A DNA stretch of 64,000 nucleotides from Sphyrna mokarran. Lineage: Eukaryota. The notes under the pieces were generated by a model. It had not been told where the DNA came from, ran no database searches, and saw nothing but the letters and a program-made list of their open reading frames with translations. Position numbers and translations under genes: made by a program. Where the stretch lies: positions 28,210,001 to 28,274,000 of the forward strand of contig JAGIQG010000004.1 of the NCBI GenBank assembly GCA_024679065.1, written 5' to 3'. Shown piece after piece: positions 1 through 64,000 of this stretch. Numbering within the stretch: the stretch's first letter is position 1; each line of letters starts with the position of its first letter.

Positions 1-244
1 GCATAACCTGAATGGGTACAGATTCCCATAGTGGCACTTTTTTTTTTTGCAGAGCGAAATGTTCTATGTGACAGCTTGTTTGGGGTGGTGGTTGATGGAG
101 ACAAGTTAGTCCTCTCTGAGCAAAAGTGCAATTGTTATGAACAATGATGTAGACAGATCCAACATTCATGACTTAAAGGGTCTGGAAACTGGAAATGATT
201 AAGCATTGTTATGTTGTCACTGAATACATTTTTTAATTCTACAG

Positions 245-405
245 GCATTCCACCTGTTACAGCTTACTGTAAAGGTGGTTTGAAAATAGAGTTTAACTTC
301 GAACGTTCCAACACAAATCCTAATGTAACTGTTGTTACAATTAGTGCTACCAACTCCACAGAAGGAGACATGACTGACTTTGTATTTCAAGCTGCCGTAC
401 CAAAG
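245..405 (+). CDS. AP1G1: AP-1 complex subunit gamma-1, internal coding exon (start of gamma-ear/GAE domain)
   Basis: Translates (G)[53 protein letters not shown], matching the gamma-adaptin ear; acceptor tctacag at 244, donor AAG|gtattt at 406. Confidence 0.96.
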
Positions 406-1065
406 GTATTTATCTGGTTAATATACTATTAGGCCAAGGTAATTGTTGTTTAAGAAAATTACTTCACAACTGTCCACTAGCTCGGATATTGGGTAATTCA
501 TCAGTTAAAACAATGATTTAACAAAATAAACCCCAGTTTGGCCTAAATAGATTTCCGCAATTTGAAGTCTGTAATATTTGAAGAGCTATTAAGAAAAATG
601 TGGTAATGACCCAGAAAATCCAAATTGAAGAGTTTTTGCCTCAAATGTACAAAATTTATGGAAGTTTATTGAAAGAAAAAAAGGAATGTTGCAGATCCTA
701 AGGAAAGGCAGCAAGTTGATTTCTGTTGCTTGGCAGTGATCACGGCTGTAATCAAGCAGTGTTTTCAGCTTTTTTTGTGCTACGTTATCACAGGCTGCTG
801 AGGAAAGAAAAGTGACAGTTTTGTAAAAGAGCTGTGTTAGATTTGTGAATAAGGGATCAGTGCACTGAGCATTTTTGATTTCATATTGGGTGTCTTGAGT
901 CTGAGTAGTGCCTGATCTTTGATCTTATAAGAGAATTAAATAATTTAACAAATTCTGCTTTTAATCTCATGCATGTTTCAAGTAAACCCACAATACTTTT
1001 AAGACTTAAATATGTGAATTGTTCTATTTGTTTTGAATCAAGGTTGTTTTTCTTGCATTCTGCAG

Positions 1066-1164
1066 ACATTTCAGCTACAGCTTCTTTCTCCAAGTAATAA
1101 TATAATTCCAGCACGAAATGCAGGAGCTGTCACACAGGTCATTAAAGTACTTAATCCACAGAAG
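1066..1164 (+). CDS. AP1G1: AP1G1 penultimate coding exon
   Basis: [33 protein letters not shown]; 99 nt, phase 0/0; acceptor ttctgcag, donor AAG|gtatgt; in frame with both neighbouring exons. Confidence 0.96.
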
Positions 1165-1254
1165 GTATGTCATAGATTCCTCGTGAATTGCAATTTAAAG
1201 GGTTCTTGGCAGCATTTGAGATCATTTTGATGCTGTCTCCCTCTTTGATTTTTT

Positions 1255-1522
1255 AAAGTTAATTTATTTATGTCACAAGTAGGCTTACATTAATACTGCA
1301 ATGATGTTCCTGTGAAAATCCCCTACTTGCCACACACCAGTGTTTATTTGGGTACAGTGAGGGAGAATTTACCATGGCCAATCCACCTAACCAGCAAATC
1401 TATCAGTCTATGGGAGGAAACCAGAGGAAGCAGATATGAGGAGAATGTGCAAACTGCAAACAGGCTGGGAATCTAACGTATGTCCCTGGAGCTATGAGGC
1501 AGTAGTACCACCCACCCAGCCA
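1255..1522 (-). mobile_element. tRNA-derived HE1/V-SINE-like element, tail type B
   Basis: Reverse complement of tRNA-like head, V-core (ggttaggtggattggcc) and tail ggggattttcacag...gtaagcctacttgtgac; same family as 27812, 35270 and 42858. Confidence 0.8.
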
Positions 1523-1785
1523 AGGGTCAGCATTCTTTGTTTTAAATTGCCTAAAATCAAAAGTAATGCAACTACAAAATGAAGATTCAGCATTTCTAAA
1601 CTAATGCTTAGCAAGTTGCTGTTTGGCTGTTATAAAATGTATTTGTATATGGCAAATAAAATACTCACATAGAATTTATACAAAATGGAGAAAGACAAAT
1701 TTAAAATAGCTCCAACTTAATTGTTGCATTGTTTGACTTTTCTAAATAATTTTGCCCATATGGTCACCTTTAAATAAACGTAACA

Positions 1786-3170
1786 TGTTACTTGAGAGAA
1801 AAGTAGTCTCAGACTATGCTGAGTACAGTTGCACTGGATAATCCAGAGCAGAGAACTACAAAAAAAAAGCACTCGTGAAATTTTTCAATGTGCTTTACTG
1901 CAGTATCAAGGGATTGAATGATATGATACCGAGCCCACATTTCCATTTTTGTGATTATTTATTGTATTGACTTTTGATAGCCTATTCAAAATATTTAGTC
2001 ATGGTTACCTTAGAAATAATAAGGTATTTCTATAAAATCGGTTTCTTGAACCAAAGATACTGTTGATGATCATGGTGTAGCTAAACCAGTCACAGCTTTG
2101 GTTATGGCACTGTTTTTCATTAAAATTATTTGAAACTATAAAGTGCAGCATTAGTTTTTTTTATCCAATGAAAACAATGAGCTTTTTAGGTTTTTTTGTT
2201 AATTAGTATGATCTAACTAGAAAGGATTGAGAGCTGTAAATGGGGTTCCATATCCTGACTTGGTCTAACTGAAGTCGGCGCTGTTTAGACAGCATGTGAA
2301 AACTTGCATTGTTTTGCGGGCATCCATTTGCTAAGAAACAATGAGAATAAAATGTACTTATTATATCCCATTTTTGAGATTTTACCTTAACATGCACTTT
2401 TTGCCATTTAATTCCCAACAATTGGTTCAGATTCCACTAGTAATGTCACTTCTGCATAAATGTAGCTTTGCTGTGTGGGAATTTACTTCATTTTCCTTCA
2501 CTCTTCTCCCAGTGACTGGAATTGCAAGTTGCATTTCTACACAATTCCAGTCATATTTTTTAAGGAATAATGTCCCCACCCATTCAAGTACCCATTAAAA
2601 GTAATTTACATATCTCCAAATGTAAAATCTTCCATGAACCAGTGCATTCCAGTGCTTTAGAATTTTTGCAGTTAAAAAGATTGCTGTTATATGCAGCATT
2701 ACTAATATAGCTGAAAGATATTTGCATTCGCAATTAGGATTTTGCATAGTTCACCTGATCTTAAGTAACCAAATGGCTTTTAAAAATTACTGCAGAGTCA
2801 TTTAATTGTTTCATTGGTGCGTAATTAGTTGCATAGCAAATTGAATTGTTTATTTTTAAAAGGTTGATAATCAATTGTTTTTGTACCAAATGCACTACTT
2901 CTAAGAGCCTGTCCAAAGACACGTACACAATTGCAATTGGCAAAAATCAATAGTGATTGATTTGCTGTGGCCATTTTCTAGGGCAATATTCAACTTCAAC
3001 CTAAGTAATAATTGGGAAATCTGGGCTCGGTATCTTATTCAACCTCTTGATACTGCAGTTAAGCACACTGAAAAATTTCACAAGTGCTTTTTTTTTGTGG
3101 TTCTTTGCCCTGAGTTACCCAGTGCAACTATATTCAGCATAGTCTGAGACTACTTTTCTCTCGAGTAACA
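1786..3170. mobile_element. Non-autonomous DNA transposon with about 160-bp terminal inverted repeats (Ginger-like TGT...ACA ends)
   Basis: 1786-1944 (tgttacttgagagaaaagtagtctcagactatgctga...) is the reverse complement of 3015-3170 (...tcagcatagtctgagactacttttctctcgagtaaca) with scattered mismatches; flanks aaca/aata may be a mutated 4-bp TSD. Confidence 0.75.
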
Positions 3171-3879
3171 AATATAACCACAAACCACTGGTTTTGAAAC
3201 TAAAACAGCCAGTACATTTCATATGAACACTTGTATGAAGCAGCAAAATAATCGCAAACTACAATTTATATGTGCAAAATGAGAAATCTGTAAAGGGGTG
3301 ATTCACTGACCCTTTGGGAGATCTGCCTCTGGTCCAGTTGCAATGTTTCTGTGAACTAACAAATCAAGTTCTTATGGTATGCGGACTTTGGTCTTCTATG
3401 TAAAAAAAAAAAACAAAGATTGATAACAGTCATCATTGTTTCAATGAATTTTGTTGGATTAACCATGGATTTTTTTTTTTAAAGAGATCATGTACCCATT
3501 CTGAATATGTGTGTGGGGAGTAGATACAAGGTGGGAATGGTGGAGTTGGAGAAATTCAAGGCTTTGAATTACCACTTTGAGATCCACAATTATGAACTAG
3601 GATCATAGGTATTGGGCTAATCCAGTTAAGATTTTGGATCAGTAATCAGCTAAGCAGAAGTTTGTAAAAGATAGTTTAAGTTAGTTCTGTTGAACATAAA
3701 GTGAAGACCTAGTTCATTTTAGGCAAATGACACCATGAGAGATAAGAAATGCCTGTTTCGTGTCTTCAGAACTCTGACCTTTTGTGGTTATTAGGGCTTA
3801 AAGTGGCAACAGCACTTCCTCACTGGAGAAAAACAAGTCCACCATTCCTGGCACTTGAGAAGGCAGGTGGAATTTGGAG

Positions 3880-4680
3880 CTCTATCTAGAGGGATTGAAT
3901 ACAAAAACAATCACGTTAACTCTATATAGAGTAATATTCAAGCTTATTTGGAATGTTGTTTGCAGTCTTGCTCTAAAAAAAATCTAATAGTCTTAGAGAG
4001 CTACAATGAATATTTATCAGGATCCCAACAGAGATTAGGTGAATGAAAGGTAATGCATTTTGATTGACAGAACCAGATGGGACTTGCTCAGTTAATGGTA
4101 AGGTGTTGGGGAGAGTTATGGAACAGAGAGATCTAGGGGTACAGGTTCATAGCGCCTTGAAAGTGGGGCCACAGGTGGACAGTGGTGAAGAAGGCATTCG
4201 GCATGCTTGGTTTCATTGATCAAACCATTGATGACAGGAGTTGGGATGTCTTTTGAAGTTGTACGAGATACTAGTAAGACCACACTTGGAATACTGTGTA
4301 CAGTTCTGGTCACCCTATTATAGAAAGGATATTATTAAACTAAAAAGAGTGCAGAAAAGATTTACTAGATGCTAGTGGAATTTGATGGTTTGAATTATAA
4401 GGAGATTGCTGGATAGACTGGGACTTTTTCTCTGGAGTGTAGGAACTTAGGGCTGATCTTATAGAGATTTATAAAATAATGAAGGGCATAGATCAGCTAG
4501 GTCGTCAATATCTTTTCCCAAAGGTAGAGGAGCCTAAAACTAGGTTTAAGGTGAGAGGGGAGAGATACAAAAGGGTCAAGAGGGGCAATTTTTTGAGAAT
4601 GGCGAGTGTTTGAAACAAGCTGCCAGAAGTAGTAGTAGAGGTGGGTACTTTTTAGTACAAGATGCTAAAAGACACTTTTT
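3880..4680 (+). mobile_element. Degenerate CR1 LINE 3' fragments
   Basis: [18 protein letters not shown]-type coding remnant at about 4278-4330, homologous to 17772-18446. Confidence 0.8.
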
Positions 4681-4709
4681 AAAATTTCTTTGTCTGAGGA
4701 GTAAAACCA

Positions 4710-4900
4710 CATGACATCGGAGCAGAGTTAGGCCACTCGGCCCTTCAAGTCTGCTCCACCATTCAATCATGCTGATATATTTCTCATTCCCATTCTCCTG
4801 CCTTTTCCCCCATAATTGCTGATCTCCCTATTAATCAAAAACCTAACTATCTGTCTTAAAGACACTTAATGACCTAGCCTCCACAGCCTTCTACAGCGTG
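4710..4900 (-). mobile_element. CR1-family 3' tail fragment
   Basis: ggagcagagttaggccactcggcccttcaagtctgctccaccattcaatcat is the reverse complement of a CR1-type 3' end. Confidence 0.65.
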
Positions 4901-4939
4901 TGAATGATAAGCAAGTGCCAGACTTGGCTCAAATGATAA

Positions 4940-5100
4940 AAGCAAAGTATTGCAGATGCTGCAAATCTGAAATAAAAACAGAAAATGCTGGATAAACTCA
5001 GCAGTTCTGTAGAAGAGCCATGTGAATCCAAAACATAACTCTTCCTCTGCATAGATGCTGCTAGACCTGCTGAGTTTATCCAATATTTTCTGTTTCTGTT
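4940..5100. repeat. Short foldback repeat, probably derived from a Penelope-like element end
   Basis: aaacagaaaatgctggataaactcagcag ... ctgctgagtttatccaatattttctgttt inverted arms; related agatgctg..agacctgctgag copies at about 22050-22170, 23615-23710, 24620-24715 and 54800-54930. Confidence 0.55.
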
Positions 5101-5805
5101 CATTCAAATGATGGCACTCTTGTTGAGCTTAATTTTTTGTTTTAAGTTATTCTTGAATTTTTGGCTTCTTGTTTGAACCTTCCACTTTACAGCCCACATA
5201 AAAAGGTTAACTGGTTATTTTGCAATGTAGAACCAATCGGCTGAAACCTGAGTGAATAACTTGACTTAACTGTAAAATCTGATGTTTAGAACTTCATTCT
5301 TTAAGCGCAGAGTTACTAGAATAATTTGTAGTTCCCTTTTAAATATGATCTCCTTCCCATAGGAATTTTTAAAGCATTACCTTCCTTGATCTAAACCCAG
5401 GTTAATGCGTATTTTACTGCTGAGACTATGGATTCAATTCATTTAATCACGTGCTTTGAGCCACACTGGCAAGTCACATCAATTGACCATCTTATTGTGA
5501 GCATGGTACAGCAATTGTACAAATAAATAGCAAGCTAAACTGCTTCAAAGTAGCATTAAGGGTCAACTGAAGAAAGTGGACTGGTCATACAGGCTGCATC
5601 AGGTTCGGATACTGTTCCCAGTCGACAATTTTTACAAATGCCAGTAACATTTATGGTCTTTTTTCCCGCTGCAGTCTACAAGTTAACAGATCTATTAAAT
5701 TCAAATTTGCAATTGCAATTTAAAGTTGCAGCTCCTGGGCTGCTGATCCACAGCCTTACATAGCTATTGTTTTTCTTTTAATCAATTTTGTCTGTTTGCT
5801 TTTAG

Positions 5806-5907
5806 CAACAACTTCGCATGAGGATAAAGATCACATATAACCTCAATGGAGCGCCAGTGCAAGATTTAGCAGAAGTAAATAACTTTCCCCCTCAATCGTG
5901 GCAGTGA
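5806..5907 (+). CDS. AP1G1: AP1G1 last coding exon with stop codon
   Basis: After acceptor ttgcttttag: [33 protein letters not shown] (TGA 5905-5907), the conserved AP1G1 C-terminus; not listed in the ORF track. Confidence 0.97.
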
Positions 5908-8900
5908 TTGTTTGGGTGGTAACATCCTCTTTTCCACCAGTGGATTTTGGTAAATCTTTGGGAAGGTCATATCCTAAGAGTGCCCTTATGCACAACATCA
6001 TAAAATGTATATCAGCCCTCCGTGTGGGTTGCAAAATTAATGAACAAACTTTGAGGAATATCATGCCTACAAATGCTGATCACTTTTCAAAACATACTCA
6101 TATGAGTCTCTCTCAACATCATGTTCATCGTTGGAGTATCTGTTTATGGTATGCACTACACACTCTTCCTGCTTTACCCAGTGATTTTTGCAGAACTTGG
6201 AGCATTTGCACAGAAGATGTGATCCAGTTTGTTAGTAAGTGCCCAGCAGCTTTGCAAGATTTCAGAGCACATCAAGAAGCTATTGTTTTTCTACTATTCA
6301 CCACTTGCATTTATGGGGAACTAGAGCAAAGAATGTTGTAAAGTGGTTGCAGTGGATTCTATACCATAATGATTTTTCATTCAACAAAAGATCTCACAAT
6401 AAAATATCCAACTGTCTTTGAAAGCAGTTTTGCCCTCTTTAGCATTTAACTTGTAAACAGTATAGGTTATATTAGATGATTCTCAATGTTTTGTCATCCA
6501 GAAATCTACTTTTCATGGGAGAGGATTCCTGATGCTTGCTCAGTCAGAAAACAGTACCAGTTAAATCACTTGCTGAATTTTGATAATGAGCTCAATATCT
6601 GTGACAATCTGATTTAGCAGCAAAGAATCTTCGTTGTATCATTGTTCTCTTGAACAATGTGACTTTCTGCCTTGTTTTTCAAAAGCATAATTTTTAAAAT
6701 GGTCTACGGTATAAAGCTTGAATCTAATTTTTTAACAAGTCTGCAAAGCTAGTAATTTGATACTATTCCATCTGCACTGTGGCTAATTTGCTAACCTCAA
6801 TTGTCTGGACAGGAAAGTATTTTGATTATTGGTTCCCTCGTTTTCTGTTACAAGATTAATAATTTCGATATAACGTATCGGCAAAATATTAGTAGTCAAA
6901 CATTTCAGCTTCCTTGCTCAATCTGATGCATTAAAGGTCATGTGGCAGTTTGGTATTTCCTGGTCAACTTTGTCTCTTATGAAATACATTTGTCAGTTAA
7001 ATTATGTAACAATTTTTTTTGAAGGTTTTTAAACTTCAAATTTGGTTTAAAAATAAGTTTTGTGTATTAGCATTTTGGTACTGGTGATTGGTGTCCAACA
7101 AATCTTAAGATATGTGAATACTTGGAAGTTCCTATTGTGATTAAAATACATTGATAGTCTATTCACTTTCATGGTCTTAAAATTGCAGAATTTTTCCCAG
7201 TATATTGTTAGTAAATCAATGCACTAACTCAATGTCTTAAAGATCGTAAGTCTTAAAGTAACAGTGGAAACTTTGAACATTTTATGATTCTACAAATGGA
7301 TGAATGCAAAGGGATATGGCAATTTAAATCTCAAGATTTACTTAACTAAAACTGAGCAAAATGGCTTAAATAAAAGTATTTCCCTTTTGATGTGAAATTT
7401 TAAAGTGGCTTACAACATTGGGAGTTTTTTTAAATATTGTATTTTCTAGCACAAGTACTCACTTGCCCGTTACAAGTATGGTTTATAGCTGCCATCTTAT
7501 TTGGTTTTTTGAATTGTGGGTAAGGAGGACAAATATTTAATTTTTTTCCGGAGAGAAATATGTCAGACAGTTTTTGACAAGTCCTGAATGTATTGGGCAG
7601 TTGATGGTATATATACTTGATGCTCTTAACAGCTGTAAGTGTAAAAATACTGCTGCTTCAGTAACTTTTATAAGAATTTTTAAATTGAGGCTATTGCAAA
7701 ACATAGCAAGCAGTTTTGGTCTTTGAAAGAAGTTAGACTTAACTGTTGGAAATGCTAATTTGTATGCATAGTATATAAACTGCAGTGTGTTTTTGCAAGA
7801 TCACCTGGATTCAATAAATGAGTTATGCTGGTAATTGTATCAGCATAACTACAGTCTCCTTGTTTAACATGAAACATGGATTAATACAATGGAAGAAAGT
7901 TTTTATTATGGTCTGTTGAAAGAACATCTAGGATTAAAAATATTTTCATAATGCAGTCTCTGACATACAAAATCATTCCATTATATAAATAGAGGAGTTG
8001 TGATTTATTTACATTGACGCAACCTGATTCTACATAGCTGAGGAAAAATGGATATTTCTCATGTTCGTGATTGCTAGTTATTTTGTTTAAACATTCATGC
8101 TTAGTTATGTATGTATAGTCGTACTGACTGCAGGATAACACTTGTCTCCAAGAATGTGGATTGCTGAGATTGTCTCCTTTACCACTTGGCAAAAGTTATT
8201 CATGCATCATTTCAGTCAGTCGATTCACTTCGTTTAATGGACCATCTGAACTGACAGTTTAACCTCACTACCTTAATGAAACAGCTGTGCCTGTGCAATT
8301 ATGTGCATTTGAATTATTTTTGATCACTTTATAAACTAAAAGTTTAGGTCAAAGTTTAATTTTGGTTTGGTAGAGCAATAATAAATTGAATGAATCTCAT
8401 GGCTTCCCCGATGGTTTAAAATCTATACTGATAAAAATGAGCCCATTTATTAAGTGAAACATTCTTTTGTAATTTAAATTTTATTTCATGAAGACTTTAA
8501 TCTGTTTTGGGAATAACAGTAATTTCAACTGTATTTTATTCACTGTTAACTTTGGGTCATAAAATATGCAAAATTATTTTGGAGTCTGAGTTCTTACAGA
8601 GCCAGAGACAAGAATAGGCAATAAAGTATTGTATCCCAGAAAATGAACTGCATTGTTAATTAATGTCCCCAAGTTAAACTGAATAACTGATATGGCTCCT
8701 TAAGATTCTACATGAGATTGAAAAAATAAATTTCCATTAAGTGACAACAGTAACCTTAATATGGACATTTATTGCATGATGTCATTCATTACATACTGAT
8801 GAAAAGTACTTCATTACTTCAAAAAATATTTTAAATTTACTGTCTGTATGCATCAGCTCAGGGCATAATTTCAGCTAGTTTTAATCTCAGAGACAGTATT

Positions 8901-11450
8901 TCCTTATCATTTATTTGGTATCTTCCAGTTGAACAGGGATACAAATGATTTCCTGGCCAGCTGAGATTGAGATTCCATACTAATGATGATTTATGTTTTC
9001 AATTCGTATCTTTTGTGATTTTTTACAACTGGCAGATACATTGGCCTTCATTGGTCACATTGGGAATCTTTGCTATAATAGATTAATGAGCGATCAGTGT
9101 GTACAAGTTAAGTCTTGATTTTGGTCACTTTGATCATAAACATAGCTTATTTTTCTTTTCCTTTTAATCTTCAACCATCTGGAGTGATTCATTTAGCACT
9201 GATCAGAAATTGAATCCCCCAGTTTATGAAGCTCTGTTCCACATCATCCAAAATATTTACACATTTTTTAATGAACATATGTAAAGTTTAGTCATTTGAG
9301 TTCATCTCCGTAGTAAACGCTGAAAGGGATTCTGTTTAGACATGGGCCAGGATTTTATGGCCCTTTCTACCCAGCAGAATGTTATGGTCCCACCAAATTT
9401 AATGGAGATTTAAATGGCTCACCACATTGAAGTGGATTTGGAGTGTGGACACCTTGTGGTGCGGCCATAAAATCCTGGCTGTGATTTCTAATACACCAGT
9501 TTTGAAAAATGTAGCAACGGTGTAGATGGAACAAAAATATTTGCCTTTGAAACATTCTTGAAGAAATTCAAATTATTTCAAACAAAGCAATGCCGCCTAT
9601 CTGTTAACCTTTTCCAAGTCTCAAAAGTCATATGTTTGCTGTGCTGACTATTCAAATTCATCATAGCACTGGATTTTTTACTTGGGGTTATTTAAACTGC
9701 AAATCACTTAGCAGGTGTAAATATTAAAATGAGTGAAAAGCAGATGTGAGCACTCCCATGCTGTTGGATACAGAGACTTTGATATGAATGTGTAGTAATG
9801 AAATGATTAGTGTCTAATATCTGAAGGGAAGCAGTGTAATTAAATATTTTGATTTTTGTGCATTATTCTTCAGGTCTGCAGAAGAAATATAAATACTTGG
9901 GATTGGGGTGGGCAAGCTTGAGAAATAAGCAGACATTTTAACTACTGATTAAATTCCTTTCATATGCTGTGCAATAATGTTGAGGAAATATGGTTCAGCT
10001 TGTTTTCAGGTTCTGTGTTGATCTGTTAACATTATCTCTGGTATTTTTATTGCTTTGAATCTTTGTGCTGTAAACTAGTTGTTTCTGCACTTGCACCTTT
10101 ACTATTCTATACAGACTCTAAATTTGAACCGGTTGTTTTGTCACATGGCTTGAAAGCGCCATATCAGTCCCACTTCCATTCCTTTTGCTGGGCCATGAGT
10201 AACAAAGCATCAAATGCATTAATAGTGGACAGGTTTTTCATCATCTGCTTACATTCTTATAGGTGTAAATTTTCACAATCTTTTCTTGGGACTGCTTTCC
10301 TAAACTTCATGCATGCATCCAAGAATCTTAAATTGGATCAGTTATAATCTAACAAGTATAAGTAGAGTTCTGTTAGTTTCATATCACCTGCCAACACCTT
10401 AATTATTGCCAGATTAGTTAATTTATTTCAATAAAAAAAAATATATTGATAGTTAGGTGCAAAGAATATCTTTACTCACAAAGATGATTGCATCACTGGG
10501 AAGATGCATATTGAAATTTGCTGGGATGCTTCCATTTTTCTTTAAGTTCTCATCCAGCATAGCTATGAGAGATGAAGGCGTTGTGATAAGTTAGATAAAA
10601 TGTACCTGAGGTGAACTGATGACAGTTGAGCTCATCTGTATCCCTTTAGGTGTGTGTGCACCCAGGCACAAGAAAGCATAGTCATTAGATTTAAGGAGGG
10701 GGCTACAGTTCTACTTGCCTTTTTCCAGGGCCAGGTTTCAAGAGCATTGTTACCAAGATTGAGGGGGTGGGGGGAGAAAATATTTTGGGAAACTGGGCTT
10801 AAAAATAAAAGATTGTATTGATCTGAAACATGGTGCGATCCAGGATGTAAAATGGAGGTTGGAGTGGGCTAATTTTGGAGCCTTGTTTGAACTATCCTGG
10901 TCTAATCTGTACCTCTGAAAATTGGTTAGAGCTGTGTTCGGAATGCATGATTTTTTTAAAACAAAACCTGTGTAAATAGCCTGATTTGTACTTGATTTCC
11001 ACTATCCAACATGTTAAAAGCAGATTTGACTGGTGAAACTGAGCCTGCAGCTTTTGGAATTTGAATGTATCATTCCATTGTTTTTACTGCAAGACTGCAT
11101 TGTTACAGTACCTCATGGTGCTGCGAAAGGAGGGAATGAAATCCTGGGTTGTATCACCTTCCCCATCCCTCTGGTTTTCCTCCATAAGGTGTGCTGCCTG
11201 TGATACTTTAACCTCATCTATATCTTTCAAAGTTTTATGGAGTAAATTTATCATTGGGAAATTAAACAATTACTACAAACTTATTTTTTGAGATATTGTA
11301 CAAAATAAAGTCCATTGATCTTAAAAGTGGATGGGACATAAAGGTTGTAAACGCTTACCTGGGACATTTTAGAATTCTGTATGTATTGTCTTTTGGGTTG
11401 GAAAAATTGATCATTGACTAATAAAAATGGAAAAGTCCATAATTAACACT
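5908..11450 (+). other. AP1G1: Probable long AP1G1 3' UTR (about 5.5 kb)
   Basis: AU-rich and nearly free of SINE/LINE insertions, unlike the flanks; several AATAAA hexamers; repeats resume at about 11900. The 3' end is inferred. Confidence 0.6.
9344..9481. mobile_element. MITE-like element inside the probable AP1G1 3' UTR
   Basis: Perfect 17-bp inverted repeat gccaggattttatggcc (9346-9362) / ggccataaaatcctggc (9463-9479). Confidence 0.65.
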
Positions 11451-11480
11451 TTGTGTTTTATTACTGGCATGTTGTGGGCT
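11420..11480 (+). terminator. Candidate distal polyadenylation signal of AP1G1
   Basis: AATAAA at 11420-11425 followed about 25-55 nt later by GU/U-rich ttgtgttttattactggcatgttgtggg; a second AATAAA at 11304-11309. Confidence 0.55.
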
Positions 11481-11902
11481 AAATAATGTTATGCATGATT
11501 GATATAGACTGCTTAAAAATAATTGATTGCTACAGCAATTTCCGAAGCATTAAATTAGAAGCAAATCCAAACCATCTATCAATGATCTCCTTTCTATACC
11601 CTCAGTGTACTCTAATTTTATCCCTAATGTGTGCTCTGTTTATTCTGAATTGAAGAATAACTGGCTTACATTTTTTGGAACATCTGAAATCTTTCTTTAA
11701 TGGTTATAGGCACAATTTTGGTTAAGGCCAAACCACTGTCTTCACCAAAATCTGTCCATCTAGGATGCATCCTGTCAGGATAGCATTTTTATTTTATAGT
11801 CCCATTAATCTTTGTTTCTCCTATAATATCTCCTCTTGAGATATTATAGGAGGAGAAACTCTTCATGCTTTCATGTTTTCCTTGATCACAATACTTTTCA
11901 TA

Positions 11903-12160
11903 TCAATTCCCAGCTTGGGTCACTGTCAGTGTGGAGTTTGCACATTATCCGTGTCTCTGTGGGTTTCCTCCAGATACCCCATTTCCTCCCATAGACTAAA
12001 GATATGCGGGATAGGTGAATTGGCTGGGCATATTGTCCCTTAATGTACGGGGACCAGTTAGGGTAAATGTGTAGGGTTATGGGGTGGGGCCTGGATGGGA
12101 TTGTGGTCAGTACAGACTAGATGGAGCTAATGGTCTCCTGCATTGTATGATTCTATGATG
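11903..12160 (+). mobile_element. HE1/V-SINE-like element, tail type A (CR1-like 3' end)
   Basis: B-box remnant tcaattccc, cactgtc..tgtggagtttgcacatt, V-core, tail ending gattctatgatgattct. Confidence 0.8.
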
Positions 12161-12539
12161 ATTCTGCCATCTTCTCAATTACGAGGTAGTGACAAGTTAA
12201 AATTCTTAGTGAACCACAGTCTACTCAATATACTTGCTATAGAAAACAAACAGAAGGAAGTGCAGTAGATACCTCTTAATCGGCACAGATAAGTAAATGT
12301 TTTAAAATCCATTAACTGCAGACTTCTAATACTGGTTGGAAATATGGAGTGATTGTCAATGGGAAAAATTATAAATTATAAATGAACATTTCTGGGGGAA
12401 GAATAGACTAAAATTCTTAACAATTGTGCAAATTCTAAGATACACACAAAATGTCGTCTAATTTTTTTGCTACTTGTCATATACCCCCCTCTCTTTCCCC
12501 CATACTGTGGCCCCCCCCCAAATCCAACCTAATAAATCA

Positions 12540-14730
12540 GTCCTCCATATTGAACACCACTTGGAGGCTGTACTGAAGGTGACAAGGGCATAGTGTGTAT
12601 TCTGTCCATCAAGAGTGACTTGGTAGTACCATCACGCAGCTGCTGAGTTGTAAGGGACGTAGCTACTAGACTGAGACTGTGGAAAGTGATGAGGGCTTCA
12701 ACAAGAGGGAAGAACATATTTCATCCTCACTGGCCTGCCACAGCACAGCTTTGGTGAAGATGAATTTTTGCCTTCATGTTAAGGATACCTTTCATCATGA
12801 GTGGTACTACCATATTGTTAAATGGGATATCTTCAAACAGACCTAGTAGTCTAAATTTGACATCCATGAAGTGCTATGGGCTGTCAGCAGCAATGCAACT
12901 TAGTATAATCTATAACTTCATAGCTTGACATATTCCCCACACATCATTCCTACCAGGTCATGGGATGGACCCTGAGGAGGAGGACATGCCCAGAGCACTA
13001 CCTAAAAATGATGGATCAATCTGCCAAAATAGCAGTACTTGCATGCCAACAGCGTAAGCAGCAAGTAATAGACCTAAGTGATCCCACAACCAACTGGTCA
13101 GATATAAGCCCTGCAGTCCTGCCACATAAATGGTGGACAATTAACTCTCTGGAGAAGGCTCCTCAAATATCTCCAACCTCATGGTAGAGAAGCCCAGCAC
13201 ATCAGCTCAAAAGATGAGGCTGAAGCATTTGCAACAATCTTCAGCCAGATGTGCTGAATAGCTGATCCACCTAGGCCTCCTTTGGAAGTCCCCAGCATCC
13301 CCAGGAGAGCCCTGGCAATATTCCAGCAATAATACTGAAGACTTATGCTCCAGAAATTGCTGTGCCTCTAACTTGTTCCAGTACAACAACAAGTCGTATC
13401 TGGCAATGTGAAAAATTGCCCTGGTGTATCCTGCACAGAAAAGAAAACACAACAAGTTCAACATGGCCAATTCCCGTGCATCAGTCTATCCTCTGATCAA
13501 TGAAGTAATGGAGCAGTCATCAACAGTGATATCAAGTGGCAGTTACCTGCTCACAAATGCTGTTTGGTCTCTGTCAACATTGCTCAGCTCTTGATCTCAT
13601 TGCAGCCTTGGTTTAAACATGGACAAAAGAATCTGAGAGGAATGAGGATTGACTGTCCTTGACATCGAGAATTTGACAGTGTGGCATCAAGGACCCCTAG
13701 CGAAATGAGTCGATGGGAATCAGTAGGAAAACTTTCCACTGGTTGAAGTCATATCTGACAAAGGAACATGGTTGTGGTGATTGGAGGTCAATCATTTCAG
13801 CTGTAGGATATCACTGCAGGAGCTTCTTGGGGCTTGACCATCTCCAGCTCCTTCAATAGTAACTTCCTTCCATCATAATATCAGAAGGAGGGATGTTCAC
13901 TGATGACCGCACACACCGTTCAGTTTCATTCACAATGATTCCGATACTGAAGCAATTCTTGTTCAAATGCAGCAAAACTTGAACAATATCTAGTCTTGGG
14001 CTGACGAGGGGCAAGCAGCTTTTGCACCACATAAGCAGAGAATGGCCAACTCTGAGAGTAAGTAATCATCCCTTGTCATTCAATGGCATTATCATCACTG
14101 GATCCTCCCACAATCAACACCCTGAGTTTTACCATTGACCAAAAACTGGACTGGCCATACAAAATACTATGGCTACAAGAGCAGGTTTCAGACTAGGAAT
14201 CCTATGGCAGGTAACTCGCCTGCTGACTTCCCAAAGCTTGTCCACCATCTATAAATCATGGGTATAAAGGAATATTCTCCACTTGCCTGATTAGTGCAGC
14301 TCCAAAAGGCTCAACACCATCCAGGATAAAATATCCTTTCTGATTGCTCCTTCTTCCACAGTCAATCCCTCCACCACCAAATAATAGCAGTCATGTGCAC
14401 CATATGAAGATACATTGCAGGAATTCTCCAAGGTTATTTGGGCAATACCTTCCAACCCATGACCATTACCATCTGGAGACAAGAATAGCAGATACCTGAG
14501 AACACCACCACTTGAAGGTTTCCATCCAAGTAAGTCACCTTCTTGACTTGGAAATATATCACCTTTCCTGTCGCTGGGTCAAAATCCTGGAACTCTTTCC
14601 CTAACAGCACTGGGTGCACCTGCAGGTCGGACTGCAGCTGTTCAAAAGGGCAGCTCACCACCTTCTCAAAAGTAGTTAGGGATAGGCAATAAATCCTGGT
14701 CTAACCAGTACCACCCACATCCCATAAATG
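12540..14730 (+). mobile_element. Old degenerate non-LTR retrotransposon (CR1/L2 group), ORF2 plus 3' UTR
   Basis: Remnants of RT motifs: gtgtggcatcaagga (VWHQG) at 13681, gggatgttcactgatgac (MFADD-like) near 13890; many stops and frameshifts. Confidence 0.75.
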
Positions 14731-15225
14731 AATTTTTGGGATTACACAACATAGGTCAGCTGTCCCGTATTATGTAGTGATACTGTCGAAATGTTTGCAC
14801 ATCACATCTAAAAACATGAAAATAATTTTTGAACAGCTTTATCAATTGATATTAGAATTGCTAGCAGACCTGGTCCAAGACCTAAACAACGAATCAAAAT
14901 AATAAAATCTCTATACTGAACAGCAAGAACAACTCCAGGTTCCTCTTGACAAACCTATTGTGTATGACCCTGCTTTTGCTGCTCCTGATTTTCGTTTTCG
15001 CATATGAATTTCTTCAGCTGAAAGGGTCCTACCTCAGCTAACACTGTTCATATTTCTGGCCTGAATGTACTTGAATTTAGCTTTTGCATATACTTGAATT
15101 CACTGGCTATCAATTGGATTGTCATTTCCATCTTGTGCCTCTTTGATTCCCTCCAAATCCCTTGAGTACACAACTTTGTCTCCTTGCTCAATTCCTGTAT
15201 TGTCAATGATACTTTGATTTTGTTT

Positions 15226-15532
15226 TCATAGAATCCTTACAGTGCAAAAGGAGGCCATTTGGCCCATCAGGCCTGCACCAATAACAGTCCCACCCAGGCC
15301 CTAAGCCCAACACACGTATTTACCCTGCTAATCCTTTAACACTAAGCAGCAATTTATCATGACCAACCTAACCCGCATATCTTTGGACTGTTGCAAAAAA
15401 CCACAGCACGCGGAGGAAACCCATACAGACACGGAAAAAGTGCAACTTCGACACAGACAGTCACCCAAAGCCAAAATTGAACCTGGGTCCCTGGCACTGT
15501 GATGCAGCATTGCTAACCACTCTGGCCTGGTG
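15226..15532 (-). mobile_element. HE1/V-SINE-like element, tail type A
   Basis: catagaatcc..cagtgcaaaaggaggccatttggccc tail through gaacctgggtccctggcactgtga..gcagcattgctaaccac head. Confidence 0.85.
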
Positions 15533-15749
15533 CTGCCTTTCCTGCATGCCTCCTGCATCTCTTGTCCAAAACCTTACATCAGTTTTTCCTTTTGCTATCA
15601 GCTAATGGGAACAGCTTTTCTTCATCTACCTTACCTGAATAAAGACCATCAAACCTTCCTTCAAAGGAAGCAACCTCAATTTATCCAACCTAAATGGAAG
15701 GACACAGATCACAATACACCCGCAAATCTGAACACAGAAGAATGAAGGA

Positions 15750-15960
15750 CTGGGCTAAGTAAAAGAAGTCTCTCAATATCAGGTTAAAGTCCAATAGTTC
15801 TACTTGGTATCACGAGTTTCCAGAGTGCTGCTCCTTCATCAGGTGAAGAGACAGCTGGGCCCACAAACACGGCATATATAGGCAGAGACCCAACCGCGAG
15901 ACAACGGCTGGAATGCAAGTCCTAACAGGTAATCAAGTCTTTACAGGTACAGACAACTTA
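15750..15960 (-). mobile_element. Penelope-like element terminal-repeat fragment with degenerate hammerhead motif
   Basis: Minus strand 15810-15846 reads tcac-CTGATGA-aggagcagcactctg-GAAA-c-TC-gtga; flank aggttaaagtccaa shared with copies at 32425 and 35050. Confidence 0.65.
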
Positions 15961-15989
15961 ATTGTTTCATCTGCTCATCACTTCCTTCT

Positions 15990-18900
15990 AAGCCTTCAGA
16001 GCATCTTGTAGATGGTACACACTGCTGCCACTGTGGAGGGATTTATTTTTTTAAGATGGTGCATGGAGCACTAGTCAAGTAGGCCAATTTCTCCTGGATG
16101 TTGAACTTCTTGAATATTTGCTGGATAAATCAAATTCCATTTTATTCATTTGTACTTTGGTGGAGATTTTGGAAAGTTGCGACGTAAGTTACTCATCAAT
16201 AGCATACACAGGTTCTGACATCTATGTAACTGGCCTAACTAATTTTCTGGTCAATGGTGGCTTCCCAGGTGTTTGTGGAGTGAGGGATTTGGTTGGGGAG
16301 GGGGGGAGGGATTAATTATGATGATACTGTTGAATATCAAGGGAAAGTGGTTACATTGTTTCTCGGTCATAATAATCACTTGGAAGTTGTGTGATGTCCA
16401 TGTTTCTTGCCACTTATTAGCCCGTCCAAGTTGTCTAAGTTTGCAAATTATGTAATCATCTGTGAATGTCACTGCTTCTGACCTTATAATGGAAGACCCA
16501 CGATGGTTGAAAATCCTTTGGCTTTGTCTTTTGCGCAGATGTGTTGAACTACCCCATCATTGAGGCTGGGGGTAGCCATAGCATTTCCTCTTCTTATTAA
16601 CTGTTTAATTGTCCACCACCATTCATGATTGAATGCTGCAGAGCTTTGGTTCTGGAATGCAAAGAGTGAATTGAGGAGAGCTAAGAGAGGACACGAGAAG
16701 ACTTTGGCTGATAGGATTAAAGAGAATCCTAAAGCTTTCTTTAGATATGTTAAGAATAGAAGATTGGTTAGGGCAAGATTAGGGCCAGTCATAGACAGCA
16801 GTGGGAAGTTGTGCGTGGAGCCTGAAGAGATTGGAGAGACACTGAATAAATATTTCTCTTCGGTATTCACGCAGGGTGATGTAAATGTAGTTGTGGAGAA
16901 CACTGAGGTACAGGGTTGCAAACTGGAAAGTATTGAAGTAGATAGGGAGGATGTGCTAGATATTCTCGAGGGTTTGAAGTTGGATAAGTCCCCTGGGCCG
17001 GACGGGATTTACCCTAGGATTCTCTGGGAGGCAAGAGAGGAGATTGCAGAGCCTCTGGCTCTGATCTTCAGGTCGTCGTTGGTTACGGGTGTGGTTCCGG
17101 AGGACTGGAGGATAGCGAATGTGGTCCCGTTGTTCAAGAAGGGGAAGAGAGACCTTCCAGGGAATTATAGGCCAGTGAGTCTTACTTCTGTTGTGGGCAA
17201 AGTATTGGAGAGAATAATTAGGGATAGGATTTATAGTTATTTAGAGAGAAATGAATTGATTGGGGATAGTCAGCATGGTTTTGTGAAGGGTAGGTCGTGC
17301 CTTACTAACCTCATTGAGTTTTTTGAAAAAGTGACTAAAGAGGTGGATGGGGGTAAGGCGGTTGATGTGGTATATATGGACTTTAGTAAGGCGTTTGATA
17401 AGGTGGCCCATGGAAGACTTCTGCAGAAAATGCAGATGTATGGGATAGAGGGTGATTTAGCTAATTGGGTTAGGAATTGGCTAGCAGATAGAAGACAGAG
17501 GGTGGTGGTTGATGGGAGATATTCATCGTGGAGTTCGGTGACAAGTGGTGTACCTCAGGGGTCTGTTTTGGGGCCCCCGCTGTTTGTAATTTTTATAAAT
17601 GATCTGGATGAGGGTATTGAAGGATGGATTAGTAAATTTGCAGATGACACTAAAGTCGGTGGAGTGGTAGATAGTGAAGAGGGGTGTTATAGTTTGCAGA
17701 GGGACTTGGACAAGTTGCAGAGCTGGGCCGAGAGGTGGCAAATGGAGTTTAATGTGGAAAAGTGAGAGGTAATGCACTATGGCAGAAATAATAAATGTGT
17801 AGAGTATAGGGCTAATGGTAGGATTCTTAGTAGTCTTGATGAACAGAGGGATCTTGGTGTATATGTGCATAGATCCCTGAAAGTAGGCAGTCAAGTCGAG
17901 AAGGTTGTTAAGAAGGCATATGGAGTCTTAGCTTTTATTGGTAGGGGGATTGAATTTCGGAGCCGCAACGTCATGTTGCAACTGTACAAAACTCTAGTGC
18001 GGCCGCACTTGGAGTATTGTGTGCAGTTCTGGTCGCCACATTATAAGAAAGATGTGGAGGCATTGGAGAGGGTACAGAGGAGGTTTACCAGGATGTTGCC
18101 TGGTATGGAGGGCAGGTCTTATGAAGAGAGGCTGAGGGATTTGAGGTTGTTTTCGTTAGAAAGGAGGCGGCTAAGAGGGGACCTTATCGAAACATATAAG
18201 ATGATTAGAGGTTTAGATAGGGTGGACAGTGATAGCCTTTTTCCTAGGATGGAGAAAGCTAGCACGAGGGGACACAGCTTTAAATTAAGGGGTGATAGTT
18301 ATAGGACGGATATCAGAGGTAGGTTCTTTACCCAAAGGGTGGTTCGGGAGTGGAATGCCCTGCCTGCAGCAGTTGTAGATGCGCCAAGTTTGGTGGCGTT
18401 TAAGAGGTTAGTTGATAAGTATATGGAAGAGAAGGGAATGGTTTAGTTTGGAGGGGCATTGCTTTTTATATTGGTCGGCGCAACATCGAAGGCCAAAGGG
18501 CCTGTTCTGTGCTGTAATGTTCTATGTTCTATGTTTTAGCTTTGTCTATTGCATGCTGATTTGGTATTCATATAGTCCTGTGTTATAGCTTCACCAGATC
18601 GGTACCATATTTTTAGATGCATATTTAAGATGCTGTTCTTAGCATATGACTACAACCTCTCTGAACCTGGGTTGATTCTGTGGCTTGATGGTGGAGTGAG
18701 ATTACAGATTGTGGTTGAATACAGTTTTGCTGCTGGTGAGAACCTACAGTGCTTCACGATGCCCAGTTTTAAGCTGCAAGAAATTTATGAATCAATTCAA
18801 TTTAGCGTGCTGGTAATGCCACACCACTTCATCATGAAGGAAGAACTTCATCTCCACAAGGCCTGTGCAGTGGTAGCTCCCACCAGTGCTGTCATGGATA

Positions 18901-19200
18901 GATGCACCTGTGACAAGTAGATCGCTGAAACTAACATTTCCTCCCATGTTTGTTCCCTCACTGTGTTGCAGGCTCATTCTAGCAGCAATGTCCTTCAGAG
19001 TAGGTAATGAGCCATTGGAAGCCATATATCCAAATTTGCCAACAAAGTAGGTAGTATTGCAAGCAGTGTAAGAGAAACATAGTATTAATAAATTAATTGC
19101 AGCATTTGGAATGAAATAATTCAAGAAGGTGGCTCAGTACTTTCAGGGGCAATTAGGGATGGGAAACAAGTGCTGACATTATCAGTGACACTTGTATCCC
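15990..19200 (-). mobile_element. Old CR1/L2-group LINE fossil (same family as 12540-14730), interrupted by a young CR1
   Basis: Sequence on both sides of 16660-18534 is homologous to the reverse complement of the 12540-14730 family and reads continuously across the insertion. Confidence 0.6.
16660..18534 (+). mobile_element. Young 5'-truncated CR1 LINE (RT domain and C-terminus; one premature stop)
   Basis: ORFs 16629-17765 and 17772-18446 contain [46 protein letters not shown]; TGA at 17763-17765 replaces TGT of the sister copy; ends in (TTCTATG)n. Confidence 0.97.
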
Positions 19201-19329
19201 ATGGAAGAATAAAATGAATGGGGAAAACAATGGCAAATGAATTTTAAAAGGAAATGTTATCTATTTTGAACGTAAATGTGAGGGTTGAGTTTCATAGACC
19301 ATTAAAACACTATGGCCATATACTGAAAT

Positions 19330-21430
19330 TATTCAAAATGAATAGCAGGAACAGACTTCTCAGCAAAGTGTTTATGTCCCCCACCCAGAATACATTTTAT
19401 GTCTTCATTCTCTTGCATCTTCCAAGTGGTATTCAAAATGGAAGAAGTGGCAGTTTTTGGCATGAGAGGAGAAATGATCAATTCTGCCAAGTTCTGCTTT
19501 AAGTCTTCAAGCCTGTTGTCATGACCTATTTACAATTCACCTCTCCTGCTTTTTGGGTTTCCTTCAATCCAGTTTCTTTCTCAAGACAAAACCAAGATTT
19601 GCCTTGGGTCTAAGTCACCAAAGTCTTCTGGTGCTTAAAGCAAGTAACTGCTACGTTCTCCTCCAGCATCTCTCTATAGTACAGAATCATAAAGTCCCTA
19701 AGGGCAGAAGGAGGCCATTTTCTTGCACTGACAACAATCATACCCAGGTTCTATTCCCCTAACCCCACATATTTACATTGCTGGTCCCCCTGATACCAAG
19801 GGGAAATTTAGCATTGCCAACACACCTAACCCACACCATCTCTGGACTGTGGGAGGAAGCTAGAGCAGCCAGAGGAAACCCACACAGACATGGAGAGAAT
19901 GTGCAAACTCCACACAGTGACCCAAGGATAGAATTGAACCAGGCTTCCAGTGGATACATTAACCACTCAATGTATCTACAATGCTGCTGAGTTCTGACAA
20001 TGTTGGACCCATTTCTTCAGAAATACGAAACACCATCCAAAAACAGCTACATTTCACCTTTATCTCATGATGAAATTACTCAGTGCCGTTCACAACAAAT
20101 AGCATCTTCAATAGTGAAATAGAGAGATTGGGAACATGTAAATAATGGCAAATGGACATGAGCAGCTAGCAATCTGTGTTCACTATGTTGTTCCACACAC
20201 TAGTTCTGAAGAATAACATTTTCTGGGATTTAGGAAATTAAAGACTTTCAAGGCTGAGTCTATTCCAAAATCAGCATAATATGGCCTAGTTGCTAATGAG
20301 TTAAATGGTCAATGCACAGATCTATGATGGGACATTTGTAATACTTGGAGCCAGCTGGTGTTCAAGTAAACTTTCATAACATCACTCAAAAGTAATTTAC
20401 CTTTGTTGTTACTCTCGTAAAGCTAACCTCTGTCACACATGCAAGGCCATTAAAGAAACTACAGAGTTTTTAATATGCTGTAAAGCTCGTTCACCGTTTT
20501 CAGTGGATCATTCCTACATCACCAGAATTGTGATGTTCAAACTCAACTAGGGCTGAACATGAAGTGAGCTTCTACAGCTTTCAGACATTGTTTGGTGACT
20601 GCGCTCAGAAGAAATTTCACAGCAAGTATTTAGTGTCTTATTTATATTAAAACTGGCTTTTTATGTTCCATTCTCTTCTGAGCACAGCAAAAGGATTTCA
20701 AAAGCTGTTCCGAAAAGAAAACATTGACTTGGCGAAAGCAATGGATTGCAAAGAAGTAGTGCAAAACACTTGAGTTTTGGTTAGATTTATTATTGATTTA
20801 AAGAAGATGAGAGCCAAAGAAAAGGCCAATGACTTGCACAATAAAGCCAGACCCTGTGCGCAAACAACAACATTGACTTCCAACTGTGGAGGGAATAAAA
20901 ACACATGGGTGATTCTCTGATTTAATCAACGAGTGATCTAAAGAAAGATCCCACTGCACCAGATAATTTCAGGACAAAATTGTTTTCCCTTCTACAGACT
21001 GGATGGTTTCTGAACTTGAGAGCTTTTTCCATTGTCAAAGCAAAGCTTATGAAAGGGATTCCAGTGAGCAATCTGCTTTCGCAAGACTTTTTCTCAGCTG
21101 AGGACTGAAATGTGTTTGTAAAATGCTGTGAAATAGAATTATAACCAGAGGAAGTATCCATTCCATAAACTACATGGGTCCTAAAGGAGAGAGTGATGCA
21201 AAGCTTGACATGAAAGCTGTGTACAAGCTGTTGGACTCATTTGACAAAAAAGTGATACAAATTACACTCACCATTCCAGTGAGTAGCTGCAGTTGTGAAA
21301 GGCCAGTTTTAAGTTGTTTACACGCTTGCTGAGAAGCATAATAGAGCAAACAAAGCAACAGCGTCTTGAATAAAGTTCCCTGTAATCTGTATTGGACAAT
21401 GCACTCATTGATTACTTTGTTAACATGTAA
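19330..21430 (+). mobile_element. Fossil hAT transposase (Tip100/ZMYM1-like), heavily disrupted
   Basis: Manual translation gives, in order: NSYISPLSHDEI (about 20040), GHEQLAICVHYVV (20154), QIYDG (about 20320), CYSRKANL (about 20407), LLQLSDIVW (about 20570), ITLTIPVSSCSCER (21261-21302, hAT dimerisation motif). Confidence 0.8.
19680..19968 (-). mobile_element. HE1/V-SINE-like element, tail type A, inserted in the hAT fossil
   Basis: gcagaaggaggccatt tail, V-core and gagaatgtgcaaactccacacagtgaccc segment. Confidence 0.8.
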
Positions 21431-21699
21431 CACAAAAGATGCTCACTGATGCTTCCTCAACCCCAGAAGAATTAAAGGTAACCTATTTATATTTTTAAAA
21501 ATATGGTAACTGTAGGATAAAAATATTACACACAAAATACCTGCAGGATGCATGGAAAATTGGTGACATTTCTCTAATCCCATCTTTTATCAAACCCACT
21601 GAAAAGGCTTTAAAATAAAACATGTAAAATAATCACCATGTCTGCAATGTAATTGTCTCAAAAGGGTCAATGGCATATAGTTTTGTCGCAAAGATTTTG

Positions 21700-23120
21700 C
21701 ACAATGTCTTCTGCATCAGGTTGTAGTTTTTTAAGTTGATCAGGACAGGTGTAGTTCCAGTTTCAGAAGATGTTTGTTTTTTGGGGGTTGTTCTAGTCCA
21801 GAGCAGGAACTATAGATAACTTTCAGATGGATATTTCCTGTTGGTACTGGTGTGAGTTTGATGGAGGGATGGGGACCTGAGCACTGAATCAATTTGGTTA
21901 GTAGCGATACCCATGCGTGTGTCTGAAGATTTTGCATGTATGAAGCTGAAACTGGAGCTACGCTTTGAAAAGATTGAGGTGATTTGACACACATTCAAAA
22001 TGACAAAATTCAGCGCCAATGTTTGGAGTGTGGGTGGCCCATGCTCAGAACTCTAAGGAAGGATCATTCATCAATATTGGCTCCATTCTCTCTCTACAGA
22101 TGCTGTCAGACCTGCTGAGATTTTCTGGCATTTTTTATTTCACATTCCAGCACCTGCAGCATTTTGTTATTGTATTAAAATCATGAAGGGTGTGTTTGGA
22201 GAGAAATTGGTGGATTGAATATCAGTGGGCACTGCTTTAAGGTAATGGGCAAAAGAGGTTTCAATGACTTCTTGACACTGCAAGTGGTTAGTACTTGGAA
22301 TATGGTGAGAGTTTGGTGAAGGCACACTTAATTGTGGCTTTCAAAAGAGGAATACACAATTATCAGAAGAAAACAGTTCAGGGTGACGAGGGAAAGGACC
22401 AGGTGAGTTGCTTTTAGAGAACCAGCATGGCATGATGGACCAAATGGCCGACTCCCGTTTGGCATCATTCTCTGATTCTCTAGGTGGTGATTACCAAGTG
22501 TCTCGGTTGTTGCTTGATGATGCGACCTGTAATTTGATTTATCTTTGACCACAGGAATGTTTTTGGCACAGAGTATGCTGGCGTTCACCAGGACTTTCCA
22601 ACTCCATGCTTTTCTAAAAGTGCTAACATTGGCTAAAAGAATGTGGTCGTCCCCACCCTGGCATTGAAATCACAGAAGTATTTGATCTTTGACTGTAATC
22701 ATGCAACTATCAGAATTGTGCCTAGGCTGAAATAAAAGATTTCTTCCACTTTGTTCTCTGAGTCCAAAGTAGGTACATAAATACTGCTGAGGGTGATAGT
22801 TTGATTGCATTTAAACTTACTTTTGAGTGTCATAAGGCAATTATTGATTCAAACACAAGGTTGATTGAGTCTTTTCATGAGTGTTTTTTTGATGGTAAAG
22901 CTAACTCTGAAATCTGCACTCTTGAATTCCTTTTCCATAAAATAATATAACTGTTCCCCCCTTGTCTGCTCTACAGTTCTTACTAAAGGAACTGTGTCAA
23001 TGCCTAGGTGCCAGAGCGCATGGTCAGCTATCACTGTTCATCTCCGTAATTGTTCGGAGTTATTTATTAACAGCCTGATATTCCAAGATTGTATCTAGAA
23101 TGTTTTTGAGAGTTTCAGCT
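21700..23120 (-). mobile_element. RTE-clade LINE fossil (AP endonuclease region plus possible RT C-terminal remnant), interrupted by other repeats
   Basis: Minus-strand remnants WNIRLLINNS (about 23055-23085), TITLSSIYVPTLDSENKVEEIFY (about 22732-22800), CDFNARVG (about 22650-22675). Confidence 0.65.
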
Positions 23121-23751
23121 ACTGATTGGTGATTCAACGCGATGCAGCTTTGCAGCTGAGTTTGAAGTGAGGCAAGCTGTTTCAAAGACACATTCTTCTC
23201 CCCTCCCCCTAGTGAGATGAGCAGAACTGACCCTGAAGAGGCTGTTTGGACACAGCTTTTAAACACCAAACCATCCGACCACCTTGGTTAATTGTGTAAA
23301 TTGTGACTAGAAATCAGGATGCTGTTCCAGCCTCAAAGGGCTTGATGAAATTTGCTATCAGTTGGAGGGTCTGTGAGTGGTGTCCTTAGCATGAGGCCTG
23401 TTGCATAGCCAGTCCTGCCATGTCTTAGGACTATATCTGCTTACGGTGAATCTTTATAATTGAGGGCAAAACCTCATTGCGACATTTATTTAACAACCAC
23501 CAACCAATCCAACGCTGAAAGATTTCGTTGCAGTGGACTGGTCGAATGGTAACACCTGCTCTTCACAGGGTGCTGTAAATTAAATTCATCGGGGTTTTCA
23601 ATAATAACAATCAGAGCTCTAACAAAGGGTCATCCAGACTCTCATTGTTGGCTCTGTTCTCTCTCCACAGATGCTGTCACACTTGAGATTTTCCACCATT
23701 TTCTATTTTTGAACTAAACAGGTTGCTTTGTCCTGGATAATCGCTACATTC

Positions 23752-23958
23752 CAGTGCTTGTATATTGAGGGAGAATTTAGCGTGGCCAATTCACCTAACC
23801 AGCACAACTTTCAGACTGAGGGAGGAAACTGGAGCACCTGGAGGAAACCCATGCAGACACAGGGAGAACATGCAGACTCCATACAGAAGTGACCAAAGCT
23901 GGAAATTGAACCTGGGTCTCTGGCACTATGAGGCAGCAGTGCTAACTACTGTGCCACT
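23752..23958 (-). mobile_element. HE1/V-SINE-like element
   Basis: gagggagaatttagc..ggccaat..cacctaacc through gaggcagcagtgctaactactgtgcc. Confidence 0.8.
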
Positions 23959-25341
23959 CTTGCAGTTCAGAGCTTTATATCTTGTAGGTCACTGACATGT
24001 TTTGTCTCCCAAAGCCTAGGTGTCAGGCTACAGAAAACCCAGTTTCTGTCCTGCCCATTGTCAAAATATTCAAGCTAAGTTTCTGGTCAGTGATAGTGCC
24101 CAAGATTTTGATGGTGATTTAAAGACGATAATGACATCAAATGTCGTGAGTGGTTGGATTGTGTTTGCTGAGGAAGGTCATTGCCTGACTCTCTTGCAGC
24201 ACAAGTGAAAATCAATTAGCGTGTGTCACAGAAACATTGAAGAATTCTTTCGTAGGTGCAAAACTATTTCCTCACCTAGTTTTGAGTGATAGCAAATAAG
24301 ATGGAAAGAAGCTCAAACTGGATCAACATTGGTCATTGTTTTAAAGCACTGAAAGGACTCTGAAGAGATGCTTAAAGCTCTTCCTATTTTGCTTTTGTGA
24401 CTATTGAAGCATTTTGCACATAGTAAGAAACTGAAATGTTTGAAAGAGAAAGGTATTACAACACTCCTGTAATTAAGAATTTTAAATTTTTAAAATTTTA
24501 AGTTGGTGACCGTTGACAAGTACACTTAATGGAGTGGAAATTTGTATGGGCCCATTTTCAGACAAGCAATAAGCAATCCAACTGTGCTCAGGTTCCTATG
24601 TGAATAGGGTGGTAATGTGGCTCTGATGAAGTCATTCTCTCTCAACATTGGTTCTATTCTCTCTCCACAGATGCTGTCAGATTTGCTGAGATTTTCCAGC
24701 ATTTTCATTTTTGTATCTAATAACCTTTATTCTTCTTGGATATTCATTTGACCTTTTCTTTAATTCTCCATTTTCCATCAAAGGAAGCAGATTTTTTCTT
24801 TTATCCAGAGTAAAGCCTGCAATTGCAATTGAGGCAGAGTTCTCTCATCATTTGCACAGATGCTGGATGAGGCAAGAAAACCTGTGTGCAGTTTGTAGAG
24901 TGCACAGACAGCCTTTCCTGCCACAATCCTATGTGGCCCATGCTGTCACGCTGGCAAGGCAAAACCTAATAGAGTCAGCAGACAAGGGGAACCCTCCCCA
25001 ACGCCCACAACTGCCAAAGCTGCCACCGCCACCCCGCCCCCTTCATACAAAATGCAAACATCCCCCACAATCCTCTAACTTGTTTGGTTTACACAGGCAG
25101 CATCCAATCCTTTTGAGAAACTGGTTGTTATGTTTCCTTTTGAAATTGCCCAAATTGTCTCACCATGAACAGTAATGAAATTGACATTTCCATTGTGATT
25201 GCTGATGTTTCAACTTTTCCAGCATACAAACATTACCGCCAGTACTTAACCTTCAGAAGTCACAAATCATGTACCCTTTTGTTTCCAAATTAGCTTGGAC
25301 AGCAGTTTGTTAGTTATCCAGATTACTATTAAAAGCCAAAT

Positions 25342-25555
25342 CAAATAGCAAAATTGAAAAACATTAGATTTAAGAGATACTCATTTCTGTGCCATTAATA
25401 AATTTTACTCTTTTGTTTAATGTATGACTCATTGAGATTTGTTAAAGTGATCAATAGAAATATTTAGTTTTAGCAGTGATATCGTTTGGTTAATCAGTTC
25501 TTTGGTGAAATGTAATGTTCCCACTCAGCAAACAAGTGCAGAAGCAATTCACCTT
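25342..25555 (+). repeat. Direct repeat copy 1 (214 bp)
   Basis: Matches 26312-26525 with two visible substitutions. Confidence 0.92.
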
Positions 25556-26311
25556 TGAACTACCCATTTAATTGAACTGAGTTTATCATTTACAAATGAG
25601 ATGGCAATTCCTAACAGGTATGCTAATCTAATTTCTGTAGCAATAGACAAGCCAGTAAAGGCAAACTGATTTATCTAATTTTAAATGTGTCCACTTCAGA
25701 GTTCTGGAGTGTTGCTTTGTTGGGTAGTCTAGTATGTTAAAGCAGTTGTTTTTTAGCTTCCTCTAGGACCCGTTTGAATCTGAATTCACATCACAGGGTG
25801 AAAGTTTGCTATAAGGTCCAAAAGGAAGTCTGTTTGGGCAATATTAGTACAGTGCCTTCAGAGCTCGAGGACAGAGTACAACAGTAATTAACATGTGTCT
25901 TAATGGTGTAGAATTTGAAAGTTTTTCACATTCTATGAAGGATGTTATTAGCTTTGGGTTAAGATATTGCCAGGGTTGAGAGCTTTTCTTCTGTATCTGA
26001 CCTCTGAGTACTTGCTGATACAGTGTCAAAGCAGCATCATCTTGATTAAATTCTTTGCATTTATCAGACTGTCCTCCAGTTCTCCCAGAGCACTACTTAG
26101 CCAATGGGGTTTTAAATGCAACTGAAATTTTGTTGCATAACTAAAGATGGCCATCAATTTGCACACTATCATCCCACTGAAAGGAAATAAATACAAGATT
26201 AAATATTTTGCTCTAAAATGGGCTACTATGACTCAGGTTTCTACATATGAAGTCTCGTGTAATGAACTTTTGACAATAGGTAAGGCAGCATTTTTATTTA
26301 TTAATAAATCA

Positions 26312-26525
26312 CAAATAGCAAAATTGAAAAACATTAGCTTTAAGAGATACTCATTTCTGTGCCATTAATAAATTTTATTCTTTTGTTTAATGTATGACTC
26401 ATTGAGATTTGTTAAAGTGATCAATAGAAATATTTAGTTTTAGCAGTGATATCGTTTGGTTAATCAGTTCTTTGGTGAAATGTAATGTTCCCACTCAGCA
26501 AACAAGTGCAGAAGCAATTCACCTT
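26312..26525 (+). repeat. Direct repeat copy 2 (214 bp)
   Basis: caaatagcaaaattgaaaaacattag...gaagcaattcacctt duplicated from 25342-25555 (offset 970). Confidence 0.92.
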
Positions 26526-26908
26526 GCATTATTACCTCACAGCATTAGGGACTCGGGTTCAATTCCCGGTTTGGATCACTGTCTGTGTGGAGTTTGCATG
26601 ATCTCCCCGTGTCTGCATGGATTTCCTCCAGGTTCTATGGTTTCCTCCCACATCTTGAAAGAAGTGATTAGGTGCATTGACCTGAACAGGCACCAGGGTG
26701 AGGCAACTAGGGGAATTTCATAGTAACTTCATTACAGTAATAATGCACCTAATCACTTCTTTCAAGATGTGGGAGGAAACCATAGAACCTGGACGAAATC
26801 CATGCAGACACAGGGAGATCATGCAAACTCCACACAGACAGTGATCCAAACCGGGAATTGAACCCGAGTCCCTAATGCTGTGAGGTAATAGTGCTAACCA
26901 CTGTGCCA
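26526..26908. repeat. Tail-to-tail pair of near-identical SINE copies forming a 153-bp inverted repeat
   Basis: 26526-26678 is the reverse complement of 26742-26894 with 3 visible mismatches; the 63-nt spacer is the SINE type-B tail. Confidence 0.92.
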
Positions 26909-27468
26909 TTCCTAAATCAAAGCAGAATGTGGGCATCTGGAGAAGGTGCCAGATCAGTTACTCCAACTTCTTGTATCTCATTAATTTGTACTCCAGACTA
27001 ATAAAATTTCTAGAGCTTCTACCTTAGCTTAAATTATGCAAATATTGGAGTAATGGAGAAGGCAATTCCCATTGTTAGGAAACAGACCTGGTTTGTGTAA
27101 TTTGTATATGGATTGTGTGTGTTATAAATAAGTTATAGTTTATTTTTAATCTTGTATTTCTGTACTTGTGTGCTAAAAATGGGTTAAAACATCAGTTAGC
27201 TTCATGTTAAACAAAGTTGCCTGTACGTCTATAAGATTTGGTTTTATTTTAACTTGTTTGCATTATAATTAAGCATTTATGGCATAAAAACAATTACAGA
27301 GGGAAAGAAAAACTAAGATGTTGCTTTGCAACCTGATGGTTATCCTGGATCAGCAAGAATACTTGAGCTAGTTGTGAGCTAGAACCAGGAAAAACTGGAA
27401 AAGACCAGGGACTCTAGAAAACAGATTTGTCAAAAACAAGTCCAAAAACAGGAGATGTGAACAAAAAG

Positions 27469-27652
27469 AATCATAGAAATCTTACAATGCAGAAAAAGAC
27501 CATTTGGCCCATCAAGTCTGCACTGACCACAATCCCTCCCAAGTCCTTCCCCATATCCCTATGTATTCACCCGTTAATTCCTCTAACCTACACATCTCAG
27601 GACACTAAGTGGCAATTTCTAGCATAGCCAATCAACTTAACCCGCACATCTT
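27469..27652 (-). mobile_element. HE1/V-SINE-like 3' fragment, tail type A
   Basis: aatcatagaaatc..caatgcagaaaagaccatttggccc to ccaatcaacttaacccgcacatc. Confidence 0.7.
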
Positions 27653-27811
27653 TTCTCTCAAGGAGACTGTTAAAGTAAAGGAATTAAAAACAATAAATGA
27701 AACAAGGTCCTGTTCAGATGAAGTTAAAGTAAAAAGCTAAGAAAATACTCCACATTAAAGAGTCAGATTTAAAACTGGTTAGGTAAGAAACCAAATATAA
27801 GGTAAACCGTA

Positions 27812-28120
27812 AGTTTAAGTTTATTTATTAATCGCAAGTTGGCTTACATTAACACTGCATTGAAGTTACTGTGAAAATCCCCTAGTTGCTACACTGGGGT
27901 GCCTGTATGGGTACACTAAGGGAGAATTTAGTATGGCCAATGCACCAAACCAGCACATCTTCAGACTGTGGGAGGAAACCAGATGACCTGGAGGAAACCC
28001 CCACACAGACATGGGGAGAACATGCACACTTTGCACAGACAATGGTCCAAGCTGGGAATCGAACCTGGGTCCCTGGTGCTGTGAGACAGCAGTGCTAATC
28101 ACTGTGCCACCATTGCTGCC
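27812..28120 (-). mobile_element. HE1/V-SINE-like element, tail type B
   Basis: Full head (gcagtgctaatcactgtgccacc; gggaatcgaacc B box), V-core and gaagttactgtgaaaatcccctagt tail. Confidence 0.85.
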
Positions 28121-29612
28121 TTGGGGTAACACAATAAGCAGTAGTGTTCTGTTGGTATGGCTGGGTGTGTGAGAGATTGTGTGGAAGCTTGGATGCACGT
28201 AGCAATGCAGGGCTGAGGAATAGCAAAAGGAGAGTGGAAATCCTTGCTGTGGATCCTTGATGCAGCCATCTGAGAGAGAATCTTGTGAGACAGTAGATTT
28301 CTAAGTGTGTTCTCTGACAATGGACTCTTCAAACACACAGCTGGAAGCCAGAGCTCCAGTGACTAGTTGGCTCATTATGTGACATGTATCTGGGAGGAGT
28401 TGATGATGGCTCATAATGTGACAGATATCTGAGGGGTGGGAGAGGGATTTGATGTAATATCCACAGAATTTATTTTGGATGGTGTCTGTCACTTAGCTTG
28501 ACAGTGTGTTGTGTCTGGCTACAGTTCACCTATTCATTTACATAGACTGTGTACTTACTCAGAACATTGGATAATAAGATGCATGAAGGAGTAGTGTACG
28601 GTAGTTAATCTCTTCATGCTTAATTAGTGTTTTATTATTTCGTTAGAAATTAAATGGCAGTCCATCTATTCATCCACATCTCTCAACAAAAAAAAATGAT
28701 CTATAGAACTGGGTTCTAGTCACGGACCTGACTCTCTGGTAGTAACATCAGCTGAGATTGTAATACTATTTAATTTTATGTATATGCTAATTGAATGTTA
28801 TTTTTATTTAACCTGGAACTTATGTAATCACAATCACAGATATTGCCAAGGAAACTAGATCATATTCCAATTTGGTGGTTATTCGTGTCGTTTATAAAGC
28901 TGAAAACTTGGTAGTGCAGTAACTTCATATTTTTAATGAGTTTTTCCTCAGGAGCTTATCCTATGTAATATCGATGCTATCTGTTTATTGGTTTTATGCT
29001 ATACTAATATCACTGGTTAGCTGACACATTCAATCACGTGCTGTCGTTAGCAATCCCCAAGCTGAGTTTACTAACATTGCTCCCCAGAAAGACTAACCAA
29101 AAAAATGGGTCTTTGTTCCTTTGACCTTTACAAATCCACTCAGGCACTTAACTAAATGTAAGCACATATAAAATTGCATTTAGTTACTGAAAACAATAAT
29201 GTTTAAATCGTTCAGCATAGCATTGTACATATAAGATTTAATAAGGTTTCACCTATATGTGTTGATGATCTTCTCTCCATTCCTTTCTCTGTACCAGTGT
29301 GATCTGGAAATGGAGTAGAGGTTGAGGCGGGGACGGTAGTAGAGACCGAAGGGTGGGGGTAGAGAGACAGAGGTTATCCTCACATTTCTACTGATTTAAA
29401 AGGCTCCCATTCTGGAGAAAGCTTTGCATTAGCCGAGGGCAACCTTAAATAAATCATGGCAAATCAGTTTTGCTATTGGCTAACCTGGCCAAGCTAATAT
29501 GCTGCCAGATCTTGGCAGGGCCATTAAGGTAGATTCACAGGGAGCAATTTTTGGCAAACCATAACTGTTGGGTTCCAGTGTAAACGAACTCCCTGAAACT
29601 TGCAGTGTTATT

Positions 29613-29929
29613 GAATCATAGAATCTATAATGCAGAAGGAAGCCATTTGGCCCATTGAGCCTGCACCAACAACAATCCCACCCAGGTCCTATCTTCAAAT
29701 TTACTCTCCCAATTCCCCCTGCCACTTAGGGAAAATTTATCATGGCCAATCAACCTAACTTGCACATATTTGGACTGTGGGAGGTAACTGGGGCACTCAG
29801 TGGAAACCCACGCAGACTTAGGGAGAATGTGCAAATTCCACACACACATTGACCCCATGGCTGGGATTGAATCCGGGTCCCTGGCGCTATGAGGCAGCAG
29901 TGCTAACCACTGTGCCACCGCGCCGCCCA
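29613..29929 (-). mobile_element. Full-length HE1/V-SINE-like element, tail type A
   Basis: Minus strand starts gggcggcgcggtggcacagtggttagcactgc (A box) ... ggattcaatccc (B box); ends in CR1-like ...attctatgattc. Confidence 0.9.
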
Positions 29930-30849
29930 TTGAGACCTGCAATGGCAGCACTACTGGGTTAATAATTTTTACACGTTTGGGCTCTTACATAAAGATCAGT
30001 ATTTTAAGTGAGGGCCTGTGGAATTATCAAGAATCAACAGCTTCAGGTGGGAAGAAATTGTTAGGGAAAATATGTTAAGAATTAAATTTAAGCTGTTTTT
30101 TTGGGAACCTACGTGTTTCACATTTTCATTTCCACTGAAAATATTCCCGTTTTCTGAGCACAAATTAATGCACAATCATTTAGCTATTTAGAAGGTAATT
30201 CAGCTTTTAACTATTGTGAATGTTTTATTTTAAATTGGTTTGAGAGGATGTACTCTGACAACAGCCAATGACAGAAACCATCATAATATGCTTAGATTCA
30301 GGCAGGAGGGGTTCACTATATTGAGGAAAAGGGGTAGTTGAAGGTGTAAACAGGGACAGAAGGAATAAGAGGATATGAAGTGTTAATTAATCTTTCAGTG
30401 GAAAGTTGTGCCACTACAATTTCAATAGTAACAGCTGTGAGGAACAGCATAGTTACCACCAGTGAATACTCATGGTTGCTATGCTGCTTCTTATGGTTAT
30501 ATTAAAAAACACATGGTACTGAAAGCTAAAAATAATTCCAACGTGTAAGATTATGAATTGTGAGTAGGACGCTTCCAATTCTGTTTGAGTACGTGCTGTG
30601 CAATTATTGCTGCCCTTCAATACCTGTGCAACTGAACAGTGTAGAAAATGAAAATAAGTTTAATTGAACATGCTACAAAATTATTGATATAAGCATTGAT
30701 ACATGTTGTAAACAGAAACTCTAATCTATTCAATTCATAGGTATATTCATAGAATCCCTACAGTACAGAAGGAGGTTCTTAAGAGAGCAACTTAAACCTC
30801 TGTAACATGTTAAAGATTGCCACAAATGTTAGAATTGGGGATGACTTAA

Positions 30850-32420
30850 AACTAGAAGAAAGGCACAGGGGTTTACTGAAGGAGGAGGGCTTCAGATTCT
30901 TGACATAGATTCTGGGGGAGTTGGGATCAGTACAAATGGACAGGTTACATCTGGGCAAGATCAGAATTGATGGTCTTGGACAAATAGTTACTTGTGTGGT
31001 TGGGGAGGGTTTAAACTAGAACGGCAAGGGCTGGGAACCTAAGTAGGGTGAAAGGGGAAACAAACAAAGATAACAAAATCAGTAAAATGCAAAAATAGTA
31101 GACAGGGTAATCAAAGGTGAGAGGCATATAGTGCCTGTGTATGAAAAAAAGTTAGGATGATTAAAAAGGCAAAATTAAAGATTTAGTATCAAAATACATG
31201 AAACATCTGGAATAAGGTAGATGAACTGATGGCGCAAATTGTGGTAAATGGATATGATATCATAGCCATTACAGAGACTTAATTCAAAGGAGATCAAAAT
31301 TGGGAACTTAATAAGCAGGGATGTTTGACCTTTTGAAAACACTATTAATAAACGATTAAATAAATTCTGTTATAAGAAATGATCTGGACTCTGTTTACGT
31401 AGAGTCAATTTGGGTGGAGGTAAAAAAAAAAGCAAGGGACAGAGGATATTGGTAAGAGCAGTACATAAACCCCCAAACAGTAGCCACGTAGTAGGAAAGG
31501 GTAGAAATCAGCAAATAATAGGAACATATAAAAAGAGTGGAGTAGTAACGTAGATGGCTTTCATCTTCATGTTACTGGGTTAATCAAGTTGGAAAGGGTA
31601 GCTAAAGACAACAAATTCACAGAGTACATTAGGGATAGTTTCATATAGCAACATGTCTTAGAGCCACCAGGGAACAGTTTAACTTGGATCGGGTAATGAG
31701 GCAAGTTATTACCTCCAGGAAGTAGTGATCATAACATGACAAAATTTAATATTCTGTTTGAGAGCATGAAGCTTGGGTTTGAAACAATTGTGTTTAACTT
31801 AAATAAAGGGAATTACAATGAAATGAGGATAGAGTTAGCTAAAGTGGTCTGGGCAAATAGATTAGCAGGAAAAACAGTAAGTAAGCAGCAGCAGGCATTT
31901 AAGGAGGTAATTCGTGACTCAGTAAAATTATATCCCAGTAAGGAGGAAAGATTCTAAGAGAGGGATAAACCAACTATGGCTAACTAAGGAAGTTAAGGAG
32001 GTTGAAAGAAAAAGCATTTAAGGAAGTAAAAATCAGTGAAAGCCCAGATAAATTCAGGATCCAGCAAATGAGGACTAAAAAGGATAAAAGAGAAAGAAAA
32101 TAAACTGAGGACAAACTAGCGATAAATATAAAAACTGACAAGAATTACTTTACAGAAGAGAGACATCAAAGTAAACATAGGGGCCTTAGAAAATAAAACT
32201 GGGCAAATAATTATGGGGAATAAGGATATAGCAGAGTTAAACATATACTTTGCATCAGGTTTTACTGTGGAAGATGCTTCACAGTAAGAAGTCCGACAAC
32301 ACCAGGTTTAAGTCCAATCAATTTATTTGATAGTGTATTTGATAGAAGATGCTTCACACAGCCCATTAATACTAAAGAATATGGGAGAGGAATTAACTAC
32401 CATCACTAGAGAAGTAGTAT
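30850..32420 (+). mobile_element. Degenerate CR1 LINE (end of ORF1 and AP endonuclease of ORF2)
   Basis: Remnants gagggtttaaacta (ORF1 end), YDIIAITET, ESIWVEV, SDHN; many stops. Confidence 0.75.
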
Positions 32421-32424
32421 TCTT

Positions 32425-32680
32425 TACTTAAGTCTGTGATTATCCTCGCCACTTGCATTGTCTGTATCTGTAAAGACTCACATTCCAACCATTATCTTGC
32501 AATTGATTTTCAGTCTATATATGCTGTGTTTGTGAAACCTACCTCTCTACTCATTTGATGAAGGCACAGTGCTCTGAATGCTTATGATACAAAATAAACC
32601 TGTTTTTGCACTTTTAATCTGGTATTGTGAGACTTCTTACTTTGTCCATCCCGGTCCAACACCAACATCTCCACATCACG
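32425..32680 (+). mobile_element. Penelope-like element terminal-repeat fragment with decayed hammerhead
   Basis: Similar to 61740-61920; tcatTTGATGAaggcacagtgctctGAATgcttatga at 32551-32587, then aataaacctgtt...gtgagacttcttac. Confidence 0.65.
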
Positions 32681-35049
32681 CCTATTTCTTGTGGTTTATG
32701 AAATGGGCCTCATAGGAAGTGGTAAATAGTGAGAAAATAATTAAAGGAGAATTAGGTAGTTGAGGAAGTGGATAATTAAATTCTGAGTTCAATCAAAAGT
32801 TAGGCAAGCTTTTCTAGTCGTGGTTTCTTCTTTGCTCCTGTGTAACCCAATTATCATTGTTCTGTGTGGCATTTTTAAAAATTGCCATCTGTCAGTTACA
32901 CAACAGAAAGCTAGAGAAAAGATAATTAAAAAGCATCACTTTTTGCCTGTCAAGGTTCATATAGGAAGACTTCACTGTATTTAGAATAACAGGTAGGTAG
33001 GTGTGTAACTGGAGACTGATGCAAATGATACCTTGTTGAATTATTGGCTAAATCTTAATCAGTAACAGATCTAATCCCAGAAACTCTGCTTTAAAGATTG
33101 GAATATGGTGGTAGAGCAAAAGGGGAAGAGGAAGAATTAAATGATCTAATTGTGAATCTGCTGGGCAGATGAAAACAACAATTCTTAAGTTTTGAACCAG
33201 TCAGGATCCAAAGACTGACCAAGAAATGACGAGCAAGCCTGCTAATGAGACTAGTGCTGGATTTTTATTCCTGTTTGTGAATTGAGTTCTGTAGCCAGTT
33301 GTAAAGGTGAGATTTGATTACATCTCCATATTGCTTTGTATATTCACGTTGCTGTCTGTCAAATAAAGTAGATACAAAAACAAAAATGCTGAAGACATAA
33401 TATCCAGTACAGTCATTTGGGGGTCCTAATAAATCCAGGTTATGCAATTGTATAATTGGATACCACACAGTGCAGAAATACATAGATCACTTCTGGGAAT
33501 GAGCAATGTTGTTGTAGCAGGCAGAAACTCTAAAGTACACTCAAAATTTGTAAACAGCCTATAGATGAAATTAAAAAGTTTTAATTCGCTTATATCCAAT
33601 CATAAGCAGGGATTCACAAACCGCACAGATTGCTGAACCTCATCACCAAAGTACAAGAGAAAGGAAGTCACTTTGAAATTAGATAGTGTTTCAGCTGTGC
33701 CACATCTCAAATATTGTGTTCATTTCTGGTCACAAAGCTAGAAAGAGCACTGGAAATGGGGAAAGAAAGAGAAGAATTGAGAGAAATGAATAATGGGGAA
33801 TAATTCTAAAAATTCAAACTTGTGTGGTTAATGGTGATGACTCATTGAATCTTGAATGTTACAGAATAGAAAGCTACACAGCCCTCCACACTTAAGCCAG
33901 TCTTCAATTAGCCCCATTCCATAGCTCTACAAATGTTTTCTTTTCAAGTATATATTCAATTATTTTTTGAGATACTATTGAATCTGCTTTAACTTTCCTT
34001 TTGTGTCATTTCAAATTGTAACACATTGGGTTAAAAAAATGCTCAACTTGTATTGGGTTCTTCGTCAATGTTCTTAAATTTGTACTCCTGGTTATGGTGA
34101 GTAGAAAACGTTCTCCTATCTATTTTTTTTTGTAAGTCTCCTCTGCGTCCTTTCAAAAGCTTCAACATTCTTCTGCAGGGATTCTATAGATTTTTAAAGC
34201 ATAGTGCCCAGAATTGAATATGATTTACCAGCTGGAAAATGATTCATAATGATAGAAGATAGGAACCTGTATAGAAAAGTTAGTCTAGAACAGTGTACAA
34301 AGTTAAATTGTAAGTAGGATTAGAAAATGCATGTTTAAGCTAATAGAAAGTAGACTTGGAACTGTTGTCAAGAATGATCAGTAACGATCTACATATAAAA
34401 TAGATGAGATAATTGCATGCAAGGAGGGACTTGTGGTTTTTTTGGCATAGTATTTCCAGCTGCAGTTCGAGCTCATAAAATTAAGCAAGAGTCTTTTGCG
34501 TCTGGTTAAATTTTGCTGAGTTTTAAAAGTTGCAATTAAAATAATGAGGTCATACTGTTGGTGTCTGTGGTTAAAATGAAATATTAGCTGAATCTTGAAA
34601 TTTGGCCCATGAACTTTGCAAGGGTCTGGTTAGGTTCCACTTGGAATGAAGTTAGTTGATTTACAAAGAAATGGTTGCAAAGGAACTCCAGAAAGTTTGC
34701 CTAGGGAAGGAGACTTTTAGACAGATGTTTTAAGCACTTCCATGTTCACTTTGCTCATTTTTGCTCCATATAATAGCTGTTCCTGCAAGACCTCATTTTG
34801 TTTTTTTCCTTCTGGCAATATTTTGTCACTATTCATGCTTCTTGCAGTCTTTGTTGTTGCTGCTTACAGAAAAATGAGGAATGATGAGTGTTTTACTGAA
34901 AGGCTCAATACAGCTCATTGTTTAGTTAAGGATGGGGAATTATCTTGGAGGCAACAAATACAGGTTTCTTTATTGCAGTTTTTTCAAATATATCAATTTG
35001 CTCGCACAATGATTTTGTTCCTCAATTATTTTGGACTATATTTAAAACT

Positions 35050-35185
35050 GAAGTGGCGATGCTGGTGTTGGATTGGGGTAAACACAGTAAGAAGTCTCAC
35101 AGCACCAGGTTAAAGTCCAATAGGTTTATTTGGTAGCAAACACTCACTAGCTTTTGGGGCTTTGCCCTTTTGTCAGGTGAGTTAA
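35050..35185 (-). mobile_element. Penelope-like element terminal-repeat fragment with decayed hammerhead
   Basis: acagtaagaagtctcacagcaccaggttaaagtccaataggtttatt; minus strand 35144-35180 reads tcacCTGACAAaagggcaaagccccAAAAgcTAgtga. Confidence 0.65.
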
Positions 35186-35269
35186 AACTGACAGGAACAC
35201 AACCAAAGCAGATATGTGAACAATGTTGTAATTCAAAGGCCATGGGCTGCTTCAGCTTTGATTCACTAT

Positions 35270-35538
35270 TGGGCAGCACGGTAGCACAATGGTTAGAACT
35301 GCTGCCTCAGTGCCAGAATCCAGATTAGAGTCCTGGCCTAAGTCATTGTCTGTGTGGAGTCTGCACATTCGCTGTGTGTGTTTGTGTGTGTGTGTGATGT
35401 GCAGGTTAGGTGCATTGGCCATGCTAAATTCTCCCTCAGTGTACCCCAACAGGCATCAGTGTGGTGACTAGGGGATTTTCGCAGTAACTTCACTGCAGTG
35501 TTAATGTAAGCCAACTTGTGACACTAAGAAATAAACTT
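35270..35538 (+). mobile_element. HE1/V-SINE-like element, tail type B, with internal (TG)n
   Basis: gggcagcacggtagcacaatggttag head; (TG)n at about 35373-35396; type-B tail. Confidence 0.85.
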
Positions 35539-36069
35539 ATGGTAGAAATGTAGGAAGATATGGAAGAAGTTATCAATTGGTGATACTGACATGCTTGGTG
35601 GTGAATTATACTGTGCGTATTACCAATCTCATAATTGAATAAAAATCTGGGCTATTGACAAAAAATATAAAATCCAATGAAGGCTGGTGTTTTATGAGTA
35701 GTTTTATTTCTTGCCAATAAGCAGTACAACTGAATAGCGCAATCATTTATCTATATATAAAAATGAATTATTTGTCATTGATTTGGACCTATAAGTCATG
35801 ATTGCATTGCTAAGAAGAGTCATTTATAACACTTTTTTCTCGTTTTAGTTAATGGTAATCAACTTTTGAATTCTGAAATGGCACGGAGATGGTGCATAAT
35901 AACAAATCCCCAAAGGAGATCATGTGGAATCAATCTGTTGCACACTTGACAAAATTCTGTGTAAACCTTTTCAAAGGCAGGCCCATTGAGAAGTGATTCA
36001 TTAGGTGTCTGTTTATACAACTCTGATTTGGTCCCTGCTAACCATCTAACTCTTTCCATGTAACCATTG

Positions 36070-36720
36070 ATTGTTGTTTTTTTTTCCTTTTTCTTTGCAA
36101 GCGCAATCCCAGCAGTATAACAAAATGTATCAAAGAAGCATATACAAACTCTTATTTCATCTTTTTCTTCTTCCCCAAAGAATCATGCAGCTTGAAGACT
36201 TCTGGCTCAAACAAATCCATAGCTAGGACACCAGGATTCATTGAGGAAATACTCCCTGCTGTATTGATGGTTGGTTTGTCCATCAATTAAAGCCAACTTT
36301 AAGGTCATCAAACCTCTTCAGAGTAAATGAAAGTTGCCAGAAGTCACTGGTCTCTAATCCAGCTGGGTCTTTCTGTATAGCAATTAAAAATATGCTTCTC
36401 TCTTTGTAAGAAATATAAAATGTGAGAATCCCCAGCATAACAAAAAGGACACAGTCTGTAAATACACTCTTTGACTCAGGAAATGGGTCCATGCAGTCCC
36501 AGATAAGGCCAACTATTGCAAAGTCCCAGGAAATTTTGCAAATGAAGAGGAATCTATAATTCTCCTCGTACTTCTCTAGAAGAATCTTTTTGGTGGCAAT
36601 TCCAAGGCATTTTTCACAGTTGCACTATTCCACTTGTCAATGTTAACCGACTTGTAATCGATCTTCAATTTGGAGAGAAAGCTATTCTTGCTGCCCTTCA
36701 CTGCCATCTTATGTCCTCTG
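36070..36720 (-). pseudogene. SPCS2: Processed pseudogene of signal peptidase complex subunit 2
   Basis: ATG at 36707 to TAA at 36152, intronless: [120 protein letters not shown]; frameshifts and deletions; A-rich tail at about 36072-36097. Confidence 0.92.
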
Positions 36721-37760
36721 GGTTTTAAGTAGAGTACGTGAACAATGTAACGGACAAATTTAATCTTTCGTTGGTCCCTGGCAATAGTATCATGGTAACT
36801 ACCAATCCATACAAAGAAATTACTTAATGAGCAACATGAAACAGTTATTAAACTAAAGACAAAGTAAAGGCAAAGCAAAAGTGAATAATATAACTTTTCC
36901 TACTAATGCCAAAAATGCATTAATGTCTCATTGCTGAATGACAGGAAATCTTTAATTTTTTTCATATTGTTTGAGGTAATTAACTCTAACTGTTTTCTTG
37001 TGATTTTCATTTAAGTTCCAATCAGATTTGGTAAGGACATTCTATACAATGCATTGTTGGAGACATAAAATGCTTGAGTGAGACGCTATCCTCTTATTTA
37101 ATTCAATACAATTGCAGCCTGATTCTATAATCTGGCTACACTGTATCAAGGTTCATAGCTTACTTCTGGACCACTGATAACCCTTTTCTGAGATCTACCT
37201 GAGATCTCATTTAGGAATTTGTGATGATAAACCTATTAAACATTGTCTTCTGGTAACTATGCACTATAATAGGTTTAAGTGTGACTGCTTGCACAAACAA
37301 AAGCTTATGAGGTATAAACTTTCACAATCTACAACCCAACAATCTTGTGCTGAATGACTCCCTAGTTAATTTATTATGCTTTATACCACTATAGCTGCAA
37401 TCAACAAACATGTCTTAAAACTATTACATACATAAAATTCAATGTTTTTAGGCACATAACATATATCTTCAGTTGTTGCTGTCAGAATCTTGTTGCAATG
37501 CACTCCAGAACTAAAAACCAAAGATCTTTCAACAGTGAATGCCTGAGGAGTAGCGATACAGTCATCTTCTGTGCTGCAAAAGATTTGATTCATGCCAGTG
37601 AGTTTCTCATCTAAAACACTGACGCATGGAATACCTCGGATGGAGGGACGAGAAAAAGAACAAACAGCTATAATAACTTGGAGCTTGAGAGCAACTTTTG
37701 GGTTAGGGTGGTCTTGATACCACTCTGACTATCCTACATCCATTAATGGTCCCAGCTGTG

Positions 37761-37933
37761 GCTGGTGTGTTATGGAAATACCACCCCTTCTAATATGCAC
37801 AAAGTATGGGAATTAAGACCTTGCTGGTTTCCATCTTCTGAGTCATTGTCCTACTAACTTGTTGGGTTCTTCTGTCTCTTAAGATTCCAATTTGTTCATA
37901 TTAGAAGGGGTGATGTCTCCACAACAAACCAGC
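37761..37933. mobile_element. MITE/foldback element with about 43-bp inverted arms
   Basis: gctggtgtgttatggaaataccaccccttctaatatgcacaaa versus tttgttcatattagaaggggtgatgtctccacaacaaaccagc. Confidence 0.65.
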
Positions 37934-38149
37934 TGATTGGCCTCTTGCTTAGTGATGTACAACTGCTGAGTCAAAATTCCTGGGTATAACTGCTGGTGTG
38001 CATAACCAGTTGAATTGGAATCGTAAACACAGCTATGGGATACCAGTCTTCCTTACCCACTTCCTTTTTGACATGGATCTGTGGCTTGATAGGGAGTTAA
38101 AGGTAATAACTCCTCAAATATATACCCATATATACCAGGCATTAAAATG

Positions 38150-39050
38150 AAGTTATATTAACTAATGTGGTAACTGTAATGGGCATCTGCAATGCTTAAA
38201 ATCAGTGAAGGAACACTAAGGATGTGTGTTGGTCTATATAAATCCTTGAATTGAGGAAAGAAAAAGGAAACTGGTAGGATTTTGTTTAAAATAAATCTGA
38301 TGGTGGTGAGTAGCAAACACCTTTAAGCAATCAGTAAAGAAGACTGTAAACTTGGAGACATCCGGAGATGTTTGGAGAAATCAAATAAATTGTGATAGTG
38401 AAATCATGTTTTAGAAGCAGTTTAAACACCTTTCCAATGTATCCCGTCATGGAAAAAAATTCAGATCATTATCTTATTGTGGTGAAAATTTAATTGAAAT
38501 GAAAATACCAAAAAAGAGAAAAATATGTAACCATTTTGACCTTGATATATTGAAGGATGAGAACATCAGAAAAATATTCATTCCTAAAGTAAAAAACAGG
38601 TCTTGGGGGTTGAAGAATCCAAACAAAGTGATTTCTGAACAAGCAGATAGAAAAAGATTAGAGTATACAAGAAATATTACTAAAATGGAAAAGAAAAAGA
38701 GGTAAGGTTGAAAAACAGATGAGATAATGGGGAAAGAAAAGAAACACATCTATGAATGATGAAATTGAAAAGATAGTAAAGAATGCATGCAGGTAGGCTG
38801 AAGAGAAATGGTATAATAAAATATGTGATGGAAATATTAGAGCTGGAAAGAAATGGCAAAATAAGAACTCTGCTGAAGGTGAAATCATTAACAAGTTGAA
38901 AGAGAGGGATGACAGTGCATGCAAAAAAAAATACTGTTTGAAAGGGATGCAGTAGCAAAATAAATGGGTAGAATATAAAACGAATGGCACGATGATACAA
39001 ATTGAAGATGCTAAAATTTATTTTTCCAAAATAAAAGGATACACCTTCTT
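38150..39050 (+). mobile_element. RTE/BovB-like LINE fossil (end of endonuclease and linker)
   Basis: Remnants NQI..., SDHYLIVVKI (about 38462), FDLDILKDENIRK..VKNR; purine-rich. Confidence 0.6.
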
Positions 39051-40129
39051 GAATATTTATTCTCAAGTGTATCCTCCTTGACTATTTATTCAGTTGTCCA
39101 CAAGCTGTCATTAAAAATCTATTCATGAATTGATATTTCTAGTTTGATTTAATCTTTTTAATATGCATTAGAGGTTGAAAGTACTCATCATGTTCTTCCC
39201 ACCTTGTGAAACTCCTCTCACTTCTGCAGAGTGCAATGCTGCTCTGTCAGCTTTGTGACTCCTTAATTCGATTGATTTTGCACTCAGGTTGTGCTGGTGT
39301 GAAGTCATAGGAATTAAAATGCTTGGCAATAGGCCTAGGGCATGATCATATTTACACTCAACTCTTTTTGACCATGATTTTCAAGCTGACATCATTTTAT
39401 GTGCTATTATCTTAGCAAGGCTTCAGAATGTACGCAAAGTATTTAAATCCATATCTGACGTAGTTTTGTGGCTTTTTGCACAGTAATGCACATTTTGTAT
39501 TCAAAGCTAATTTTGTCATTGCAATGTTTACAGTTTTTAAAAGTGGCATTAATATATTACTGGAAGTCAATTCTAAGTGAAGCGTTTAAAAGTCTTCACC
39601 TGAATGCAAACCGATGCTAAGAGCACACATGAGAAATTACTGTGCAGAACCAACTTTTGTAAGTGCTTAGCAAGCAAAAGGCATCTAGGTGTAAGCTGCA
39701 GAGGACTGCGCAGAGTGGCAAGCATGCTTACAAATACCTCATTCCATGTTTAAAATGGAACAAAACAGAAGTAATCATGCTACAGTGGATTATGGCTTGA
39801 GTCTAAGGTAATGATGTGCTTCAGAATCTTTGGGGTTGTCATTGCTGTAACTAAGCATCAGCTGCTCCTCCTTGCCATTGGACTTCTAGCAAACCATTTT
39901 GTTTTGTGATTGGATTGTAAATAAAACATTTCTAAGGTGCTAGGATTTGGTAAATAATGCAAGAATAGGGGTAAACATTTTTAGTATTAAAAATAAGCAA
40001 ATAAGATCTCTCATAATCTATTCATGAAATTGGATATGCTCTCCAAGAGGATCAAAGCATTATAATCTCTTCCCCTCTATAGGTGCCATGCCTTGGGAAG
40101 CTGCTGGGAACCATGGACTCCCATTTTTG

Positions 40130-40310
40130 ATTTATATTACGTCAATCCACAATGGTTTCATGGTCATCGTTAGACTTTTAATTCCAGATTTTTACTGAAT
40201 TTAAATTTTATTATCTGCCGTTTGGAATTCAAACCTGGGTCCTAAAAGCACTGTCCTGGATCTCAGGATTACTAATCCAGTGACAATACCACTATGCTAC
40301 TGTTTCTCCA
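40130..40310 (-). mobile_element. Old tRNA-derived SINE head
   Basis: Minus strand: gcatagtggtattgtcactggattagtaatcc ... ccaggtttgaattcc (A and B boxes). Confidence 0.6.
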
Positions 40311-40459
40311 TTTAAATAAAATATATGCTAAATACTAAATGCAAATTAAAATGAAGTTAATTCAATTAATTGGAAATGGTTCCGATTATACATTCTAAGG
40401 TACTTATGAACATTTGATATGTAAATTTTAAGTTATATTTTAAAACTTGCAGACAATAA

Positions 40460-41090
40460 AAGTTGGCAGCCAAGCTGATAGGGTTGTTAAGGAGGCATAC
40501 AGTGTGTTAGCTTTTATTGTAGAGGGTTGAATTTCAGAGTCATGAGGTCATGTTGCAGCTGTACAAAACATCTTGTACAGCTACACTTGGAATATTGCGT
40601 ACAATTCTGGTTGCCGCATTATAGGAAGGATGTGGAAGCGTTGAAAAAGGTGCAGAGGAGATTTACCAGGATGTTGCCTGGTATGATGGGAAGACTTTAT
40701 GAGGAAAGGCTGAAGAACTTGAGGCTGTTTTCGTTACAGAGAAGAACAGTGACTTAATAGAGGCATACAAGATGATCAGAGGATTAGATAAGGTGGTCAG
40801 TGAGAGCCTTTTTCCTTGGATGGAGATGGCTAGCACAAGTGAACATAGCTTTAAATTGAGGGGTGATAGACATAGGACAGATGTTAGAGGAAGGTCCTTT
40901 ACTCAAAGAATAGTAAGGATGTGGAATACCCTGTCTGCAACAGCAGGGGACTTTGCCAACATTAAGAGCATTTAAATGGTCATTGGATAAACGTATAGAT
41001 GATATTGGAATAATGTAGGTTAGGTGGGCTTACAAGTCGATACAACATCGAGGGCCAAAAAGCCGGTACTGTGCTGTTATGTTCTGTAAT
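40460..41090 (+). mobile_element. 5'-truncated CR1 LINE 3' fragment
   Basis: [31 protein letters not shown]; 3' end caacatcgagggcc...tgttctgta; homologous to 17880-18534. Confidence 0.9.
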
Positions 41091-41929
41091 TTGTAGTGGT
41101 TTTATATTTCTTCTATAGCTGTAAAATATTCTGTTCCTCCTGTAAATTATTTAAGTAGTACCATAAAAGATTATTTTGAGGCCATGTGCATGCAGCACCC
41201 AGATAGTAACTGGATAATGGGATTATATGCAAACCAGCAGAGAAGATTGAGATCAGGTGCTGGTATGAGTGGGAAGATTAAGACCCAATATAGACCAGAC
41301 TACAGTGACACTGAAGAATATAATTTGGGGCACTATGGAGTGAAGAAATACAGGAGACCACATAAGAATAAAATTAGATAGATGTGAAGATAAAAATCTG
41401 GATTGAGTTTATAGTTAAAACATCATATTGTATCGTCTCAAAAACATGCTAAATTTTGAGAAATCAATAACTTACATTTTGACCTTCAGCATAAATTTGA
41501 AGTCCTAAATATTGCAAGTGTAGGGATAAAATTTTTACAGGGGAGGAGCCAAAGATAAACATGTTGAGAGTGGAAAGGGACAAATTAAGGAATTATATTT
41601 TGACTATCACTATTCCCATCAAGCTCATTTACAGAACTGCAATCAATGTTAGCAGAAAATATATATAGGCAGTGTCAACTGGCAGTAATGTTGACACCAA
41701 TTCTTGTTATGATCTAGGGCAACAGACAAGAGGACAACACTATTAAATATGACGGTGTACAAATACTTTCAGTTTCCATATATCCTGACCTATTTACCCA
41801 ATGCTGCTATTGCATTCTCTCCAAAATGCTGGGTAAGGAGAGAATGGAGAGAAATGGAGAAGATTCTCACTGTGTCATTTTATTGCAGGTTGCAGCCATG
41901 AAACTTGGACAGAGTGGGAGCTATTGTTT

Positions 41930-42095
41930 GAAGTCCAAACACGTGTGGATTAGGTGGATTGGCTGTGCAAAATTGCCCCTTAATGTCAGGGGAACTAGCT
42001 ATGGTAAATGACGGGGTTGTGGGCCTGAGTGGGGTTGGGGTTGGTGCAGATTCGATGGGCTGAATGGCCTCCTTCTGTAGTGTATGGTTCTATGA
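41930..42095 (+). mobile_element. HE1/V-SINE-like 3' half, tail type A
   Basis: agtccaaac..gtgtggattaggtggattggc core to gatgggctgaatggcctccttctg..ttctatga. Confidence 0.75.
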
Positions 42096-42459
42096 TGAGA
42101 ATTGGTTGTTAAATCCTTGAAGAAAAGGAGCTGGAAATTCTACATCAGGAAGATCAAAATCTTGAAGGACTTTGTAACAGAAATTGGGACCATATATGGT
42201 AAATTAGCTATGTGATAGATCTGAGATCTATCTTTGCTGCACCTGCTATTTAATGTGAAATTTATTTTGATTGTTATTTGCCTGTTAGTTCATAACTTGA
42301 GTTGATTTTGGATTGGTTGTTAAAGTAGCAATTATTTTAAAAAATGAAATATTGTCCATAGCTCTTTTCATCAAGGTCAGTAAATTTGCTTCTTTTGGTT
42401 TGCTTGTTTCCATAGGGATCATAAGAATCATAAATGATTAATTGGAATGTATATGCCAA

Positions 42460-43325
42460 TGGGATGGTGATAACAACATGTGTTTTACAGAATCTTTAAC
42501 CAAATGAAACATCTCAAGGCAAAGTGGATTATAAGACCAGGTATGCTATGTAAGGAAATATTACTGCAATAACCCAAAGCTTGGTCAAAGATGTAGCTCT
42601 CTTAAAAGAGGGAAGCAAGGTAGAAAGATAGATGCGTGAGAAGGGAACTCCAGAGCTTGGGGCCTAGACAATTGAAGCATTGTCTCCAATGGTGGAACAA
42701 TTAAAATTAGAAGTATAATAGGTCAGAATTAGAAGGGTGCAGATATCTTTGGGTGTTGTGGGACTGATGGTGAAAGATTGCAGAGAAAGAGAGGAGTGAG
42801 GTCATAGTGGCAATGGAATTTTAAAATGAAGTTGAGAGTTTTAAAATTAAAAGATCATTTATTTATTAGTGTCATAAGTAGGTTTATATTCACACTGTAA
42901 TGAAGTTACTGTGAAAATCCCTTAGTCGCCACACTCTGGCACCTGCTTGGGTACATTGAGGGAGAATTTAACATGGCCAATGCACCCAACCTGCATATCT
43001 TAGGACTGTGGAAGGAAACCGGAGCATGCAGAGGAATCCCATGCAGACACAGGAAGAATGTGCAAACTCTACATAGACAGTGACACAAGCCAGGAATCGA
43101 ACACAGATCCCTGGTGCTGTGAGGTATCCACTCTGCCACCATGCTGACCCATTAGGATGTTGTTTGACTGGGAACCAATGTACATTAGTGAGCACAGGAG
43201 TGATGGGGGAATGGGACTTGCTGCGAATTAATTCACTGGCAGTAGAGTTTTGGGTGATCTCAAGTTTATTAGTGGGGTAGAATGTGGGACTGCATTTTGG
43301 AATAGTTGAGTCTGGAAGTAACAAA
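42460..43325 (-). mobile_element. L2-clade LINE 3' fossil with nested SINE
   Basis: Minus-strand SKSHSPITPVLTNVHWFPVKQ resembles the L2 ORF2 C-terminal HITPVLxxLHWLPV motif. Confidence 0.65.
42858..43150 (-). mobile_element. HE1/V-SINE-like element, tail type B
   Basis: Same head, core and tail as 27812-28120. Confidence 0.85.
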
Positions 43326-43559
43326 GAATCAATTTTGTTTCTTTGCCATCATTTCACACATTCTTAGAACAAAAGTAATGCGGCACATCAACCAAAACTG
43401 CATAAAAATGAATTGATGCGATGCAACAAACTTAGAGCACCTATTCATTGCTCCAGATATGATATAGGAATAATAATAACTGACAACTCTGAAAACCAGT
43501 TTGCAAAAGATGGTCTTACCCTGGAGACATTGTTCAGTGGAAAGCACTTATAACCACTG

Positions 43560-43995
43560 GAACGCATTGTAACACTACGTTCTGCACTTCCTTGTTTTCT
43601 TCTCGGTAAGCTTTATCTGTATTGTGCACAAGAAACAGTACTTTTCATTGTATGCTAATAAATGTGACAAATCAAAAAATGATTGTCTACATTATCTGTT
43701 GCCTGGAAAAGTATGACCCTATATACCCTGGACATACTCTCTTCCACCACCTTCCATTGAGAAAAAGATACAAAAGTCTGAGGTCACATACCAACTGACA
43801 GTTTCTTCCCTTCTACTGTCAGACTTTTGAATGGATCTACCTTTTATTAAGTTAATCTTTCTTCATATGCTAGCTATGTCTAACACTATATTCTGTATTC
43901 TATCTTTTCTTTCTCCCTTATGTACTTTATAAACTGTGCTTTGTCGGTACAAAATGCAAGAAACAAAATTTAAGTGCTCAATATGCAGGAAAATG
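43560..43995 (+). mobile_element. Rex1/Babar-like LINE 3' fragments
   Basis: aaaagatacaaaagtctgaggtcac..cagtttcttccct..ctgtcagacttttgaatgg; homologous to 44660-45110. Confidence 0.55.
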
Positions 43996-44659
43996 GATGT
44001 ATTTTCTACCTCTTTTAAGGGGATATTTATTGTAGTGAATCTCCGAGCATTGCAGAATGTCTCAGCAGGATTCACTCTGGTAAACAGGGGCAGAGCCTAT
44101 TCCCATTTGAGAGACCAGCAGTATAATGCTGAGCAGGCCACTGCGCATGTGCCAATCTGCCAGTGTGGAGATTAGCAAGTTCACAATGAGCCCCCATTTC
44201 TGGCCACCCGAGTGCTGGCCAGTTTGCAACCCCATTACACCTTCCCCACCCACTCAAGATTGCTGGCTTCCTGGACCTCCCCACCATGATCACCACCTCC
44301 TCCTAGTGATCCCAATTGCAAAATGGCAGTGCTAAGGTGCCCTTTGTGTAGTGTCAGGTTGCCAGGCTGCACCCCCTCTTATCTCCGGCTCCTATGTGGG
44401 GGGAGGTCCCCTCAATGGCCTCTTACCTAGGGGGAAGTAATTGTAAATCCAGTGGGCTGGGGGTGGTGGAAGGGATGCTAGCGGGCCTGGAGAATACTGT
44501 CCTGGGCCTGCTAATCATATTGAAATCCTCATTTCAATCTGACAATCAGCTCTGCGTGGAAAAGATTACACAAAAAAAACACTTGGAATACTTGTGACTG
44601 ATGTTCCTTGCTCGAGGAGTGCAGTAGGCCAAGAGAATTCCAGCCAGTGCCCTTCAATG

Positions 44660-45112
44660 TATTTCTGATCATATTACACCTTTGTATGCTGCCTGCTCTG
44701 CCCACGACTGCAAAGAACTCCAAAAGATCGTGAATGAAGTCCAAACCATCGTGTAAACCAGCCTCCTACCCGATGACACTATCTACGTTTCACGCTGCCT
44801 TGGCAAAGTAGACAACATAATTAAGGACCCTGAACATTCTCTTTCTACCTTCTTCCTTTGGGGGAAAAAAGATATAAAATTCTGAGGTCAGGTACTAGCT
44901 ACCTCAAGAACAGTTTCTTCCCTGCTGCTGTCAGACTTTTGAATGGACTTCCCTTGCATTAAGTTGATCTTTCTCTACATTGTAGACAATTGTAACAGTA
45001 CATTCTACACTCTCTCGTTTCCTTCTCTATGAATGGTATGCTTTGTCTATATTGCATTTGCAAGAAACAAGAATTTTCACTATATTATTATATGTGACAA
45101 TAATAAATCAAA
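44660..45112 (+). mobile_element. Rex1/Babar-like LINE 3' fragment
   Basis: Coding remnant ..RYKILRSGTSYLKNSFFPAAVRLLN; tail tgtgacaataataaatcaaa. Confidence 0.6.
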
Positions 45113-45239
45113 GTTTCTGGAGTACTTTTAACAGCTAAGCTTCCTCCTATAGTAAGAGACTCTGAGAAATGGATTCTATACTTGAACAATGTTGTAAAGC
45201 ACAGTTAGCATCCTTCCCCCATCTGCTGTAAAGGAAATT

Positions 45240-45850
45240 TCGCCATGCCTCAGTTTGGGGCACTCGGTGCTCGCAGGCTTAGTGACGCAGTAAGTTCATG
45301 AATAATTCTCAGCGTGCTTATGCAAATGCAGCGCTGCCTGATGCATTATGCATAAGCATATGCAAATCTGCGCGGCTCCCGCTGGCGCGTGTCGGCGGCG
45401 GCGGCGGCCTCTCTCCGGCACAGCGAGCGCTGTCATCATGGCGACGGGAGAAAGCTGAGGAACGCCGAGCAGAGAAAGGCTGCATCGACCTCAGACTGCC
45501 AGCTTCGCCCCCGCCTCCCCCCCTCCCCCCGCTCCGCCCCTCTGGACATTTCTGCTTCTTTTCCCTCGTCAATCTGTTTCGATGCGGCTTTAACCGCAAT
45601 GGCTGAGGTAACATCGCTGGCGATGGAGGCGGGAAAGCGGGCTCCAGACACGGCGGGGCCGGCCAGCGAGGGGAGCGTCCCCGTCCCGGCCCCGGCTCCG
45701 GCTCCGGCTCCGGGCCCCGACGCCGCAGTAACGGCGGAGCCGCTCTCTCCACAGCCCAAGCCCGGCCCCGGATGCGGCTCGAGCTCGGCGGTTGCAGGGA
45801 GGGGAGTGCGCGTCTTAAAGGTAACGCTTCACAGACTGGCTAATATTAAT
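45240..45850 (+). promoter_or_regulatory. PHLPP2: CpG island / promoter and first exon of PHLPP2
   Basis: Only GC- and CpG-rich segment in the window; TGACGCA at 45283; ATGCAAAT at 45320 and 45360; ends at donor AAG|gtaacg (45821). Confidence 0.85.
45599..45820 (+). CDS. PHLPP2: PHLPP2 exon 1 coding part (N-terminal Pro/Ala-rich extension)
   Basis: gcaATGG start; MAEVTSLAMEAGKRAP...GRGVRVLK; phase-0 donor splices in frame to AGG AAC ATG at 48497, giving GVRVLKRNMKRN, similar to my recollection of long mammalian PHLPP2 isoforms (GIRVLKRNMKRN). Confidence 0.78.
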
Positions 45851-48496
45851 TGACCTCTGAAGAAAAGCTGTTCTAATCCTAAACCTACACGTTGATTTTT
45901 TTTTTAAGCGACGCTGCTGCTTTCATTTCACATTTTCCCCCAGAAGAAGTTAATCAGTTACGCTGATCAGTGTATTTGAAGCAATGATTTGTCAATATAT
46001 TGTCGATGGAACGCAGTAGATTCCAGGTGATCGGCTTTCCCCCCTGTCTTTGAGCAGGGTAAACGCAGTAATTTCTTATACTCACACTACCTTTAACTGT
46101 TAATCCCTGATATGGGGAATACAGATACCCTACATTTGTAATTAAAAAAAAATGTACAGTGCATTATTTCCAAACCTACTTTTTACATTTTTTTCATTTC
46201 TGTAAGTTTACTTGTTGCAGTCACATAAAACGAAAGTAAATAGTTGTAAAATGCGTATCTTTCTATTGAGTTGCGCCATCCTCATTTTATGGGGCTCCAG
46301 TATCTTGTTGAACAGTGAAACCCACACCAACTATCAGCGACCAGATGGATCAGCAGATACAGTTAGGGTGTTTCGTCTGACTTGAAAATGTTATTCCAGA
46401 AATCGTCGCCGTTTAAAACATTCTAATGGGATGTTTTATTAACGGAGTCTTGATTGGTGTTTCCAAGACGGGCGATGGCCTTCTAAAATGAGACACCACA
46501 AATGAAAGTGGTCAGCTAAATTCGGTACATGTTCTGTTCCATTAACATTCCTTGTGACTTGACATTCTCACTTGTTTCTTGTTCTCATTAAGTCTGTGAT
46601 AGACAGTTTATTTTGCCTTTCACCTAGTAGTACTGGCCACTTATTTGTTTGTATAATATTTTATAAGGGGTTGGCTATTTAAGTTCACGCAGTGATATCC
46701 TTTAGAAAGATGGGCAACAGACACACTTATGGTCCATGATTTGTGGGCGTTTTAAAACATACGCGGTAGGCTTTTATCATTTCGAGTTGGTGGTATTGCA
46801 AGGTGACAAGAGTGAATCAAGCTATTTAGTGGCTGGACTATTTCATAAGAACTTAATATGTAATTGTTTTAAAGATTTGTACGATGACTGAATATCCTGT
46901 GGTGTTCCTTGTGTGTCAGAGGCTGGTGTTCTAGTACTGCCTTGTTCCCTCCTTTTCTGCCTAAGCCTGTTGTCCTGTTAGATGCTATTTCTTTTATATG
47001 TCTTTGTCTAACAAAACAAATCTTTCAGCATGCTTTCTACCACTATATTGTATTGTAGGATCAGTGATATCACAGTAAGAGCAGTAATAGTGCAGAGGTT
47101 GGATAGCTGCAAATCCAAGGAATTCCTGGAATAGGAAAGGATGGCTTATAAAGTCAGCACTATTCATCGCTGACTTAATTGTGACAGGTACTAAATTTTG
47201 GATTTCTGAGGATTTGTGCAGTGTATAAATTGAATACCTGCCTTTACTGGCATTGAAATGGATTGTCATCAATTGATGACCGAATAATCAACTGTTACAT
47301 TACTTTTGACCAACGGGATGATCAGAAAATAGCATTTATGGATTAATGACACACTTCTCGGTCATGAGATTGCTACTGCATGACAATCCTAGAACCACCA
47401 GTAAGTTATCTCAAAAGTGTTACTCATTTTATATAGACAGTTGTGCTGTCACCTCCCTTTGGTGATTAGGGCTACTGCATTTGTCTAGCCATTACTGCAG
47501 AAGGCAATTGCTGAGCAGTTTAAAATGTACCTTTTATGTCCTTGTAAAACGTAATGTGCATTGCATTCATTCAATATAGGTCAATGTGCCCTAGGTGATG
47601 GGTTTCAATTTAAATGAGCAATGCCATCTGTTTCAGGAATCTTATGGATAGTTAATTCTGGCAAATTGGTAACTTTGGTAAATAATATGTTGTAATTTTC
47701 TCTGCTCTGTAACATTAAAAGATAAATTCTGAGAAATCTGAAGTTTATTGTGATCCAGTTATGTATTTTGAACCATAATGCTGTGCCAGTTCTTTCAATC
47801 CTAGAAAGGGATCTTGCAAGATGTTTTATCTGGTTAAATTTGTCCTTCCTATGTAGACAATAGTGTTCAATTTCAGATTGATTGACTTTACTCTTAATCA
47901 GATTTACATTCTTGGCAATTTATAACCCTGTTATGCGAGTTTGTCATGTTTTAATGCATTTTGGAAGTGCAGATGGTGGTGTTTTGATTGCTATCAAGGT
48001 TTCATTTTCCTTCATTGCTTTTTTTTAAATTTACTGTTCGTGTGGGGAGGAAAAAAACATTTTGTGTTGTAAAATGCTTTTCTTTTCAAGTGGGGAAATT
48101 AAAATGTTTATGAATAGATGAATTTGTTGGAATAAAGAAAAATGAAGTTGAGTAAGTCTACGGTGTAAATAGATTATAGACCCCCAATTCAGAAATGTGA
48201 TGGAATAAATGCTTGGGATGTATTGAAATTCTTCATATTTCAGTGGTAAATAATACATGACTCAAATCTCAGCTCATGAAAGCTATTTCTGTCTTGCATT
48301 CATTATTGTTGTCTGAAATTCTATTAAATAGATTATTTTATGTTGCAACTTGTGTGCATTTAATTTCACACCAAAGCTTAGGCCATGTGGTTCAATTATC
48401 CTAACTATTTCCATCTAAATTTTAGTTTGAATCTTAATCTGAGCTGTGTGTAGTAATTTGCATTCTGATGCATGTTTTCAATCCTTCCTTTCACAG

Positions 48497-48810
48497 AGGA
48501 ACATGAAACGCAATGCCAGCAGGAGTTGCCTCGGAAAGAAGAGTAGTCTGGGTGTACGAGAGAAAGAGTGGCTGAAAGGGGACATACGAAGGGGATGTAT
48601 ATGTATTCACGGAAAGGAGATGGTGTCATTGAATGCTTCTTCCTCCACCTCTTCCCCGAGTACATTACTGTCATCTTTATCATGCTCTTCCTCCTCATCA
48701 TCTGGCCCGGACCTGCAGCTAGTACTCTGCAGTACTGAAACCACAACAACAGAGCTGTGTACTCAGGATAAGGATAACCTTTACCTGCAACTCCATGGTG
48801 ATCTCATCAG
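48497..48810 (+). CDS. PHLPP2: PHLPP2 exon 2 (canonical ATG at 48503; Ser-rich tract, start of Ras-association-like region)
   Basis: RNMKRNASRSCLGKKSSLGVREKEWLKGDIRRGC...DLQLVLCSTET...LYLQLHGDLIR; acceptor ctttcacag, donor AG|gtaggg. Confidence 0.95.
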
Positions 48811-50159
48811 GTAGGGACAACCACCAAAATAAATAGTAGTTCTGCAGGGTGATCACTAGACTTCAGCATGTGCACTTTTACAGTAATAAATATGGAATGC
48901 TGACAATTTTTTCAGAGGAATCCAGTGATAACGTTTGGATGACTGGTCAAAGTCACATCCTTACAAAGTATTGTTGTGGGGGAGGGTAAGGGACCAATTG
49001 ACAAAATAATGAGCAATGAGATATACACGTGGTACAAAAAGATTTGAATTAGTAATTCCAAATAATATGATTTAGCAGCCTCTATATCCATTCCTAAAGC
49101 TAATGTTAACACTTCTTTTGGTGCCTTGTTACCTTTGGCAATAGCAGCACAGTCTCTTGTTAGAGCTGCTTGTTTCATAAGTACTGTAAATGTTTTTCAA
49201 AATGCAAGTATCAGTTTTCTCTTCCAGTTGGACTTTGTAATTGCATGAAAATGGTTTCTGTATGTTGTCTATGCTTTAAATTGCTCAAAACATCACAAAC
49301 TAAAAAGGAAATAGTTAAACTTGTCACAAGAAGTGTCCGCGAATTCAGAATTTCTCCAAACTTTTCAATCCACAGAACCCTTTGGACCTCCCAAGAATAC
49401 TGATGGATCAGTTAAAAAAACATTCTTATTGTTTTGAGGAATTAAATCATAAAATGATGAATTGGTGCAAACGTACAAAAACAAACCTCAAAGATATTTC
49501 TGTCTTTATATATAATAACATGTTTTGCTACTCAATAAATACTTGTCTTGCCTCCTACCTTTTTATCATTTTTAATGGGAGGAGTGATGCTGCGCAGAAA
49601 TCAGTTTAAAACTGGGAGTACTGCTGGAGAGCTGGATTCACATTTCGGATGCATGTGCTCATCCCACATGCACACATCTTTGAGACCCCTGTGGTCCTGG
49701 CATCTCTCAAGGCTTTCAGGATCCCTGAGACCCAGCATAAGTCAAACTCTCTTGGGCCACTGCTTCACCTCTTGGGGCCTCCGCTCATCTGGCACCTCAC
49801 TTCCATGTGAGTTTAAATTAATATATTTCCAGGTTGTCCAGTCAGAGGTGGTTTCTCACTTGGTTGACTGGCCTGCCTATCAGAAGGCAATAAAGTGAAA
49901 CAACAGCCCTTGAGTGGTCAAGGTGTAAGGCCAGATTTTTAAAAAAAAAATTAAAATGGTCAGAGGCTAAACAGAACCCAGTTTGGGAAACGCTGCTCTG
50001 ATTGGTCTTCTGTGTTACATGTGGAGTGTTGCAATCAGGTGTCATCTTCAGATGAGACTGATCAGAGGACATGGAATAATTGAACCAGGAATCACATGTT
50101 ATCCAGTTCTCATCTTAAGTTTTCTTTTCCCACCCTATTTTTCTTATAATACTCGAGAA

Positions 50160-52900
50160 CAGCATAGAACACTACAGCGCAGAACAGGCCCTTCGGCCCT
50201 CGATGTTGCGCCAACCAATTAGGAACAAGCAGTGACCCTCTAAACCATTCCCTTTTCATCCATAAACTTATCTACTAACCTCATAAACGCCACCAAACTT
50301 GGCGCATCTACAACTGACGCAGGCAAGGCATTCCATACCCTTACCACCCTCTGGGTAAAGAACCTACCTCTGACATCTGTCCTAAAACCACCACCCCTTA
50401 ATTTAAAGCTATGTCCCCTCGTGCTAGCTGTCTCCATCCTAGGAAAAAGGCTATCACTGTCCACCCTATCTAAACCTCTAATCATCTTATATGTTTCAAT
50501 AAGGTCTCCTCTTAGCCGCCTTCGTTCTAACGAAAACAACCTCAAATCCCTCAGCCTCTCTTCATAAGACCTGCCCTCCATACCAGGCAACATCCTGGTA
50601 AACCTCCTGTGTACCCTCTCCAATGCCTCCACATCTTTCTTATAATGTGGGGACCAGAACTGCACACAATACTCAAGTGCGGCCGCACTAGAGTTTTGTA
50701 CAGTTGCAACATGACGTTGCGGCTCCGAAATTCAATCCCCCACCAATAAAAGCTAAGACTCCATATGCCTTCTTAACAACCTTCTCGACTTGACTGCCTA
50801 CTTTCAGGGATCTATGCACACACACACCAAGATCCCTCTGTTCATCTAGACTACTAAGAATCCTACCATTAGTCCTATACTCTACACATTTATTATTCCT
50901 GCCAAAGTGCATTACCTCACACTTTTCCACATTAAACTCCATTTGCCACCTCTCGGCCCAGCTCTGCAAATTGTCCAAGTCTCTCTGCAAACTATAACAC
51001 CCCTCTTCACTATCTACCACTCCACCGACTTTAGTGTCATCTGCAAATTTACTAATCCATCCTTCAATACCCTCATCCAGATCATTTATAAAAATTACAA
51101 ACAGCAGGGGCCCCAAAACAGATCCCTGAGGTATACCACTAGTAACCGAACTCCACGATGAATATCTCCCATCAACCACCACCCTCTGTCTTCTATCTGC
51201 TAGCCAATTCCTAATCCAATTAGCTAAATCACCCTCAATCCCATACATCTGCATTTTCTGCAGAAGCCGTCCATGTGCCACCTTATTGAATGCCTTACTA
51301 AAGTCCATATATACCACATCAACTGCCTTACCCCCATCCACCTCTTTGGTCACTTTTTCCAAAAACTCAATAAGGTTAGTAAGGCACAACCTACCCTTCA
51401 CAAAACCATGCTGACTATCCCCAATCAATTCATTTCTCTCTAAATAAATATAAATCCTATCCCTAATAATTCTCTCCAATACTTTGCCCACAACAGAAGT
51501 AAGACTCACTGGCCTATAATTCCCTGAAAGGTCTCTCTTCCCCTTCTTGAACAATGGGACCACATTCGCTATCCTCCAGTCCTCCGGAACCACACCCGTA
51601 ACCAACGACGACCTGAAGATCAGAGCCAGAGGCTCTGCAATTGCCTCTCTTGCCTCCCAGAGAATCCTAGGGTAAATCCCGTTCGGCCCAGGGGACTTAT
51701 CTAACTTCAAACCCTCAAGAATATCTAGCACATCCTCCTTATCTACTTCAATACTTTCCAGTTTGCAAACCTGTATCCCAGTGTTCTCCACAACTACATT
51801 TACATCTCCCTGCGTGAATACCGAAGAGAAATATTTGTTCAGTGTCTCTCCAATCTCTTCAGGCTCCACGCACAACTTCCCACTGCTGTCTCTGACTGGC
51901 CCTAATCTTGCCCTAACCAATCTTCTATTCTTAACATATCTAAAGAAAGCTTTAGGATTTTCCTTGATCCTATCAGCCAAAGTCTTCTTGTGTCCCCTTT
52001 TAGCTCTCCTCAACTCACTCTTTAGCTCCCTCCTGGCTAATCTATAGCTATCCATTGCACTAACTGAGCCTTCAAGCCTCATTCTGACATAAGCCTCCTT
52101 TTTCCTTTTAACCAGCGAATTAACTTTTTTAGTACACCATGGTTCCCTTACTCGACCATTTCCTCCTTGCCTGACAGGGACATACTTATCAAGGACTCGC
52201 AGTAGCTGCTCCTTGAATAAGCTTCACATTTCAGATGTTCCCAGTCCCTGTAGTTTCCTAGTCCAACCTATGCACCCTAATTCCCTCCTTATGGCTTCAT
52301 AATTACCATTCCCCCAGCTATAACTACTGCCCCCAGCATCATGCCTATCCCTATCCATCACTAAGGTGAACGTAACCGAATTGTGGTCACTATCACCAAA
52401 ATGTTCACCAACTTCCAAGCCTAACACCTGGTCTGGCTCATTGCTCAGCACCAAATCCAATGTAGCCTCACCTCTAGTTGGCCTATCTACATACTGAGTC
52501 AAAAAAACCTTCCTGCACACTTTGTACAAAAACTGACCCCTCTAATGAGCTAGAGCTATAGCTATTCCAATCAATATTAGTAAAGTTAAAGTCCCCCATA
52601 ACAATTACCTTATTACTTTCACTCTTGTCCAGGATCGACTTTGCAATCCTTTCCTCTACCTCTCTAGAACTTTTAGGAGGTCTATAAAAGACTCCCAACA
52701 GGGTGACCTCTCTTCTCCTGTTTCTAATCTCAGCCCATACTACCTCAACAGACAAGTCCTCATCAAACTTCCTTTCTGTCACTGTGATACAGTCTTTAAC
52801 TAATAATGCCACTCCTCCCCCCCTTCTACCTCCTTCTCTACTCTGACTGAAGCATTTGAACCCCGGAACCTGCAACAACCATTCCTGTCCCTGCTCTATC
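50160..52900 (-). mobile_element. Young CR1 LINE, near-complete ORF2 (APE plus RT) with frameshifts, antisense in PHLPP2 intron 2
   Basis: ORFs 52483-52905, 52224-52529, 50688-52082 and 50240-50665: GGGVALLV, MGDFN, SDHN, KFADDTK; nearly identical to 16660-18534. Confidence 0.97.
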
Positions 52901-52989
52901 GTCAAAAGTCGTCAAAACTATAGAAGTTTTGACGACTTGGTGTATTATGTACAAGATTACAACAGCTGTCCAAGCTTTCTTCAACTATA

Positions 52990-53335
52990 TATTCTTAAAT
53001 CTGCAAACTCTGCTGTCTAGAAGAACAAACGTGAGTGGTGCATGGGAGCACCACCAAATCCATGTTCACCTCCCAATCACATGTCATCTTGACTTGGAAA
53101 TGTATCAGTGTTGCGTCATCACACTGGGTCAAAATCCTGGCAATTCCTACTGAATAGTGTCATGGAATGAATGCCAGCACGAACTGATTAGACTGGTCTA
53201 TTTCTGTGCTCAATATATTTATCTTCACCATGTAGAGTGTACCAGTTCAAAGTGGCAATACACCACAACTTAAGGACCGTGAGAAATGGACAATAAATTC
53301 TTGCTTTGCTGGCAATGCCCACATCCTATGAATGG
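52990..53335 (+). mobile_element. 3' tail of the old CR1/L2-group LINE family
   Basis: Homologous to 14440-14730 (cttgacttggaaat..atca; ctgggtcaaaatcctgg; caataaat..cccacatcc..tgaat). Confidence 0.6.
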
Positions 53336-53349
53336 ACAGATTCTTAAAT

Positions 53350-53525
53350 AATGATCAGATTTAGTTTAATCATGTTGATTGAGGAATACTGACCAGGAAA
53401 TTGGGAGAGCTGTGCACTCTTCTTCAGTTAGTGCCATTTGGATTTTTCATGTCCATCCACGAGGCCAGATGGGACTCTTAACTTGCATCCAAAAGATGAT
53501 ACCTTCAACAGTACTCTGCTGCAGA
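53350..53525 (-). mobile_element. DeuSINE (Deu-domain) fossil
   Basis: ctcttcttcagttagtgccatttggatttttcatgtccatcc..gaggccagatgg..catccaaaagatg..accttcaacagt resembles the reverse complement of the Deu domain of AmnSINE1/SacSINE1 as I recall it. Confidence 0.55.
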
Positions 53526-53699
53526 ATACCATTCTTAATTTTCAATGATTGCCTTACAACCAGTAAGAATTTTGTTGTTCGTTAACAGCAGGGAATATCT
53601 CGACTTTTTGTGTCTATTATCATAATTGGTACAAACCAAAATCAAATTGATTCCATGTTTTCTGCTGTATGCACGTACAAAAATATTTTTAGTAATAAT

Positions 53700-53975
53700 C
53701 GAGCCTGCTGCAACAGCAATCCCACACAGTTACTATCCCCTTAACTCCATATATTTACCCTGCTAATCCCCCTGACACTAAGGGGCAAGTTAACGTGTCT
53801 GGTTTACCTTATTGCACATCTTTGGATTGTGGGAAGAAACTAGAGCACTTGGAGGAAAACCATGCAGACGTAAGGAAAATGTGCAAGCTCCACATGGTCA
53901 CCCAAGCTGGGAATTGAACCTCGATCCCTGGTGCTGTTAGGCAATAGTGCTAACCATTGTGTCACTGTGCTGTCC
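53700..53975 (-). mobile_element. HE1/V-SINE-like element, tail type A
   Basis: V-core and head gggaattgaacc...gtgctaaccattgtgtcactgtgc. Confidence 0.8.
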
Positions 53976-54499
53976 TTAAATTTGGGGCGACCAATTTTAT
54001 TTTGGCGTCAGGTGACAATGATAAAATGTTATGTTTATGACTCTAATTCTTTGAGATTGCCACCTAAAAGTAATTGCAAGGTAGTTATTATGTATTTGCT
54101 GCAGACTTGATTTAAAGTTTTCTTTCTTTTAATTCTTGCTTTAAGAAACTTGATTTGCAACTTCTTTAATGTTGGTATACATAATGTTGGTATGCATATA
54201 TTGTAATCCCTGTTGACTGCGTTTCTTGCCTAATTCTGCTTTGTCTCGCTCTTCAGCTTACTGCCAGGCAATCTGGGGCCACTTTTCTTTCCTCTTTTTC
54301 ACCTCTTCACGTTTCCCAGAAATTTATTACTATAGGAGACTTGCCTGTTAATTCTCCTGTGTCTAGTAGGAGCCCACCGTGTGTTCTCCTGAGCAAGCTG
54401 CAGCGATGAAAGTTAGGAGATGTGCCAAACTAGATGAGCCATCCTTTATAGATGATAGATGAAATTGAAGACTATTCTGATCATTTTCTTTATTCAGTT

Positions 54500-55950
54500 T
54501 TGGGGGATAAAACCCCTTCAGAATATGCTTAGAATTCTGGTGTCACAGTTATCCAATTCTGATCTTGATAGGTTTTCAGGTTCCAATTTTCACAATCATG
54601 TAGGACAGTGGAGAGCACATTTGCGCTGTGAACGATAAACTATTTAATCATGGATCTCAGTCAAACACTTGCACCACTCCAACCTCAGCCATTGAGCTCC
54701 AATATACTGACGATGCTGAATTGGAAGCAGATCTTCAGAGAATTGTCAAAATTATTTACTGAGGCATATGAGAAGGGGAACTTCAAATCAACATTCAGAA
54801 GACAAAATACTGCAAATGCTGCATATCTGAAATAAAAACTGAAAATGTTGGAAAACTTCAGGCATGACAGTATCCATGGAGAGAGAAACAGAGTTAAAAT
54901 ATTAAGTCCACATGATTCTTCAGAGCTCTAAAGACCAAAGTCTTTCATCAGCACACTAGAAGTGCATGCCCCAGCCCCATTGATTAGGATTCATGATCAG
55001 TGCCTGGAAAATGTGGAATGCATTCAACACCTTGGAAGTTATCTTTTAATAGAAGTTGACATTGACAAAGAAATTAGATATCATTTGAAATATGCAGGTT
55101 AGTCTTTGGTCACCTGAGGAAATTGCTGTTTGAAGATCACAGTATTAAAACTGAAACCAAGCTTACAATCTACCATGCAGTCATGATCCTTACCTTGCTC
55201 GTGCTTGGCTGAAACATGGACAATATGCAGGAGACACGTCAAGGCACTGGAATCATATCGCTGATGCTCTGGCTGTGGCAGATCTGATGGGAGGACAAAT
55301 GCACCAACATCAGTGTGCTCTATAAAGCAGGCTCCAGAAGCAATGAGGCTGTGATCGGTTTTGTTAGGTTGAACCTTGCTTTGAATGTCAGATGTTTGGA
55401 TGCCAGAGCAGGTCATCTCTTCCGAGCTGACTCGGGGTATGTGCACGAGGAGAGGGGGAGGTCGATTAACTCAGACTCAATGGCTGGTTTGTGATGCAGT
55501 GCAGTGCTAACAGCATAAGTTGGATTTCTGTGCCATTGAGGTTTTCCATGAAGGCCCTGCCTTTTCAACATTGCCTTCACTTGTGGTGTGGTGGCTCTCA
55601 GGGTAAATCACTGCCAATCAGCTCTCTTTCTCAAAAAGAGGGAGATGGTCTATAGTTCTGTGGGACTTTGGTAATTTTCATTTCACCAGAGTAGGAAAGA
55701 AGTTGTTCAAGGCTGTGCTGAAAGTCGACATGAAGGAACGCAACACTGACCTCAACTCTTGGGTGACCATCAATTTGGATTGAACCAGACAGCTGCAGAA
55801 TCTATTGAAAAGATCCCAGCACTTTGACATCCAATAAATTACTCAAATTAATAACACACAACCAGATACCCCACGTGACACAAAATCCATTACGTGCCCT
55901 AAAGTTTGCAGATGCTGAATTGGCCTCATCAACCATCTTTGGTCATGTAG
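54500..55950 (+). mobile_element. RTE-clade LINE fossil (RT C-terminal part) with nested repeats
   Basis: Remnants DLQRIVKLFTEAYE, LENVECIQHLGSYL, LTIYHAVMI; interrupted at about 54800-54930 and by a tRNA-SINE-like insert at about 55455-55680. Confidence 0.6.
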
Positions 55951-56299
55951 AAGACAACCATTCTTGCTTGAAAGGGATAGGCCAATAATTACTGTTCCAG
56001 ATTTCTTTTCATTTGGTTGGTTGACCTAGCCTCGCACTAAGCTGTTTGTCTGTGGCTCTCTGGATATTATTAGGACTGTCCAGATAAACAGTGTCCATTT
56101 TGTTTTAATTGCCATAAGCATCTGCTGATTGTTGGTGGTTCCTTGTTGTCATTTGTTTTGATACCCTGACACTTATCGGAAGTTCCATTCTCAGCCTGAT
56201 TGCCTGTTCAGTTAATGAGTTTTTGCAGCCCAAATATACTATCTAACAGGGCAGAAGGTTATACGCTAACCATTATTGATTCATTTCGATCCAAGATTA

Positions 56300-57750
56300 T
56301 CTATGGTTAACTTCCTTAATATCCGGTCAATAGTGACCATAGAAAGAAAGGGAAAGCATGTAACCTTGCTTGGTGCCAGTCAACACCTAATTGGTCACTA
56401 AACATCATCTATCCTTACACAAGACCTGGAATCCTCATTGATTTCCTCAATAGCTGAAACCATCTTCAGTGAGATGTCACATGAAAAGAAAATTTTCCAC
56501 AGTGAAGGCCAGTGTTGGCTAGCAATGCGATATGTGATACTGTTTGAAGCTTTGTGATATGTCTCTGTGCATAAATTTGCTGAGTGTGTGTGTTTTGTTC
56601 TGAAGCCTGCCTGTTGTTCTTGATCACAGTTGAGAGTCATTTGGCAATAGATTTTGCATGGCATGGATAGGAGAGTGACTCCAATTACAATATTCCATAG
56701 GATTACCTTTTTATTCTGCAGACACAGACTCTTTGACCCATCTTAATAATCTTGAGCAACAAGGCCAATGATTTGGACTTGGTTGCAAGATTGACATAGC
56801 TTTTGGACAGTTTCTGCAGAATAATATCTATGCTGGAAAATTTGTTCTTGAGTTCAGCAATTGCCTTCTTCACCTAATTTTCAGTGAACTCTGCACTTAC
56901 TAGAAGTGCATTTGGGGGCTGATCAATCTGGGCTGGATTGGTTGCAATAGGCCCACTGAGGATTTTGTGCAAGTGTTCTGTCCTTCATAGTAACTAATCT
57001 TCATCTTAGTTAGCTTGTACATTCTCTTGAAGGTAGTATGTTCCATTCTTGCTTTCTTATTGTCTAAAATCTTCTTTCCAATTTGGAAAAATAATCTCAT
57101 GTCATTTGTGGGCATCTGTACCCTTTGCTGCTTGTTCTTGTTTGTTCATCCATCTTTGCTTGTTTTTTGAGCACTCTCTTCATTCCTCTATCTTTATTTA
57201 CATAAACCTGATGGAAAGCAGACATTTCCTGTTTCATTTTTCTATCATTCCTGATGAAGTACCTTCTTTTCTACTGCACAATCCCATTTGTAGTAACTGA
57301 TACTATGATATCCTAGTACTTGTCCCTTGCTCCTCTCATTGCTATCTTTAGTTCTTCCCAACTGTCAGCTGTTTTAGACATGAAATCAGCAAGGACATCA
57401 AATCTATTTCTAAGCATAAGTTGAAATCATTTTTAGTTCTATTGTCATTGAACTTGCTGATATCAAATCTCATCAATCTCTTTGATTCTTCTGTCTCTGA
57501 CCTGAGTTATATTTATTACCAAATAGTGAATACTGAATATATATCTGCCCTTCTGTATGATCTAATATTTTGAAAACATGTAGTTTGCCTTAATGTTTGA
57601 TCCAGTGATCTGTATTTTCCTTCATTACTAAGCAAACAGATTTGCTGATTTCAAAACCTTGGACTCAAAACTTACACATTGTCACTTGCACAAATTTTTG
57701 CAGCTTTCCAAATGCTAGATCATGTGGAGTAGTTTTAGTGGCATTTTTAC
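56300..57750 (-). mobile_element. RTE-clade LINE fossil
   Basis: Minus-strand EQQAGFR remnant (ORF 56398-56664) and purine-rich linker region. Confidence 0.5.
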
Positions 57751-58549
57751 ATCAAAATACTGTATAGCTTGAAAGTATTGAGAATACACTGCATGGGAAG
57801 TTTATTGCCTTGAAAATATGACAAATTTGTGCACTTGTATTTTCTGCAGTTGCTTTACAGTTGATGATATACCCTTTGAACAGCTAGTCTGTTGTCAAAA
57901 TTTCTAACGTTAAAATTTACTGAGTGATGTGATTAATTGTGATAGAGATGTTTGTGTCTGTCAACGAATTTGATGACAAATATCACCAAATTGTCAGTTT
58001 TGACAGATGATTCTTTTGTTTTAGTATGCATTTGATATGTTTGCAATGAACCAGTTTAGATTTGTTGGTTCGCGGATAATTGCAGAGAAGAAATGCACTT
58101 TCGGCCACGTTAGCTCATCTTTTAAGACCTTAAATTCCCGAATTACGATAACAGATTGATTCTTGAAAGATTCTAGTGTTTTGGCCACCACTATATTTGG
58201 AAGACTATTTAGTATAATGATTACGCTGTGTGAAGAAAACCTTTAATGGTATAAACTAATTTACATTTTTCCAGACTTTTCTGTACTATTTTTGTGTACC
58301 TTTCAGATATTTCATTTTAATGGTGAAAAGGTCAGGTTTGTTCAGTTTTTCCTCAACTAATACCTCTAAGACTGCGGAATCATTTGTGCAGCTTATTTCA
58401 TGGTTTGAATGTCCCCTTTTGTTTTTTTTGGAGACCAGAGCTGCACACGACTCGGTGTGGTTTGACCAGAGCGTTCTACAGTTTAATCAAGACTTCCTGA
58501 CTTGTGTTTTGCTGTCCTGTCCAGAATATTTGAATGTGAGGAGGATAGA

Positions 58550-59410
58550 CTTTTGAAGGGCATAGACAGGCTGGTTGAATGAGCAAGCATGTGGCAAGTG
58601 CAGTTTAACACAGAAGTGTGAAGTGATTTATTTGGGATGAAGGACGAAAAAATGCAATATCAAGTAAAGAATGCAATTCTATAGGGCTGCAGAAGCAAAG
58701 GGGCGTGGGAGTACGTGTGCAAAGATTGTTGAAGGTGGCAGGGCAGATTGAAAAATTAACAAAGCATTCAAAAACCTAAATGTTATAAATAGAGGGATGG
58801 AGTACAAAGTTATGATTGTTTATAAAACCTCAACTTGTTCATTATGTCCAATTCTGGGCACCAAACTTCAGGAAGGATGTGAAAGCACTAGGCAGCACGC
58901 AGAAAAGTTTTTTGAGCAACTTCCAGTGATAAGAGACTTTCGTTACATGGATAGATCAATGAAGCTGGGTTTTTCTTGGTGAAGAGAAGATTGACAAACT
59001 TACTGAGATGAGAGACTTCAGTTACGTGGATAGATTAGCAAAGCTGGACTGTTCTTGAAGAACAGAATGTGGAGAGTATCGGAGATTTTCTTTAAGCATT
59101 CAAAATCATGGGAATTCTGGACAGATTATTAGCAGAATGGTTGAGAATCAGAGAACACTGGTTTAAGGTGACTGACAAAAGAACCAATAATGACACGAGG
59201 AAAAATATTTTTGTGTGACAGGCAGTTAGGATCTGAATGCAACGCCTGAGTGTGTGGTTGTGGCAGATTCAATCATGGCTTTTGAAAGCTAATTGGCCAA
59301 TTAATTCAATAGAAAAAAATTGCAAGGTTACAAGGGGAAAAGGCAGGGGAGTGGAATAAGCTGAGTTATTCTTGCATGGAGCCAGCATTTGCTACAACCA
59401 TTTTAGATTC
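58550..59410 (+). mobile_element. Old CR1 LINE 3' fragment
   Basis: WQVQFNT.KCEVI, QFWAP..RKDVKAL remnants. Confidence 0.7.
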
Positions 59411-59493
59411 TTAACACTTTCTTTCTAGATCTTACACGTGTTCAAAGTAATTGTCTTATTCTTAATACTATTTTCAACATTTTTTGTTTCTAG

Positions 59494-59627
59494 GAGAATG
59501 AATCCTGATGAGAAACCTCTGCAAATCCTTTACGATTATCTGACTGGACTAGGTTTCCAGGATCCAGTGCGGATACAAGAGGAAGGAGCCATGGCTGATC
59601 TGAGCTGCATGATCAGATACTTTCATG
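59494..59627 (+). CDS. PHLPP2: PHLPP2 exon 3
   Basis: Acceptor ttgtttctag; [44 protein letters not shown](G); donor G|gtagga; 134 nt; phase matches exon 2. Confidence 0.95.
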
Positions 59628-60159
59628 GTAGGATTTCATGTGCTGGCTGTTTAAAAATTTCTGGGAGCAAGGGATTTAATTAATGTTTTTATTTCTTCAA
59701 TCTGGAAAAGGTTTTAAAAGTCCAATCATCAGTGGTTGGCTTGTGCACATTAAACCATTGTAATTCAGCAATGTGGTAGGACAGAAAGTTTTCAACCAAA
59801 TACTTGGACTATTAGACTCTATCTTGTCAGCCATTGCACACTCCTGCCTGTTAGGGTTGAATTTTATTACTACTTTGTCAGATCGTTAATTTTGCTTTGC
59901 TAGAGTGGCATGTTACCTTTTGGGAGAGGTAAAGTGAAGCTCTTGTCAGCTGATCATCATTAAATAGCATTCACGGTCATGGAAATGTTCGTGTAGGTGA
60001 ATGGAGTCATCGCAATGTGCTTCACAGCCAATTAGATGCAATTAGGAGATGTCAAACTGGTAGGGGAACACACAAGTACCTGCAGCAGTGCCTTTTCTTT
60101 TATTTACTGGTGCAATACATATTGGAATGGTGTCAGGGAAAATTGGCACCATGGGTATC

Positions 60160-61920
60160 GGTACAAAGAACCCCCAGGTTTTGTCTTGACACTACGGACT
60201 TCCTACAGAAACTCAGCACACATGGAGCAGTTGAACCAGGGACACTCCTTGTCACAATGGATGTCTCGGCGCTCTACACCAACACCCCCCACGACGATGG
60301 TATTACTGCAACTGCCTCAGTACTCAATGCCAATAACTGCCAGTTTCCGGATGCAATTTTACAACTCGTCCGCTTCATCTTGGACCACAATATCTTCACC
60401 TTCAACAATCAGCTTTTCATCCAGACACATGGAACAGCCATGGGGACCAAATTCGCACCTCAGTATGCCAACATCTTCATGCATAGGTTCGAACAAGACT
60501 TCTTCACTACACGAGATCTTCAACCAAGGTTATATACTAGATACATTGATGACATCTTTTTCCTTTGGACTCATGGTGAACAATTATTGAAACAACTGTA
60601 TGATGATATCAACAAGTTCCATCCCACCATCAGACTCACCATGGACTATTCTCCAGAATCAGTTGCATTCTTGGACACGCATCTCCATCAAGGACGGTCA
60701 CCTCAGCACCTCACTACCACAAACCGACAGACAACCTCACAATGCTCCACTTCTCCAGCTTCCACCCTAGACACGTTTAAGAAGCCATTCCCTATGGACA
60801 AGCCCTCTGTATACACAGAATTTGCTCAGACAAGGAGGATCGTGACAGACACCTCCAGACGCTGAAGAATGCCCTCGTGAGAACAGGATATGGCGCTCGA
60901 CTCATCTATCGACAGTTCCGACGTGCCACAGCGATAAACCGCACTGACCTCCTCAGAAGATGGACATGGTGGACAGAATACCCTTTGTTGTCCAGTACTT
61001 CCCCGGAGCAGAGAAGCTACGACATCTTCTCTGGAGTCTTCAACATATCATTGATGACGATGAACATCTTGCTAGGGCCATCCCCACCCCCCCACTTCTT
61101 GCTTTCAGACAACCGCACAACCTCAACAGATCATTGTTCGCAGCAAACTACCCAACCTTCAGGAGAACAGTGACCACAATACCACACAACCCTGCCACAG
61201 CAACCTCAGCAAGACATGCCAGATCATAGATATGGACGACATCATCAAACGTGAGGATACCATTCACCAGGTACACGGTACATACCCTTGCAACTCGGCC
61301 AACGTTGTCTACCTAATACGTTGCAAGAAAGGATGTCCTGAAGCATGGTACATTGGGGAGACCGTGTAGACACTACGACAGCGGACGAATGAGCATCGCT
61401 CAACAATCACCAGGCAAAACAGTTCCCTTCCTGTGGGCGAACACTTCAGCAGTCATGGACATTCGGCTCTGACCTGCGGGTAAATGTTCTTCAAGGGGGC
61501 CTTCGTGACACACGACAGCACAGAGTTGCTGAGCAGAGACTGATAGCCAAGTTCCGCACACATGAGGACGGTCTTAATAGGGATCTTGGCTTCATGACAC
61601 ACTATCTGTAACCCCCGTAACTTGCCTGGGTTAGCAAAAAACCTCACTTACTGTGCTGTCTGGAGAAAATACACAATTCTCTAACCAATGCTCAGGATTC
61701 CCTTCACACACATTGTTAGCCACTTTAACACTTGAATAGCAGGTTAGATGTAAGGATTCGCATTCTAATCAGTAATCTGTGACTGTCTGTGTTGATATAT
61801 GTGCTATTGCAGACCAGAACACTGCATTTGCCTGACGAAGACACAGTGTCGAAAGCTCGCAAATTTACTATCAAGTAAATCGGTTGGATTTAAAATTGAT
61901 GTTGCTAGATTCTTACTGAG
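60160..61920 (+). mobile_element. Penelope-like retroelement (RT plus GIY-YIG endonuclease), 5'-truncated and frameshifted
   Basis: LVTMDVSALYTN, QTHGTAMGTKFAPQYANIFM, RYIDDIF; GIY-YIG NVVYLIRCKKGCPEAWYIGET at about 61301-61363; 3' terminal repeat with hammerhead. Confidence 0.93.
61826..61864 (+). ncRNA. Minimal type I hammerhead ribozyme motif
   Basis: atttgc-CTGACGA-a-gaca(cag)tgtc-GAAA-gc-TC-gcaaat: intact core, 6-bp stem I, 4-bp stem II, palindromic AGCU stem III. Confidence 0.75.
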
Positions 61921-62649
61921 TTCTCTCGGCTCAGAGTGCCATTGTCAGATTTGTATTTCTCTCACCAATAATCAGATTCTAGGGTAAGAAATATTTAGTC
62001 GGAAACTGAAATAAGAGCACAAAACACAAAGTGCAGATACTAGTCAATGTTTGGAGAAAAGGAAAGATTTACATTTTGGTTCCTGGTCCATTTCTAATGT
62101 AGTTATATTAAGATTGCTCAAACTAATTTGATGTCAAATTTGTAAATCTAGGAGCATAAGACATTGAAAGCAAAGTGTGCTAATCCACTGTGCTATACAG
62201 CTTCGTTTTTATCTAATTTCTGTACTGTATGCAGTTGATCACAAATTAACAACCTGTCCACAGGATACCACAGTTCTAATAACATTACATCTGACAAGAT
62301 TTGCATTTTCATTTCAAGGTCTGCCCAAGTATATAGCATGAAATAGTACCTGGGTGGCAAATTTAGCCCAAATCCACTATGTGTTTTGAGTAAGGTCCTT
62401 GAAGTGGAGTAGTAATTATTTTGTAACTGAAAACTGGAATTGACATGCAGCTTATTTCGGAATAAGTAAGTATTTGTTGTGCGCTGACTTACTTCCCTTT
62501 TTTCTCTCTCATGAAACTGACAATTGAATATTGCTGAGAAAAGGCATACTATGTAGAAACTGGAAACAAGAGTAGGCCTTTGAGTCTGGCAAATCATCAA
62601 ATTCAATATTCCAATTCCCCCCCCTCCCCCCAGTATCTAATTTCTTGAA

Positions 62650-63780
62650 ATGTTGTTGAAGCTTTACACCCTTGCACTCATCAGGACAATTTGCAAGACT
62701 ACTTAATGTAAGGGGAACAATTTATACTTCATGAGAAGAGAATGTCGGTTGAAAGAAGTATTGCCATGGATAATACAGCAGTTAATTTGTGGCTGACAAG
62801 GTTCGTTTAAATTTGAATTAGTAAGATTGATTCTGGTTAAGGCATTGCCCTGGAGACTGAACCAGAGAAAGGTTGCCTCTCAATTTTGTTTTGTTGAAAC
62901 AGGCACATTGTGTGCATTTTCCTCCTGGTTGCAAAAAGCAGAGTTCTGTGGATTAAATATGCAGCTTCTAGCATATATAGTACTCTCAAATTGGTTATCA
63001 CCATAATTCTTAGCACATTCAGGATTGTTTAGCAAACATTGTCCAATTGCAGAATCGCATCTGATGTTGAACACAAGTGTCTTCCGTGCATGGGCTGGTT
63101 GGAAATGGATGGTACCTTGTCTGTTGTGAGCAGCTGAAGGGTTGTGTTGTTTTGGAATGTAGAGCCTACAAAGGCACTAAAATTCATGTAACTGACTCAT
63201 TTGTGTTCTAAGCACAATGTCTTTCTGGTTTGATGGCAGCATCCTGTTAGTGGACAACACCACTCATGTTGCTACTGGATTGAAGCAATGTAAAATGGCT
63301 AGCTTCATCGTGTCTTTTTAGTATAAACTGCACTGTCCAGGACTGAAATTGGAGGCCTTAGGCCCATTCATAAGTTTGTGCTAAACGTAGCAAACAGTGA
63401 TCAGATCAGGGCAACCGTTATCTCAAAGATGGTTTTGATGCATTATATTTCAGTATTAAGCTTGCATAGCGAGCAAATGGCTTCAGCCTTATTTACAATG
63501 TTATCGGTAAGGCCACCTCATGTATGACTGCTCCAATTCAGTGGTGAATTTGAGCACACAATGGAGCCCATTAAGGTATATAAGTAAATTTTTGCGTGTA
63601 GCTATGGATTCAAATATAGCAATGTATCATCTACAAATATGCAGTATGCAACGGGTAGGAGATTAGGTCTTCTATTAAAGATGAGTTTCTTGTGGAACCC
63701 AGTGTTTGCAATATGCTGGGCCAATGGGGATTCCATGGCAATACATTATTTGGGCATACATGGTGGTATTAAAACTGAAT
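62650..63780 (-). mobile_element. Second, older Penelope-like element of a different family
   Basis: Minus-strand remnants FNTTMYAQ..AMESPL (RT), FVDDT, DSAIGQCLLNNPEC (GIY-YIG C-terminus); decayed hammerhead gtcCTGATGAgtgcaagggtgTAAAgcttc at about 62655-62690. Confidence 0.7.
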
Positions 63781-64000
63781 CATAGAACCCTACAGTGTAG
63801 AAAGAGGCCCTTCAGCCCATTGAGTCTGCACTGAACACAATCCCACCCAGTTCTTACCCCCATATCCCTACATATTATATCCACTAATCTATGCATCCCT
63901 GGACACTAAGGGGCAATTTCTTAGCATGGCCAATCAACCTAATCCGCACATCTTTGGATTGTCGGAGGAAACTGGAGAAAACCCATGCAGACATGAGGAG
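63778..64000 (-). mobile_element. HE1/V-SINE-like element, tail type A (runs off the window end)
   Basis: aatcatagaaccctacagtgtagaaagaggcc tail and V-core. Confidence 0.8.

Follow-up and report, generated by a model that had tools for sequence, protein, structure and literature searches.

A minimal type I hammerhead motif in intron 3 of PHLPP2 is most probably the hammerhead of the 3' pseudo-LTR (pLTR) of a young, truncated Penelope-like retrotransposon (PLE). It likely is a passenger in this gene, with PHLPP2 pre-mRNA not being cut to a meaningful extent. The probability of this reading was put at about 0.88, and nothing suggests a host role. The motif lies in a window of 64,000 nt from Sphyrna mokarran, the whole stretch of DNA analysed. 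Scans covered 224 kb, comprising the window and 160 kb downstream; positions termed extended count on beyond the window.

Structure of the motif and other pseudo-LTR ends

The hammerhead motif at 61826-61864 (+) matched the first-pass annotation base for base in a direct sequence check. Evidence for it came from the sequence, a structured scan, genome counts and covariation. Stem I was formed by ATTTGC (61826-61831) and GCAAAT (61859-61864) with six Watson-Crick pairs. The core CTGACGA (CUGACGA in RNA; 61832-61838) was followed by an extra unpaired A (61839) between A9 and G10.1, by stem II with four pairs (GACA-CAG-TGTC, 61840-61850) and by GAAA (61851-61854). A 2-nt GC insert (61855-61856) preceded UC (TC in DNA, 61857-61858), placing the predicted scissile bond at 61858/61859, and positions 61854-61857 formed the palindrome AGCU. 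The described anatomy of a 6-bp stem I, a 4-bp stem II, a GC insert and an AGCU palindrome was confirmed in full; the unpaired A61839 had been absent from the first-pass annotation. The region 61840-61850 can also be read as GACAC-A-GTGTC, a loop-contracted form of the stem II GACAC-AGA-GTGTC of sister subfamilies.

Minimal hammerheads in the pLTRs of metazoan PLEs were described by Cervera and De la Pena in 2014 (PMC4209133). Their core CUGANGA ... GAAA ... UH was present in the intron 3 motif, together with the hallmark nucleotide between 9 and 10.1 (A61839) and the G10.1-C11.1 pair (G61840-C61850). The palindromic 15.1-16.1 segment was present and a monomeric helix III was absent. With the four hallmarks given in that paper and all sequence-level features found, and with a location in a PLE pLTR, the motif is classed as a member of this group, and its annotation as a Penelope-type minimal type I hammerhead proved correct. 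Stem II comprises 7-8 bp in the Schistosoma families covered by the 2014 paper, compared with 4 bp here.

The motif was the sole match with at least four pairs each in stem I and stem II in the structured scan of both strands of the 224 kb. The Rfam hammerhead models, suggested earlier as a check, gave no match at gathering score across the window and none at E≤10 in 61600-62100. The folding energy of the isolated 61-mer was no better than that of shuffled sequences (z 0.10). As Rfam and folding energy were silent, the case for a hammerhead rests on context and on the comparison of copies.

Five pLTR ends were found in the window, with an intact core only in 61796-61891 (+). Damaged hammerheads were present at 35114-35190 (-), belonging to another family, with CUGACAA and with AAAA instead of GAAA, at 32519-32604 (+), with UUGAUGA and GAAU, and at 15787-15878 (-), with GGAAAC and an imperfect stem II. 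In sequence comparison, 32311-32335 (-) held the pLTR tail without a hammerhead core. The intron 3 motif is, as first noted, the one undamaged copy of five, which is explained by its origin from a young family.

Further decayed pLTR ends were observed at extended 100.5 kb (-), 108.5 kb (+/-), 128.6 kb (-), 182.3 kb (+) and 199.3 kb (-) (L038-L045 region, the first two in L034-L035). Those in PHLPP2 introns with recognisable cores, at 100.5 kb and 128.6 kb, were both antisense, numbers too small to speak of a bias. A second sense-strand hammerhead core was not found in intron 3 by structured scan and pLTR comparison. Two sense-strand ends were rejected as cis partners: the remnant at extended 108.5 kb is situated in intron 4 and lacks a core, and the 182.3 kb (+) end differs in its stem I and is located past the coding sequence.

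The Penelope-like insertion and the PHLPP2 intron

The hammerhead is part of a 5'-truncated Penelope-like insertion at 60161-61924 (+), delimited by sister copies and flanks. Inspection of the flanks revealed no 5' pLTR, no inverted partner and no obvious target-site duplication, and the element body had no second copy within 224 kb. Sister loci aligned to 60161-61924 mostly at 92-98%, with 94-96% for three loci spanning the whole element. A genome search with 61590-61900 returned 2,384 candidates, of which 40 were scored and proved 97-100% identical. The insertion is judged to be young. Truncation at the 5' end occurred in the family, and many sister copies had variable 3' tails and inverted partial copies, both of which have been described for PLEs (PMC8557442).

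Positions 60161-61590 (+) comprised the broken remnant of an ORF with reverse transcriptase (RT), linker and GIY-YIG-type endonuclease (EN), recognised from Pfam, translations and sister copies. The RT fragment matched PF00078 (E=1.9e-8), and no GIY-YIG match was obtained in the remnant with Pfam. Endonuclease-like motifs (VVYLIRC...YIGET) were seen by eye after the RT in translations of the broken frames. The frame was disrupted by several frameshifts, apparent as indels relative to sister copies, and by an in-frame TAG at 61367. Of 20 copies sampled, 19 had a CX4CxxC linker; in the intron 3 copy, one Cys is replaced by Ser. A CX2-5CxxC linker between RT and EN marks Neptune/Nematis and is absent in Penelope/Poseidon (PMC8557442). 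Because of the CX4CxxC linker between RT and EN in its family, the insertion likely belongs to the Neptune/Nematis side rather than to Poseidon.

The 3' pLTR with hammerhead and conserved tail extended from 61591 to 61924 (+), as defined by genome search and sister copies. The polyadenylation-like hexamer AATAAA of the family, kept in 36 of 37 sister copies and in 71 of 87 related motifs, has become AGTAAA in the intron 3 copy (61874-61879, 16 nt past the predicted cut). Its loss in a sense copy could hint at sensitivity of the host locus to such signals, or be due to chance; a single base change in a single copy does not discriminate between the two.

The exon at 48503-48805 showed an 88-93% match to shark proteins named PHLPP2 or PHLPP2-like, and the best-matching shark protein (P0001) could be placed on the + strand in 18 segments between 48494 and extended 159,469. 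PHLPP2 exon 1 (45521-45818, +, 5' end approximate) was supported by two transcript-like contigs, X6 record 16, which joins it to 48495, and X1 record 1. Exon 2 (48496-48808, +) was supported by contigs, protein match and protein mapping, and exon 3 (59492-59628, +), carrying the RA domain, by PF23010 (E=1.7e-8), contigs and protein mapping. Comparison of exons 2 and 3 with PDB sequences gave no relevant match. Contig X6 record 16 links 45529-45818, 48495-48807 and 59491-59628, the last two of which are also linked by X1 record 2. According to protein mapping, the next exon begins near extended 103,370. Intron 3 starts after 59628 and is ~43.7 kb long, and the hammerhead is located 2.2 kb inside its start and ~41.5 kb before its end. 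The hammerhead is on the sense strand of PHLPP2 intron 3, provided there is no additional upstream exon. Exon matches, protein mapping and contig joins upheld the sense orientation given in the first-pass annotation.

A transcript-like contig of 9,093 nt contained exons 2 and 3 without differences, skipped intron 2 and included none of the sequence of intron 3 next to exon 3. It shows that PHLPP2 gives rise to long spliced transcripts, so that at least some molecules survive, at whatever level. No listed contig bridged the junction 61924/61925, and 61942-62247 was uncovered in four of four runs; contigs of this kind show presence only.

Other features of the window were a frameshifted, apparently intronless remnant of SPC25/SPCS2 (signal peptidase subunit) at 36286-36899 (-; PF06703, E=3e-8), likely a processed pseudogene, and a pair of closely related LINE insertions of young age at 16629-18446 (+) and 50240-52911 (-), in which long RT frames matched PF00078. 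The LINE copies presumably are of the CR1/L2 type, and that at 50240-52911 lies antisense in PHLPP2 intron 2.

Copy number, covariation and truncation points

The exact 31-mer of the motif, searched with C or T allowed at position 7, was present in 207 copies genome-wide, and its reversed control in none. Inverted pairs were frequent among the 207 copies; L003 and L026 (G000:C1326, ~100.41 Mb), for instance, belong to one locus in which two exact hammerheads are inverted relative to each other. The core pattern CCTGANGAAG-N10-22-CGAAAGCT had 25,128 genome-wide matches, one per 110 kb, compared with one match for the control. The subfamily of the intron 3 copy itself has a 9-nt spacer and is left out of this count. 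When any dinucleotide was allowed as the insert, 28,011 matches were obtained, 90% of which (25,128) had the GC that makes AGCU. The 2014 paper gives ~4,000 motifs for coelacanth and ~9,000 for Xenopus, in contrast to at least 25,128 for one pattern here, search methods being different (PMC4209133).

From 90 loci, drawn from the first 100 listed matches and all on one contig, 87 distinct motifs were obtained. A cleavable triplet together with at least five pairs in stem I and at least four in stem II was found in 21 of the 87. By extrapolation (21/87 x 25,128), ~6,000 equally intact copies were estimated genome-wide. Among 37 sister motifs, a sample biased to close relatives from which L001 and the duplicate L026 were excluded, 26 kept the core and 12 had the identical 39-mer. 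With sister copies ~94-98% identical and 12 of 37 sister motifs unchanged, the intact look of the intron 3 copy is attributed to the young age of the insertion.

Compensatory changes were well above shuffled controls for pairs 2-4 of stem II and pair 2 of stem I. In the 87 motifs, stem II pair 3 was Watson-Crick in 72 cases compared with 37 after shuffling (C-G 47, A-U 19, G-C 6), stem II pair 4 in 46 compared with 23, and stem I pair 2 in 70 compared with 40. No other stem I pair exceeded the shuffles in this set, pair 5 lying at the border, and the search pattern itself set the first pair in both stems. In slid controls, stem II reached 0.31-0.60 instead of 0.96, and stem I 0.30-0.36 instead of 0.79. 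The P values for covariation overstate independence because the copies are related. The covariation expected of a genuine family was thus found across related families, strongest for these same pairs. As stems I and II covary, the fold was selected in transposon lineages, which says nothing on the intron 3 copy itself.

Start positions of truncated copies were compared with the predicted cut site. Tail copies without GAA in register numbered 1,562, versus 33,723 with GAA. The start-site sample consisted of 90 loci, i.e. the first 100 listed matches minus ~8 skipped ones, mostly visible small-deletion copies. It gave 95 rows, including some duplicates from overlapping loci, and 91 after four flagged deletions were dropped. 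Starts at the predicted cut site amounted to 9 of 91 (expected 7.6%, P=0.25) in this small sample from one family group, and to 3 of 43 among copies without inversion (P=0.64). A weak excess was seen at +2 relative to the predicted cut, on its downstream side, with 13 of 43 starts (loci L137-L226). After dropping a duplicate and two deletions it was ~10 of 40, with P=0.006 before correction for 14 positions. About half of the truncated pLTR stubs had an inverted copy of their own sequence attached.

Dimer formation and the role of the motif in PHLPP2

Helix III is impossible in the monomer because the 2-nt insert cannot close a hairpin. Judging from the topology, the active form would be a dimer that shares AGCU and exchanges the stem I strands. 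Since the dimer swaps stem I strands, a partner needs a compatible stem I, and 15 of the 87 sampled motifs had one able to swap with that of the intron 3 copy. In the tandem pLTR-ORF-pLTR RNA of the transposon, a 4-bp helix III (AGCU) would form between two hammerheads, which would swap their stem I strands. This dimer, probably aided by the protein of the element, would cut after C17.

Nearest-neighbour energies, which leave out Mg2+, tertiary contacts and proteins, were -13.1 kcal/mol for the active dimer and -16.9 kcal/mol for two monomer ensembles, the dimer being 3.8 kcal/mol less stable. The minimum-energy dimer (-26.0 kcal/mol) had stem II swapped and helix III absent. The nearly palindromic stem II is predicted to favour this inactive, stem-II-swapped dimer. 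In local context, the pairing probability of stem I was 0.0-0.48, varying with the folding window.

Published activities are low. Single minimal hammerheads showed no detectable cleavage and dimers low cleavage (PMC4209133), and a preprint reports high cleavage in just one of nine dimers tested (10.64898/2026.07.22.740005). For the Anolis PLE, hammerhead cleavage is reported to need the PLE protein and to be dispensable for insertion in vitro, and RNA-seq revealed no ends at its site (PMC11167929); a review agrees with these results (PMC6765202). According to the same preprint, tandem retrozymes are depleted from Xenopus introns. Since the PLE hammerheads in the literature either show no activity by themselves or depend on the protein of the element, the uncut state is the most likely one. 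The solitary intron 3 copy would be transcribed with the intron, left uncut because it has no cis partner and no protein of its own, and degraded with the intron. The earlier suggestion that it might cut the intron or pair in trans is unsupported, with no partner in intron 3 and a trans dimer predicted to be unfavourable. Several points speak against the passenger reading. With core and stems intact, cleavage is chemically possible given a partner or chaperone, and slow cleavage would have time because the splice acceptor of intron 3 is ~41.5 kb downstream. The lost AATAAA and the depletion of retrozymes from Xenopus introns also count on this side.

Known systems share some of these features. 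The Anolis Poseidon element PAc likewise is a vertebrate PLE with a pLTR hammerhead upstream of a variable 3' tail (PMC11167929). The shark element differs in its CX4CxxC linker and in the broken ORF of the intron 3 copy. Amniote intronic hammerheads, in RECK and other genes, are also type I and sense intronic; they show conservation among amniotes and activity when assayed (PMC6155905, PMC10761166). The shark motif, in contrast, is of the minimal dimer type in a young high-copy repeat and lacks the cis-folding monomeric helix III of the RECK type, and the young age of its family speaks against conservation at the orthologous intron. Non-LTR retrozymes are related to PLE pLTRs and carry type I hammerheads, with one cartilaginous fish reported (10.64898/2026.07.22.740005). 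They form tandem arrays that supply a cis partner; the intron 3 copy was single within 224 kb, without tandem units each bearing a hammerhead, and is attached to an RT-EN remnant. No publication on Penelope hammerheads in sharks was found in an incomplete coverage of the literature, apart from the one cartilaginous fish in that preprint; supplements of the 2014 paper may list further cases (PMC4209133).

The motif may be normally silent and be cut once the protein of the family or plentiful family RNA is present, as might be the case in germ cells, through protein-assisted folding or trans dimers, with PHLPP2 output slightly lowered as a side effect. The intact core, the 15 stem-I-compatible motifs and the protein-assisted cleavage of the Anolis element (PMC11167929) are in line with this, as is the abundance of family sequence in RNA-type contigs, which carry no strand information. 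However, the trans dimer was predicted to be unfavourable even at 1 M standard state, starts at the cut site were not enriched, and the Anolis work reports no RNA-seq ends at the site. Such conditional cutting was considered unlikely.

A domesticated intronic ribozyme that regulates PHLPP2, comparable to the conserved RECK intron hammerheads of amniotes, was rated very improbable. Domestication of intronic hammerheads has precedent (PMC6155905), and the motif is sense, early in the intron and intact in its core. However, it lies in a young insertion, shows no sign of better preservation than its sister copies and has no monomeric helix III. With an estimated ~6,000 equally intact copies genome-wide, intact sense intronic copies are expected often. 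Contigs of another species (X6) did not cover 61806-61941 at 96% likeness, a weak point as contigs show presence only. A chance match to a short motif, with which the silence of Rfam and the folding z value would agree, is the least probable reading and was effectively ruled out by the copy numbers of the exact 31-mer (207, control 0) and of the core pattern (25,128, control 1), by the fixed position in the PLE pLTR and by covariation. The reading of the motif as a passenger pLTR hammerhead is preferred over all of these.

A wider and speculative proposal is that intact Penelope hammerheads compatible with one another exist by the thousand in shark genomes, many of them intronic, which would be switched on by the transposon protein to cut host pre-mRNAs such as that of PHLPP2, and that the resulting genome-wide RNA-cutting burden would have shaped the orientation of insertions in genes. 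The odds of this were regarded as slim, below those of conditional cutting at PHLPP2 and above those of domestication. The single locus matters little, since equivalent copies of this motif type, described in 2014, number in the thousands. The scale is useful: a vertebrate genome with at least 25,000 hammerheads of intact core would allow a well-powered test of PLE hammerhead cleavage in vivo.
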